Below, piece after piece: positions 1 through 64,000 of a stretch of 64,000 nucleotides of DNA (position 1 is its first letter; each line of letters starts with the position of its first letter). The stretch comes from Podarcis filfolensis (Eukaryota): assembly GCA_964270895.1 (NCBI GenBank), contig OZ185437.1; one strand, written 5' to 3'. The position numbers and the translations under genes are program-made. The notes beneath the pieces are model-generated. The model saw only the letters and a list, made by a program, of their open reading frames with translations, did not search any database and had not been told where the DNA came from.

Positions 1-2157
1 TGTGTATGGCTGGATGACCCCCTAGGAGACAGGGGAAATAAAAGAATGTGCAATTAAGTTGCATATGAATTTATTTATTCATTCATCCTCATCCTAACTT
101 GATCCTTCCTGAATGAATAAAGTGGACTGTACAGTGCTACCCTCTTGAAACTGTTAAACTGGAAAATAAAAAAGGATGCTATTTAGTGATACCCAGACAA
201 AAGATGGCATTTTGCAAATCCAGTGGGTGTTCATGAGTTTGTGATGGGGTGCAACTTCTGCAAAAGTATAATATATAGTGTAGGTCTAACCCCTGAGAAG
301 GACTCATCACCTACGTAGACAGGTTCTGACTTGTGAGCAGTCTCGGTGGTCTAAAAGGTGACTTTTATAATTTGGCCTTTAGTGTTTTGTCCTGTCACTT
401 TAAAATGACAGTGTGCTATAGAGACACTAACGTAAGGAGAAGGCAAAATAGTTTCTGTTTTTTGGGGGTGTTGTATGTATGTCAGAATCTCCAAATTTTG
501 TAACAAGATGACCCAAAACAATGCATTCTACTTATTGTCTTTTAATTCCCGCCCCCCACTGCCCAGCCCTGCCAGTGGACCATAAGAAAACAGTGTGGGC
601 TTCTTTAACATTTGCGCTTCAGAAGTATTTATTGGCCCTCTCAATTCCATCTCCTTCCGTCAGAACTTGCTTTAATCAATAGAAAGGTAAGAGTGTTTGA
701 TGGGATGGCATTGAATGCTCCTGAATATCTGTTAAGCAAAGATATATATTCAATCAATCTTTCATGTGGGCTGCAGACTTTGACTTCCTTCCTAAGACCC
801 TCAATTCAAGATTCTCAGTTGGGGGGGCGGCGGGAATAAAAATAAAGCAAATTGGGTAAAGTTAACCCCCTTAAAAAAATCTGGATTTCCTTTGACTTTG
901 AAGTTCATGCTAACCACTGACCTTATCTTCAAATTAGTGTAATCTTACCTGTATTTTATTTTTGATCCCAGCAACAAACACTCAACAGCGTCTGGTTTGT
1001 ATTTATTGACGTCTAGCAGGCTAGGTACTAAAAAGATCGATGAACTACTGACTCTTTTGCTACAACCTGAATCATAATGGATTACACCAAAATGTCAGGA
1101 TTCCTGGCCCAGATTGCATCTTCCTTTTAGCAGAAGAACTCAGAACAATAATGTCTGAATATAATCTCCCCCAGCCAGAGGTTCATTTCAGACTACATGA
1201 CTCCTTGGCCACAGAGTTTTCTTGTGAGCAGGCAGTAATGAAGTCAGCTAAGCGCCAGCCATGTCCTAGGGTAAGGTAATTCTTCCTTCACCTGCCTGGA
1301 CCTGTCCCTATAAACAACAGGCTCCACAGGGGAAAGCAGTGTTATGGATTTCACAAGACTTCTCCTTGATGCTGCAGGGATATGTTCAGCAGAAACAGCA
1401 ACATTCCAGCGGTCCTGTCATCCCATGCTGCATAGCTGTGCATCAGACCAGGCAGGGACTCGGCGTGATCAGGAGTGTGGGGTCAAATGCAGTCACAGTC
1501 TGTGGTGAATTACCAACATAAAAGTGTTGCTGAAACACACAGGATGAGAATTCCCCTCCCCCCTTCATGTGTGGAAGAAGCTCCGCTTGCAGTGCCACAC
1601 ACACCCAGAGAGAGAGAGCGCACTGTGAAACTGCACACACAACTCGCCTCATGCTCACCCCAAAGCTCACAGGCAAGGGTGAAACTAGGATTTATTTCAC
1701 CTGGGTCAAAAACCCAGTTTGGCAAACAACAACCACCACCACAACAACAACCACATGCATTTGTGTACACACACACAGAGAGAGAGGCTGGGAGCCTCAA
1801 TGGTGCCCCTCAGGAGGCTTCACCTGGTGTAGAAAACCAGGTTAGCCCCCACATAGCTACAGTACTGCCCACAGGTGGCAATCTATGCAACTGCATACCC
1901 ATATTGCAATCCTTATCCCTCTTCACCCATTCCATCTTAAAGTCTGACACCTCTATCCACTAAGCATTTTAGTCAGCTTCTTGAGGAGAGGGGAAATGAG
2001 TATACTTTGTGTTCGCACAAGAACCAGTATCCATAATCCACATATACCCCTGAATCCATTTCATACTTTTCTAATTTTCCTTAGTTCCCAAATTCTTGGC
2101 CATGGAGATCATAAGTCCTTAACAGGCTGGACAGTTTGCGTGGCAGGTGTTGACACA

Positions 2158-2283
2158 GGGATCCTGAGGATCATCTAGTCCAACCCCCTGCAATGCAGGA
2201 ATATGCAGCTGTCTCATACAGGGATCAAACCTGTAACCTTGCTGCTATCAGCACCATGCTCTAACCAACCCAGCTATCCAGGC
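2158..2283 (-). mobile_element. Short tRNA-derived SINE with CR1-type tail (Squam3-like)
   Basis: Reverse complement reads tagctgggttggttagagcatggtgctgatagc...gtttgatccc (A/B-box-like head), followed by ggggttggactagatgatc (CR1-like 3' end). Confidence 0.7.
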
Positions 2284-2404
2284 TCTACACGTATTGAGAT
2301 TTTCATGTGGCGTAATTAAAGCATTGCATCTCTCCCTGAAATTTAAGGCATGGTCCAATCCTCATGTGATCCCACGGTCCAATCAATCATGTACATTTGA
2401 ATGT

Positions 2405-2481
<77 letters not shown>
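2405..2481. repeat. Compound microsatellite (AAC)n(AAT)n
   Basis: Directly visible; source of the poly-N/poly-I and poly-I/poly-L ORFs. Confidence 0.97.
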
Positions 2482-3399
2482 TGTCAGTTTCCTGCATTTT
2501 AATTGTACCTCTGTTGCTTCTGCCTTTGGAACAGGTTGCCTTGTTCTGTCTTGCACTGCTGAATGGGATGGATATCCCAGTTTCTTGGTGGGAACATGCA
2601 GAACCTGGTCAGTTCCCCATGAAGAATCTGCACAGTCTCCCATTATGACATGGAATGACTATGAAGCTAAGAAGACAGAGGTTCTGTTAAATCTCTTTGT
2701 AGATGATGCATTATGCTCCAAGTTCCAGACATATGCTCTGTCAATTCTCAGACTTGTGCTTTACTAAACAGAGAGATTCATCTTTCTGCAGAGGGACACA
2801 TGACCCTCCAATGGTCTCTTCTATGGACTTACGCCAGTCTATATAAAGTGCTGACTCTTGGAAAGTATGTTGAAGAGATTACTTTCTGCTTTTCACCAAG
2901 GGCCATAAATTCAGCTGGTATTTAATAGAATCTAAAATGTATTTCCAAGGCTCTTTGGTGGTAACTTCAGCATCAGCCGGAGCCCCCTTGAAATAAAGGG
3001 ATTATTGGGAGCCAAGTGTTAAATTACCTGATGCTTGTTAATTGAACTTCAGAGGATTTACTGAGCAACTGGTTCCAGCAAGGAACAGCACTGTGGTATT
3101 AATGGTGTTTATAATAGTAAATATAATATTGCCTAGTCAAGTTCCTCTCATAGCATCCATTGTGCAAAGAGCTTTCTGGTCTGCTTAATGAAACCCGAGG
3201 AAAGGGAAAATGATGGACACTCAACAGTGAGTCTTGGGGTTGGCATTTAAATTGGGAGGAGGGGAATAGGGTTTTCTGTTGTGATTAGAGTTAGAGGCTG
3301 GGAATTGGAATTTTTAAATTCTGCTGCCAGCACTTTCCTGCATATTTATCATGAAATTATTTGAAGGAACATAAAAATCCAACTAGTTGATCTATACCT

Positions 3400-3515
3400 A
3401 ACCTGGTGTCCTCCTGATGTTTTATGCTGCAACTCCTACAAACCCTGACCATTGGTCACTGGCTGGGGTTGATGTAGTCCAAAACATGTGGAAGGCAGCA
3501 GATTGCAGACGGTTG
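3400..3515. mobile_element. Degenerate palindromic hAT-type MITE (same family as 41888-42023)
   Basis: Shares caactcc...ccctgaccattggtc...gtagtccaaaacat core with the better-preserved copy. Confidence 0.5.
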
Positions 3516-3779
3516 ATGTAATATAAACCTGCAAACAAGGCCCTGTACAGTCAAACCACCTTGAAAGTACTAGTCCATTCTATAGCCTAGAAGCCGCCTA
3601 TGTTCCAACAGTTTATAATAACCATCCATATTGTAGAATGTTGCAGAAAAGAACCAAAGTGTGCAAGATTCTTTACCGCTCTTCGCCAAAGACAGTCACA
3701 GGGCAGTTTACCAAAATACAAATTGCCTTGAAGGAACAGGAGTTTCTGCTTGATTTTGAGCACATTAGTTAGGATGTAT

Positions 3780-5180
3780 TTATTTTATGTATTTATTTAG
3801 AGATTTCTGTCCTCCTGCCCTTCACCACTTGGAGCGGTTTATAAACATTTTAAAAAGTAATAAAAAGCACATACAATACATTAAATAAATTAAGGGTGTA
3901 ACAAAAATATAGACAGAGTCAAACGTGAAGGAAGAGAATACAGATAAAACCTAGTGTTCAATAAAAGTTCAGCATTTGGTAGACAAAAGCTGGCTATAAT
4001 AAGAATGTCTTGACCAGCCAAGGAATGGACAACACAGAAAGGACCTACCATGGGGCAAAGTGTACTGCAATATTGGGAAAGTCACTGAGAAGGCCCTGTC
4101 TTTTGTCACTACCAGTCTACTTTTAACAGGGACACAGAGAAGGACCTCTACTGATCCTAGGAAGCGGACAGGTTGGTAAGGGAGGAGGCAATCCTTCAGT
4201 ATCCTGAACTCAAGCCATTTAAGGCTTTAATCATCAACACTTTGAATTGTTCCCAGAAAAAAAGAGGCAGCCAATGCAGACATTGCAGGGTAGGCATCAT
4301 GTGTTCCCAAGGACATGTGCCTGCTAACATTATTCCTGCTGCATTTTGGACCAACTGCAGCTTCCAAAGGCTCTTCAACCATAGTCACATGTGAAGTGCA
4401 TTGCTGCGATCCAGTCCTGATAGATCTTAGTCTTGTGCATTAGCATAGTCAGGACTAACTTCCTCAGGTTCAGGCGCAGGTGGCACATCAGGCTAATCTA
4501 CACAAAAGCACTCCCGGCCACCACCTGGTCATCCAGATGCAGGGCTGAATCCAAGAGCATACCAAAATTGTATACCTGTTTTTTGAAGGGGAATACCATC
4601 CAAAATGGATCACTTGCATCTTGTCTGGATTGAGCTTTACCTCCAGTTTAGAACTCCAACAAATTTCATGGCATTAGGTACAGAAAGGGAAAGAAGAGTT
4701 GGGTGTCTTTCACATACTGATGACAATGTATTCCAAAGCCTCAGACAACCTCTACTAGTAGTTCCATGTGGACATTGAATAATATGGAGGATAAAATGGA
4801 TCCCTATGAAGGGCACCAAATTGTCAAAAATGGAACACTACAACATCACCTTCCTGAACTGAACTTTAAGAGAGGACTGGAGCCACCACTGAAGAGCACT
4901 TTCCAAACCCTCCCCTGCTAGGCAGTATAGAAAGATATTATGCTCTATGGTATTGAATTCCATGGTGAGGTCCTTTTTAGGTCCTGGAAAAGGTCATCTA
5001 CTCAGCTGACCAAAGTTGCTTCCATCCTTAAACCAGGCCTGATGCCATTTTGAAATGGGCCAAAAATTTATGCCGAGAATTTCTGGATCTGAGATGCCAC
5101 TACATGCTCAAGCATTAATTGCCCCTACCTGGAGCAGAACTCAAAAAGCCTGTAAAACAACCTCTTACCAGATTTTAATG
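3780..5180 (-). mobile_element. Decayed L2 LINE fragment (RT C-terminal part, 3' end and tail)
   Basis: Minus strand gives KLQLVQNAA...HMMPTLQCLHWLP...FKVL..KALNG (ORF 4196..4378), plus HQYVKDTQLFLS (degenerate YADD) and GSILSSILFN. Boundaries approximate. Confidence 0.85.
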
Positions 5181-6074
5181 TGTTACTTTCTTTTAAATCC
5201 TCTGCTTTTAAGAGCACTGTAAAAGAGCAAATGGCTCTTATAATTGTCACCTACAGCAGACACCCTCAGAAACCTGAACAGGGCACAACTGTGAAGGCTT
5301 CAAGACAGAAGGGCCCATCAGAAATGGGAAACCTCATTGTGGCTATGAAAATTTCATCAGCTGGCGCTAGGGAGGCAAGAATCTGGAAGTGTAGAGCAGA
5401 TGGGCAGCCTGGATTCTTGGAGTCATTGTCTTTCTGCCTGTTATCTGACTCCAGTGCCGAGAGAGGATTTGGAGAATTTATGGAGGGCCAAGTACTGAGC
5501 GCCTTTCTTGAAATATCCCTGACTGATGTATGAACTGATGTACTGCTAACTCCCCAGAAGTCATACAAATGAAGTAATCTCTTCCTTTGCACAATATGTT
5601 CCCAAGGTCATGCAAGTCGGACCCTGCCAAGTGCCTCTTCTTCCCACTGTACGATTAACTGTATCAGTATTTGTTACTGGGCTGTGAGTCTTGTGGGGAG
5701 GGGACCATGATTTTAAGGCAAATGTATTTTAGATACTATCCAGATAGCATGCATCTTTCTTCCATTTCTATAAATAAAGGAGTTTAGGCATCATTAAATA
5801 AGCAGCCAGTTATCTTCATAGATGCCTACCTTACCTCCATTTTGTACAATTAATTTAATAAAGAAGTGTGTATATTGATTATAGGAATGCAGAAGAGCCC
5901 AGCAGGGTCCGAATATGATCTCATCCTGGTCTTTTTTCTCACAATTGGCCAAGCGGAGATCTATCTATTTGAAGTCCACAAGCAAAACCTGAGTTTAACA
6001 TTACTCTCCTGCTTCTTGAACCCTAGCAACTGGCATTCAGAAGCATAGTGCTTCTGATGCTGGAGACTCTAATT

Positions 6075-6300
6075 CACAGAGAGTCAGTTGGATACAGTAG
6101 CTAGGGCTGGGATTGGACTGTAGGGAGCTGGGTTCAAATCCCTGATGACCATGAAGCCAGTTGACTTTAAGCCAGTGAAATCTCAGCCTGACCTGCTTCA
6201 TGCAAGAGTTTTAAGGGTGTGGAAATGGGAGAAAATAACCCTTTGTATTTTGTCCAGAGGATTTTGGAAGAAAGGTGAAACACAAATATAATGAGTAATA
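6075..6300 (+). mobile_element. Old tRNA-derived SINE (Squam2-like)
   Basis: gggttcaaatccc B-box, then ctcagcctgacctgcttca resembling the copy at 14067. Confidence 0.5.
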
Positions 6301-7199
6301 ATAAACAGCAAACAGGATACGGTCCGCGTTGTGGTATAGGACTCAAATAATCATGAGTACTGTACTGTATTGAGAACAATCCACAGAATTGCTCAGAGAT
6401 ACCTTCAATAGACCTTGATACCAAAGGTATACTAGCCACCATCCTATCTTATTTTTCAGAAACACCCACCCTCGTCTTTTTCTAATATGGTTTATTCCAT
6501 TCTCCACCCACACCTTTTCCTTTCTGCCTAGTCCCACAGCCAGTTTAGAAGAATCCTTTGTTTGTGGTGCTGTACCTGTTACCATAGTAACTAGTTATGC
6601 TTTGTCCTCAGATATTGCCCGCAGAGCCCCATCCTATGTAAAGTCAGGAGTGCCTTTGAAATTAATGGGCTTGGATGTACTTAGGACTAGGCTGGTACAG
6701 AGTCAGAAGAGGGTTATTGGAAACTAGTTACATAACAAGGGAGAAGAGGTCCAGTTCCATTCTTACAATAACTACCTTGTATTCTCCTATCTGTACAAGT
6801 CCCCATCCACATAACTCTCTCCTTTCAGTACATTTGTACAGCTAAATGTTTGCCTGATCATTTTAGTGAGACAAATGGACAGGCAGCAAACCACTATGGG
6901 GTTGGAGAAAATTCATTTTTTTCTCTTGCATTCACTACTGAGCTTAGTGAAATTTTCAAAGATTCATTCCTAGAGTCACTGGGCCATTTTCCTTTCTTCC
7001 TCTCCCAACTCTGTTAAAGAAGTCTGGGGTTTATAGCAGCCAGCCAACAATGTATACATACAAGTACATGAACACTGGAGGAGCTGAAACCAGCTGCTAG
7101 ATTCACAAGCATCCTCATTATAAAATATACTTTCCCCCTTTCGTTTTCCCTTTCTTAATGATTTATTACCTTCCACCATTGCTTGCAAGGTCCTGCCAT

Positions 7200-7890
7200 A
7201 TACTGTACCTCAATTTATCTCCACCTCCCACCTCTCAATGCTAATAATAGACATTATATATATATATATAAATTTTCTTTTCTCATAACAACTATTCAAT
7301 ATCATTACTTAACATTCATTTTCCAGTTTTCCCCCTCCCTGTTGACTTCCCCCAACTTCCATTTCTGGTTTATTACAGCAAATGTTACATTCTGCTGTTT
7401 GTACAATATATTATGTTGTCACCTGCTATATTTCTTGTTCTCTGTAAATAAAGTTGTAAATGTTTATTTAAATCCTGCCAATGAGTCCATTTTTTTGTTG
7501 TTTCTGCAAATAAGTTGTAAAAGGTTCCCATTCCTTTTCAAAGTCACTATTGTCCTTTTCACACAGTTTATCTGTTAACTTTGCTAACTCTGCATAGTTC
7601 ATCAGCTTTTCTTGCCACTGTTCTTTTGATGGTATTTCTCCAGTCTTCCAGTTTTGTGCTATTAAAATTCTTGCTGCTGTTGTAGCATACGTAAATAATG
7701 TCTGATTTTCCTTCGGCAATTCTTGTCCTAAAAAACCTAACAGAAAAGCTTCCGATTTTTAAACAAAAGTTGTTTTAAACATCTTTTTCAATTCATTGTA
7801 TATCATTTCCCATTTTTTTTAATGATCTTGCAATCCCACCACATGTGGTAAAATGTATAATTCTTTGTCCAATGCAGACGCCCTTCACAG
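7200..7890 (-). mobile_element. 5'-truncated L1-clade LINE (ORF2 C-terminus plus 3'UTR)
   Basis: Minus strand reads TFYHMWWDCK...WEMIYNELKKMF...EAFLLG...TLFTYATTAARILIAQNWK...WQEKLMNYAEL, typical of the L1 ORF2 C-terminal region. Boundaries approximate. Confidence 0.8.
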
Positions 7891-8729
7891 TAAGAACAGT
7901 TGAACAGTAAGATGAGTATTAGCAAAATGCATGCTTAGAGGTCACTTCAGGATTTTGGGGAGAAAGCAGGGAGGTTCCAGGAGTTTATGGAAGAAGCCCT
8001 AGAAAATTAATATTCTGATGAGGAGCCTCTGCTTGGAATTTCAGATTTTGTTGCAAGAGGTTCATAGACCTCAAGAGGCTAATTTGCTGAATGGGTGTTG
8101 CACTTGCATGACTCTGTTGGCAATCTTATACATACTTACCTATGAGTCTGTCCTATTGAACTCAATTATACTTATGTCTGAAGTATATGCATAGGACTGA
8201 ATAGGCACACATAATTTCCAAGTCAGATTACAGTATCGCTCAGTTTGTTATTGCAGGTGATTTTAGTGTCATTTGAAACAACCCCTTGAACTACTTTATT
8301 CTGTCAGAATTACATTCATGTGGGTTCTCCTGAAGGATGCCCTGACATGTGATTATGAAAGATCAGGCCTGGTTTGGCAATCTTCCCCCAGGGCAATTGG
8401 CAGTGCTCTGTAGATCCTTTTGGTTACGTTGTTCAGAGACCCTTCTTCAGAAAACTTTTCAGGCTGTAGACAAAAATTACTTGATGGGAAACAATGCAGG
8501 CAGAAGTTTATTATTGCATTTCAAAAGACTAACCTGTGTATTGTGGCAGGATATATTGTGGACTACAGTCTTCTTGATCAGTAGCATGAAATGTTATCCC
8601 CAGTTTGCAGGAAAGAAAGAAATAGACTAGCTAGCCAGTATTGATACTTCATTGGTTTACTCTGGTCTTTTGACATTCCCTGATATTTTAATACCAGATG
8701 TTATTGATCCTTAGATTGAGTAGTTATCT

Positions 8730-8930
8730 AATATTTATATTATTGTTGGGTTTAGTGTGTTTAAAATTATAATTATATTTATATTATATTTATATATTAT
8801 ATTTATATTAAATTATAATTATATAATTATAAATTATACTTAAATTACAGTTATAATGTTGTATACTGCCTTGACCATGTTTTGTTTAAGGACAGCATAT
8901 AACTGTTTAAATAAATGAAGGAATAAATTA
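8730..8930. repeat. AT-rich low-complexity tract
   Basis: tatatttatattatatttatatattat-type sequence directly visible. Confidence 0.8.
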
Positions 8931-9279
8931 AAGCACGCTGCAAATTCGACAAAGTGATCCAGCTGTCACTTCCAAGTAAGCACACTTCAGTATTATTCCC
9001 AAGCGTGCAGAGAATTGCAGCCTGACGCTGTAGCCTTACAATGCAATCCTATGCCTCCTAATACGAAGCAAGCACCATTGATTTCAATAGGACTTAACAC
9101 GAGGTAAGCAGGCTTGCGCCCTTAAGCACTCTCACCGAAGGAGCACCGAATTCATTTAGACTTAACTAACTTATTAAATATTGCGCTGCAGAAGTAATGC
9201 GTGACATGTAGAGCCGCCATAAATAAAGAAGCATTTATTATTGACTATATCACCACCTCAACTAAAACACAAGCCTATA

Positions 9280-10060
9280 GTTTGCCTCAAGACTCGCCCG
9301 GCCCGATTCCACCCATAGCAAAACTTGTTTTTTTTCTTCTTCGTGTTTTATTTCCTAAGGTCGCCGCCTACGTTTCCCCATCCTCCACTTTCCCCGCTGT
9401 CATGGTAACCCTCCCGACGCCCGGCGCGCTCTCTCTCTCCCTCTCAATATCATCCCACCCGCTCCTTCGCTCTCGGTTTGGTGATGATGCAAGCGCGCCG
9501 GTACGTGGGGATTCCGCCGGATTACCCGGCGTGCCCCGCGGCAAAATGGCGGCCTGAGCCGAGCGCGCGGGTCCCGGCTGAGAGGGGCGGGGGGCAAAGT
9601 TTTGCGGCGGGCAAAGGGCTCTTTCCAACCGGGTCGGAACCGGCCTCAAAGTTACGGGGGTTCCCCCAGGGAAGCCGGAGCGCGGGGTTGGGCCCCGGTA
9701 GGTGGAGGCGCGGATCCGAAGCGGGGAGCCTGTTGCTGAGATCCGGAGCCCCTCGGCGGGACCACGGGGCGCCCGTGGTTGGGGCCGGGTCGCCAGCCGC
9801 CTCTTGGCCCTGGGCTGATGCGGGGTCGTCCGTAGGCAGCAGCAGCAGGTAGCGGCGGGCGGGGCTGACCTGCGTCCTCCGTCGGGATCGCGGCTGAGTT
9901 GCAGGGAGTAGGCAAGCCGGCTAGGTCTGGGGGTGAAGCGGAGCGGTGGGCTCTCTTGGGGCTGAAAGTTTGATATAAGTGAGCCACGGGGGGGCTGGCT
10001 TTTGGGGAACAATTGGAGCAGGAGTTGGGGGAATTGAGAATGGATATTAATAGGTGCGGA
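9280..10060 (+). promoter_or_regulatory. TJAP1: CpG island; probable TJAP1 promoter and first non-coding exon
   Basis: Only extended CpG-dense non-coding block in the window. YY1-type AAAATGGCGGC at 9543-9553, GC box at 9584-9592, X-box-like GCTGTCATGGTAAC at 9396-9409, candidate donor CAG|GTAGCG at 9848/9849. Assignment to TJAP1 is by position. Confidence 0.7.
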
Positions 10061-13000
10061 TTTAAGAATTGATTTAGATCTATTCTTGGGGCAGTGATTT
10101 CTTACCCGCACTGTGTGCACAACAGAGGGGGAAATAAGTAAGACTGAAACTTACTGCTGGAGGAGAAATCGCCTGCCTGAGGGACAAAGGATGGAAACAG
10201 TGGAGATTAGTACATAGTACTAAAAGGAGCTGCTGGAGCAGGTGAGAGTGAAATTCACGTAGTGTGATTTAACTTCATCTTTATTCCCATTATTTGTGAT
10301 GATAAAACTTGTTTCTGCCGTACTTCTAGGAATTGGAAATCTTCAGTGAATACAGCTCCAGACTGAGAGTTATTCTAGGTTATTTATGGTTATTTGTTTT
10401 GAAGATTTATATCCAGCCTTTAAATCTAATGAGTCTCAAGACGGGTTACAAGAAACAGCTGACAGTGTAGTCTCATGGATGCTGGCATAAGTGATTGATT
10501 GTGATAGCTAAGGAAGGTAGTAAGATACAGTATGTGAAATAAAAGGGAAAGATGATATTATTTGACATTTCAGTGATAGGCAAGAGTGAATGGACAAAGT
10601 ATTGAATGGCCATGACCTGAGAGAAGCTGGAGCAAGTGAGAGGCTTCTCCATAGTTGTTTGTGACTCTCAGCACTGCACATCTGTCTTGCAGAATTGCAT
10701 TTGTTGTGGATACAGATTTAAGTGAAGTAATGAAAGAGGAAATTTGTGGCTTTAGACTGTGTCATCTGCGCTGACACATCTTTGTCTGCCAGTTGGACCA
10801 GCAGGGCTCATAAATAAGAGTTTGTGGTTTTTCTTGGCATATAAACAGGATTAAATTAAATATGCACAATTTGTGGATACAGTAGAAATGGATTTGGTTT
10901 CTGAAATGGATTAGTGTTGTCCACGTACACACAAATTTAGCTGAAATCTCTTTGTTTTCCAAAAAATAAATTGATTGCAGTATAACAGAACCACAAGGCT
11001 GTCAAGCAAAATGAACACAGTCTACCAAGATCTGCGAGAGGAGTTAAAATGATCACTTGTATAAGTAATGTAATTTGCTTGTTTTCACCAAAAGGATGGG
11101 AAACTACACAACTAATCTGTATCAAGAAGCTGTTATAACCCTGGCATCCAGGTAACGTTGGTGAGCACCAATGACTCACATAATCCTTGGTCATTGTAGC
11201 TGTGTCTAATGGGAGATGGAGGCCAACAAAATCTAGAGGACCATAGGTTAGTATATACTGTTCTAAATGCTAGAATGGAAAGATCTCTGCCAACTGCTTC
11301 ATTTTGAAGAGGAAAAAAGTTACACTTCCGCTTACAATTCAGCTATGAGAAAATATCCTAAACAAACCAAATTCAAGAATAATGTGAGGGAAAGTATGTT
11401 AGAGGGGATTAGTATTAGTATCCATTCCTCATCACTATACAGGAGATACAGGTAAACTAGGATGCAGTTGTACCAGAGAAGGCTTGACCTAGAAGCCTTC
11501 CTTGCCTTGAGAAGAATAGGAAGTTGAATGTAAGCACTGAATTGCCTTTCCTTGAGGACAGGAGACATTCTAGCACTGGGATATAAAAGGCAGTACATTC
11601 CAAGGTTAGCGTTCTTCCTTTTTCTCCCTCCCCTGCCAGCAACCCTGCTAATTGCAGAACCTCTATAATCCATCACCCAAATACACCCTCAGTGGAGACA
11701 AACAAGTCTGTCTTACAATGCCTCATGAAAGTATACCCAGAGACCTAAGTGACCATGGTGTGGAAGTCACAGGTCCCTTTTACCGAATGATACAGAAAGT
11801 CACTCAGCACTTGGAGGACACTGGATTTCTAGGTCAAAGAAATGATTTCCCTAAGCCAGGGATACTATGAAGACCACCTTGCTTGGAACAGATTTCTTGA
11901 ATGAAACAAAAGGGGTTATGTGTTGCATTAGGGGCTGCCTAGGCATTTCTTGAGTGTCCTGCATAAGCCTAACATGTGCTTCTCTTCCAGGGAGTAGAAG
12001 ATGTGGGATGAAAGGAATATGGGAGGCTGCTTTATGCAGAGTCCGATAATTGGTCTGCCTAGCTCATTATTGACTACAGTGAGTGGCATTGCCTCTCCAG
12101 GGTTACACAGGGTGTTTTCCAGCCATACCTTTAAATGTCAGGGATTGAACTCAAGACTGCCTGCCTGCAATTTGCAAAGCATGTTCTCTATCAATGATCA
12201 GCCTTAAAAAATCATAAAACGTAGCAAAATCTGTTATACTTGTCCCACTTAGGGGAGAGTATAAAGTGATCGAGATGGATAATGTGGCAGTCAAAGGCTA
12301 TGCAAATAGGCAAGGAAGAGAGAAACTGGTCCCTCTCCTGCAAATAGCCCTCTTGATTTTCTCTGGCAAGAACGTCTGAAAGGTATATTTGTGGCCATGA
12401 TGTCTAACTTATTAGCTTGCAGAGCACCTGGCTAGTTACTATAGATTGCTAGATTAGGCTGATGTTGGTTTGCTTCAGCAAGGAAATTCTTATGAAAGAA
12501 GTCTAAGGTAATCCATATGGATAATTCCTAGATAGCTTCAGCCAGTGCTTTTCTTCTGGGGTTACGCATACCCCTAAACGTTATGTGAATCTAAGTATGG
12601 CCTCATTGAGGGACAGTATTTCAATATGAGTAGGAAAATGAGAGTACCTCTAAACATTTTTTTAGTGGGGGGGGGAGCACTGGCTTCAACTGATACTTTG
12701 CAAATCAGGAGTGGGGAACCTCCAGCCCCTGGACCAAACTTAGTCTGACGGGTTCAAATTTGGTCTGCAAGACTATTTCCCCCAAATCTTGTCCAACTAA
12801 CATAATATGTGCCATCAGGTGTGGGGCAGGTAGTGATGTGGCAGCCTGTGCACAATTGAGAGCCTTAAAGTATGCTCCTAATTGTGCACTGGCAAGGGAA
12901 AGCAGCCATTGGCAGAGCAGTACAGTTGAAACTTGATGGATTGACTGTATATGATTCTTTGATGTCTGACTTTGGGACTTCAAAGCACCCAGTCACCTGA

Positions 13001-14066
13001 TAGTGTGATTGACAGGCGGGGAGCCCTCCCAAATTTGGCCTGGTAGGCTTGATCCAGGATCTGGCCACAGAGCTCATTCCTGCTTTAAGTAATCACTGTA
13101 AGGAAGACTTTCTCAAAATACCTTATTTAAAATAGTTCTTGAGAGCTATGAGGAAGTGACAAAGCCGAATACATAGCAACCTTTATTTTCATGTCCATTC
13201 TTTTATTTAAAATTTTTGTATGCCATATCCATTTTATGTGAATTTTGGCTAATTGCCTATTTAGTGCTCAAAGTAAACTGCATGTAAACACAATCGCAAT
13301 CAATGTGTCACAAATCTGGATATTTTAGAGGCGTGAGTTGCACAACTAAGGGTATACCTGTTGCCTAGCCCTAAGTGTTGTATTTGCACTAAAGACTCCT
13401 GTCAGGCTTGGATATAGTTGTGTCTGATCTTCAAGAACACTGAACACACTTTTTCTTAGTCACGGTTCGGAGAATAAAAGTATGTGGAATTTGGTCCCTC
13501 CACGTCGCAGGCCCATAGTGAACTTTAGTCAGAATGATACGGGAAACTGTGCTGCCTTGTGGGAAGGAGATTGCAAGACTATTCTAGCTTGATCTCATGC
13601 CTCCTTCATCTTATTCATACTGATGTCTTTGACCTATTATGCACCGAAGACCTGCTCATAATTCAGGATTGGCTCTTGTGCTATCCCTGGTTGGAAGAGC
13701 TGCTGATTGATTCAGAAGCTAATAAAGGAGAAACTCCGGTAAGCAGGACTGTCTGACGTTCTTAATATGGGTTCTCTAAAGCCTGCTGGAGAAAGCATAT
13801 TAAGTGTCGAGTCTTCTGATTTCCATTTAATGTGAGAAAGATCAGCCCCCCTCAGTTCAAAGGATCTCTTGGAGGGATTCAAAGTGGGTTCCTTTCTTAC
13901 CCACTCTAGCCATTTCCCTGCTTTACCCCTGTACAAGACTTGTTGGAAAAACTTCACGTTGTTTCCTGCCTGTGCAGGAAATCCATTGGTGTCTTTCACA
14001 GGGAAGGGGTTGGCCTGCATCCACTACAGTTCCTTGAACTATGAAGTAGGCAAGTGAAGTCCACGT

Positions 14067-14382
14067 GAGAGAGCCAGTGTGGTGTAGTGGTTAAGAGTGG
14101 TAGACTCGTAATCTCGTGAACCGGGTTTGCGTCTCTGCTCCTCCACATGCAGCTGCTGGGTGACCTTGGGCCAGCCACACTTCTTTGAAGTCTCTCAGTC
14201 CCACTCACCTCACAGAGTGTTTGTTGTGGGGGAGGAAGGGAAAGGAGAATGTTAGCCGCTTTGAGACTCCTTTGGGTAGTGATAAAGCAGGATATCAAAT
14301 CCAAACTCCTCCTCCTCCTCCTCCTCCTCCTCCTCTTCTTCTTCTTCTTCTTCTTCTTCTTCTTCTTCTTCTTCTTCTTCTT
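14067..14382 (+). mobile_element. Full-length young tRNA-derived SINE (Squam2-like) with (CCT)n(CTT)n tail
   Basis: A-box tgtggtgtagtggtt, B-box-like gggtttgcgtc, body, then simple-repeat tail at about 14306-14382. Confidence 0.85.
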
Positions 14383-14558
14383 GGGACAAGCGTCCTTTCC
14401 CTCCCACATGTAGACTTCTGGTCAAAGGTGGAACTGGTCTGTTGGCTGATTCTCTTCAATTGAAGCCACCTGGTAACTGAGGGCCCTCCATTGCCAGGTC
14501 TCCATTGTCGTACGAGGGAAGCATGTGTTAAACAGTCAGCCTTTGGTCTTCAGGAAGT

Positions 14559-14560
<2 letters not shown>

Positions 14561-14604
<44 letters not shown>
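14561..14604. repeat. (TAA)n microsatellite adjoining a minus-strand retroposon tail
   Basis: Directly visible; followed by tttttatttataccctgccc. Confidence 0.95.
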
Positions 14605-15850
14605 TTTTTTATTTATACCCTGCCCTCCCCAGCCAAGGCTGGGCTCAGTTTGCCTTTGTATCCCAAGTTTCCCCAGGTATGGAGGAATCACCTACCCTTA
14701 CCTAAGTCCTGTTGGGGCACCCTCCCAATTCTCACACAGTATACCTACTTGAATATTATATGGAATGATACGCTAAACTGTGCATCTCACTTTGCACACT
14801 GTTTCTGGCAAGTTCCCTAAAGTCTGTAGTGTGTGCCTGCCTTGCTTCCTGTACTGCCTTTTCAAATTGTTTGCTTAAAATTGTTCTTGCATGGAAGTAG
14901 AGTAATGAACATATCCCGAAATGCAGGGAAAATGAAATCTTTGGTAAAATTGGCCAGAAAGAGTAAACAAAGTGGTTATGCTTATGATACTGTTGCAAAT
15001 TTTAAGTATTGGGGAGAGTCTATACTTGTATACTGTGTATGTTGTTGCCATAATTCATTTTCAGTGGCTTGAGTTTGGGGTGTATAGCTCTTGTAAAATA
15101 GAGTTTACCTCAGATCCCCTTTCCCCACACTGCTTTTAATTTAGGCCTGGGAAATAGTGGATAAATATTAGTAATTTTTTTTCAGGGTCGAGGACTTAGT
15201 GGTTCAAGTTAAATCAGAACTGCGGTATAGCCAAAAGAAGAGGGATTTTGGAGCTGGAAAAGGATTTTAGATTATTTGAAGCTTCCATGCATAGTTCTTG
15301 CAAAACTTCGTTAGGAATTATGTGCATGCAAGAGCAGAGTTAAGCCTTTAGTCTATATAGTATATAAATCTGTCTGGGGATCAAAAAATAAACATCTCGG
15401 TTTAGCTAGTTTGAAGAGGTTGAAGAGAGAAGCAGCCATTTTCCTTGGGACACGACCTGTGACTGGTTCACTTCAGCACCAGGTTGGATCTTTGATTTGA
15501 CTAACTGGGATGGTAACTTAATGCAGTGTTAATGATCATTTCAATGCCCTGGGATCAACAGCGTCAGACTTTTGCTTCCAGCAAGGTCAACATCTTATGC
15601 CTGAGGCTGCTTTATCATAGCCAAGCTATAAAGTTGGATTCACAGACACCTGCTGCAGGAATTGCCATTGGGAGTTCTGTCTTGCGTGTTTTAATGTTTC
15701 AGTTCTAAGCTTTCTTTAATGTGCTTTTGTTTCTCAAAAGGATTAGATCAAACATATATTTTCACTGGGCTTCTTTTAAATGTTCAAGTGAGCACAGCCT
15801 TGTAGAAGAAACTACTCCCCCCACCCCCATGTCCTTTAATTTAACCAATA

Positions 15851-16092
15851 CAGTGGTACCTCAGGTTACATACACTTCAGGTTACATACGCTTCAGGTTA
15901 CAGACTCCGCTAACCCAGAAATAGTGCTTCAGGTTAAGAACTTTGCTTCAGGATTAGAACAGAAATCGTGCTCCGGCGGCGTGGTGGCAGCAGGAGGCCC
16001 AATTAGCTAAAGTGGTGCTTCAGGTTAAGAACAGTTTCAGGTTAAGTACAGACCTCCGGAACGAATGAAGTACTTAACCCAAGATACCACTG
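15851..16092. mobile_element. Tc1/mariner-type MITE, family A
   Basis: TA|cagtggtacctc...gataccactg|TA: terminal inverted repeats with TA target duplication. Confidence 0.9.
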
Positions 16093-16629
16093 TATATATG
16101 TTTTACATCCTTAGTTCACACAGTAGTTGTGCCTTAATTTTGTCTGTTCCTGAACCTGAATTATGTTTTTTTTTAAATTATTATTATTTTGTGATATAGT
16201 TCCCTCCCCTGAATCTTAATTTTCACTGTTCTTTATAAATAAATGCTATCAGCTTGAAATCAAATTCTTTCAAGGAAAAGGCAGGAAGTACTTGGTGGCA
16301 CTTGGTAATTTGAGAGGGCTTCTTTTGAGCACTGGTTTAAAATTGCATTCATATCACACTATTGTTTTTGTCTCTATTTCCTTCTTTTCACCTTTAAGTA
16401 GACATGGTTAGGCTTGCAGCCTTCATCCTTCTAATGAAAGCATGTAATACTTGTTCATTAATATGCCTTCAAACGTGTTGATCGCAGTGATTTCCAGGAC
16501 ATGGATTTTTAAGTTGTTGCAACTTAAAGGGCACATAATTTTAAACCGGTCTGTTTATGATTATTCAAAATAGCAGCCTGTTTCTTAAAAGGTCAAAAGA
16601 GTTCGCACACACATTTACATATTTACCTG

Positions 16630-17041
16630 CTGCTTTGCAGGACAACTTTGGGAGGAAAAAAGGCTAAGGAGTAAACCCTATACAAATTCAGAGTGGAGTT
16701 CCTAAGTGTTGGATGGCACATTGTTCTCCTCCTTTTGGCAACTCCTGCAGCCAAACTGGTGCTAAACGTATTGCTCTGCTTTCCTTTGGATCACGTCAGT
16801 GAGGCTGTGAGGGGGTTCTTTTCATCTGGGCAACCCAGGACCTCTATACACTCTGCCAAGGCTTGTGCCTCAAAGAGAGGTCACTTTGGTGCTGCTAATT
16901 CAATAAAACCAACATGGGAGGCAGCAGTTACAAGTTACCAGTCTCTGTAACCACAGCAGCTGCTGTGATTCTACAATGATTTGACTTTAACTCTGGAGGC
17001 ATAGTCCATCGCCTCAAGACAGATGGATGCCAACAACAACA
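16630..17041 (+). mobile_element. Non-autonomous retroposon ending in a (CAA)n tail, family uncertain (RTE/Vingi-like)
   Basis: Ends gatggatgccaacaacaac; body recalled as a common squamate repeat but not verified. Confidence 0.45.
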
Positions 17042-19105
17042 AAATTTGGATTTATTTGTAATTATATATATTTTTTGTAAAGAGTCGGTAACTGCAATCT
17101 TTAGAAATAATAAGTTGTTGAAATACTCAAGTACCTTGATCCGGAAACGCATCATTTAAAAATACCCACTATAAAACCAGAGCACAGTTTGTACTGTTAA
17201 GACATTTAGCATTTGCTTTAAAATAGGTATACAGTATTTTTACTTTGGCTAGTGTATGGTGGCAGCTGTAGAATTTCTACACACCTTGTATTGATATTGA
17301 ACAATTTTCAGTCTTGTGTTGGAATGTATATCTATTGCTATATAAATTCCAGCCCTGAGAAATTGAGACTCTCCTGCTTAGATGTGTTTCTGGGGAAGGA
17401 GGAGGTTGATTTGAAGTTGTGGGATCTTACCACCATTTCCTTGTTATGGTCAGATCCCCATTCTAAGAGACCCTTCACCTCTGTGGGGGGGCCTAATTCA
17501 CTGAGAATCCTAACAGGAAAGGATCCAATACCCCTTTCACTGGAGAAGAAGACTATATTCTTCGAGAAGAGTATATTTTTGGTGGCAAATGGGGGTCATT
17601 CCCCAGTTACCTATATATAAAGTATATGAAGAGGGAATTTAGTAAACTCCTCTCCTTTCTGCTCTTTTGTGGGAAGCTGAAAGGAAACTCCCTTTTCTCT
17701 CGCCTGAGGAGAGGAGGATTGTGTCCCAATGTAAATTCCTGCATTGTTCTCCATTCCAAACCCAGCATTTCCCACCCTGTGTGGAAGGCTGGGAATAAGC
17801 ACCACAAGCAACATTACACATCATTGCTTAGTTCTTCAGAGCCTAAATAAGTAAATAAATGTAGTCTTTGTTGTTGAGACAAAGTCTATCTGGGTCCTTA
17901 GGAAATTTTAATCTGAAAATCATCCACAACAGCAGTAACTGGTGGAACTACAGCCTTTTTTTTAGCTTTGCTATGCTCACTTAATACTTGAAGTGTAGAG
18001 AAACCATTGTGTTTGAGGCCTTTAGGAAATAGTATCAAACTTACTGATAAATTTTAATTGAGCAACTCCCCCCTGGAATTTTCATTTCATTGAAGAGTAG
18101 TGATTTTAAGGAGAGCAGCATGGTGTCCTCAGAGACTGAAACACCGTTCCAAAGAAACAAAAGGCGTTTTTCTGTGTTTGTAGAAAGTCTTCACGGGAAG
18201 AGTTACTTCTGTGTTCTCTCTAGATCAGCTGAATAATTTGACTATTAAGATTGGGGTGGGCATTTAATGATGTGTGTGCATCATGAGGCTACCTATGAAT
18301 AAGCAATGGTCTCATGCCAACTGGGAATCCTTGAGAGTACAGTGATGCTGCAGAAACTAAGCCAAGTTCTTTGTAAGATTCTAAAACTTCTAAAGGGTAT
18401 ATTTACAAGGATCAAACCTCCCAGCTCCCAACTTGTAGCTTCAGAAATAACTCTGATAGGATTTAGCGTAGTCAGCGCCCCGGCTGGGTGTGGAGAACGT
18501 ATTGCCATGTAGTATTTAGTATTGGATTGACAGCCTGTAATATAAACATTAGTCCAAACACGATCTTATACCAAAACTCCGCCCATGCAAGGAGCCAGCC
18601 GTCTTCCTGCCACGCGCCATAAATCGTTTACGGTTTGCTCGTGCCAGTGCATTTGAGAAACAGCTGCACACTGGGATTAGCAGTTTGTAGAGGGCCTCTG
18701 CTGAGCTAAATTAGGGCCTACTGCCCTGGTTGTCAATGCTGGTAATGGGGGGGGGAGTGAAATAGCAGAAGTGTTTCTCTGCACCAAAAGGCTATTAGTT
18801 CAGGGAATGAGGGTGGGGATTTGCGTAGTAGAGGGCAGTGAGTAATGGTGTTCTGGGCTGTTAGAGTAGCTATGTGCTGACATACTTCTTGCTTATGAAC
18901 AGAGCTGGAATGCCTGATCGATGGTTGCCCCGCATCATGGGGAGATTAGTCACTAAATGTAACCAGTATGCCATCAAGCTTTTTTCTGTAGCATAGCAAA
19001 TGTGCAGGTAAGTGTTAACATGCTGAAGAAGAGAGTAGCTTGGCAGTAGGGATGTTTCGTTGGGATTGCTTTGTGCTCATACAGAATGGCCACCCTTTCC
19101 TGTTA

Positions 19106-19334
19106 CAGTGGTACCTTGGGTTACATAGGCTTCAGGTTACAGACTCCGCTAACCCAGAAATAGTACCTCGGGTTAAGAACTTTGCTTCAGGATGAGAACA
19201 GAAAGTGTGCTCTGGTGGCGCGGCGGCAGCAGCAGGAGGCCCTGTTAGCTAAAGTGGTGCTTCAGGTTAAGAACAGTTTCAGGTTAAGAACGGACCTCCG
19301 GAACGAATTAAGTACTTAACCCGAGATACCACTG
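19106..19334. mobile_element. Tc1/mariner-type MITE, family A
   Basis: TA|cagtggtacc...gataccactg|TA; near-identical to 15851-16092. Confidence 0.9.
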
Positions 19335-19847
19335 TATTGGGAAGGAGACTTTGTGCCTAATATCCTAAAGATATTTCTGTGTAGCTCTTAGGTCTTCCTT
19401 CTGTCCAGTTCTCTTTTCTCATGACCTGTACAGTTTTTATTTTTTAATTGCTCTTCTAAACTGCCCTTTACTCAAACGAATCCCCTAAAATATAAATGAT
19501 AGACTTCAGGACAAAGAGCAGCAGCAAATACAGATAAAAATTCAGCAGCAGACATAATACTCCTCAAATTACCAAACCTTGGAGAGTCTTAATCAGTGCC
19601 AACAAAAGCCTGGGTAAACAAGTGTGTTTTACTTGGCACCAGAAACGCATCAGTGTAGAGGCTAACTGCACCTCTGTGTAAGGGAATTCCTTAGTTAGGG
19701 TCTTCTCGGTAGTGGCACCCCATCCCCTGTCACTATACAGTGTTTTATCCCCAGTGAAAAAAGGAAGAAAGCCTCTTCAGGTCAGCTTGTAAATGGAAAC
19801 AGGTATTTTGATTCTGGGCTTATTTAGGGCTTTGTTTCTCAGCATTG

Positions 19848-20217
19848 GGGATGCGGGTTGCTCTGTGGGTTAAACCACAGAGCCTAGGACTTGCTGATCA
19901 GAAGGTCGGCAGTTCAAATCCTCGCGACGGGGTGAGCTCCCGTTGCTCGGCCCCTGCTCCTGCCCACCTAGCAGTTTGAAAGCATGTCAAAGTGCAAGTA
20001 GATAAATAGGTACCGCTCCGGCGAGAAGGTAAACGGCGTTTCCGTGTGCTGCTCTGGTTCGCCAGAAGTGTCTTAGTCGTGCTGGCCACATGACCTGGAA
20101 GCTGTCTGCGGACAAACGCCGGCTCCCTCGGCCTATAGAGCGAGATGAGCGCCGCAACCCCAGAGTCGGCCATGACTGGACCTAATGGTCAGGGGTCCCT
20201 TTACCTTTACCTTTACC
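19848..20217 (+). mobile_element. Sauria SINE, full length
   Basis: Characteristic ggtaccgctccggcg...aaggtaaacggcg body, (TTTACC)n tail and 12-bp TSD ttctcagcattg at 19836-19847 and 20218-20229. Confidence 0.92.
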
Positions 20218-21337
20218 TTCTCAGCATTGACACCTTAAATTGGAGCCAGAAATTTATAGGGAGCCAGTGCAGGCCACACCACTAGCATAATCCTGCATAG
20301 ATGCTCCAGGCAACAGGCTAGCAACAGTGTTCTGCACTAGCTGGTGTTTTCAGACTATCTTAGAAGGCATTTCTGAGTAGGAAAAGCATCATGTTTGGAA
20401 CAGCTTTGTCTTGTGCTATGGATGCCGGTCTGATGTTAGAATAGCTCCATAATTTCTGTGGGATAAAATGTTGGGTGAGATCACATGGAACCTCTTTAAT
20501 ATTCTGTCTTTTTTCATTCTGCAGTTGAGTAAGTGGGCAGGAGGCCACTATATTGTTGGTTACAGAAACAGAATAAAAATGATCCATAAATACACACATG
20601 CACAAACAAAAAACTAGCCATTTTTTGGAAACCATGTTGCAGAGTTTGGGGTACTTTGCAGAATGTATTATTTGTTTATTAAAAACACCCTCAATCCAAA
20701 TGATTATTTGGAGGATCAGAAATTAGTTGTGCCTTAGTGACTTCCTTTTCCATTCCCTGTTTGAACATGAACCATAGTTTGCTTTGTTGCCTGCATCAGC
20801 AAATTGTGCTTTGTGCTTTCTCTCTAAATCAGAATTAGAAACCTACTTCAAACTATGGTTTCAGATTCCAGTTTGAAAGGCAAGTTCTAACCAGAGATTG
20901 CCAATTCAGACATCACAATACATGATTGTTAGTGCTAAATGGGAAGCAGAGATAGACACTGCATGCAGGAGGCAAGGAGAGGATGTACAAGTCTGTGGCT
21001 TGTACATGGTCTTCTAAAGCACCATTTTGCAGAGCTATCTGATTTTTTATTCATTCTCTTTTCACTTACGCTGGTTGTAAATCCACAATTTTTCTACTTG
21101 TGCCCAAGTATTAACCTTAGGACACATTAATAATTCAGCCTATCACAGATGGACTTCCCATGCTGTTTGGTAAGTAAAACAGTATTTTATTTACCTGTAT
21201 GTAGTGAGCTATGCTTGGGAACGACCATATTAAAATCTTGTAGTTTTATCTGTTGCCATGTCTCTTCGGTTAGCTCCGCTGAGTATTGAACATATTGATG
21301 TTCGTATTATATTTATTTTCTGAACCAAAAGGACATT

Positions 21338-21531
21338 CCAGTAGCACCTTAAAGACCAACTAAGTTAGTTCTTGGTGTGAGCTTTCGTGTGCATGCACAC
21401 TTCTTCAGATACACATGCACACGAAAAGCTAACACCAAGAACTAACTTAGTTGGTCTTTAAGGTGCTACTGGAAGGAAAAAAATTTTTTGTTTTGACTAT
21501 GGCAGACCAACACGGCTACCTATCTGTAACT
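21338..21531. mobile_element. Penelope-like element remnant (inverted terminal-repeat arms) with 12-bp TSD
   Basis: Inverted repeat ccagtagcaccttaaagaccaactaagttagttcttggtgt / acaccaagaactaacttagttggtctttaaggtgctactgg; TSD caaaaggacatt at 21326-21337 and 21532-21543. Confidence 0.8.
21375..21412 (-). ncRNA. Minimal type I hammerhead ribozyme motif
   Basis: Minus strand GUAU-CUGAAGA-A-GUGUG-CAUG-CACAC-GAA-AGCU-C-ACAC: catalytic core, helix II, palindromic helix III; one helix I mismatch. Activity untested. Confidence 0.7.
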
Positions 21532-24500
21532 CAAAAGGACATTGATAGGGAGGAAAGAAAAAGCCCAATTATGGCCTGGTTCCCATGTTATGCTAAGCCA
21601 TGGTTAAGCCAGAGTTTCTAAACTGGTAAGAAACCATGTTTGTGAGATGGTTTGTTCATGATTAGTAAACCATGGTTAAGCTACTGGGCCAGGTTCATAA
21701 AATGTGGTTTATAAACTGTAGTTAGCATTGCATGCAAACACAGCCATAAGACTATTGAGGTGGAAGTACTTAGACATAGGCCTTGTTCCCATCTCACTGT
21801 AAACCAAACTAGAACTGCACAAACATACTGCTTCCTGCACAAGAACTTATATCCACTTTGCTGCTCCCTAGTCCTTTTAGCATAGTACTCTGCTGCAGCT
21901 AAGCCAGGGTTTGACTTAGTCTGTTGTCTGAACCAGGCTAGAGTCACTTTTTGCCCCTGTTCGGAGACCCAAAATAGTACGAACACAAGGCTATGGAAGG
22001 CTGAGGAGCACAGCTTGATTGTGTTCAGTGATGGCAAATATATGGTCTTTGCAAAAACCTAAATTTCTCAAACTGATGACATTGCTATGACAGGGTCATC
22101 AACAATGGGTTGGCTAACTGTATGTATCTGAGAACTTAATGAATGCCTGTGTCCAGAACCTTTTCACCTAGGCACAGTCCCACCACACAAGTTCAAAGGA
22201 GTCCACTGATGGCACCTGTGGAGGTATTGAAGTGGGGTCTACAGCCACCATAGGAGTACTTTGTGCAACACCTCCTGAATTCTGGCAGAGGTAGAGCGGA
22301 GGTTTAGTCCAAATCGAGTCCCCACAGTTCTCTTCAGTGCTTATGTCCAGATCACCTTCCCATATAGTTCCCACCATTGATAATTGGTATATCTGGGAGG
22401 CCCCCCTTGAGCTTTCCATCTGGCTGGATGCGGAAGTACTCATAAACTAACTGTGAGTAGATACCATATCAACAGCTTCCACACAATGACCTCACCTGGG
22501 CAATGCATATTTCTACTTTTGCTCAGAGTGAAGCCTTGCTGCAATTTGCTGCTAGACACTGTTTTGTTCTTAAGAAACAACTGAAGACTGGTATGCAAAT
22601 ATAACAAAATGATTGATAGGCATAAATTCAAAGTCCCACCTCCCCAGCCCATTAGTGTTCCTAAGCAACCATGAGGGCTAGTAACTTTAGTAAAGCAATA
22701 TGTACTGAAATATAACAGGATCTCACGAGCTGTGTCTTGCAGTGCCTTTCCCCAAATAAGTAAATCAAGATTCATTGTTTGTGTAGAATTCAACCTACAT
22801 ATAAAGCACGGAGTGTTTTTGTGTGTGTTTTCCCTCCACTGTGTGTGTGAGAGAGCTATTTCTAACCCTCTCTCTCCTCCTGCTGGGTGTTTGTTGCTGC
22901 TGCTGGAAGTGATTTTCTTTCCACCCCTCACCCCCACCCCATTAAAAAATCCAAAATAGAGTGTTAGCTTTCTGCCTGAAAGGACTTAACCTCATGTTGA
23001 CTGATGAACCTTGGATAGGCTTATTTCAAGGGATTGCATGTTGTCCACAGCACCTGTGTGCATCTACACTCACTGAGTTTTAAACTGAGGATAATTCATT
23101 GTCGGTCATGATAGTTCTCGGTTTGTTGCTGGCTACTTTTCACATGGAAATGTTTTGGAGGTACTGTGAATAATTTGGGGGGGGGGGTTGAGGGGAGGGA
23201 TTGGACAAGGGAGAGCTGATGGACATGCAAATAAGACTTTAATTCTCCTTGTCGTATTCTCTTTGCCCAGCTGTATATAGTAACTTCACAGTACGTGTCT
23301 CTTCCTATTCCTATGAAAGTAGACTTTGTTCTCTGAAGACTGCTAATCATGCCCCATGGGGGTGTAATCAGTTATAAGGTATTTAATATATGCAGGCAGG
23401 AACAGGCTGCCTGGCCAGGCTGGCAGATTGCAACACTACAATTATAAAGGGCCCCTTTCCCCTGCTCTGCCCGCCCACCAGTGGCAGGATGAGGGCTTTG
23501 CCCTGAGATGCTGTAAAACATACAAAGAATAAACGTGGGCGGGAGCTGGGTAAGCGCAGAGACACCTCCTTTGCCTGCCTGCTGTTTTCCTGCTTATCTG
23601 AATGCTGGGAGAGACAGTACTGCTGAGACTCCTGGAAGCTGGGAGCAGTTGGAGGGGGGGTGGCTGGTAAAAGGGCTCCCCCCCTCTTTCTTTTGGTGGA
23701 GCCTAAAGGGGCTTTTCTTCATGGGCAAGTGCTTGGAAACGAGGAAACGTATTTCAGTATCTTGGAAGAGAATGGGATTTTTGTTGCATTTCTCTAGCTT
23801 GCAGTGCGAATGTGGCACACCCTGCTGCCTCATCGGTCTTTACTTCGTATTGCCTCTCTATGTTTTTGGCACTTTCCCTGCCCATTTTCATTTTTGTAGG
23901 CCGCCCCCCCCCCACTTTTAATTAAAACCATGGTAGCAAACCTTCCACAACTTTCCAGGTGCTCCCTGTGTTCCTTGATCGTTCACATGAAGCCAAACCA
24001 CCCCTGGATCGTTGAAGAGCATTTGCTAAAAAAGCAAAACCAAACCGATTGTGCTATAAAATGGAACAAACAAGGCGTGAGCTGTTTGTCTTTGCCTTGC
24101 AATAACACTTGGTCTGGGGTTCTAACAAGCTTCTACCTGTAAGGGGAGTGGGGCAGAAATTGTCTTGGGCCATCTCAAGGCAGTCCTGGATTTAAGTTCA
24201 GTGTTTTTGGAGAGAGAATGTGATTCACACTTTTAGTTTCCAAAAGCAAACTTGAAAGCAGAACATTTGTGTGAGACAATTAAGAGGGAAGACAGTGCCC
24301 TTCAGTTTGATCTAGGCTTGTCTGGGAAGCTGGCAACAGCTCTTTTTGAGGTAAACCGTCTCCTATTTCAGTAATGTCCTTTAATTGTATATTATTAGCA
24401 CAATCCATTCATATTAGTCCTACATAGTGCACACCACGGACAGCTGCTTGTACTTGACAAAAACTGGCAACCGTTTGATTTTGATGGAGACATAAGGTTA

Positions 24501-25835
24501 CCTGTTCATATTGTCCACTGTTACTGTACGACGTCACTCATGTCAGCACACAAGTGGAGTGGAATTGGCTTTGCTTGTCTTCACAACAGCACTGTAGGGA
24601 GGTAAAAGTTGTAGTACTGTATTCTACTTTGCACGTGGGCAATTGACACTAAGCCATAACATAGCCAAGGTGGTCCTATAGCTGAAAGAGAATCAGAGCT
24701 TCTCAGTCTGGAGAAGTTTAATAGGTTGGATTCTCATAATTCATTGTTGCCTTTGCCAAGGAGAAGCAGGATTAGAGAACACTTCTGCCTCTGAAGACTT
24801 TGTGGGTGCATAGCGTGTATGTAGCTCCACCCTGTGTGGGCGGCTTTAAGAGCAGGGTCCCCTCCATGTTTACCAGGCATCAGAGACCTTTGCCTTGATT
24901 TCTGAGGCTTCCTGTTGTGGCAGGTGGCTCTGAGAGGAAGAGTTCAGTAGAGCAGAAATCATATCAGCCTTTGCTGACTTTTGGTAGTGTATTTGTGTGA
25001 AAGGGTGTTGAGGTGGAGAAGAGAGAGAGAGGAATACCCTGCGGGGGGGGGGGGAGGATGGTAACTGGCTTTGAAAAAGGGAGCTGCGTTAAACCAAACA
25101 TTAAAGGGTAGTTTAGCAGTTTCTTTCAGCTTCCTTCTGTTAAACGGAGATTTTTAGATGGTTGAATACTGGCTGTTTTGAGCAAAAGCTGGATTGGCAG
25201 GGAGGAAGGGAGAAGCTTCTTACATATTTCTTAAAACCGTTCTTGGCTAGAAAGATCCAGCTGCTCCCCAGTTAGCCCAGTCTACAAATGTGCGTGCGTG
25301 CGCACACACATATGAAAGTTATGCTTATGAATTCCCCTTCTCATCCTATTTTGTTTGCTTCAGTACACTTGGTAGTGGCTCCAGTACTCCTCTGTCCGGG
25401 TTCACGGCTGAGGCAGTGGTGGAGGTCTGTAGCTGGCATAGTTGGAGGGACTGCGGAGGCCACGTGGGCTTGGCTGCTTGTTTTTGTTCTCTGCTTTGCG
25501 TGGAATGCAGTGTGTTTGTCTTTCTTGGCCTGTGGTTTCAGCCTGCATTCCTGCGCATAGAGTCAGCCTGGCGGCAGGCGGCGTGCTGTTCATGCCCTGC
25601 GGCTACATGCTTTCAGCTCCACATCAAAGGTGTGTTTAGTGCGTAGCTTGTGCCGTTCTTGGCCACACCTGGTGGCCTGCAGGCACGCAGGTAGGAGGGG
25701 CCTGGGTTGCGTTTCCAGACACTGTTTTAAGGTTTAGACTTCTTCTCCGTACTTATGAAAGCAGAAGAGTTGAGTTTATGTTAAACAGTTGGGGGGAAAA
25801 ATCCACATCCATGGTAACTGAGGAACTCAGCAAGG

Positions 25836-26155
25836 AGAGACGGTTGCTTTAGGGGCGGGTGTAAACCACTGAGCCCGCGATGGGGTGAGCTCCTGTTGCT
25901 CGGTCTCAGCTCCTGCCAACCTAGCAGCTCAAAAGCAAGTAGATAAATAGGTACCGCTCTGGCGGGAAGGTAAACAGCATTTCCGTGCGCTGCTCTGGTT
26001 TCGCCAGAAGCGGCTCAGTCATGCTGGCCACATGACCTGGAAAAACTGTCTGCGGACAAACATCGGCTCCCTCGGCCAGTAAAGCGAGATGAGCGCCACA
26101 ACCCCAGAGTCATTCGCGACTGGACTTAACTGTCAGGGTCCTTTACCTTTACCTT
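25836..26155 (+). mobile_element. Sauria SINE with altered or partly deleted 5' end
   Basis: Same body as 19848-20217; ends ctttacctttacctt. Confidence 0.88.
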
Positions 26156-26920
26156 AACCAGCAGCAGGACCTAAAAGCCTACAATAACTGTGCCTGTTCC
26201 CTGCAAATGGACTAGCTTGTGCTCAATTCAACTCCTGTTGAGGTGGGTCCACTCCTGCATGTTACTGGTTGGATCCCTGATGACTGGATTAGTTGTTTGA
26301 GCTATCAGACTGTACCTTCTGAACTGAAGGGGAAATTGGGACTCATCCTACTTCTGCTCTCAGGAGAGCAGCCATGGATACCTTTGGTCCAAATGTGTGG
26401 CGTGCTTGGCATCTGCCTGTTCCTGCCAGTCTACACAACAGAGGTAGCTCACATCAGTGTGGTTGTGGGGCTGTTCTGGAAGGAAAGGTTGACTAGGATG
26501 CTTTCTTCCTGGTTGAGTGTGCTCTCTCCAAGTACAGATGATTTAATACCTTTATAATTGAAGAGCTTGCCTGTGATTGAAAGCCCATATTTTGGGGTGT
26601 TGTTCTTTGAACTGTGGGGGAAAGAGTTTCATGGAAACTGCTTTTCAGTGGGTGCTTCCCATATTCCCAGCTGTGAGCTACAATACTTTGCCTGGTGTGT
26701 GAAAAACTGCTGCTTAGAAAAGTCCTTGTGATCAGAGGTTTCCTTGATCCGCAAAAGCACTACCAATTATTTCCTTCCTTTATTCTCCCAATCTCTTTGA
26801 CCTCCCTGGACACATCCCATATACCCAAAGGGTATACATATTTTAAAAGTGCACCTCTTCCCATTGGCAGGAGCTTATGGTGGTGGATCTCAACAGAGAC
26901 CGCAAGTAATACTTACTTTT

Positions 26921-27270
26921 AGAGCGGGCGGCTCTGTGGTCTAAACCACAGAGCCTAGGGCTTGCCGATCATAAGGTCGGCGGTTCAAATCCCCATGACG
27001 GGGTGAGCTCCTGTTGCTCGGTCCCTGTTCCCGCCAACCTAGCAGTTCGAAAGCACGTCAGAGTGCAAGTAGATAAATAGGTACCGCTCCGGCGGGAAGG
27101 TAAACGGCGTTTTCGTGCGCTGCTCTGGTTTGCCAGAAGCGGCTTAGTCATGCTGGCCACATGACCCGGAAGGTGTATGCTGCCTCCCTCGGCCAGTAAA
27201 GTGAGATGAGCGCCGCAACCCCAGAGTCGTCTGTGACTGGACCTAACAGTCAGGGGTCCCTTTACCTTTA
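26921..27270 (+). mobile_element. Sauria SINE
   Basis: taaaccacagagcctagggcttgccgatc...ggggtccctttaccttta. Confidence 0.9.
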
Positions 27271-27537
27271 ATGTTCACATTGCAATTTGTGAGCTTTAAT
27301 GGTAGGGTTATGTGAGGATACGGAGACTTGCTACATACCATTACTCAATGTAGTGCAAGGTGCACTTACAGATTTTTATTCTGAAGCTCTGTCATGTTCT
27401 TCGTCCAGAGCTGTGTGCGGGATGCTCCTAGGAGTGGAGTGGTCTGGAATTGTAAGGGTTGTAGACAAGACTTTTAGGGTTGAAAAGCCAGGTTTGTCTT
27501 CTGCAGTGCAACCTTGACTCGTTCTGGCTTGTCCCAT

Positions 27538-27740
27538 GTAAGAACAGAACAAGTCTTTCTGGATCAAGGCCCATCTAGTCCGGCATCCTGTTCTCACAGT
27601 GGCCAGCCAGTCGCCTGTGGGAAGCCTGCAAGCAGGACTGGCATGCAGCAGCACTCTCGCCATTTGTGAATCCCAGAAAACGGCGTCCAGAGTCATATGA
27701 TCTTGTTCAGTGGAGGCAGAGCGTATCCATTGCGGCTAGA
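27538..27740 (-). mobile_element. CR1 LINE 3' fragment
   Basis: ggcccatctagtccggcatcctgttctcacagtggcc is the reverse complement of a CR1-type 3' end. Confidence 0.6.
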
Positions 27741-30034
27741 GAACACACAAGTAGAATGTGGTACTTGTGTGTTCTCTAGCCTCCTCCCCACTCTACTTGT
27801 TTGTGGTGATTGACAGTGGAAGGAGCCGATGGGGCAGTACACTATTTTAAGCAGGCTTATAAATAAATGAGAGACGAAGGATTCATCTAATAAAAATATA
27901 TATAAGTTTTTGAGAATCCCCGTGACAACACTACTGTTCTCTGGCTAGAGCTAAAGCTCCCTCTCCTGGACAGATTTGCTTCACTGCAGTCATTTAACAA
28001 GGCACAAACTATTGATGTAGTGCCGGATTACATATTAAATTCAGTTGTGTGTTTCATTCCCCTGACTTTTTGTCTCTTCTCCACGGAAAAGTAACTGTGG
28101 AAACCATCATCAGGACCATGCAACTTCCTCCCCAGCCCCCAGCCCCCCCCCCCGTAGGAAAGTAACATTTTCCCTGCCATTTGTCTACCCTGGGAAGAGT
28201 TAAAAGCGTGTATTCCACTCCCAACAACAGCCTCAAAGTCTGTGTTTCATTGAATAAATAGAAAAGCCAGGGGAAAGTAGCATACAATTGCATGCCATTT
28301 GTTGACTGTCCCAACATTTACTTAGCTTGTCAAAGCTAAGAGTCCCTCTTCACTGGTTCTAGGAAACAAAATAATGAGGGTTCGGTTTCTTTAGATTTGT
28401 AGAAATAACTTTGCTGCAGTACAGAATATTGACTGCTGAAGGCATGAATTACAACCCTGTACCAAAATAATGCTTAGGGGTTGAATCTTCAACCTCAGTC
28501 TTTTAAGGACTCAGGAATCAGTTAAGTTGATTTATCTCATTTTCCAGTGGTGTGAAAATTGTTAGGCATGCTCAACCGTAACATTTGTATTATGAAATTA
28601 GTATTGGAAAGGTGAGGAAATTGAGCTTCTACTCTCTGAACTGGCCATAATTAAAGCTCTCAGAAAAACAACAGCAAAAACTGCTCCCTGCTTCTTTGGA
28701 ATCCTGGTTATCTAAATCTTCAGCTTCCTGTTGTAACCTGTTTTTTTCTCCGCAGCTGTGCAGCAACATAAAGAATCTGCTTGTGTTTTGGTGGCAGCTG
28801 AGTGGTATTGGGAACAGTGATTGTGTGTTGTTGATAAATTTTATAAAAGGCTTAGGATAGAAGGTGGTGAACAAATGGAAGACAATAATCCGCAGTTTAT
28901 GGAATCATTGATGAGTTTGTTTAAGAATGGAAGTGCATGTATGTGTGTTTTGAACAGAAGAGAAAAGTGGGCAGTTTGGGGAATGTGGTTTGTTTTTTAT
29001 AGTTTCTTCCTCCATTCTTTTTAATGCCAAGTTTTCTTAGCCAAATCTTCCAAAGGCTGCATTAATTTTCTCAAAACAATGTTATCAAACACTGATGCGC
29101 GAACAAGGCCTGCAAGTTGACTCTGAACTAAATCCAATTTGTTGTTAAATTCCATTGGTGTTTTGGCATAAATATGAGAACTAATTTTGTGGAATTGATG
29201 TTGCTTTTTAAGCCTTAACATGGGTAAGCTAGTAAACTAGAGGGGGAAAGCTGTGGGAGATTGGCTACTTCACGTGATCCCTGATAGCATGACTTAGAAG
29301 CATCTTACGATACGACTAATCCAGAAAATAACGTAACTTAAAAGTGTTGAGGTTTCTTAGATTCCCATGAATGTGGCTTCCTTATAAGTAATAGAGACCG
29401 AGCTTTTTAAAACCAAGCTACTTTTTCTTTTTACCATTAACTGTAAACTGTCCATTGCTGTCACTTGACTGTGGCTTTAAACTTTTAAAAACCTGTTTCT
29501 CTCAGGGAGCTGCTATTCTCCAGTTACTCTAGTTGTCCCTAGATAAGATTACTTCTCAAAACCGGATGGAATACCGAATTGCAGATGGTATTGACTTGCT
29601 GCTCACTGAGCTCTTAACAGCATCCAAGCCTCTCTGTGGCCAAGTGAGGGACACCCCACACAGAAGATCTCTCCTCTGTTTCACAGCAAATTAGGTTGGG
29701 CTGTTGTGACTGAGGTGGAATAATGAATGTATCTGCATAATTCATGGCAGTATTCTACTCCAGAATAAATACCTGTTCAATAAGTACATCAAGCAGTTGA
29801 ATATTCCTGTCCTTTTTTCTTTTTTTTTAAAGGGGGATAGTTTTAAAGGCCTTTCCAGTATGCTGTGGAATTGTGGCCTGATGCTCGGGTTCTGTGATAC
29901 TCATTGAAAACCTAGTTAGAATACTCTGCGTCCAGCGCTGACCGTGTTCTTGCCTGTACTGTGGTTTTCTTTGTGTGCTCCTGTGTGTCAAGCCGATTGG
30001 TAACTCTCACAAAGTTCCCTTTCTCCGGTTTCAG

Positions 30035-30129
30035 AAGCCGTTGCCCAGATGCTGTTGGATGCGGTGCAGATACCGCAGACTCAGAGCCGGGAGGACGAAC
30101 ATGTTTGGACAGGACATCACTTTGGGTCT
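30035..30129 (+). other. TJAP1: Candidate 95-nt TJAP1 5'UTR exon
   Basis: Pyrimidine tract ttccctttctccggtttcAG acceptor and TCT|GTAAGT donor; CpG retained within. No transcript evidence available. Confidence 0.55.
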
Positions 30130-30867
30130 GTAAGTCCCTTGTTTTATGAGAGGCCTATGTGGGGAATGTCTGCAAGGGGTTGTGCGGTGGTACCCTGGGT
30201 ATTTTGTCATGTGCGATGGGCGGGAGGAAGGGAGCTGAGCACGGGACGTGTATGTTGTACTCTAGAACCCAGCAGGACACAGGAGAAGCGCGTGGGAATC
30301 AGTGCATGTTCTACTGTAGAGGACAATGTCTCTTGTAGATGAGGCAAGGATGACAAAATGCCGTTCACATGGACCAGGCTCTTGGTTGGATATTATCCTC
30401 AGTTTTAAAAATGCACAGGAAATAAAAAGGCTTTTGCCTGGTATCAAAACAACACAAGGACCACACGAGTCTCTCTAGGGGAAAAGGTTTCAAAACCAGG
30501 CTGCTATAACCAAAATGGCTCTCTCTGTGGTAGTCACCCACCTAATTTCAGAAGACAGGAGCATCAAATGAAGGACCTCTGACAAAGATTTTAACACATG
30601 GACATATGGCGGGGGGGGGGGGGCTATCCTTGAGGTGGCTGGACCCTAAGGCATCAAAGGCTTGAAAGATAGGTGCCCACAATGTAAAATTGTGTTCAGA
30701 AATGGGCCTATTGTGAGTAAAATCTTTTTTCCCCCCAAATGAGCATGAATTAGCCTCTAAAGCTGGTCCTAGTTATCAACCTAGTAGATTATTTTGAATT
30801 AACTGGTGTTTCCATGAAGTCTCAAAAGGCATTTTGGGTGCTATTCAACTAAGTTTTATTCACAGTA

Positions 30868-31128
30868 CAGTCATACCTCGGGTTACAGACGCTTCAGGTT
30901 GCGCGTTTTCGGGTTGTGCACCATGACGAACCCGGAAGTACTGGAACGGGTTACTTCCGGGTTTCAGTGCTCGCGCGTGCGCAGATATACTAAATCACGC
31001 TTTGCACATGCGCAGAAGCACTGAATCGTGACCCACGCGTGCGCAGATGCGGGACTGCGGGTTGCGAACGCTGCTGGTTGCGAACGTGCCTCCCGCATGG
31101 ATCACGTTCGCAACCTGAGTGTCCACTG
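30868..31128. mobile_element. Tc1/mariner-type MITE, family B (CpG-rich)
   Basis: TA|cagtcatacctcggg...gagtgtccactg|TA. Confidence 0.85.
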
Positions 31129-31199
31129 TACACCCATTGAAATGAATAGGCCTAGCTTAGCCATGTTCATTAATTTCAATGAGTTTGCTCTGAGTAGAA

Positions 31200-31300
31200 C
31201 TTAGTAGAATGCCCTCCCCCATTCTGTTAGGGTTGAACTTTGTTTTGTTGGCTCTCGTCCAGTCCATCACTGATCTCAGACCCCAATTCGGAATCTCTAC
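31200..31300 (-). mobile_element. Small L2 RT fragment
   Basis: Minus translation MDWTRANKTKFNPNR resembles the L2 W-x-x-x-N-K-L-K-L-N-P motif. Confidence 0.5.
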
Positions 31301-33666
31301 TGCCTTTCCTGAACCAGATGACAAGGAGAAATCAAGCAATATTCCACTGTATTGGCGGCACCACACTCCATCTCCAGATGACCCGTGCATTCATCTAAAT
31401 ATTAAAGAGCATGGGGGGTAAGATACCATTCCAGCCATGGGACTAAACAATAGTCCTCCAGGACCACCTTCTGTAATCTGACCCTCCAAATAGGAACAGG
31501 ACCACCAACAAGGCAGAGTCTCCATCCTTCAGTTGACATGGCTGTCCATAAGGATACCACAACAGATGGTTTTGAAAATCACTGAGATATTCAGGAAAAT
31601 TTCAGAGTTGCATTCCCTGTCTTTTTCTCAGCACAGGTCATCCATCAGGGTGATCAAGGCAGTTACTTTGCTGTAAGTGGGGCTGAAATCTATCTAGCTA
31701 GTAAGTCCCATCCAAAAGTGCCTAGAGTTGTGCATCAATCAGCTGGTTGAGCACTTTGCCCGGAAAGGGATGCATGTTGTTGCAATCCTTGGGGTCTAGG
31801 GAAGGCTTTTTTAAGCCTTACAACCACCTGATTCAATATTCAAGATAACCTCTGAACTTGTAGGTGAACTCCTCTCTGCTAGCTTTTATAAGCCATAAGG
31901 GGCAAGATTGAGTACACAGATTGTCAACACCCCAGCAGGTGCCTTACTCTCATTCACAGGCCACAGCTATTGAAAAATCTTAACGAAAAAGGACCAGACC
32001 GCATGCTAGCCATGTTCATTGATTGAACTGCAACACTGGTGATGTTTAAGTGGGAGACATGCAAGCAACCTTCTTGCCAAGGTGCATAGCAACTTAGTCC
32101 ATGCTTGGAATACCATTTGGAGAAGCTCCACTGCCTTCACTCCACCACAGAGTAGACTTGTGAGCTCTTGATGTATTTTATGAGCATTGCAAGTTTTTCA
32201 GCACTGTGTTTAAGCCATCTCCCTAGCCACTTCACTGTCCCAACTGCCTGGTAAATCCATGTACTGAGTGGGACCTATTTAGCTTGCCACATGTTTAGGA
32301 GTAATTGTGTCAATTATGTGAGCCACATCTGCATTCCACAGAGCAACGAAGGTTTCAGCAGGTGCCCCAGTCGTGCCACTAGGAAGCTCCCAAAGGATTC
32401 TCTTAGTCTCCATGGGCAGACCATCCCAATAGGTCCATCATCCTTGTGGAGGGAAAAGCCTGAACCCAACAGGAAGTTACCTGACCATGACAATTGTTCT
32501 TGTGCTTGCCTTCCCAGACAACAGAACATTTCTTTTCTGCTGTTTTACATTGTAACTTGTTTTACTGTGTAAACTTTTGGGTTGCATTTTGTACTTTTTA
32601 ATAAGCAACAAACCACCATGTTTATTTAGTTATATGGCCTCTATATAGTTGTTCATGTGTGTACAGATACATGTATAATATATTTTATGCATTTGAAGAA
32701 CTAGGATCTTGCAGCTTTTAAAATAAATAAAAAAGTGAGATTCTCAGGCTGCTGAATTTTGCACCTGATTAAAACAATTGTCCTGTTTCTGTGTTTGCAT
32801 GGAATTGGAGAGTATGCTGAGCCTTCTTGGAAAGCCTCTCCCCACCCCCACAAGTCTATTCACAGGCACCGTGCTGCGTTCCTGTATTGTTGGACTTGGA
32901 GAAGTGTAGATCTAGTTATTGCTCTGTGGCCTTGGAACAGAATAGCTATGCTATTGTGAGATTGTTTGTTCTGTGCTAGTTGAGGCCCGAAGAAAACACT
33001 GTAGTAAGGAAAGGGGCCAACAAGCTTGTTGGGGCAGGGCCAATCCTAGGGCATCTCAAAGACTTGTTTCAGCAGCTCTCTTGCCCAGCACAGGCCCTCC
33101 TGGCTTCCTGTTACACTATCTTTGTTTATGGCTCTGACTTAGGGTGTGGAGTTTTTGTACACATAATGTAACCCCAACTCCAAGGTTGGGTGCCATTGAT
33201 AGAGGAAAGTAGCTGGAAGGGCCAGGGAAGACTTCAGCAATGCAACCCCACCAGATTGTGTGAGAGCTTGAGTGGAAATAGCAGGCCAGAATCCTATTCT
33301 CCGACCTGTTGTTCTATCCCTCTGTTCATAGTTCCCTGACCTTGTGGGCATCCGGTTGTATATATGCCATACCTGTACATTTTAGGCTCATTTTGTTCTG
33401 AGAGCTAGGCATGGGAGAGATGATCTGTGGTAAAGAAGGTGAGGGACATTCTCTTAAGAGGGCCAGCAAATAGTTGGTACAGATTTCAAAAGCATCCCCC
33501 CCAATACATCTTACAATTCCTTTCAGAAATAGAGGACGGTGTAGTCTGTTTCATGGGAATCTGCTGCCCACCTTCATTTTGACTCCTGAGCCTTTTATGA
33601 ATCAGTACCTGAACTCTTGTTTTCTGATGGATCAGTGCAGCAGCAAATAGTTGTAAAATCAAAATA

Positions 33667-33869
33667 CAGTTGTACCTCGGTTCTCGAACGGAATCCGTTC
33701 TGGAAGTCCATTTGACTTCCAAAACGTTCGGAAACCAAGGCGCGGCTTCTGATTGGCTTCAGGAAGCTCCAAAGATAGTTCACAAACCAGAACACTCACT
33801 TCTGGGTTTGCGGCATTCGGGAGCCAAAGCGTTCGAGAACTAAGCTGTTTGAAAACTAAGGTACGACTG
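33667..33869. mobile_element. Tc1/mariner-type MITE, family C
   Basis: TA|cagttgtacctcgg...aaggtacgactg|TA. Confidence 0.85.
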
Positions 33870-36750
33870 TACTCAGTATTACCCTTTGGTGTACATGGGA
33901 AAATGTGCTCTACCAGAATGTTTTGTTGACAGTTTTGAGCTTTATTTAGGTATTTGCAGCTATTCCCCCCACCCCCATCTGACCTGTGATCCTACAGATT
34001 GGGCATATTTCGGTTGGGGACTGACATAAGTGTTTATTCCTTGAGCTGGAAAAGAGAGGAGGAGCTGAGCTCCATAGTAAACCGTCTTTGTTTTCCTCAC
34101 TTTTTAGGTTGTTGGGTTGAGTGCCTTCTTCATGAGGCTTCAAATCTGAATCCAGGCTGGTAAGTTCTTCAGCACATCTGTTATAGGCTTAGCTGTGGGG
34201 ATTGCCTCATACTTAGGCATTGCACTGCTCCACATTTGACCTTCCTTCAGTGAGAGTCGGCCAAAGAGGCCTTACCCAATCCCCTTTATGAACGAGATGT
34301 ACATAAGAAGTCGTCATATATCTGGTCACTACTTACCCATCTAGTCCAGTTTAGCCTATTTGTTGAGGCTCCCCAGGGAGTCTCACTCGTGTCATCTGCT
34401 CTCTGGTCCTTTTACCTGGAGGTGATTCAGCCTGGGGCCTTTTGCATTCAAAACCATAGCTACTACTGAGCTATGATTCTTCCTACAATGAGAAATGTAG
34501 AGCGCTGAGGAAGCCCTTCTCAAGACTGACCCCAGATTATAGAATGTTACTTCCAGGAGGTCTCTTAAATGGTCAGCCGCCGCCTTGTTGTTTTTAGAAA
34601 ACAGCAAGTCATTTCTGTTTTAACTGGTTTTCAAGAATATACTAGGACATGTTAAATTTGCAGCCGGTTATATTTGCTCATTTTTGCGCTTGCTGTTATG
34701 ATTTAATTAATGGATAGTTTTTACAGCCTTCTTTGATTAGCAGGGTAGCATGTTTTAATTCAGTGGGTTCAATACTGGGGAGGAGGTAGCAAAAGGCATG
34801 CACTTTCACCCATGAGTCATCAGGTTACTAGAGGCTTTGACTGCTGCTGTCTGGAAGACGTGGTGCCTGCAAAACATTGTCATTGGTATTGTAGCTGCCC
34901 TGCGTTTACCTCCAGCTGTACAGATATGTTTTGACTTGTGTGTAATGGAATGTTGGAGGGAACCATGGGAGTAATGGGACAGTTCCAGGCAGTTTAAGCA
35001 CAAAGGTACTGTGTCTTCTTTACCCAAATTGTTATTGACTTGATAAGAACCCAGTGGCTCTACAGAGCAAAATGCCACAGAGAACCTGTGTTTGTTTCTT
35101 TGTCTTCGTTTACCTCTTGCTCTGCTCTAAGCAGGCATTACAATAGGCTGACTCTTGAGGGCTGCAAAACCTATGATGTTGGGTTTTTTATTGCACATTG
35201 GCTGAAGGAAATGCATTCCTTGTGGAGGAGGAAATGGACAAGAAACCGCTTGCTTGAAATGAAGGTGCCTTCAGCAAAGCATTCCCTGAAATATCATACT
35301 CTGGCCATGTCTGTGCTTCCTGCTCCTTTAGCAGGCCTCACCTTTTCTGCCCTGACTGACCTTTGTTGTGAGCATGTGCTTCTTGTCACTTTCCTGCAGT
35401 GCCAAGCCTGCTGTTTGCCCTTGATGTATGTCAGTAGTAGAAGTACTTGATGCTGTTACATCATTCTAGCGTAGTACTTAGAAACGGAAGCAAGCCAAGA
35501 GCTGTGCCGAATCCAGCACAGGCAAGTTCTGCATGCAGTCCTTGTCTGTAGAGGAGTATCATCTGTTGAGGGCGATCTAGTTGATGAGATTTCGCAGAGC
35601 AACATTCCCTGTATCCTTTTAGCTACCTTGGGAAATGCTGTTTGTGGGCCACATGGTTTGTGAACTTTGCAGGGGTTGTGAGGACTGAAAGGCCCGAGGA
35701 AAGCTGTTTGATTCCAGTTCCCTTGTATATCATAGAAGGATTTCATGGCCGAGCTTCCGTCAAGCCTGACTGCCTGATTTCTGGAAGGGTTTTGGACACT
35801 TGACTTGCATTTGTTGACAAGTTTATAGTCTTGGCCGGCAGCAGCAGGATCACTGCCCTTGGCTAATTTTTTACCTACACAGCAGAAGGCAGAGGCCTCT
35901 TGTCTGTGCTTTCAGGAACATTTGCATCAGTCCTGATCCCCCCCCCCCCATCCCCATTATAAATTGCCTGCTGCCTCTGGCGAATGCTGTCCTGGAACCT
36001 GACACAGGTAGGTGCTGTTCATGGCTCATAGCTTTTACAGAATGTAGGCCTGCGTTGTTAAGCCCTGATGCAGCAGCATAGCTCAGCAGCTTTCAGCAGG
36101 GTTCCTTCTGTCCTAGAAGTGCCTCCAAGCTTTGCCCTTACAGAGAGTGGCAGCGAAAGTGCCTCTCTTTGCCGTTTTATCCCTGACACACTTGGGAGTA
36201 ATTTGGCTTTAACTAATACAAGCACATAATTTCTCCAGCCTGTCGGCATGCTTAATGCCTGCCGTTCTCTCCCATATAGTCCCTCTTGGCAGCGACAGCA
36301 CAAGATCAATAGCTCCTGCCTGGCCTGTCATTCCCGCCTGCAAGGTTTTCAGTTTCCATATCGGAAACGGCCTTTCCTAAAGAGCCCAATCAATATGCCG
36401 CTCTGAGGCCTGTTCTCGTTTGCTATATATAATCTGGACACACACTGTATGTTAGTGTGTGTATGTGCATAACACAGAGAGAGAGAGAGGATGAGCCAAT
36501 CCTCTGCTCTTGCTGGCTGGGAGGACGCAGCTGTGCTTTTTCTTCTTCCCTCCTTTTTTACTACAGCTGCTTTCCAAGGCTCTGGCCTGCCTCTTTCCTC
36601 GGTTCTCTGGATGTTTGGCTGCTGTGGGACACAGGATATCTGACTGCCTTGTGGGAACGTATCTGGGCTGAATGGGGCATATGTGACTCTCTCTCTCTGC
36701 AATTTCTGCTCTCGGCAGGTGACCTATTGTGCAAGTCAAGCGAGGGGACA

Positions 36751-38208
36751 ATGACGAGCACTGCACCTTCCAAGAAGCCTTACCGCAAGGCTCCTCCGCA
36801 GCACCGCGAGATCCGTCACGAGCTGCCCATCCTGCGCGACGACCAAGATGGTGTGATTTTGGCGGAGCAGAGTCAGGTAACTGAAAGCCGGGCAGCTAAG
36901 GGCCTGGTTCCACTTCGTCAGCCGAAGGGGTTTAGTTACCCCAAGGCAGGCCAGCCCAAACAGCAGGTGGATGGGTATGAGGTTTGCAACGTTAACTTTT
37001 CTTCCTGGTCTCTGGAGTCGAGCAGCGACAAGGAGCTAGCAGGGTGCCGAGCAGAGCTGAACCTGAAGAGCCGGACTCTGTCGCCTGTGCTGCTTCACAG
37101 TGGGAAAACGGGAAGGCGGAGTGTGAGGCACTGTCGGCACCCTAGCCGTGGGCGGCTCAGTAAGTTCATGAGTCGAAGCGTAGAGACGGTAGTGGTTTCT
37201 GGGGACGAAGGCCGGAGGCCGACTTGCTCCTTCAAGAGTAGAAGCCTGGAGCGTTCCCTCATGTTCAAAGAGCCTGCTGAGATCTTAGCACCTAGGAAGT
37301 TCCATGTCCCATCGACCCACCTGCCCCTCAAGGGCATCTTGAAGCAGACAGACATGCTGGAAGTGCGGCCTGAGAGCCTGCGCAAATCTCGCTCGGTGGA
37401 GACCCTGGCCCGTGGCCGCCGCTCACGGAAGTACAGCGACCCTCAGCTGTGCCTGAGCAGGCACGACAAGCGCGGCTCCGAGCACAACAGCGGGAGCTGC
37501 TCCGACTCTGTCAGGCGGAAGGAGAAGATCACGGAGGAGAAGCTCCAGTTCTCCAAGTTCCTGGACGAGATCACCCACCGGGTGCTGAGCCCTGTCCACT
37601 TGCACTCCTTGGGGGAGGGCAGAGCAGGAGAAGGGAGCCAGGACTCCCCCACTTCTCCCAGGTGCTCCACACCAGAAGGGCAGAAGGAGAGCCAGCCTGA
37701 AGGCACCAGGAGGACCGCTGAGAAAAGCCCTCGGCTCACTAGGAGGAAAGCAGAGCGGAGGCGCGAGGGTCTCGATGTGGTACCTTGCCGTAAGAAGCTG
37801 CCAGAGGAGATGGAGAGGGCTTCCAGGCTAAGGAGGAAGCCCGTCTTGGTGAGGGCGGACAGCAAGGAGAAGTTCCTCTCCATGGAGAAGCGGGTGGTGG
37901 ATCTGTGTCAGTATCAGCTGCAGCACCTGGCAGAGCTGGGCTTGGCAAGGGTGTCTTCTGAGCAGCAGCATCTGCCTCCGTGGAAGACGCTGGGTCAGGA
38001 GGGAGGGAGGGATGAAGGGCAAGACCAGAGTGAATACCCACCGCGGCTCGTGTGGCTACAGCCCCTGGGTTGCAGAACTAGCCCGAGGCCAGTGCTGGAG
38101 CCGAGCTACTCGGGAAAAGGGTCCTTCTCCCCTCCCTCACGTTGGAGCCAGGAAGAGGGCAGTGCCTCACCCAGAGCCTCCCCTTCCTTCAGCTTAGCGC
38201 TAAACAAG
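36751..38208 (+). CDS. TJAP1: TJAP1 first coding exon (acceptor at 36718/36719, ATG 36751); short form ends 36876, long form ends 38208
   Basis: MTSTAPSKKPYRKAPPQHREIR matches the recalled human N-terminus MTSAAPAKKPYRKAPPEHRELR. Two phase-0 donors: CAG|GTAACT (36876) and AAG|GTAGGT (38208). Confidence is higher for 36751-36876 than for use of the long form. Confidence 0.85.
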
Positions 38209-39104
38209 GTAGGTGCTTAGTGAAGAGGGAGTGAGGGACAGATGTTTGTCTGCCAAGTTTTGTCTGTCGTAACTTAGAGCACCGGGATGGCAGATCTCCT
38301 TAAGTCTCGATAAAGTTTGACCAAAGGGGTTTTATCCCCAAATATTATCCACCCAACATGTTTCTTATTAGCTCATTCCCCGCTTGTGTTGATCCTTAAA
38401 ATGGGACCCTTAAAATGGGAAACTGAGCCCACATGCTTGAATACTGAATACGTCATACTTTCTGAATAGCCCATTGATTTTTCTTCCTTCCTTTTCGCAT
38501 CCAGGTTGCCCTGGGTACGCTTCTTTGGAGATGCTTACCTGTCGAGTGCCAGTATATGTGTTTGTGGCAGCTTACCTGTTTTGCTAAACTGCCTGGTAAA
38601 TTCCTCAGGCACCTTTGTATGAGTCACAGTTCTTGAGAAAATCTGCCATTCACTTCCATCCATCACAGAAAGAGGTTCTTAAGCTGAGTGTACCCTAATG
38701 AAAAGGCGTTTTGTCTTTGCCCAGATCTCTCTCCTGCCCTCTTATATCAGGCATTGCATGCTGGGAGATTGCCATTTGCCCCATACTGTGTAGTCTGATA
38801 GGGCAAATCTTGCTAGAGTCAGTACGTTCAGGACCACTGAGCGTCATAGGCTGGCATGATTGGGCACCTGCCAAGGCCCTTTGCCCTGGCAAGGGGTCCA
38901 TCATTGAAAGCCCCCTGGACCCAGAGACGCAGTGAGCAAGCAAAAAGTAGCAGAGACCAGGACAAACTGGTAGATAAGCAGGTGGTAGCAACAAAAATAG
39001 AAAGAATGGAAGCAAGCAGTTGCGGTTTGTTGAGGGTGTTTTGCCCAAGGGTCCTCTCCAAAATCTGAACTCAGCAGTATGTGTCAGTATTGTTTAGGGA
39101 TATT

Positions 39105-39350
39105 AAGTCCGTATGGTGTAGTGTTTGATTAGGTCTGGGAAGACCGGAGTTCAAATTCCTACAGAGGCACGAAGCTCACAGAATGACCTTCGACTGCTAA
39201 CACTCTCTAGGCCTAACCTACCTCAAAAGGCCTTTTTCTGAGGATAAATTGGGGGGGGCGGGGAGAGGCCCCGCATGCTCCCCTGAGCTCCTTGGAGGAA
39301 TAGCTGGTGGGGAGGGGGCCAGGAAATGTAATAAATAATTAAAAATAAAA
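39105..39350 (+). mobile_element. Old tRNA-derived SINE (Squam2-like)
   Basis: tggtgtagtg A-box, ggagttcaaattcc B-box, cctaacctacctca body and AT-rich tail. Confidence 0.6.
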
Positions 39351-39930
39351 CAATGGCATGTAACTTGAAGTGTCTTCCTATACATTGGGGGTTGTTTTAA
39401 GATTGTTGGTAGCGGTCTCATTTGTGTGGTGCTTTACCTATGTGTATGATGGCCTGAGCAATATAGAGTACAGGACAGTATGCAGTATTTGCTGGCCAGT
39501 GGGTATCCTGAATGCAGTGTGGATGCTCATGGGCAGTAAAAGAGAACAAAAAAAGTGGCTGGGAGTATCTCCCTCAGTCTGTTCATTAACGAAGGATCAT
39601 ATTCACCACAGAGCAGGTCTCCGGTTTGTACACTGTAATGCTGTCAATTTAAAGCTGTCTAGTGATTGAGATAATTTAGGCTGGTATTGTGCAGGATTGA
39701 ATCTTAACTGCCCTGAGACCTCTGGGCATAGGGTGGTATATAAATTCAGTAAGTAAAAAATAAATAAAATTAATCCCATCTGGGTGTGGTTGGACCAGAG
39801 CTCTTTGTATGAGAATTAGAGGGTGCTGTGGGTTATATCCATCTGGCACTTGTATGCTTCAGTTTGCCACTCTGAAAACTTGCCCATATTTTTCAGTGAG
39901 ATTCTTGCTTCTGTTTCCTTTTTTGCACAG

Positions 39931-39959
39931 GAGCCCTTGACGGATGCAGAAAGGATGAG
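39931..39959 (+). CDS. TJAP1: TJAP1 coding exon, 29 nt (EPLTDAERM)
   Basis: ttttgcacAG acceptor, GTAAGT donor; phase 0 in, phase 2 out; peptide matches human EPLTDAERM. Confidence 0.95.
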
Positions 39960-40489
39960 GTAAGTATCCTCGTCACTTTCGTTATGCAAATCTTTATTTT
40001 CCAGGCTACTACATTTATGCTCATTCTCCGAACTTTGGCTTTCCCTTCCTTTAAGGCTCTACACCAGGGCTGGGGCCTTTTGGGTTGGATGGACCAGATC
40101 TTCATCTTCCCCCACCCTGATGGGCCAAGCTTGGTAGGTGGGTGGGACCACCTACCTGCCAATCATCTGGTGTCATAGTGACACCAGGTGATTGATAGGG
40201 GGTGGTCCCGCCCACCTCTCAAAGCTGGCCCTTGGGGTGGGGGAGATACTGCCCAAGTGGGATTAAACGCATATCAGCTAAAATTAAAACCTGCATTCTG
40301 CAGCCATGTTTCTACCTGCCCTACCTGTTATCACACATTATGTCAAGCGTGGAGAAGGTGGGTTTGGTTTCAGGACCAGAAGGTGTCACCTGGCAGGTCA
40401 GGTTTATCTTGGCCTTTGGCACCTGAGATACTCAGGACCCACCCTATTATTGTGACTGAAATTTGGTTTTATTGGTTTTTAATACTGTA

Positions 40490-40731
40490 CAGTGGTACCT
40501 CAGGTTACATACGCTTCAGGTTACATACACTTCAGGTTACAGACTCCGCTAACCCAGAAATAGTGCTTCAGGTTAAGAACTTTGCTTCAGGATGAGAACA
40601 GAAATCGTGCTCTGGCGGTGCGGCAGCAGCAGGAGGCCCCATTAGCTAAAGTGGTGCTTCAGGTTAAGAACAGTTTCAGGTTAAGTACGGACCTCCAGAA
40701 CGAATTAAGTATTTAACCTGAGGTACCACTG
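40490..40731. mobile_element. Tc1/mariner-type MITE, family A
   Basis: TA|cagtggtacctcagg...cctgaggtaccactg|TA. Confidence 0.9.
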
Positions 40732-41887
40732 TACTGAATTTCAAATTTTTGTAACCCGCCCTGGTAATATATTTGATGATGGTGATAATTTGCAGGTCAG
40801 AGGTTCTCTGCTCTGTGCTCATCAGGAAGCGTTATCTCACAACCTTGATGGTGCAGTGGCTGAAAGGACGGTCCTGAAACTGACATGGCTGCCTCAGGCA
40901 TAGATGCCAAAGCTAGTGTAGGTGGAGACCCAGCTGTACAAGCACAAACAAAGGGTCCAAACTTTACATTAGGTTTTCAACTTGCTGTTCCAGCAGGAAG
41001 AGTGGATAGGCAATCATTCATTCCAACAGCAGGCATCTATTTTAATTTCTTGAAAACACGTTTTAAGCTCTATTGTTTGAATGTGATTTGCTGTGCTTGG
41101 GATATGTCCTTTGTGCAGTCTCTCACTATGAAAGTCGGATGTGTAAAAATATCTGCAAGGAGGCAGCAATTTTTTGGATTGCTTTTAAATCAGTGAAGAA
41201 CAATCCCAATACAGTAGTAGCAGAACTGTTGGGAGACTGTGCATGCAAGCAGATGTATGGATAGGGCAGCAGAAGACTTCTGTGCCAGTGAGCCGTTATG
41301 CAAACATAGGCTGTATCTTCCTCCATAGACTGATTCCACTCACTTGCTTGGAAACTGGGTCACTTTTCCTCTGTGAGGGTGGAGATGGGCCGATGTCGAC
41401 TGACCCGCCTCCCTGCATCCTTGCTAGATGTTTCATGGCAGCACGTAAATTATTGAGTGAGTCTCATCTTCCAGTGGAGGACACCTAAACTGCACAGCCC
41501 CATCTGGCTACTGTGTTTAGTACAGATACTGTAAACTGAGACGCTGCTGGCATGGATGAGTGGCCGGCTACTGAGAATAAGGCTCTCTGTCTCTGCTCTG
41601 GTGGCAATATGATCAACTGACATGACCTTTTGTTATCTACAGCAGATTCCCGTATGTGCTCAGGCCTCTGCTCAAAGTGGCTTGCTACTCATAAACAGAA
41701 TTTAGTGGCACAAGATCCAGAAAAGGCTTCCCTAGAACACCCTTGCTATTCCTGACCACCAGAATGCACCTTATTACCCATCTTTCCCAGTCTCTGCTGA
41801 TCGTCTTCTTCCTGGTGTGCAGATATGTCTCCAGAGTCGTCCTCCTGGAACTCAAAGGCACTGGCAGGAATCCAGTAGAGCTTAGGG

Positions 41888-42023
41888 CAGGCATAGGCAG
41901 CCTTTGGCCCTCCAGATGTTTTGGACTACAATTCCAACCATCCCTGACCACTGGTCCTGTTAGCTAGGGATCAAGGGAGTTGTAGGCCAAAGCATCTGGA
42001 GGGCCAAAGGTTGCCTATGCCTA
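41888..42023. mobile_element. Palindromic hAT-type MITE
   Basis: TIRs caggcataggcagcctttggccctccagatg / catctggagggccaaaggttgcctatgcct; 8-bp TSD gcttaggg / acttaggg. Confidence 0.85.
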
Positions 42024-42452
42024 ACTTAGGGGGATACCTGAAAACCTTTTTTCTTTAGTAAAATGTACTGTAATTCCTTGTTGGACATGAAAACTTAAGA
42101 GTGAATAAACTGGTTTTTTTTTTTGCTCATTCATGCATTTGAAGTTGCACTGGGTCTAGTACTGCGCATGCCTCAGCACTATGAAATGGAGGTTTGCAAA
42201 TGGGTTTTTAAAATTACTATTATGTTGGAAACCTGGGCTTTATTTCCTCTCTTGTGGTGAATGGTTGCTGGGGGCAGGGAAGATCTGTAAACTCATCCCG
42301 AGATTTTTTCACAACACAGTCATTTTCTTCAGATGTCTTTTCATGTCCTGTGTGCCGCTTTGCACCTGAACAGAGAAGGGGAGGGGTTGGCAGAACTGTC
42401 GGAGTGCGTCTTGCTGCAGCCCTCTTTCAAAAGTGAGGCTGTAAGTGTTGTA

Positions 42453-42696
42453 CAGTCGTACCATGGAATGGAATCCGTTCCGGAAGTCTGTTCAACTTCC
42501 AAAACGGTCAGAAACCAAAGCACAGCTTCTGATTCGCTGCAGGAAGCTCCTGTAGCCAATCAGAAGTCATGGGAGCCCTGTCGGACGTTCAGGTTCCAAA
42601 AAAAGTTTGAAAACCGGAACACTCACTTCTGGGTTTTGATTGTTTGGGAGCCGATTTGTTCGTGAACCAAGGTGTTCAACTTCCTAGGTATGACTG
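42453..42696. mobile_element. Tc1/mariner-type MITE, family C
   Basis: TA|cagtcgtacc...ggtatgactg|TA; shares internal sequence with 33667-33869. Confidence 0.82.
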
Positions 42697-42756
42697 TATG
42701 GAAGACTGCAGCACTTGTAGTTTTTATTCAGGATGTTGTTGCTTTGTTTGCATTAG

Positions 42757-42918
42757 GTTGTTGCAACATGAGAATGAGGAGCTGCGTCGGCGTCTGGCTT
42801 ATGTCACCAACAAAATGGAGGCAATGGAAAGGGAGTTGGAGTCTGGGCAAGACTATCTGGAGATGGAGCTGGGCCAGAATCGTGAGGAGCTAGAAAAATT
42901 CAAGGACAAGTTCCGTAG
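42757..42918 (+). CDS. TJAP1: TJAP1 coding exon, 162 nt (coiled coil LLQHENEELRRRL...LEKFKDKFR)
   Basis: cattAG acceptor, GTATGT donor, phase 2 to 2; matches human LLQEENEELRRRL...DKFKDKFRR. Confidence 0.96.
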
Positions 42919-44206
42919 GTATGTCAGCTTTAAGAAGCTCTGGGGTGCTGTAAGAGAAGGGAACCAGCTGGATAGAAGGACACATTGCTTCCTAGCCATC
43001 TGAGATGTATGTCCTATACTTGGGATTGCTATTTGCAGATTTTTGGGGGAAGCAATAAATGTGTCATTGCACAATATATTTTGTCCCCTCCCTCCCCGCT
43101 GACAGTAGTATGAATCATTCTGTGCACGGGAAATGGTTTAATGTTAAGTGGGTCCTTGGGATGGGGGCCATGAGTGGGGTGGAAGCATTATTTTAAAAGC
43201 CAAAATTCGTCCGTCAGCATTTTTCATGCTATGACTTGCTGGCCTAGTGTTCCCTGGGACTGATATGTTAATATCTTTATGACTACCACATGGCACAATC
43301 TGAGAGGTGAAACAGGTATGATGAAGAAGATTAGGTAGGCCTTCCCTCATCTTTGCTAAAAACTAAAAGCAGCTGAGTATGGCAAAGGGATTTTGCTTCA
43401 CCCTGCCTCAAGGGAAGGGTGCTGCATTTAATCCTGGTAGGGTAGAAGGGAGGCAGGCACAATTGTCATAAGATGCGTTCATTAATCCTCCCCCATGGTA
43501 TCTGTTTTAGCTGCATCATTTTGTTCCAGTGAGCAAAACTACTAGCATTTGTTGAGGCATTGAAGTGATGACCTGTAGATGGAAGTTTGGAGGATTATTC
43601 CCCTGTCCCCAGCAACCTTGGAGGTTTACTAGATGGAACTGGACCTGAGACTTAGGTTCATACCATGTTCAGCTCCTGATTTCTTGAGTGCAGAGAGCAT
43701 AGACAAGTTGACTGTCCTCAGCTTAGAAATAAGGATAATGGGGGCAAGTTCATTATGAAGATGGATGCAGTAATTATTGTAAAGGTCTTCATAGATAGAA
43801 AAGAAGATGGGAAATGCAGAAAGGGTGATGGGATTGACACTTGTTGGCAAAGCTTTCTCTCCCATTAGATAAAACTAGGTTTAGGAGTCTTCTTTGAATC
43901 TTCTGATTCCTTTAGCATCCTTTCTCCAAGGCTGAGACCAAGACCAGTTTTGGTCCTCTGCAAGTTGGTCAGGCTTGTTTTTTCTTCCATCTCTTCTATC
44001 CATGAACATAACGTTCCTCCCTCAACTTAAACTTCTTGTAAGCAAGCTACAAGGAAAGGTCAACTGCTCATCTATGGACTGGAAGGTGTGAAGCTATGGC
44101 TTGGAGCCATGGCACACGGCTTCTTGAAATATCTCCACCTCACCTAACTTCTGAATTGCAGGGTGTCTGGTGTCAGTAACCTGAACGATCTTGTGTCTGT
44201 CTATAG

Positions 44207-44273
44207 GTTGCAGAACAGTTACACAGCCTCACAGAGAACCAATCAGGATTTGGAGGAGAAGCTGCACACCCTG
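44207..44273 (+). CDS. TJAP1: TJAP1 coding exon, 67 nt (LQNSYTASQRTNQDLEEKLHTL)
   Basis: ctatAG acceptor, GTAATT donor, phase 2 to 0. Confidence 0.96.
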
Positions 44274-44729
44274 GTAATTGACCTGCTGAGTCTATGAGAG
44301 GGAAGAGGGGGTGGGCCACACTCTTGTCTAATGGCTTGACTCCGATTGCAGTGTAGTAACACCAGGATGTAAGTCAGGATTTGAGCAGAATCTCAGTATG
44401 AAGTTGCCCAGAGGGAGCTTTGCATTCTAGATTGTCTATGTTGCCTGCACCAGAGTTTGGGTTCTTCTGCAATGTAGCTACTTGTAGTTTTTGTCTCACA
44501 TCAGCTTTTTAAAAACCCAGAGTGCTGGAAATTTGATGTGCTGCTTTTTGTAGGATCTGGGTGGGGAAAACTCATCATGGGGTTGTGGGAGTGGAGCCAA
44601 CATTTGTGTATTGTGTGCATTCATAACACTCATGGCTGTTTCTTTTCTTTCCTTTTTCTCTCTCTGTCTCTCTCCTTTTCTTTCCAATGCTGCTGCTGCT
44701 GGCAAATGCTGGGTGCACTCACCTCTCAG

Positions 44730-44759
44730 GCCTCGCTCAGTCAAAGCTGGATTTTTGCA
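44730..44759 (+). CDS. TJAP1: TJAP1 30-nt cassette exon (ASLSQSWIFA)
   Basis: ctcAG acceptor, weak GTTGCG donor, phase 0 to 0; matches recalled human ASLSHSWIFA. Confidence 0.85.
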
Positions 44760-47337
44760 GTTGCGTCTTTTCGTTTGTGTGTTGTTGTTTTTCTATCTCC
44801 TCTGCACATGCCTCAGCCTGTCCAGTTTCATTGTTGGTCGCACATTATCCAGCCCTACTTCTGTCCTAGATGGGGTCCCAGCAGCTTGGGTTTTGCAGGG
44901 GAAAGGTTATCCTTGGGAATCCGACCAGTTCTGGCCCGCATGTTCTAGCATGGGCTGCTCCTTCTTACCTTCAGTTATTGTCTAACTTGGGAAAGAAATG
45001 TCCTCTGCTTAGAGAAACCTGGAACTCATGGGACCCTCTCTGGAGTAGTGCTCCTCTCTAGTCATCTGGATGCAGCTCCAATGATTAGTATGTTGGCCCA
45101 CTTATATTATAAGGCACTTCTTGTCACTTGGGATCTCTGTGGATTGTGAATGGATTCCTGCAGAACATACATTTTTTAAAAAGACGTGCCCTATTAACAT
45201 TTAAGCCACTGAAATTGGACGTGGTAGTTCAGCCATCTCTGCCCTGTGGCATTCCCTGATTCATCTCTGTTGAATTTCAGAGAAGCAGAAAAACTCTTCC
45301 CTCGTATCTTGAATATGTCTCTTTAATTATAGCTCTTAGGGACCAAGTTAACAAGTCCCATAGAGGTGTGCACACTCAGGGCCGTTCATTTCAGTACAAA
45401 CTCAATCAGCATCCCAGATCATTTTTATAGGCTACCTGCATCCTGCTGAGCTTATTTGTGCCCTCCATTTTTCTTGTAGAAAGGCAAGTGTGGAGGAAGT
45501 TCAGCTGTTATCTGAGTGAAATTTGCTGCTGAGACAGGTGTTTGGTGGGATGGCCTTAGGACTCTTCTGTGTTGGTGCCCGAATCATCACATGAAGGATC
45601 TGGGGGAAGGCAGAGGGCTGGGACCTTGATTCTTGGAGCAAGGGGTCTCTAGTTCCATTCATTTTAAATCCAGTTTCTGTAACTGGAGGGGGGGGGACTT
45701 GGATCCAGACAAAGTTCATTGGACTTTGTGCCCATTGAAATCAATGGTACAGGTTAATCATGACTTAAATTCCATTGATCTCAGGGGAGACGCAAGTTCA
45801 ACTAACTTTTTCTGGCTCCTACCTTTTTTGCAGTGTATTCTACAACTCTCTGATTGCACCGCACTGAATGCAAAATAAGCACCTGGAGAATCTCAGCTTT
45901 CTTGTTAATACTTAAGGCTGCCGTTTTATGCACACTTCATTTGATGTAAGCCCCATTGGAGACAGTGTTAACTTACTTCTGAGCAAACATGCATAGTATT
46001 TGACTGCATGTCTGCGAAGGTTTCAAAATGAGCAAGAAAATGCTTATTGAATTTCCAGAACTGGATTTCTCCTTCACAGAGCCCTTCCCTTCCCTGTGAC
46101 TGGAAGTAACAGAATAATTTTTGCTAAATAAGAATTCCCCCCCTATTTGCTTCTCTTCCATAACGTACACAATTTCCAGTATTCTAACTTTCTTGCTTCT
46201 GAAGTTTTATTCTTTTTTTCAGAAAAATAAAACTTGCATCTACAGAGCTCTGTATCTGTATACTCTGCTTAAAATACTCACGCCTTGATCAAGTTTCCAA
46301 ATTTGGCAATTCTGCAGAATCTCTCCCACTCTTTTTTGGTGGGGAAGCTAGGAATTGCAAGGAGTAAAAAAAATAAAATTGCCTGGTGAAATTAGGGGAG
46401 CAGGAATTGAAGCTTATGATACAAGCACTGAGTGAATGTGTGCTGCTCTTGTATATGCTAGAAAACCTGCCACGATTCTTTGGTTTTTTTAAAGTATGTA
46501 ACTCTGGCCACATTCCTCCAAGGTGCCCCCCCCCCACCTTCTTCAGCTGTGTGGACTAGAAGCATGTTCTTTGGTAAAATGAAAACTGAGATTTTATTGG
46601 AATTTGCAAGAGGTGCATAGTTTGTTTTGCCGTCATATTTTACCATCAGTGAGGTGCAAGCAGATTGCTGGATCCTTGCCTATAGTGTCAGAAGTGTGAT
46701 TATGTATTGCCATCATCCTTTGTAGGATAAAGTGTTAGTAATTGCTGTGCTGAGGGAGAGAAGGTTTGCTTAGGAGACCACATTACTCAATGGGAGCTGG
46801 GCTGTGTACTCTTCCAGTTGTTACGGTTGCCATCCTTCCCTTGGATAAAGAAGTCCTACACTAGCGGTTGTTGTTTTTTTTAACTGACTACCCAAGTGAT
46901 GGATGTGCCACAGGTATGCTAAGGATGTCTCTCAACAGGCTTCACACAACTAGGAAGCATCTTCAAAGCCCAATGTCACAATAGTCCCTGTTGGCATGTC
47001 CAAACCCTGACTACTTCAGGGACAGTGTTCACCCTCTGCATGATCTGCTTGCCAAATAGCTATGAAGAGCAGCTGCACCAGTGAAGGCTCCAAGTGCAGA
47101 TTGCTTTCATAACTAGTAAATGTGTCTTAAGTCCTCCAAGCAAACGGATGCAGAATGACTGATTCCATGTTCTGTTTGAGCCCCATCTTCCTCCCTTGCT
47201 TAAGGGCAAAAATGGAGCTCTGAATTTATTGGCGTTGAGTGGGGTTGGGTTTTTTTCTTTGAAGGGAATTGGTCAGGGAGGAAGTCCAGCTGCTGCTGAC
47301 AAATGGGACTCACCCCCTATATATCCCTGTACTCCAG

Positions 47338-47445
47338 ATTAAAAAAGCCGAAATGGATCGCAAGACTCTTGATTGGGAGATTGTGGAGCTCACTAATAAA
47401 CTATTGGATGCCAAAACAACCATCAATAAACTGGAAGAGCTTAAT
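47338..47445 (+). CDS. TJAP1: TJAP1 coding exon, 108 nt (IKKAEMDRKTLDWEIVELTNKLLDAKTTINKLEELN)
   Basis: ctccAG acceptor, GTAAGT donor, phase 0 to 0. Confidence 0.97.
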
Positions 47446-47576
47446 GTAAGTACTCCTTTCCCCCAGATTATGAATTCACTGCAAGGAAAGGGAATGAACT
47501 AAGAGGTTTCATTTCCCCTGAACAATGGACCTGTATAATCACAGTTGGTGTTGGAACTTTTGCTGACTATGTAGGT

Positions 47577-47778
47577 CAGAGCTTTCCAAACTTTTCATGT
47601 TGGTGACGCACTTTTTAGACATGCATCATTTTGCGACATGGTAATTCAGTTTTATTAGCAAATCGGGTTAAACTAACCCCTTTCCAGCCCCGGGAGGAGC
47701 GCAGGGAGTGTTTGTGTGATACACCTACACACTGCAGCCGCCACTAACACGTCGCGACACACAGTTTGGAAAGCTGTG
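47577..47778. mobile_element. hAT-type MITE
   Basis: TIRs cagagctttccaaact / agtttggaaagctgtg; perfect 8-bp TSD atgtaggt on both sides. Confidence 0.9.
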
Positions 47779-48365
47779 ATGTAGGTTGTCTTATGCTGGA
47801 TGGGAAGAACTGTTTCCTTAGCACACCTGCTGTCTAGGAATGTTATCTTTAACAATAAATGGGCATCTCCTTCTCCTTCATGCATTTTGGTGCAATGGTA
47901 GTGAGATTATCCCACATTTTTTGGGCATCTCAATACTGAAAATCCTGTGTTTTATTTTAAGACATTCAAGGGATGAACAGCAAAGAGGCATCTTCAGTAG
48001 AATTAAATGCTCAGGCTGCTTGACTTAAGAAAGCAAGATCTGCGTGTTCCTACTCTTACTGACCAGTTCATGAGCCATTTTAATCCAGAACATTTAGATT
48101 GGAATAATAATAGATTTTGTTGACTCAGATTATCTTAAATCTTGTTTAAACTCAAATACTCTGGTTGTGGATGGAGGTGAAATATAGCATAAAAGTTGGA
48201 GGGGTTTGTTGAAATTCAGTAAGTCTGTAAAACTTAACAGACATACAGGATAGATTTGGGAGGGTGCTCTGCTTCAAATCTTACAGCATTTTCTTCTGTC
48301 CAGATGAATGTGAGTTAGAACCTAGCTCATTTTACAGGGCTGGCAGGGAGGATTATTATTGCTCC

Positions 48366-48414
<49 letters not shown>
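48366..48414. repeat. (TAT)n microsatellite
   Basis: Directly visible. Confidence 0.95.
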
Positions 48415-48622
48415 TTATATGATGTAATCAGAACCATTCCTACTGCTAGCCTAAGTGAGCTGGCTTTCTTTAAAGTGGCAGATTCTGAGGTGCCATTAAA
48501 GCTCTCAGGTATCACCCTGGAACAACTTTTTTTGGGTCTTTTTCATTTTTTGCCTCAGGCCCCAAAATGTCTTGGGGCATCTCTGAATGCGATTTGCCAA
48601 TCCCTGCATGTTGTCTTGACAG

Positions 48623-48706
48623 GAGCGATATCGGCAGGACTGTAACCTGGCAGTGCAGCTCCTGAAGTGCAACAAGTCTCACTTTCGGAATCACAAGTTT
48701 GCTGAT
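48623..48706 (+). CDS. TJAP1: TJAP1 coding exon, 84 nt (ERYRQDCNLAVQLLKCNKSHFRNHKFAD)
   Basis: ttgacAG acceptor, GTGAGT donor, phase 0 to 0. Confidence 0.97.
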
Positions 48707-49806
48707 GTGAGTGGAAATCTTGAGCAGGGTGGTTGGTTGGGGGAACCTTGTTCCAGGCTTCTCTCTCATCCAATACATAGAAAGCGTAGGAGGAACTGCT
48801 TTTCCTCATTCTGCAGGGACTCCCATGGGGGACAACAAAAGACAATGAATGCCTTGTCATCTTGTCTTCTCATTGTTCCTCAGCTGCATTTCTGTAGGTG
48901 GGAAGGAGGGAGGTTGTTGTCATTGCTACACCAGCCTTGAGCTTGATAGCCTGTTAGGGCCCTGAACGGAGCCTAGAGAATTGCAGGTCTCCTGCTGGAT
49001 CATCTCTTTTTCCCCCGTTGTGACAAAGGAGTTAGTGAATGAATGGAGAAGCCTGTTAACTCCAGGTGCTCTTAACTCATCATGATGGAGGAAGTTTTGT
49101 GTAGTGTCAGGAGAGAAAATAAGAGACTAGGTGGGCTGGGATGACTGGCAACCCTTGGGTGGTTTCTAGCCTTCAGGAAGATAGAAGGTCTCTTAAGTCT
49201 GTTGTGATGTGGGGCCCACATCCATGTTCCTTGATGCAACGGGCTTGAGGTGGTTTCAGGAGCAGTGGGAGTGTCAGGCTGCTTCTGTCTCTGGAGCTAG
49301 CAAGTGCCAGGATGGCAATTGATTCTTAGTCTGGGGCAGGCTGCCAAGGCAGTGCCCTATAATTACTACATGCTTCCTGGGAGCCTCAGATTCTAGTAGT
49401 GGGGGCTGGTCACTCGATTCAGCGCAGCCACCAGCTAATTTTTTCCACTAATCAATAGCATTATGCTGGCCTAACATGCACCAGCAAGGCTCTCTTGTTT
49501 AATGTTCAAGTTTGAGCGTATGCTTCTCCCTGTTTCTTCTGAAGGGGCCTTGTTTGTCAGGCCCAGAGCCAAGGCAGGAGGGCAGAACCACATTTTTTCC
49601 TCAGTTATTGGGACACAAATGGATCTTTTGAATTTATAGGTGGCTGGTGGTTTGAAAGATGCTTTTAATGACATGGTATGTCACGGCAAGAAGTTAGAGC
49701 TGGGCAAGCAGCGCCTTCCACATAACTGCTTCATCCATCTGTCCTACCCTATTAGCTCAGTGGTTCTCTTAGTTCCGAGATAACGTCCTTTTTCCTGTCT
49801 CCGTAG

Positions 49807-51126
49807 CTTCCCTATGAGCTGCAAGACATGGTCAACAAGCACCTGCATAGCACTCAGGAGACCTCTGGCCCTGGCCAGGAGGCCCCTCACACCTTGGCTC
49901 CATCGGACGTGGTGCCCACCTCGGTGATCGCCAGAGTCCTGGAGAAGCCGGAGTCCCTGGTGCTCAACTCGGCCAAATCCAGCAGCGGCAGCTGCTCCAT
50001 CGCCGAGGACGTCTTTGTGCACGTCGACATGAGCGGAGCTCCGTCCGACGCTTGCCCAAGCCCCGGGCAGCCCGGGAGCGAGGGGGCAGAGGGAGCAAGG
50101 CAGCAGAACGGGGGCTGCAAACCTCCAAGCGGCTTGGAGGGCCTCCCTGGCGAGGTGCCCACATTTGAGAAGCTCAGCCCGTACCCCACCCCGCCCCCGC
50201 CCCACCCCATGTACCCGGGGCGCAAGGTGATCGAGTTCTCTGAAGACAAGGTGCGGATCCCGAAGAACAGCCCCCTGCCCAACTGCACCTATGCCACGCG
50301 CCAAGCCATCTCCTTGAGCCTGGTCCAGGGGGAGGATGAGAACGGCGACAGGCAGCGCACCCTTCCCAGCAGCCCCGCCTCGGAGGGCCAGCGGTCGGCT
50401 TCCAGCTGCTCTTACCAGCCGTCCCCCAAGGTGAGCCGAGCTCACGGCTCCTCGCAGAGCAGCCCCTTCAGCAGCCCCCCGCAGGTGCCCAGCACCTTTG
50501 CCAGCTCGGCCAGCTCCGAGGAGGACCTGCTGGCCAACTGGCAGCGGATGTTTGTGGAGAAGGCTCCCCCAACCACGGAGCGGGTGCTGGTGAACCGTAC
50601 CTCCTTCAGCCGCGACACGGCCCAGGAGCTCCAGAAACGTTTCAGCCGCTCCATGCAGGAGCTAGGCCGTGCCGCCTCCACCTACTCGGACGGCGAGGAG
50701 TCGGTGCAGAGCTGCAGCTGGACGGTGAGCAGGGACTCCAGCACGGACACCGACAGCACCGAGTCCCGCGCTCGCCGGGGCCACCTCTCCTCCGACTACG
50801 GCACGGACTTCTCCCAGGACGAAGCCCACAAGCTGCTGCAAGGGGGTGGCGGAAAGGGGGCGGCAGAGCCCTCCAGCTCTTCCCCAGAGAAGCACAAAGA
50901 CTACGTAGACCTCGACTTGTCCGGGAGCCCGGCCGAAGAGCAGGAAACGCTGCTGCAGGGAAGCCAGGAAAACAGCCAAGAGGATAGCTCCGAGCAGAGC
51001 AGGGAGTGCAAGAGCAAGCCTCCTCCGGGCCGCCCCCACCGCAGCCCCAAGAGGATGGGGGTTCACCACCTCCATCGGAAAGACAGCCTGACGCAGGCCC
51101 AGGAGCAAGGCAACTTGCTCAACTGA
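49807..51126 (+). CDS. TJAP1: TJAP1 terminal coding exon (LPYELQDMVNKHL...HRKDSLTQAQEQGNLLN-stop)
   Basis: ccgtAG acceptor, phase 0; contains VVPTSVIARVLEKPESL, VIEFSEDKVRIP and RSPKRMGVHHLHRKDSLTQAQEQGNLLN, as in human TJAP1. Confidence 0.97.
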   Translation, partial: LPYELQDMVNKHLHSTQETSGPGQEAPHTLAPSDVVPTSVIARVLEKPESLVLNSAKSSSGSCSIAEDVFVHVDMSGAPSDACPSPGQPGSEGAEGARQQNGGCKPPSGLEGLPGEVPTFEKLSPYPTPPPPHPMYPGRKVIEFSEDKVRIPKNSPLPNCTYATRQAISLSLVQGEDENGDRQRTLPSSPASEGQRSASSCSYQPSPKVSRAHGSSQSSPFSSPPQVPSTFASSASSEEDLLANWQRMFVEKAPPTTERVLVNRTSFSRDTAQELQKRFSRSMQELGRAASTYSDGEESVQSCSWTVSRDSSTDTDSTESRARRGHLSSDYGTDFSQDEAHKLLQGGGGKGAAEPSSSSPEKHKDYVDLDLSGSPAEEQETLLQGSQENSQEDSSEQSRECKSKPPPGRPHRSPKRMGVHHLHRKDSLTQAQEQGNLLN

Positions 51127-53796
51127 GGGTAGGAAGGAAGCTGCCCAGGTGCAGCGTTGCACCCAGCTCCCAAGGGCTGTTACTCTACTCCTGAGGTTGA
51201 AAGGAGGACCGTCATGGGACTCCTTCCCAGGAATTCCAGGCCATTTTTATATATTTATTGTCTTTTTTAATGCACACTAAGAACGGAGGCAGCTCTCCTG
51301 CTACAGCACCAGGGCAAAACACTCGGGTTCCCACCAGCACAGGTGCTTTGTGTCCACAGCTCAGTTTACACTCATGCCCTTCCTTCCACAGCTCAGTTCT
51401 GCCTTCACACTCCGATTCCTTCCTGCTAACATCCCATCCCACTGTTGGTTCTGAGTTACGCCCCTGCGGCACCTCAAGCCTCTATTCCTACGTGCCAAGA
51501 AGTAGGAACACGCTGTCCCTGTTTTCCTCGTGTGAATCTTCCCCCAAGTGAAGGCTGCGGGTGAGGTGTGACGGCTTCCGTTAGGTGGGCGTCCCCAGAT
51601 GTGTGAGCTTCGCTGCTTTCTTTTCCTGCATTCTGCTACGTGGATGTGCGCTGGCATGAATAGGTGGGACGATGCTCAGAGGCCACCTCCAGAGTTCCCT
51701 TGCTTCCTGAACCCAGCATGGTTACTCGTTGGGAGGAGCGCCACTCGGGAGCCTGCCAGAATGGGCCTTGGAGCTTCCCTGCTCCAACCAGCCAGCAAAA
51801 TGGAGGCTGGTCCATTTGCCATAATGGGTTCGGCTGTGTGTGACTGTCATGTCGGCTCTTTCTTGGGTGGTCTGTGTCTCATTTGAATGACGTGAAGCTA
51901 TGTGTTCCTTGACTTGCTTTCTTATAGGTCTTTGTCTTTTGAAATGTGCTTACCTCTTCCTTTTGTGAACGAGCAAAGAATGTGCAGGGATGGGGTAGGG
52001 AGGATTGGTCAGAGAGCATCTGCTCTGCAAGAAGTGGCTCATCTCATTGTCACTGTTGCCCTATGGCCACCACCAGCTGAGGAGTTGCTAAAGCCTAAGC
52101 AATGCGGCCATCTTGCCTCTGTAGGACCATCCTGTTTGCCCCTTGGAGAGATGGTGAGTGAGGATGAGCATCCTATCGGGGCTGTGATCCAAATCGACAC
52201 TAGTGCCTTCCCAAGGCCTTAGGCAAGGTCTGATATTCCCCCTCCCCTACTTGCTTTGTTTTTTTGTATGTATTCAGTGTTGTATTTTTTTTTCTCCCTT
52301 TGCAGTATGTTTCTGTGTTTTGTGTATATCTGTGCACGCACCTGGGGAGGAAAAGGTTGCCAGTGTTAGGAATTTTTCACTGAATGATCACGTTCCATAG
52401 ACGCTGTTTCCTAGCCTGCCCTTGGTGCAACCAGTGCAATCGTCAAGAAAACAGTGAGAAGACTAGGCTGCTGAGCTTGGTTGCACTGCCAGCTGCTTAT
52501 GTCCGAATGGAGTCTGTGATCTTCTGCTGGAGAGTACCCTAAAGCCTTTCTTCTCAGCACAGGGAGTCTTGTCCCTTGCAAACACCAGCAAAGCAGCTGC
52601 AAGCTGCTCAGAAAACCCACTCATAGCCCTGCAGGACCAAGAACTTTCCCCAAAACCTTCCAGTATCCATTGGATGGCTGCCATGGCCTATCTTGTGTTG
52701 ATCTGCTTGCCTTTTGTGCTGTCCCCTGCTGCCTCCCTTTAGACCTAACCAAGGTCTGCTGTGTGTTAATTGTGGAGCAGTCTGGCCATAGCTAACTTTT
52801 TGATGTGGCCTTCTTCACTGGCCACTTCTCTTGCTGATAAGCTGCTGGCGGTTGCATCCCAGCATTGGGGTGTGACTCAGTATTTTCAGTTTAGCTATGC
52901 TAATAAATTGGTGCTAAATATGGACACCCTACATTTTGCCTATGCGGCACTTAACCCATAATGATCTGACTTCTACAGCTGCCAGCTGCTTGCTTTGCTC
53001 AGCCACTCTCCTCCTTCAACCCTTGATTTCTTGGAATTTCCTTTGCTCTTCAAAAGGTAGAACCCAAGTTGCCACATGTTCCTGCTCCAGCACTGCAGTG
53101 TTCTCTTTCTCGCTGCAAAGGCTGCTGGACATGGGAAGGCTCTGGGGCTTCCTGGTGACCTCTTGTTTGTGGTCAGTATTGGACAGACATGGTGCTGGGT
53201 GAAGCCTATCCCATAGAATCTGGGCCCTTCTCTTGACTTGGCAAAAATGGAACTGATTTTAGCACATCCCACCGAGACGATTTTTTAGTCTGGAGCCCAG
53301 GCCTCTTTTCTGTGGCTGGGCTGCACAACTGCACATAAGGCAATCTGAAACTGTCACAATTGCAGCCACCAAACGGACAATTCCAAGCAGTCACTACGAT
53401 GTTGATTGAGACCAATGTCCACTTCCTTTAATTCTGTTGTATTAAAGGTTGGGAGGAGGGAAGAGAAAGGAGATCATTCTCGAGTGCAACCTAACCGTGC
53501 CATTTATTTCACATGGGTCTGGGTGGCAGCGAAAACCTGCAGGAGAATTGAGGATCAGGTCTGTGTTAGTCCTGCTGCTGCAGCCTTCCTTCCAGAGCTC
53601 CTTTTGTGCAGTCCTGCATCTCAGCCCTTTGCATCCTTCTCCTCTCTGGCAGTATTATGAATTCTCTCTCGGGGAGCTTGAGTTGCCTTCTTTGGCTGCC
53701 CCGTATTTTACAATGTCCCAACTCAAGACTGTTAATCTGCGACTAATGTGTTTTTTCTGAGATTTTCAAACTGATGATGTATATTTTAAAGCCAGA

Positions 53797-53802
53797 AATA
53801 AA
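53797..53802 (+). terminator. Candidate TJAP1 polyadenylation signal AATAAA (alternatives: AATAAA 52902, ATTAAA 53441)
   Basis: Hexamer in AT-rich context followed by GT-containing sequence; actual usage unknown. Confidence 0.35.
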
Positions 53803-54743
53803 CTATTTTAAAAGTACGTCTGAAGCTGACCGTTGTGCTGCTAGGAGCTGAAAGGGGAGCACAGGAAACCACAGAAACGGAAATATTTTTAGGGTATTCA
53901 GTTTTTTGACCTGCGGCTCTGCATGGCTGCAAGCAAAGGGTCTTCCCTTTCATTCTTTTAAACTCAGGGTTGGTGAGCCTGTGGTCCGGACACTGTAGGA
54001 TGAAAATTCCCATCAGCCCTTACTATTGGCCATGTTTCCTGGGGCTAATGAGAATTGGAATTTCAGCAACATGCAGAGAAGGCCCCAGATCCTTGCTTTA
54101 ATTTGAGATGCATGGGATTGAATCTTGAACCCTTCTGCAGGCACAATGTGTGCTGCGTCCATGATCTACGGCCCTCCTTGTAAAGGTACACCCAGACTTT
54201 ATTGGTCTTCTCAATGGGTCACGTGCAACTGGTTGTGCTAGCGGAAGCCAGCACATGGACTCCTGCTAGCTGTGAATATCTTCCCACGCTTGCAATACTC
54301 TGCCCCACCCTCAAGTCTTTTTGTGCAGGTTTAGGGGATACACAAGGGCAGAAGAGGGTGAGCTTGCCTTCCCAAGGAAAAACATGGCACTGATGGAGCT
54401 ATGTTGAATATAAGCCATTGTCATGACTGTTTTTACACTGCCAATTTGCTTCTGGATCTTTTAGCAACTGTGCTACTAATGTAGGGTTTGTATTTGGACC
54501 TCTGTAGGATAGAAAGCAACCTCTTGCTATATGACGAGGCATCTGCCTCTGTAAAATGGATTGTCCACTTTCACGACATAATGTCTCTATTCCCTCACCC
54601 CCGTTTATGTAGCTGTCCCATAAATCATGCGGTCTGTGGCAGCCACAATATCCTAATTAGAAGCTGCATGGCACTGCTGCCTCCTGGTGGTTCTCTTGGC
54701 TTTTGTGATTGACACAGAGAAAATAATTTATTGGTTTTGTTTG

Positions 54744-54893
54744 TGTGGGGCTAGGAAAATAGTCCAAAGCAAAACAGAGTCCTGCTGTCCCTAGAATCCT
54801 GCATGGAAACAACAGCGCTGTGGGGCTAGGAAAATAGTCCAAAGCAAAACAGAGTCCTGCTGTCCCTAGAATCCTGCATGGAAACAACAGCGC
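54744..54893. repeat. Perfect 75-bp tandem duplication
   Basis: 54744-54818 is identical to 54819-54893. Confidence 0.95.
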
Positions 54894-54980
54894 CGCTGTG
54901 AACTCTTAGGAGGAGGAATGGGTACCATTGTAACAAAACACATTTCCACAAACTGCCTTACATGGCTGAGGCCTTACGTC

Positions 54981-55112
54981 ACAGATGGAGAACTTGTGGC
55001 TCTCCAGATGTTATTAGACTGCAGCTACCATTAGCCCCAGCCAGTATGGCCAGTGGTTGGAGGTGGTGGGAGCTGTAGTAGTCAACAATTGCTGGAGGGC
55101 CACAGTTCCCAA
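54981..55112. mobile_element. Degenerate palindromic hAT-type MITE
   Basis: gaacttgtggctctccagatg...ctggagggccacagttccc; same family as 41888. A further degraded copy lies at about 53964-54090. Confidence 0.6.
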
Positions 55113-55697
55113 CAGGAGAACAGGAGGTATTTCCTGTTGCCCCATTTTGCAGCCCTTGTGCATACTATTCCACAACAGTTTACCCGCAGTGAAGTGGCTG
55201 TTTACACAAAAAAGAAGCAAGGTCAGTAGTTGTCCTCATATAGCACTTTGGGGTTTGCTTGAAGTTGGGTTTGTGTGCTTAGAATTACACATATCTTCAA
55301 ATGTAAAAATGGAGCAGATTCTGAACAACAGCAGAGCCAATGCTCATTGCCTTAGATCTTGCTTGTCACTGGATTGCAGAGCGGTATAAACATCACAACC
55401 AGACCAATTTAGTCCTCTGAGAGGGTTGAATGAGAGGTGCTTGTGTGCATAGATTGATAGGGATGTGGCCACCTCCACTGCTGGCATATGGCCCAAATTA
55501 TTACCTTCAAGGTAATGCAGCCTTCTGAAATTAGGGGTACTTCAATAGCACCCAAAGTGTGCACTCTGTCCCTATAGGATTTTTTTCTCCTGGGTATTTC
55601 TGGTAGCACCTGTGACTGCCTTGAGTGTCTTAGTACAGTCGTTATGGAACTCAAGGGCATTCACTCCAACTTATTTGGGGAAAATAATTATTTAGGC

Positions 55698-56028
55698 CAG
55701 GGGTCAGCAACCTTTTTCAGCCGTGGGCTGGTCTACTGTCCCTCAGACCTTGTGGTAGGCTGGGCTATATTTTTTTTTTTTGGGGGGGGGGAAATGAACG
55801 AATTCCTATGCCCCACAAATAACCCAGAGATGCATTTTAAATAAAAGCACACATTCTACTCATGTCAAAACACCAGGCAGGCCCCACAAATAATCCAGAG
55901 ATGCATTTTAAATAAAAGGACACATTCTACTCATGTAAAAACACACTGATTCCCGGACTGTCAGCGGGCCAGACTGAGAAGGCGATTGGGCCGCATCCGG
56001 CCCATGGACCTTAGGTTGCCTACCCCTG
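55698..56028. mobile_element. hAT-type MITE with internal 64-bp duplication
   Basis: TIRs caggggtcagcaacct / aggttgcctacccctg; perfect 8-bp TSD atttaggc. Confidence 0.9.
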
Positions 56029-56220
56029 ATTTAGGCTATATAAGGCCTGGTTCACAGGAGCCTTCTGCTAACAGAAATCAGCTTTCTCTTTGTGGGGGTT
56101 TTAGACTTAATTATCAAGTGCTGAGTTGCTTTCTCAGCCCATTAGAGGCAGCGCAACAAAAAATGCGTTACTATAAGGTTGCATTGTCTTTGTCACAATG
56201 CAACCTCATAGTAATGCATT

Positions 56221-56297
56221 GAAGACTGGAGTGCCTGGCGTGCTCTGGTCCATGGGGTCACGAAGAGTTGGACACGACGAAACGACTAAAGAACAAC
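56221..56297 (+). mobile_element. BovB (RTE) extreme 3' fragment
   Basis: gcctggcgtgctctggtccatggggtcacgaagagttggacacgac...aaagaacaac; 12-bp TSD taaggttgcatt at 56174-56185 and 56299-56310. Confidence 0.85.
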
Positions 56298-56852
56298 GTA
56301 AGGTTGCATTATTTCCCTTAGTGAAGCTGCCTTGCTGATGTGTAGTTAGAAAGGAAAGAGCCTCATGGCCACAACTGGGCCATTTCTGTGAACTTTATAT
56401 AAAATTCTACTTAAGACATAGGTACAAGCAATAAAAAGTATCTGTTATACATAAATATACACATCTGAATAAATACAGCCTCCCGCAAAGATTAGTCAAG
56501 AATGGATGGTGCGACCTAAGAATACAGCAACTGGACAATCACAAGCAACTGACAAGTTGTGTGACACAGACATCGAGATTAACTTGGGTCACGTCCCAGT
56601 GTGGAGCTAAAAGTGACTTCAGTAAGACACAGTGTGTGGATCTGCACTCAGGGCAGGCGCAGCAATTACACATAGACATTAGGCTTTCACACCCATCTGT
56701 TTGCCTAGTGCATACACTCACTTGCAAACACACAAGCACAGTACACATTCACACATGATATATGTGTGAATGCACTTTTTTTTTTAAATAAACACAGTCT
56801 TTCCACATACATGGAAATGATGTTCTCATCAGAGGCAATGGGAGTTTCCTTT

Positions 56853-56923
56853 TCACATCTCTGTTTCTGCTAGAAGACTTTCTCCAAGGCCCGAAGTTAC
56901 CAAGACCATCTGGGAACTAGAAT
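56853..56923 (-). CDS. LRRC73: LRRC73 terminal coding exon (SSSQMVLVTSGLGESLLAETEM-stop)
   Basis: tttcgcAG acceptor on minus, phase 1; matches recalled human C-terminus SQMVLMTSGLGDSLLAETEM. Not in the supplied ORF track. Confidence 0.93.
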
Positions 56924-57699
56924 CTGCGAAATGGAGAAAAGGTGGTTTTAGCCGATGAACAGGATTTGGAGGGGGACAACCGTGATTTGTAGCTGGATCC
57001 TAAGCACAGGGCTAGGAAGACTATTATAAAGGAGAACATGAAACGTTAAGTACAATTCAAGAAAGCACCAGCTTGAGTACTCCTGAAGTGAAGCAATTGG
57101 CAATTAAATAGATTCATTTTATGCCTAAAGTGTATAGCACAATACTAACCATGTCTACGCAGAAGTGTCTCTTACTGAATTCAGTGGGGCTTACTCCCAG
57201 ATAAGTGGGATTACAATTGTAGCTGCAAACCATGACCACATAGAGTCCCATCCCCTCCCTTCCTCCCCAACTCCATGGATTCCTATGTGCTGTTTCCGCA
57301 GACAGGCTGTGTGGTTCCACTAGTCTTCCTTAACCTAGTGCCCTCCCTGTTTCCAGTATCTGCCAGTTTGGTTAATGGTCAAGGATGATGAAAGTTCAAA
57401 TAATCACCAGGTTGGGGAAGGTAAGGGCTACACAAGCAGGCAGCTCCTCTGTTGTAATTATTGGGCTCCAAGTGCAGTATCAGAACACCTAATAGGATGT
57501 GCTGCGCTTGATTTGAAGTCTGCACACAACAAAGTTTCCTTTTCCAAAATACACAGTTAAAAAGGAGGCCTGCTAATGTGAAGCTGGATTAAACTCTGTG
57601 CTTAGGCATCCACTGTTAACTTGCTCTAGTATTTTCCTTTAACTCCTGTAATATGGAGACAACGGTAGCTCTCCGCTTGATAGGCACATGAGATGTGCT

Positions 57700-58060
57700 T
57701 AATAATAATAATAATTTATTATTTATACCCCGCCCATCTGGCTGGGTTTCCCCAGCCACTCTGGGCAGCTTCCAACAAAACACTAAAATAAAATAACCTA
57801 TTAAACATTAAAAGCTTCCCTAAAAAGGGCTGCCTTCAGATGTCTTCTAAAAGTTTGGTAGTTATTTTTCTCTTTGACATCTGGTGGGAGGGTGTTCCAC
57901 AGGGCAGGTACCACTACCGAGAAGGCCCTCTGCCTGGTTCCCTGTAATTTGGCTTCTCGCAGCGAGGGAACCACCAGAAGGCCCTCGGCACTGGACCTCA
58001 GTGTCCAGGCAGAACGATGGAGGTGGAGACGCTCCTTCAGGTATACTGGACCGAAGTTTC
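57700..58060 (-). mobile_element. Young L2 3' fragment with (TAT)n tail
   Basis: Plus strand tttataccccgcccatctggctggg...gggagggtgttccacagggcagg...gagaaggccct is the reverse of an L2-type 3' end. Confidence 0.75.
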
Positions 58061-58326
58061 CATTTAAGGCTTTCCCCTATAATTACACAAAAGAACCCAA
58101 ATAGGATATACCAGACTTTGGTTTTTGTTCAAACAGATTACCACCCCTTCATAAGCCAATTTGTAGATTTTTAGAAAAGCATTAGCGGCTGGACTGCATT
58201 TCAGTTTAGTGCTGCCAGTGCATTTGTGCCGAGGACTAGATTTCATAGTGTAGGAAAGTGTTTTCATCCCTAACTAAGCTCTATTCTAATATCAATACTG
58301 GGACAAAAGTATATGCTTCTGTGTGT

Positions 58327-58458
58327 GCATTTTAGCTCAGCTGGTAGAGCATGAGATTCTTAATCTCAGGGTTGTGGATTCGAGACTGACATTGGGGCGG
58401 GGTTTGGACTAGATGACTCTCATGGTCCCTTCCAACCCTATGATTCTATGATGCTATG
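58327..58458 (+). mobile_element. tRNA-Lys-derived SINE with CR1 tail (Squam3-like)
   Basis: tagctcagctggtagagcatgagattcttaatctcagg head joined to tttggactagatga...cccttccaaccctatgattctatga. Confidence 0.8.
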
Positions 58459-58601
58459 AAATACCAGTACTGAAATTTTGTGACCTTCAATTTTTTGAGG
58501 GCCTGAATGTCATGGTTTCCCATGGTCAGCCTCCCCCTTCCAGCTTCACCTCCCCCCCCCATCTTCCTCTTCCTCCTCAATGGAGGCCCCAGCAGACTTA
58601 C

Positions 58602-58785
58602 TGCTCTGGCAGATCCAGTTGTTCTTCTCTCTTGCCATGACTTCACGAGTCTCCGTCTCGTCGTCTTCCTCACCCTCAGAAAGAAGGTCAGAGATCTGCT
58701 GTTGAAGTTCAGGGCTGATGTTGTTCTCTGCCAGGATCAGCGTCCGCAAAGCTGTCGGGTAGTTTTCCACCATATCCAGCAAGAT
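58602..58785 (-). CDS. LRRC73: LRRC73 coding exon, 184 nt (ILLDMVENYPTALRTLILAENNISPELQQQISDLLSEGEEDD...WICQS)
   Basis: gttcAG acceptor, GTAAGT donor, phase 0 to 1; matches human LLDMVENYPTALRSLVLAENSISPELQQQI. Confidence 0.95.
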
Positions 58786-59016
58786 CTGAACAGAACAAGA
58801 GTCGAGAGGCTGGTTGGTAAGCAACTCAGCTTAGAGGCAAGAGAACCAAGGAAGAAGAGTGCAAAGGGGCTCCAGTCTTCCTGACAAACTGCCCCTGAGA
58901 CAGGGCATTTGGGGAAAGAGTGCATTTGGGGAAGATAAAAGCAGACGAAACTAGTCTGCCCACTTCCATGACTTAGAAGGCGAATGGAAGGCGGCAAAGG
59001 ACCATGTCCTCCTTAC

Positions 59017-59117
59017 CAAGGCTGATTGGTTGGTGAGTCCCGTTCCTTCCAAGTCCAAAACCTCGAGGGTGCGGCTGGACGCCACAGAAACTGCCAGCAT
59101 TCCTGCTATTTGGTCAC
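59017..59117 (-). CDS. LRRC73: LRRC73 coding exon, 101 nt (DQIAGMLAVSVASSRTLEVLDLEGTGLTNQSAL)
   Basis: ctAG acceptor, GTAAGG donor, phase 1 to 0; leucine-rich repeat matching human. Not in the supplied ORF track. Confidence 0.95.
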
Positions 59118-59783
59118 CTAGACGGTAGAAAGTCAGGAGATGTTAGAAGACCTCACAGAGGCCATGTTGCATGCAGCCATTCCAGGAGTGGCAGAATTTG
59201 TTGGGCAGTACAACAACCTCAACTCTACCAGCACTTCCCCACCCCCAAAATGGCACTTGTTTAATAACGCCACAGATGCATTCAACAGGTGCAGTTTTCT
59301 AATCTCACTCAAAGGTGCTGCACCTGTTTAATGTCTGCCTGTTAAAGGCACAGACACTGAGGAAGAGTGATCACTTTATGCATCTGTTTTGCTGCTGCTG
59401 CTGCTTTTCTTTCTCTTAAATTGGCCAAGGGGAAAAAACGGTACCTCTGCGCCTGGGGCAGCAGCACATAACCTCTAGGTGAGCTTAGTCTTAATTAGAA
59501 GGAATTGCTTCTGGGTCAGAGAAGAAGCCTTCTGCCAGGCTTTAAGGCCTGAGCACCTCTCATTTTGCAGGGTAAACCCTGACAGCGGAAAGGCAGAAAG
59601 AAGAAAGGCCTCGCCCAGTTTTGAAAGGGCAGGATTAGGTGGGGCGTGCTGAGGAGCTTCTCACATTTGCTTCCCTGAGGCAGGAGGGATGGGGAGAGGA
59701 GAGAGCTGCCTGGTCTAGTCTCTTCTCTCACCAGCTGCCAATTCTGCTCAGGCAGCGCAGCTGCAGAGAGAGGGAGAGAGGCG

Positions 59784-59797
59784 GTTTCCATGGTAAC
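59784..59797. promoter_or_regulatory. RFX X-box GTTTCCATGGTAAC in an LRRC73 intron
   Basis: Full two-half-site match to the RFX consensus; binding untested. Confidence 0.55.
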
Positions 59798-60330
59798 CAC
59801 TGCTGGGGCTCCTCTCCTCTTTACTGTATTTGGAAGAAGATGAGGAGGCAAGGGCGGGGGAAGAAGCATGGTCTGACTCCCAAGCCCAGTGGCAGCAGCC
59901 TACGTGGGGCTGCAAAGATAACTTTCGGAGGACGGGTACTGCCACACTGTACACAGGAAGAGGAAGTGCACATAACCTAAGGCCTGTATGGCGGGCTGCT
60001 CTTCAGGCCTCCTCAGCTTGGAAGCAAGTCTCATCCCTTGCAGAACATGGTAGGCCGCCATCTTATATTCTCCCAGGCCCAGGCTGGCAATTGTCGGTTT
60101 CATTTCGTATTTTGAATGGCCAGGTTCTTTAATAGCCTATTGCCTAGGCCTTTTTAAAAAGAAAAAAAAGCACAAAGGTGGTAACTCTATTCCAGACAAA
60201 GGGGACACTAGTTTACACACATATGCAAACTATGTCAGGAAAAGAAAGGGGCTGTAGTTCAAGGACAGATCACACAGGCTGGGAAACATTCCAGTCTGAA
60301 ATCCTGGAGAGCTGCTACCTAAGTGCAGAC

Positions 60331-60467
60331 CAGGTGGATGGAGCACCTCTCTGCCCCTTCAGGTGCCTCTGGACTACAACTCCCATAATCCCTTACCATC
60401 AGCCATGTTGGGTGGGCTGATAGGAGTGGAAGTCCAACTTCTGGAGGGTGGCAGATTCTCATTCTTG
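60331..60467. mobile_element. Palindromic hAT-type MITE (family of 41888)
   Basis: ggactacaactcccataatcc core; 8-bp TSD gtgcagac / gtgcagat. Another degraded copy lies at about 62918-63042. Confidence 0.7.
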
Positions 60468-60544
60468 GTGCAGATCGCGATGGACCGTGATCTGACTCAG
60501 TAAAAAGCAACTTCCTATGTTACCTAACCATGAAGACACAATGG

Positions 60545-60705
60545 CCTTCTGTGGATGCCAGCTGCCAGTCATTCAGCAACTTCCAAATTGGACCACTGTA
60601 AGGCACTCTATGTGAGGCAGGCCTTTAAAACTGTCCAGAACCTGCAAACAGTGCAAAATACTGCAGCCAGGGTGCTGACAGGTGCAGTGGTGGACTTGGG
60701 TACTA
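60545..60705 (+). mobile_element. L2 fragment; the element resumes at about 61120-61330
   Basis: SKLDHCKALY...NLQTVQNTAARVLTG is typical of L2 ORF2. Confidence 0.7.
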
Positions 60706-61525
60706 CTATTATGGTAGCCTGTGTGCCACCCTCATGTTGCATTCCCAAAGGCAAGTGAGGAGGAGCCCAGCTTTGAGAAGGAGGTGCGAGGGCTCTGGCA
60801 AGGTCCAAAACCCTCCCACCTCCTTCCCAAAGCTGGGAAAGTGCTAACTAGGCTTTAGGATGGGGCGGGGGCACAAGACCCTAGGACTCTCTCAGAGCCC
60901 TCATGCCTCCTTCCCAAAGCCCAATGCCTTTGAGAGGGCGCCCCCCCCATCAGCTCAGCACCCAGTGTGTGCACTTCTGACCCAGCCCTAAATCCGCCCG
61001 ACAGGTGTTTGGTGATTTGATTCCACCATATTGGTTTTCTGTTATCAGAAACTAATCGCTGCTGATTAGTTTCAAGCTTGATTCAAGGTGCTAGGGTTGG
61101 TTTTAAAAACCCTTAAACAGCTTTGGACCTAGGAGCTGCCTCAACCTCAAGAGGCGAGGCTGCTTTAAACCAGGGTCAGGACCTTCTCTGCTTTGGCACC
61201 CAACTATGTGGAATGCTTTGCCAAGTAAGATGTGCTGGGCCCCGTCATAATACTGCACTTGCAGGCATAGCTTTTGACTGATTCATTCATTTTCTGGTAG
61301 CCTAGCATGATGGTTGTTTTGGAAACGTTAAATTAGCTTTGTGTTTATTTTCAGAGAGTGTGTGTAATATTGGAATGGATACTTGTTTCACAGTGTTTTG
61401 TTATCTGCTCTGTTTGCCGCCTCAAGAAATTAAAAAAAATACATAAAATAATGAAGAGAAAGGGCCGAGCTGGATTGTGATTGGACTTGTCCTAGATGTG
61501 GGCTCTTTAACTATCATTAACCAAG

Positions 61526-61655
61526 NNNNNNNNNNNNNNNNNNNNNNNNNNNNNNNNNNNNNNNNNNNNNNNNNNNNNNNNNNNNNNNNNNNNNNNNNNN
61601 NNNNNNNNNNNNNNNNNNNNNNNNNNNNNNNNNNNNNNNNNNNNNNNNNNNNNNN
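61526..61655. other. Assembly gap (130 N)
   Basis: Run of N directly visible. Confidence 0.99.
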
Positions 61656-61679
61656 GCACGATATCCATGCTCCTCTCAC

Positions 61680-61802
61680 CCAGTGGGTTGTAGTCCAAGT
61701 TCAACACTCGCACCTGGGAACTATGAGCCACTGCAATAGCCAGGCGCCCCCATCCTTTGGCTGTGATGCCAGGGTTAGCACTGAGAGTCAACTCCTTCAA
61801 AC
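61680..61802 (-). CDS. LRRC73: LRRC73 coding exon, 123 nt (LKELTLSANPGITAKGWGRLAIAVAHSSQVRVLNLDYNPL)
   Basis: ttAG acceptor, GTGAGA donor, phase 1 to 1; near-identical to recalled human sequence. Confidence 0.96.
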
Positions 61803-61966
61803 CTAAGGGAAGCCAAGTGAGTTTACACAGTCACAAGATCTCACTCTTGTATTCAGGATTATAATCAACTGCATATATACTGCCCTTTCCTTCTCCCTGC
61901 AGAATCATGGGTGTGGATTAAAATCTCCACTCCGCATTTTAAATTTGCTTTAAAATACTACTACTA

Positions 61967-62148
61967 CAGTAATACCTCATGTTATGGACGCTTCAGGTTA
62001 CGTCTTTTCAGGTTGTGTCCCGCAGCGACCCAGAAGTACCGGAAAGGGTTACTTCCAGGTTTTGCCGCTCGTGCATGCGCAGATACAGCACTTCAGGTTG
62101 TGAACAGGCCTTCGGAACAGATCCCGTTTGCAACCAGAGGTACCACTG
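61967..62148. mobile_element. Tc1/mariner-type MITE, family B (shorter variant), inside a (CTA)n tract
   Basis: TA|cagtaatacctc...gaggtaccactg|TA; (CTA)n continues to about 62189. Confidence 0.85.
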
Positions 62149-63759
62149 TACTACTACTACTACTATTACTACTACTACTACTACTACTAAACAACCCCTG
62201 AGCACATTTTAACCACTCTTTTGGGCAAACTATCAGAATGGTTAAAAGGACAGATTTCTTAAGAACAAACTGTGGGACAGTTGTATGTTAACACAAGTTG
62301 TATTCAGAGACATTAAACGTGTAGTTAAATTGTTGTCCTCCACCTTTTTAAAGGCTTCTTGGAGCAGATGTGGCTCAAGTCATTTTGGTGGCTGGCAAAG
62401 GAAACTCCAGCAGCACGCACACCCCCAAGGTTGATAAGAATAAAATAAGGGAAAGGAAAACTAATCTGTACCAAGTCATCTTGTGAATGCTTGATTAGAA
62501 TTTGACATTTTGATGTTTGCCACTCTCAGCTCCTTTGGGAGAAAGGGTGGGACACAAATATAATAAATAACAATTAAATGTTCCTGAATGCCCTGCAGCT
62601 TTGGCAGCATTTGATGACATGCTACATTTGCCCATGTGAACACACACTTCAGCTGAGTCTGGTAACTGTAGACATAAATGTTGTGGAAACTGTTCCCAAG
62701 ATAAGCATTGGGAGAACATGTTGTGCTAATTTTCACATGCTGACAGGATACAAGCAGAATAATTTGCATCATACTTACAGAGTTAATTTTCTGGTATGAT
62801 ACAGTCTGAACGATGCCCTCATTTGTCTACACTAGAGATGGGAAACCTTATTATTTTTATTATAAAATATATTACCCGCCCTTCACCAGCAGAATCCAGG
62901 GCAGGTTAAAAAAAATAAATCCCTCGAGATGTTGTGGACTTTTTCAACCCCCATCAATCCTAGCCAGCATGGCCAATGGTCACAGATGAGGGGAACTTTA
63001 ATCCAAGAACGTATGGAGGACAACAAGTTCTTGATCCCTGGCCTACAGTATCTGATCCCTTTCCCTTTCACCCCAACCACAGAAACAGCAGGCCCCAAAC
63101 GAGGACAAAGTGCTATCACAAGAAGGACAAGAAGCAAGAAAGAAGAGCTCTTTAAGGTGAAAGGATGATCTCATGCAAAAAGGCAGAGGGGCAATGTTTC
63201 TTTCTAATGGATCATGTTAAACACTGAGGTTCCAAATTTACCAGAATACACACAACAGATCTGCAGTGCCCTTATTTTTTCCCCTCCAGATTTTGCTCTT
63301 GTAAGCCTAGTGGCATGCTTAATGCAGTAGAGTGGAAGAGGATGGCTGAAAACTCGGTCAAAGTATTATTTTCCAGTCCGCCAGTCTCCAATACTCTTTT
63401 CTCAAAAGACTTTTGATTTAGCTCAAGATAATTCCTTGAGCAAAAAATAACCTTTGGTGATATTTCTGAGTAGCACCAACAGATAAAATTCACAGCAACA
63501 GGGCATTTAAGAATAAGGAAAGCGGCTTCTAATGTGACAGCATCAAGTTTTGGTTGCAAAAATAAAATGCAAAACAACTGCAAAGCCTACAGATCCTCAC
63601 ACTGACTTAGTGGGAAATGACACTGTTTAGTTCTAAAGCAGGGCAAAGTATAATTACTTCTATTCTGAATACCTTCTCTCCCAGAATGAGAATCCACTTA
63701 TTTCACTTTGCTGAAAACTCAGTGCTACAATTTGTCAGGGGGTCTCTTCACTCTCCGAA

Positions 63760-63975
63760 GAAGAAAAACAATAGTTTAAAGGGATGGCATGAAGGCAGAG
63801 CAGACTTGTTCTCTCTTGTTCCGGAACCAGCATGTGGAAATTGCAGGAGAGCAAATTTTGGCTAGAAGTTAGGAACAGAAACTTCCCCAATGGTTAGAGC
63901 TGTTAAACAAAGAACAGGCTGCCATGGGAAGTACGTAAGCGGAGGCTGGACAGCCATCTGTCAGGCATGCTGTGG
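63760..63975 (+). mobile_element. CR1 LINE 3' fragment
   Basis: gacttgttctc...ttttggctagaagttagg...ggttagagctg...aggctggacagccatctgtcag. Confidence 0.65.
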
Positions 63976-64000
63976 TTGCATCCTGTATTGCAGATCCTGT

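Follow-up and report, generated by a model that had tools for sequence, protein, structure and literature searches.

A 64,000-nt stretch of Podarcis filfolensis DNA (the window) contains the gene for TJAP1, a protein whose function has been described as 'essentially unknown' (PMC10820826). Its first coding exon raises a question: the reading frame continues for hundreds of codons beyond the splice donor that yields the short form of the protein. Is this continuation a genuine part of TJAP1, how could it enter the product, and what might it do there?

An open frame beyond the proximal donor of TJAP1

We rebuilt the TJAP1 gene in the window from tblastn matches of orthologous proteins (P0064 and P0102) combined with splice sites. 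The two proteins matched every TJAP1 exon. The gene has the features of a TJAP1 (Pilt) orthologue: an N-terminal KPYRKAPP..HRE peptide, a BEGAIN-type coiled coil and a C-terminal Pilt domain, with colinear exons. Among Pfam families, Pilt (PF15453) matches the orthologue P0064 and PF27583 (BEGAIN_coil) is found on the homologous exon. The main elements are as follows.

36751..36876, plus strand: constitutive first TJAP1 coding segment, 42 aa, containing KKPYRKAPPQHREIR, which corresponds to the human peptide bound by the Mint PTB domain (tblastn; dN/dS 0.00-0.08)
36874..36882, plus strand: proximal phase-0 donor CAG/GTAACT, cut after 36876, giving the short isoform (junction 36876 to 39931 in sister-species RNA sets X1, X2 and X23)
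36877..38208, plus strand: alternatively included 444-codon in-frame extension (open frame, turtle orthologue, dN/dS, sister-species divergence)
38206..38214, plus strand: distal phase-0 donor AAG/GTAGGT, cut after 38208 (sequence conservation with five sauropsid contigs ends here; ...LALNK is followed directly by EPLTDAERM in RefSeq models)
39931..39959, plus strand: exon 2, 29 nt, EPLTDAERM plus AG (junctions 36876 to 39931 and 39959 to 42757 in RNA)
42757..42918, plus strand: exon 3, start of the BEGAIN-type coiled coil (tblastn; PF27583 = BEGAIN_coil)
44730..44759, plus strand: 10-aa cassette exon ASLSQSWIFA, 30 nt, between coiled-coil exons (in Aquila isoform X1)
49807..51126, plus strand: last coding exon, Pilt domain (tblastn; Pfam Pilt matches orthologue P0064)

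From the ATG at 36751, frame 0 is free of stops across the proximal donor and up to 38208, so that 444 codons (1332 nt, 36877-38208) lie between two phase-0 donors; we refer to them as the extension. An earlier reading made from the letters alone (the sequence-only reading) had claimed a 1332-nt open frame past the proximal donor, with CpG- and GC3-rich codons and a second phase-0 donor at 38208 in frame with the EPLTDAERM exon. All of this was borne out: no stop interrupts frame 0 through 38208, the donor reads AAG/GTAGGT with exon 39931-39959 in phase, GC3 is 0.72, and the CpG observed/expected ratio is 0.51 versus 0.25 in each flank. A GC content of 0.58-0.63 is confined to 36700-38200, while the surroundings have 0.42-0.50. 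The motifs named in that reading, SRSVET (twice), PLKGILKQ and KEKITEEKLQFSKFLDEITHRVLSPVHLHSL, are all present in the extension.

Exons 36751-36876 or 36751-38208, 39931-39959, 42757-42918, 44207-44273, (44730-44759), 47338-47445, 48623-48706 and 49807-51126 were concatenated. With the 10-aa cassette the products are 641 aa (short) and 1085 aa (long), and without it 631 and 1075 aa, which reproduces exactly the earlier exon sums of 641/1085 aa, each 10 aa less when the cassette is skipped. Splicing of exon 2 to 42757 continues the protein as ...RLLQHENEEL. The cassette at 44730-44759 is read through in the Naja model and accounts for the 10-aa-shorter variants.

An open frame in GC-rich DNA could be a product of chance, and the high GC content of the extension speaks for this, as does nothing else. 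At the extension's own base composition, the probability of an open 444-codon frame is P ~2e-7, and the other two frames contain 16 (+1) and 19 (+2) stops. Together with 42 homologues at E < 1e-3 and dN/dS well under 1 (see below), these figures have already refuted a chance origin, to which we assign a practically negligible probability.

The extension is conserved from sharks to birds

Homologues in other vertebrates, which the sequence-only reading had proposed to look for, were readily found: when the 444-aa extension was searched with HMMER against 1.84 billion representative proteins, 42 matches had E < 1e-3. Agamid and iguanian lizards provide the sequences closest to the window extension in the alignment (84%, 77% and 75%). 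At the nucleotide level, five contigs with a homologous ORF were compared: one from an agamid (L001), one probably crocodilian (L002) and three from birds (L003, L005 and L007). The protein alignment of the window with these sauropsid contigs is continuous from M1 to ...SLALNK and is lost directly past the distal GT.

Pairwise Nei-Gojobori dN/dS was calculated for seven sauropsid comparisons. It is 0.16-0.42 for the extension, 0.09-0.42 for its core and 0.00-0.08 for the N-terminal 42 codons. The window and the agamid yield 0.16 for the whole extension and 0.09 for the core. The first 96 extension codons, located upstream of every internal start in annotated models, have values of 0.12-0.39.

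Both phase-0 donors show nucleotide identity across sauropsids. At the proximal donor, six sauropsid sequences agree in every base of CAG GTA AC, and Q-V is kept at this position in fish, shark and the TJAP1-like paralogue. A perfect donor-like hexamer, GTAAGT, at 37160-37165 is common to the window and the agamid, and its use would shift the frame. We rejected it as an in-frame donor, since it is in phase 1 (codons AGT AAG) and is absent in birds and in the crocodilian-like sequence.

A second line of evidence came from Logan RNA contigs of a sister species diverged by ~1%. The extension differs at 7 of 1111 positions (0.6%), as opposed to 30 of 840 (3.6%) in the remaining part of intron 1 (Fisher p = 2e-6). 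Indels in the extension are in-frame (+3 and -12), while those in the intron are -11, -4, -1 and -2. The sole exception to an intact frame is the agamid contig, in which two 1-nt deletions past ~37950 break the distal part. This break is downstream of the inner donor and therefore fits the annotated Pogona vitticeps isoform X2, which leaves the extension at that donor. The comparative checks named along with the original claim thus leave it standing: dN/dS of 0.16-0.42 is not near 1, and the frame is kept except in the distal agamid part. Judged by these sequence comparisons, the extension at 36877-38208 is genuine coding sequence under purifying selection, conserved from sharks to birds.

Long TJAP1 isoforms are annotated in other non-mammalian vertebrates

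The sequence-only reading had called the extension hidden and unannotated. This part of the claim did not hold, as RefSeq and GenBank already contain long TJAP1 isoforms that include it. We traced them by cluster look-ups and word-seeded searches. The closest in structure is TJAP1 isoform X1 of the turtle Dermochelys coriacea (P0064, 1067 aa), in which M1, the extension and EPLTDAERM follow one another and which is 75% identical over residues 1-479. It shares with the 1075/1085-aa product of the window the N-terminal 42 aa, the extension, the ...SLALNK/EPLTDAERM junction, the coiled coil and the Pilt domain; it differs in being a computed model from another reptile order. The window has the properties of such X1-type RefSeq isoforms, namely an uninterrupted frame between the proximal and distal phase-0 donors that is homologous to annotated long isoforms and is under purifying selection.

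Further reptile models bearing the extension are those of Lepidochelys kempii (X2), Anolis sagrei (X2), Sceloporus undulatus, Pogona vitticeps (X2), Gekko kuhli and Naja naja. Bird models come from Aquila chrysaetos (X1 and X3), Nyctibius grandis (X1), Theristicus, Amazona and Willisornis. Frogs are represented by Engystomops pustulosus (X2), and sharks by Chiloscyllium punctatum and C. plagiosum (X1/X2). The conserved islands described below are common to the isoforms of Aquila, Nyctibius, Anolis, Sceloporus, Pogona, Engystomops and Chiloscyllium and to a bird isoform X2 of 684 aa, and all of these but Pogona X2 share the distal donor context. They differ from the long product of the window in that most have their start codon at an internal Met, Pogona X2 leaves the extension at a third in-frame donor homologous to window 37848/37849, and the bird isoform X2 (110 sequences in its 90% cluster) is spliced from the proximal donor to a late acceptor, so that the last ~54 codons alone, ending ...LALNK, are included as a cassette.

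Human TJAP1 has 557 aa. Mammalian TJAP1/Pilt shares with the window the N-terminal peptide, the micro-exon, the coiled coil and the Pilt domain, but the extension was not found in any mammalian protein in the HMMER search, the word-seeded searches or the named clusters. The earlier claim that mammalian TJAP1 lacks this segment therefore agrees with every protein search, and the absence from protein databases suggests that the extension was lost in mammals. In the human protein, the N-terminal peptide 9-22 binds the Mint PTB domain (PMC10820826).

We found no description of a long TJAP1 isoform in the most relevant TJAP1 literature. Because gene annotation of turtles, birds, lizards, frogs and sharks includes the extension in long TJAP1 isoforms, it does not count as hidden; known as a gene model, it is uncharacterised as a protein module. 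The annotation value of our analysis is confirmatory: TJAP1 of the window can encode the long isoforms that RefSeq lists for other non-mammalian vertebrates.

RNA evidence for TJAP1 splicing

RNA of the ~1% diverged sister species was examined over 36811-42810 in two Logan contig sets and two raw-read runs. The contigs contain the junctions 36876 to 39931 and 39959 to 42757 at depths of 69.8 and 17.7, and the short form is the sole TJAP1 form seen in the sampled RNA. Raw reads on the short junction number 2 in one run and 0 in the other, so thin a sample that an isoform of low abundance or restricted to certain tissues could have been missed. The junction 38208 to 39931 is not listed in any of these four runs, where raw-read depth is very low, and no database ORF spans LALNK/EPLTDAERM under a length filter of 100-317 aa. 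Contigs cover the extension at a depth of ~2-4, equal to that of the remaining intron 1, versus 70 and 18 for the spliced contig, and one contig passes 38208 unspliced into the intron. A contig joint from 38104 to 41975 in X1 (depth 66) lacks splice-site context and was judged to be a spurious short match to an abundant repeat at ~41.9 kb; it explains the depth of 8.4 in that bin.

A bird RNA contig (L007:1-3534, SRR20314581) is informative about the 5′ part of the gene. It joins a spliced 5′UTR exon to M1 and the contiguous extension, with exons 2, 3 and 4 spliced. RNA molecules carrying both M1 and the extension thus exist. The same contig retains the whole of intron 1 (the extension and the distal 1.7 kb), leaving the distal donor unused, which suggests that TJAP1 intron 1 is slowly removed or detained in birds.

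Given that no spliced-long junction appears in the RNA and ORF data, support for a spliced long form comes from the conservation that ends at a conserved donor and from the RefSeq models. The latter predict the long form in >10 species. The long form may be made through the 38208 donor in the P. filfolensis lineage as well, although the four sister-species runs gave the short junction only, with intron-level cover of the extension.

The same RNA pattern would be expected if, in the lizard lineage, the extension were no more than intron 1 sequence that is retained or spliced out slowly, and its frame an inherited relic from which a functional long protein is no longer made. Retention of intron 1 in the bird contig and the two 1-nt deletions that break the distal agamid frame after window position 37950 agree with such a scenario as well. 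Yet a relic would not be expected to diverge between sister species five- to six-fold less than the adjacent intron with indels in-frame only, or to have a window-agamid dN/dS of 0.16 overall and 0.09 in the core. Besides, all 444 codons are intact in the window, and the agamid break is downstream of the inner donor used by the Pogona model. We consider this scenario improbable.

Isoform scheme and the start of the long form

We consider it very likely that the extension is a genuine, ancient and alternatively included part of the first TJAP1 coding exon, which would be handled as follows. Splicing at the proximal donor (after 36876) would drop the extension along with intron 1 and yield the short product of 631/641 aa. 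When the proximal donor is skipped and the distal donor (after 38208) is used, the extension would be kept in frame, and an insert of up to 444 mostly disordered residues would separate the N-terminal Mint-binding peptide from the coiled coil. In some lineages, the inner donor (after 37848) would be used instead, or the last ~50 codons would be included alone as a cassette. The elements of the extension relevant to these variants are listed below.

37168..37170, plus strand: first in-frame ATG within the extension (MSRSVET...), putative start (matches the start of the Sceloporus, Pogona and Lepidochelys RefSeq long models)
37846..37854, plus strand: putative inner phase-0 donor-like site TTG/GTGAGG, cut after 37848 (homologous to the donor of Pogona vitticeps isoform X2; would give 965/955 aa)
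38062..38208, plus strand: distal 49 codons after a putative phase-0 acceptor CTACAG/, ending SFSLALNK, which is kept from frogs to birds (counterpart of the bird isoform X2 cassette exon)

The switch between two 5′ splice sites, as put forward in the sequence-only reading, captures part of this picture: a constrained segment does lie between two phase-0 donors kept across vertebrates, but splicing is more complex, with an inner donor in Pogona, a cassette in birds and internal starts.

The exact 5′ end of the long form is a matter we infer, and the main rival to a start at M1 is a start inside the extension. The long form could begin at an internal TSS or with an upstream non-coding exon joined to an inner acceptor (e.g. 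37017/37018) and be translated from ATG 37168 into ~936/946 aa. Such a protein would lack the Mint-binding N-terminus, and the two forms would differ by the choice of first exon or promoter and not by a 5′ splice-site switch. Most evidence-based long models start at an internal Met and hence are without the N-terminal 42 aa: they begin MGQRSGK... in Aquila, Nyctibius and Theristicus, MGRRNVK... in Anolis sagrei, and MSRSVET... in Sceloporus, Pogona and Lepidochelys (homologous to ATG 37168), with comparable starts in Engystomops and the two Chiloscyllium species. A pyrimidine-rich phase-0 site, ...CTGGAG/, is conserved at 37017/37018, and the CpG observed/expected ratio of the extension, twice that of its flanks, points in the same direction. 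Against these observations, Dermochelys X1 runs from M1 straight into the extension, and the bird contig L007 joins a spliced 5′UTR exon, M1 and the whole extension. The first 96 extension codons are also constrained (dN/dS 0.12-0.39), and internal starts in models can arise from 5′-incomplete transcript support. An internal start is thus possible, if on the unlikely side, and we keep M1 as the preferred start of the long form.

A TJAP1-like paralogue contains the same module

The extension also matches a TJAP1-like paralogue, annotated as 'uncharacterized protein LOC...' (P0060, P0023, P0080 and P0081), in Sphaerodactylus, Mauremys, Oryzias, Scleropages and Alosa. The paralogue has the same order of elements: an R-S-L-x-F island, KGILK, LRKAKS-x-E and an EEKL-x-FS-x-FL-x-EIT helix, followed by a coiled coil, and it keeps Q-V at the position of the proximal donor. 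It differs in being a separate gene with no Pilt Pfam match and ~25-30% identity to TJAP1. No mammalian member was seen among the protein matches. Since the module is found in both TJAP1 and the TJAP1-like gene of geckos, turtles and teleosts, it predates their duplication.

Predicted structure and motifs of the insert

AlphaFold2 with a 42-row alignment predicted no globular domain (mean pLDDT 51). Two helices are confident (residues 250-287 and 371-403), and the rest has pLDDT < 50. An alignment of 42 orthologues and paralogues (A1) revealed the following elements.

37234..37296, plus strand: conserved island KSRSLERSLMFKEPAEILAPR with an RVxF-like R-S-L-x-F, off consensus (A1)
37321..37347, plus strand: conserved island LPLKGILKQ, in which P, K, I, L and K show little or no variation (A1)
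37378..37407, plus strand: conserved island LRKSRSVETL (L-R-K-x-[KR]-S-x-E-x-L), candidate basophilic phosphorylation site; S215 and E217 nearly invariant (A1)
37498..37611, plus strand: predicted helix 1, residues 250-287, pLDDT 81-96, holding EEKLQFSKFLDEITHRVLSPVHLHSLG, the most conserved block (AlphaFold2; F267, F270, L271, E273 and P281 invariant in A1)
37861..37959, plus strand: predicted helix 2, residues 371-403, pLDDT up to 92 (AlphaFold2)

Across A1, the first island reads KSRSLERSL-x-FKE-x-AE-x-L-x-PR, the second LP-x-KGILKQ, with K, I, L and K invariant or nearly so, and the third LRKS[KR]S-x-E-x-L. The fourth, with six invariant residues, is the helix EEKL-x-FS-x-FLDEIT-x-RVLSP-x-x-L-x-SLG. 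Tetrapods carry an additional distal S/P-rich block ending in NK. The earlier description of the segment as disordered with ordered-looking islands thus finds a match in predicted disorder, two predicted helices and conserved islands at the places named.

Pfam detected no family, IPP-2 included, on the 486-aa product at E <= 1. PF27583, seen on homologues, was considered as a domain of the extension and rejected, as it corresponds to the coiled coil (BEGAIN_coil). A feature search of the core in the ESM Atlas provided no lead (best score 0.82, unrelated disordered proteins). A reading of FLDEIT as a PP2A-B56 LxxIxE motif was likewise rejected, because position 6 is not Glu.

The second island resembles inhibitor-2 (PPP1R2), where the corresponding context matches P-[IL]-K-G-I-L-K-[NQ]: the insert has the identical pentapeptide KGILK in a similar context. 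In inhibitor-2, KGILK is the N-terminal PP1 contact (PMC3735429). The two proteins differ in that the TJAP1 insert shows no overall homology to inhibitor-2 (no Pfam IPP-2 match) and has neither a canonical RVxF nor a HYNE motif. The insert does conform to the SILK-type pattern [GS]-I-L-[KR], with GILK invariant or nearly so in 42 sequences. The RVxF consensus is [KR]-x(0,1)-[VI]-{P}-[FW], and this motif is usually C-terminal to SILK in PP1-interacting proteins. Both RVxF-like sites of the insert, R-S-L-x-F and K-L-x-F, have Leu at the V/I position, the former being N-terminal to GILK and the latter inside a confidently predicted helix. Owing to this Leu and the odd placement, PP1 recruitment is a hypothesis and not a finding, and we regard recruitment through KGILK as rather doubtful. 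The neighbouring LRKSRSVETL site resembles the consensus of basophilic kinases; were PP1 the partner bound by the inhibitor-2-like KGILK, this candidate phosphosite could serve as a switch.

Most defensibly, the insert may be seen as a disordered docking and regulatory module, flanked by the Mint-binding peptide on one side and by the dimerising coiled coil on the other. Such a platform for docking and regulation would offer four short linear motifs and two amphipathic helices, older than the split between sharks and bony vertebrates. A more specific proposal, in which the insert is an ancestral vertebrate regulatory module of TJAP1 and its TJAP1-like paralogue, absent from mammalian proteins, that recruits PP1 through KGILK under control of an L-R-K-x-[KR]-S phosphosite, is unlikely to be correct as a whole. 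If it were true, a PP1-recruiting module would give non-mammalian TJAP1 a switchable signalling role at the Golgi or at junctions.

To our knowledge, all TJAP1 experiments were done on the mammalian protein, without the 444-residue module. The module was kept under selection for > 400 million years and is common to the paralogue; we found no Pfam family and no paper for it. Its four invariant motifs, including the KGILK identical to a PP1 contact, are handles on TJAP1 function and on the presumed loss in mammals.

Other elements in the window

Three stretches of TJAP1 intron 2 (40411-40810, 41811-42010 and 42411-42610) have a very high summed RNA depth (up to ~176,000 word depth, hundreds of raw reads). 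They contain many variant positions, and loose ends occur at the fixed borders 40487/40488 and 40733/40734. In these respects they resemble interspersed (SINE-like) repeats that are abundant and transcribed at many loci.

Downstream of TJAP1, ORF translation revealed leucine-rich-repeat-like sequences on the opposite strand.

58546-58824 and 61507-61800, minus strand: leucine-rich-repeat-like ORFs (...LNLDYNPLGE..., ...LILAENNISPELQQQ...)

One of these ORFs is broken by a masked or N stretch at ~61530-61680. Both ORFs probably represent exons of an LRR gene next to TJAP1.
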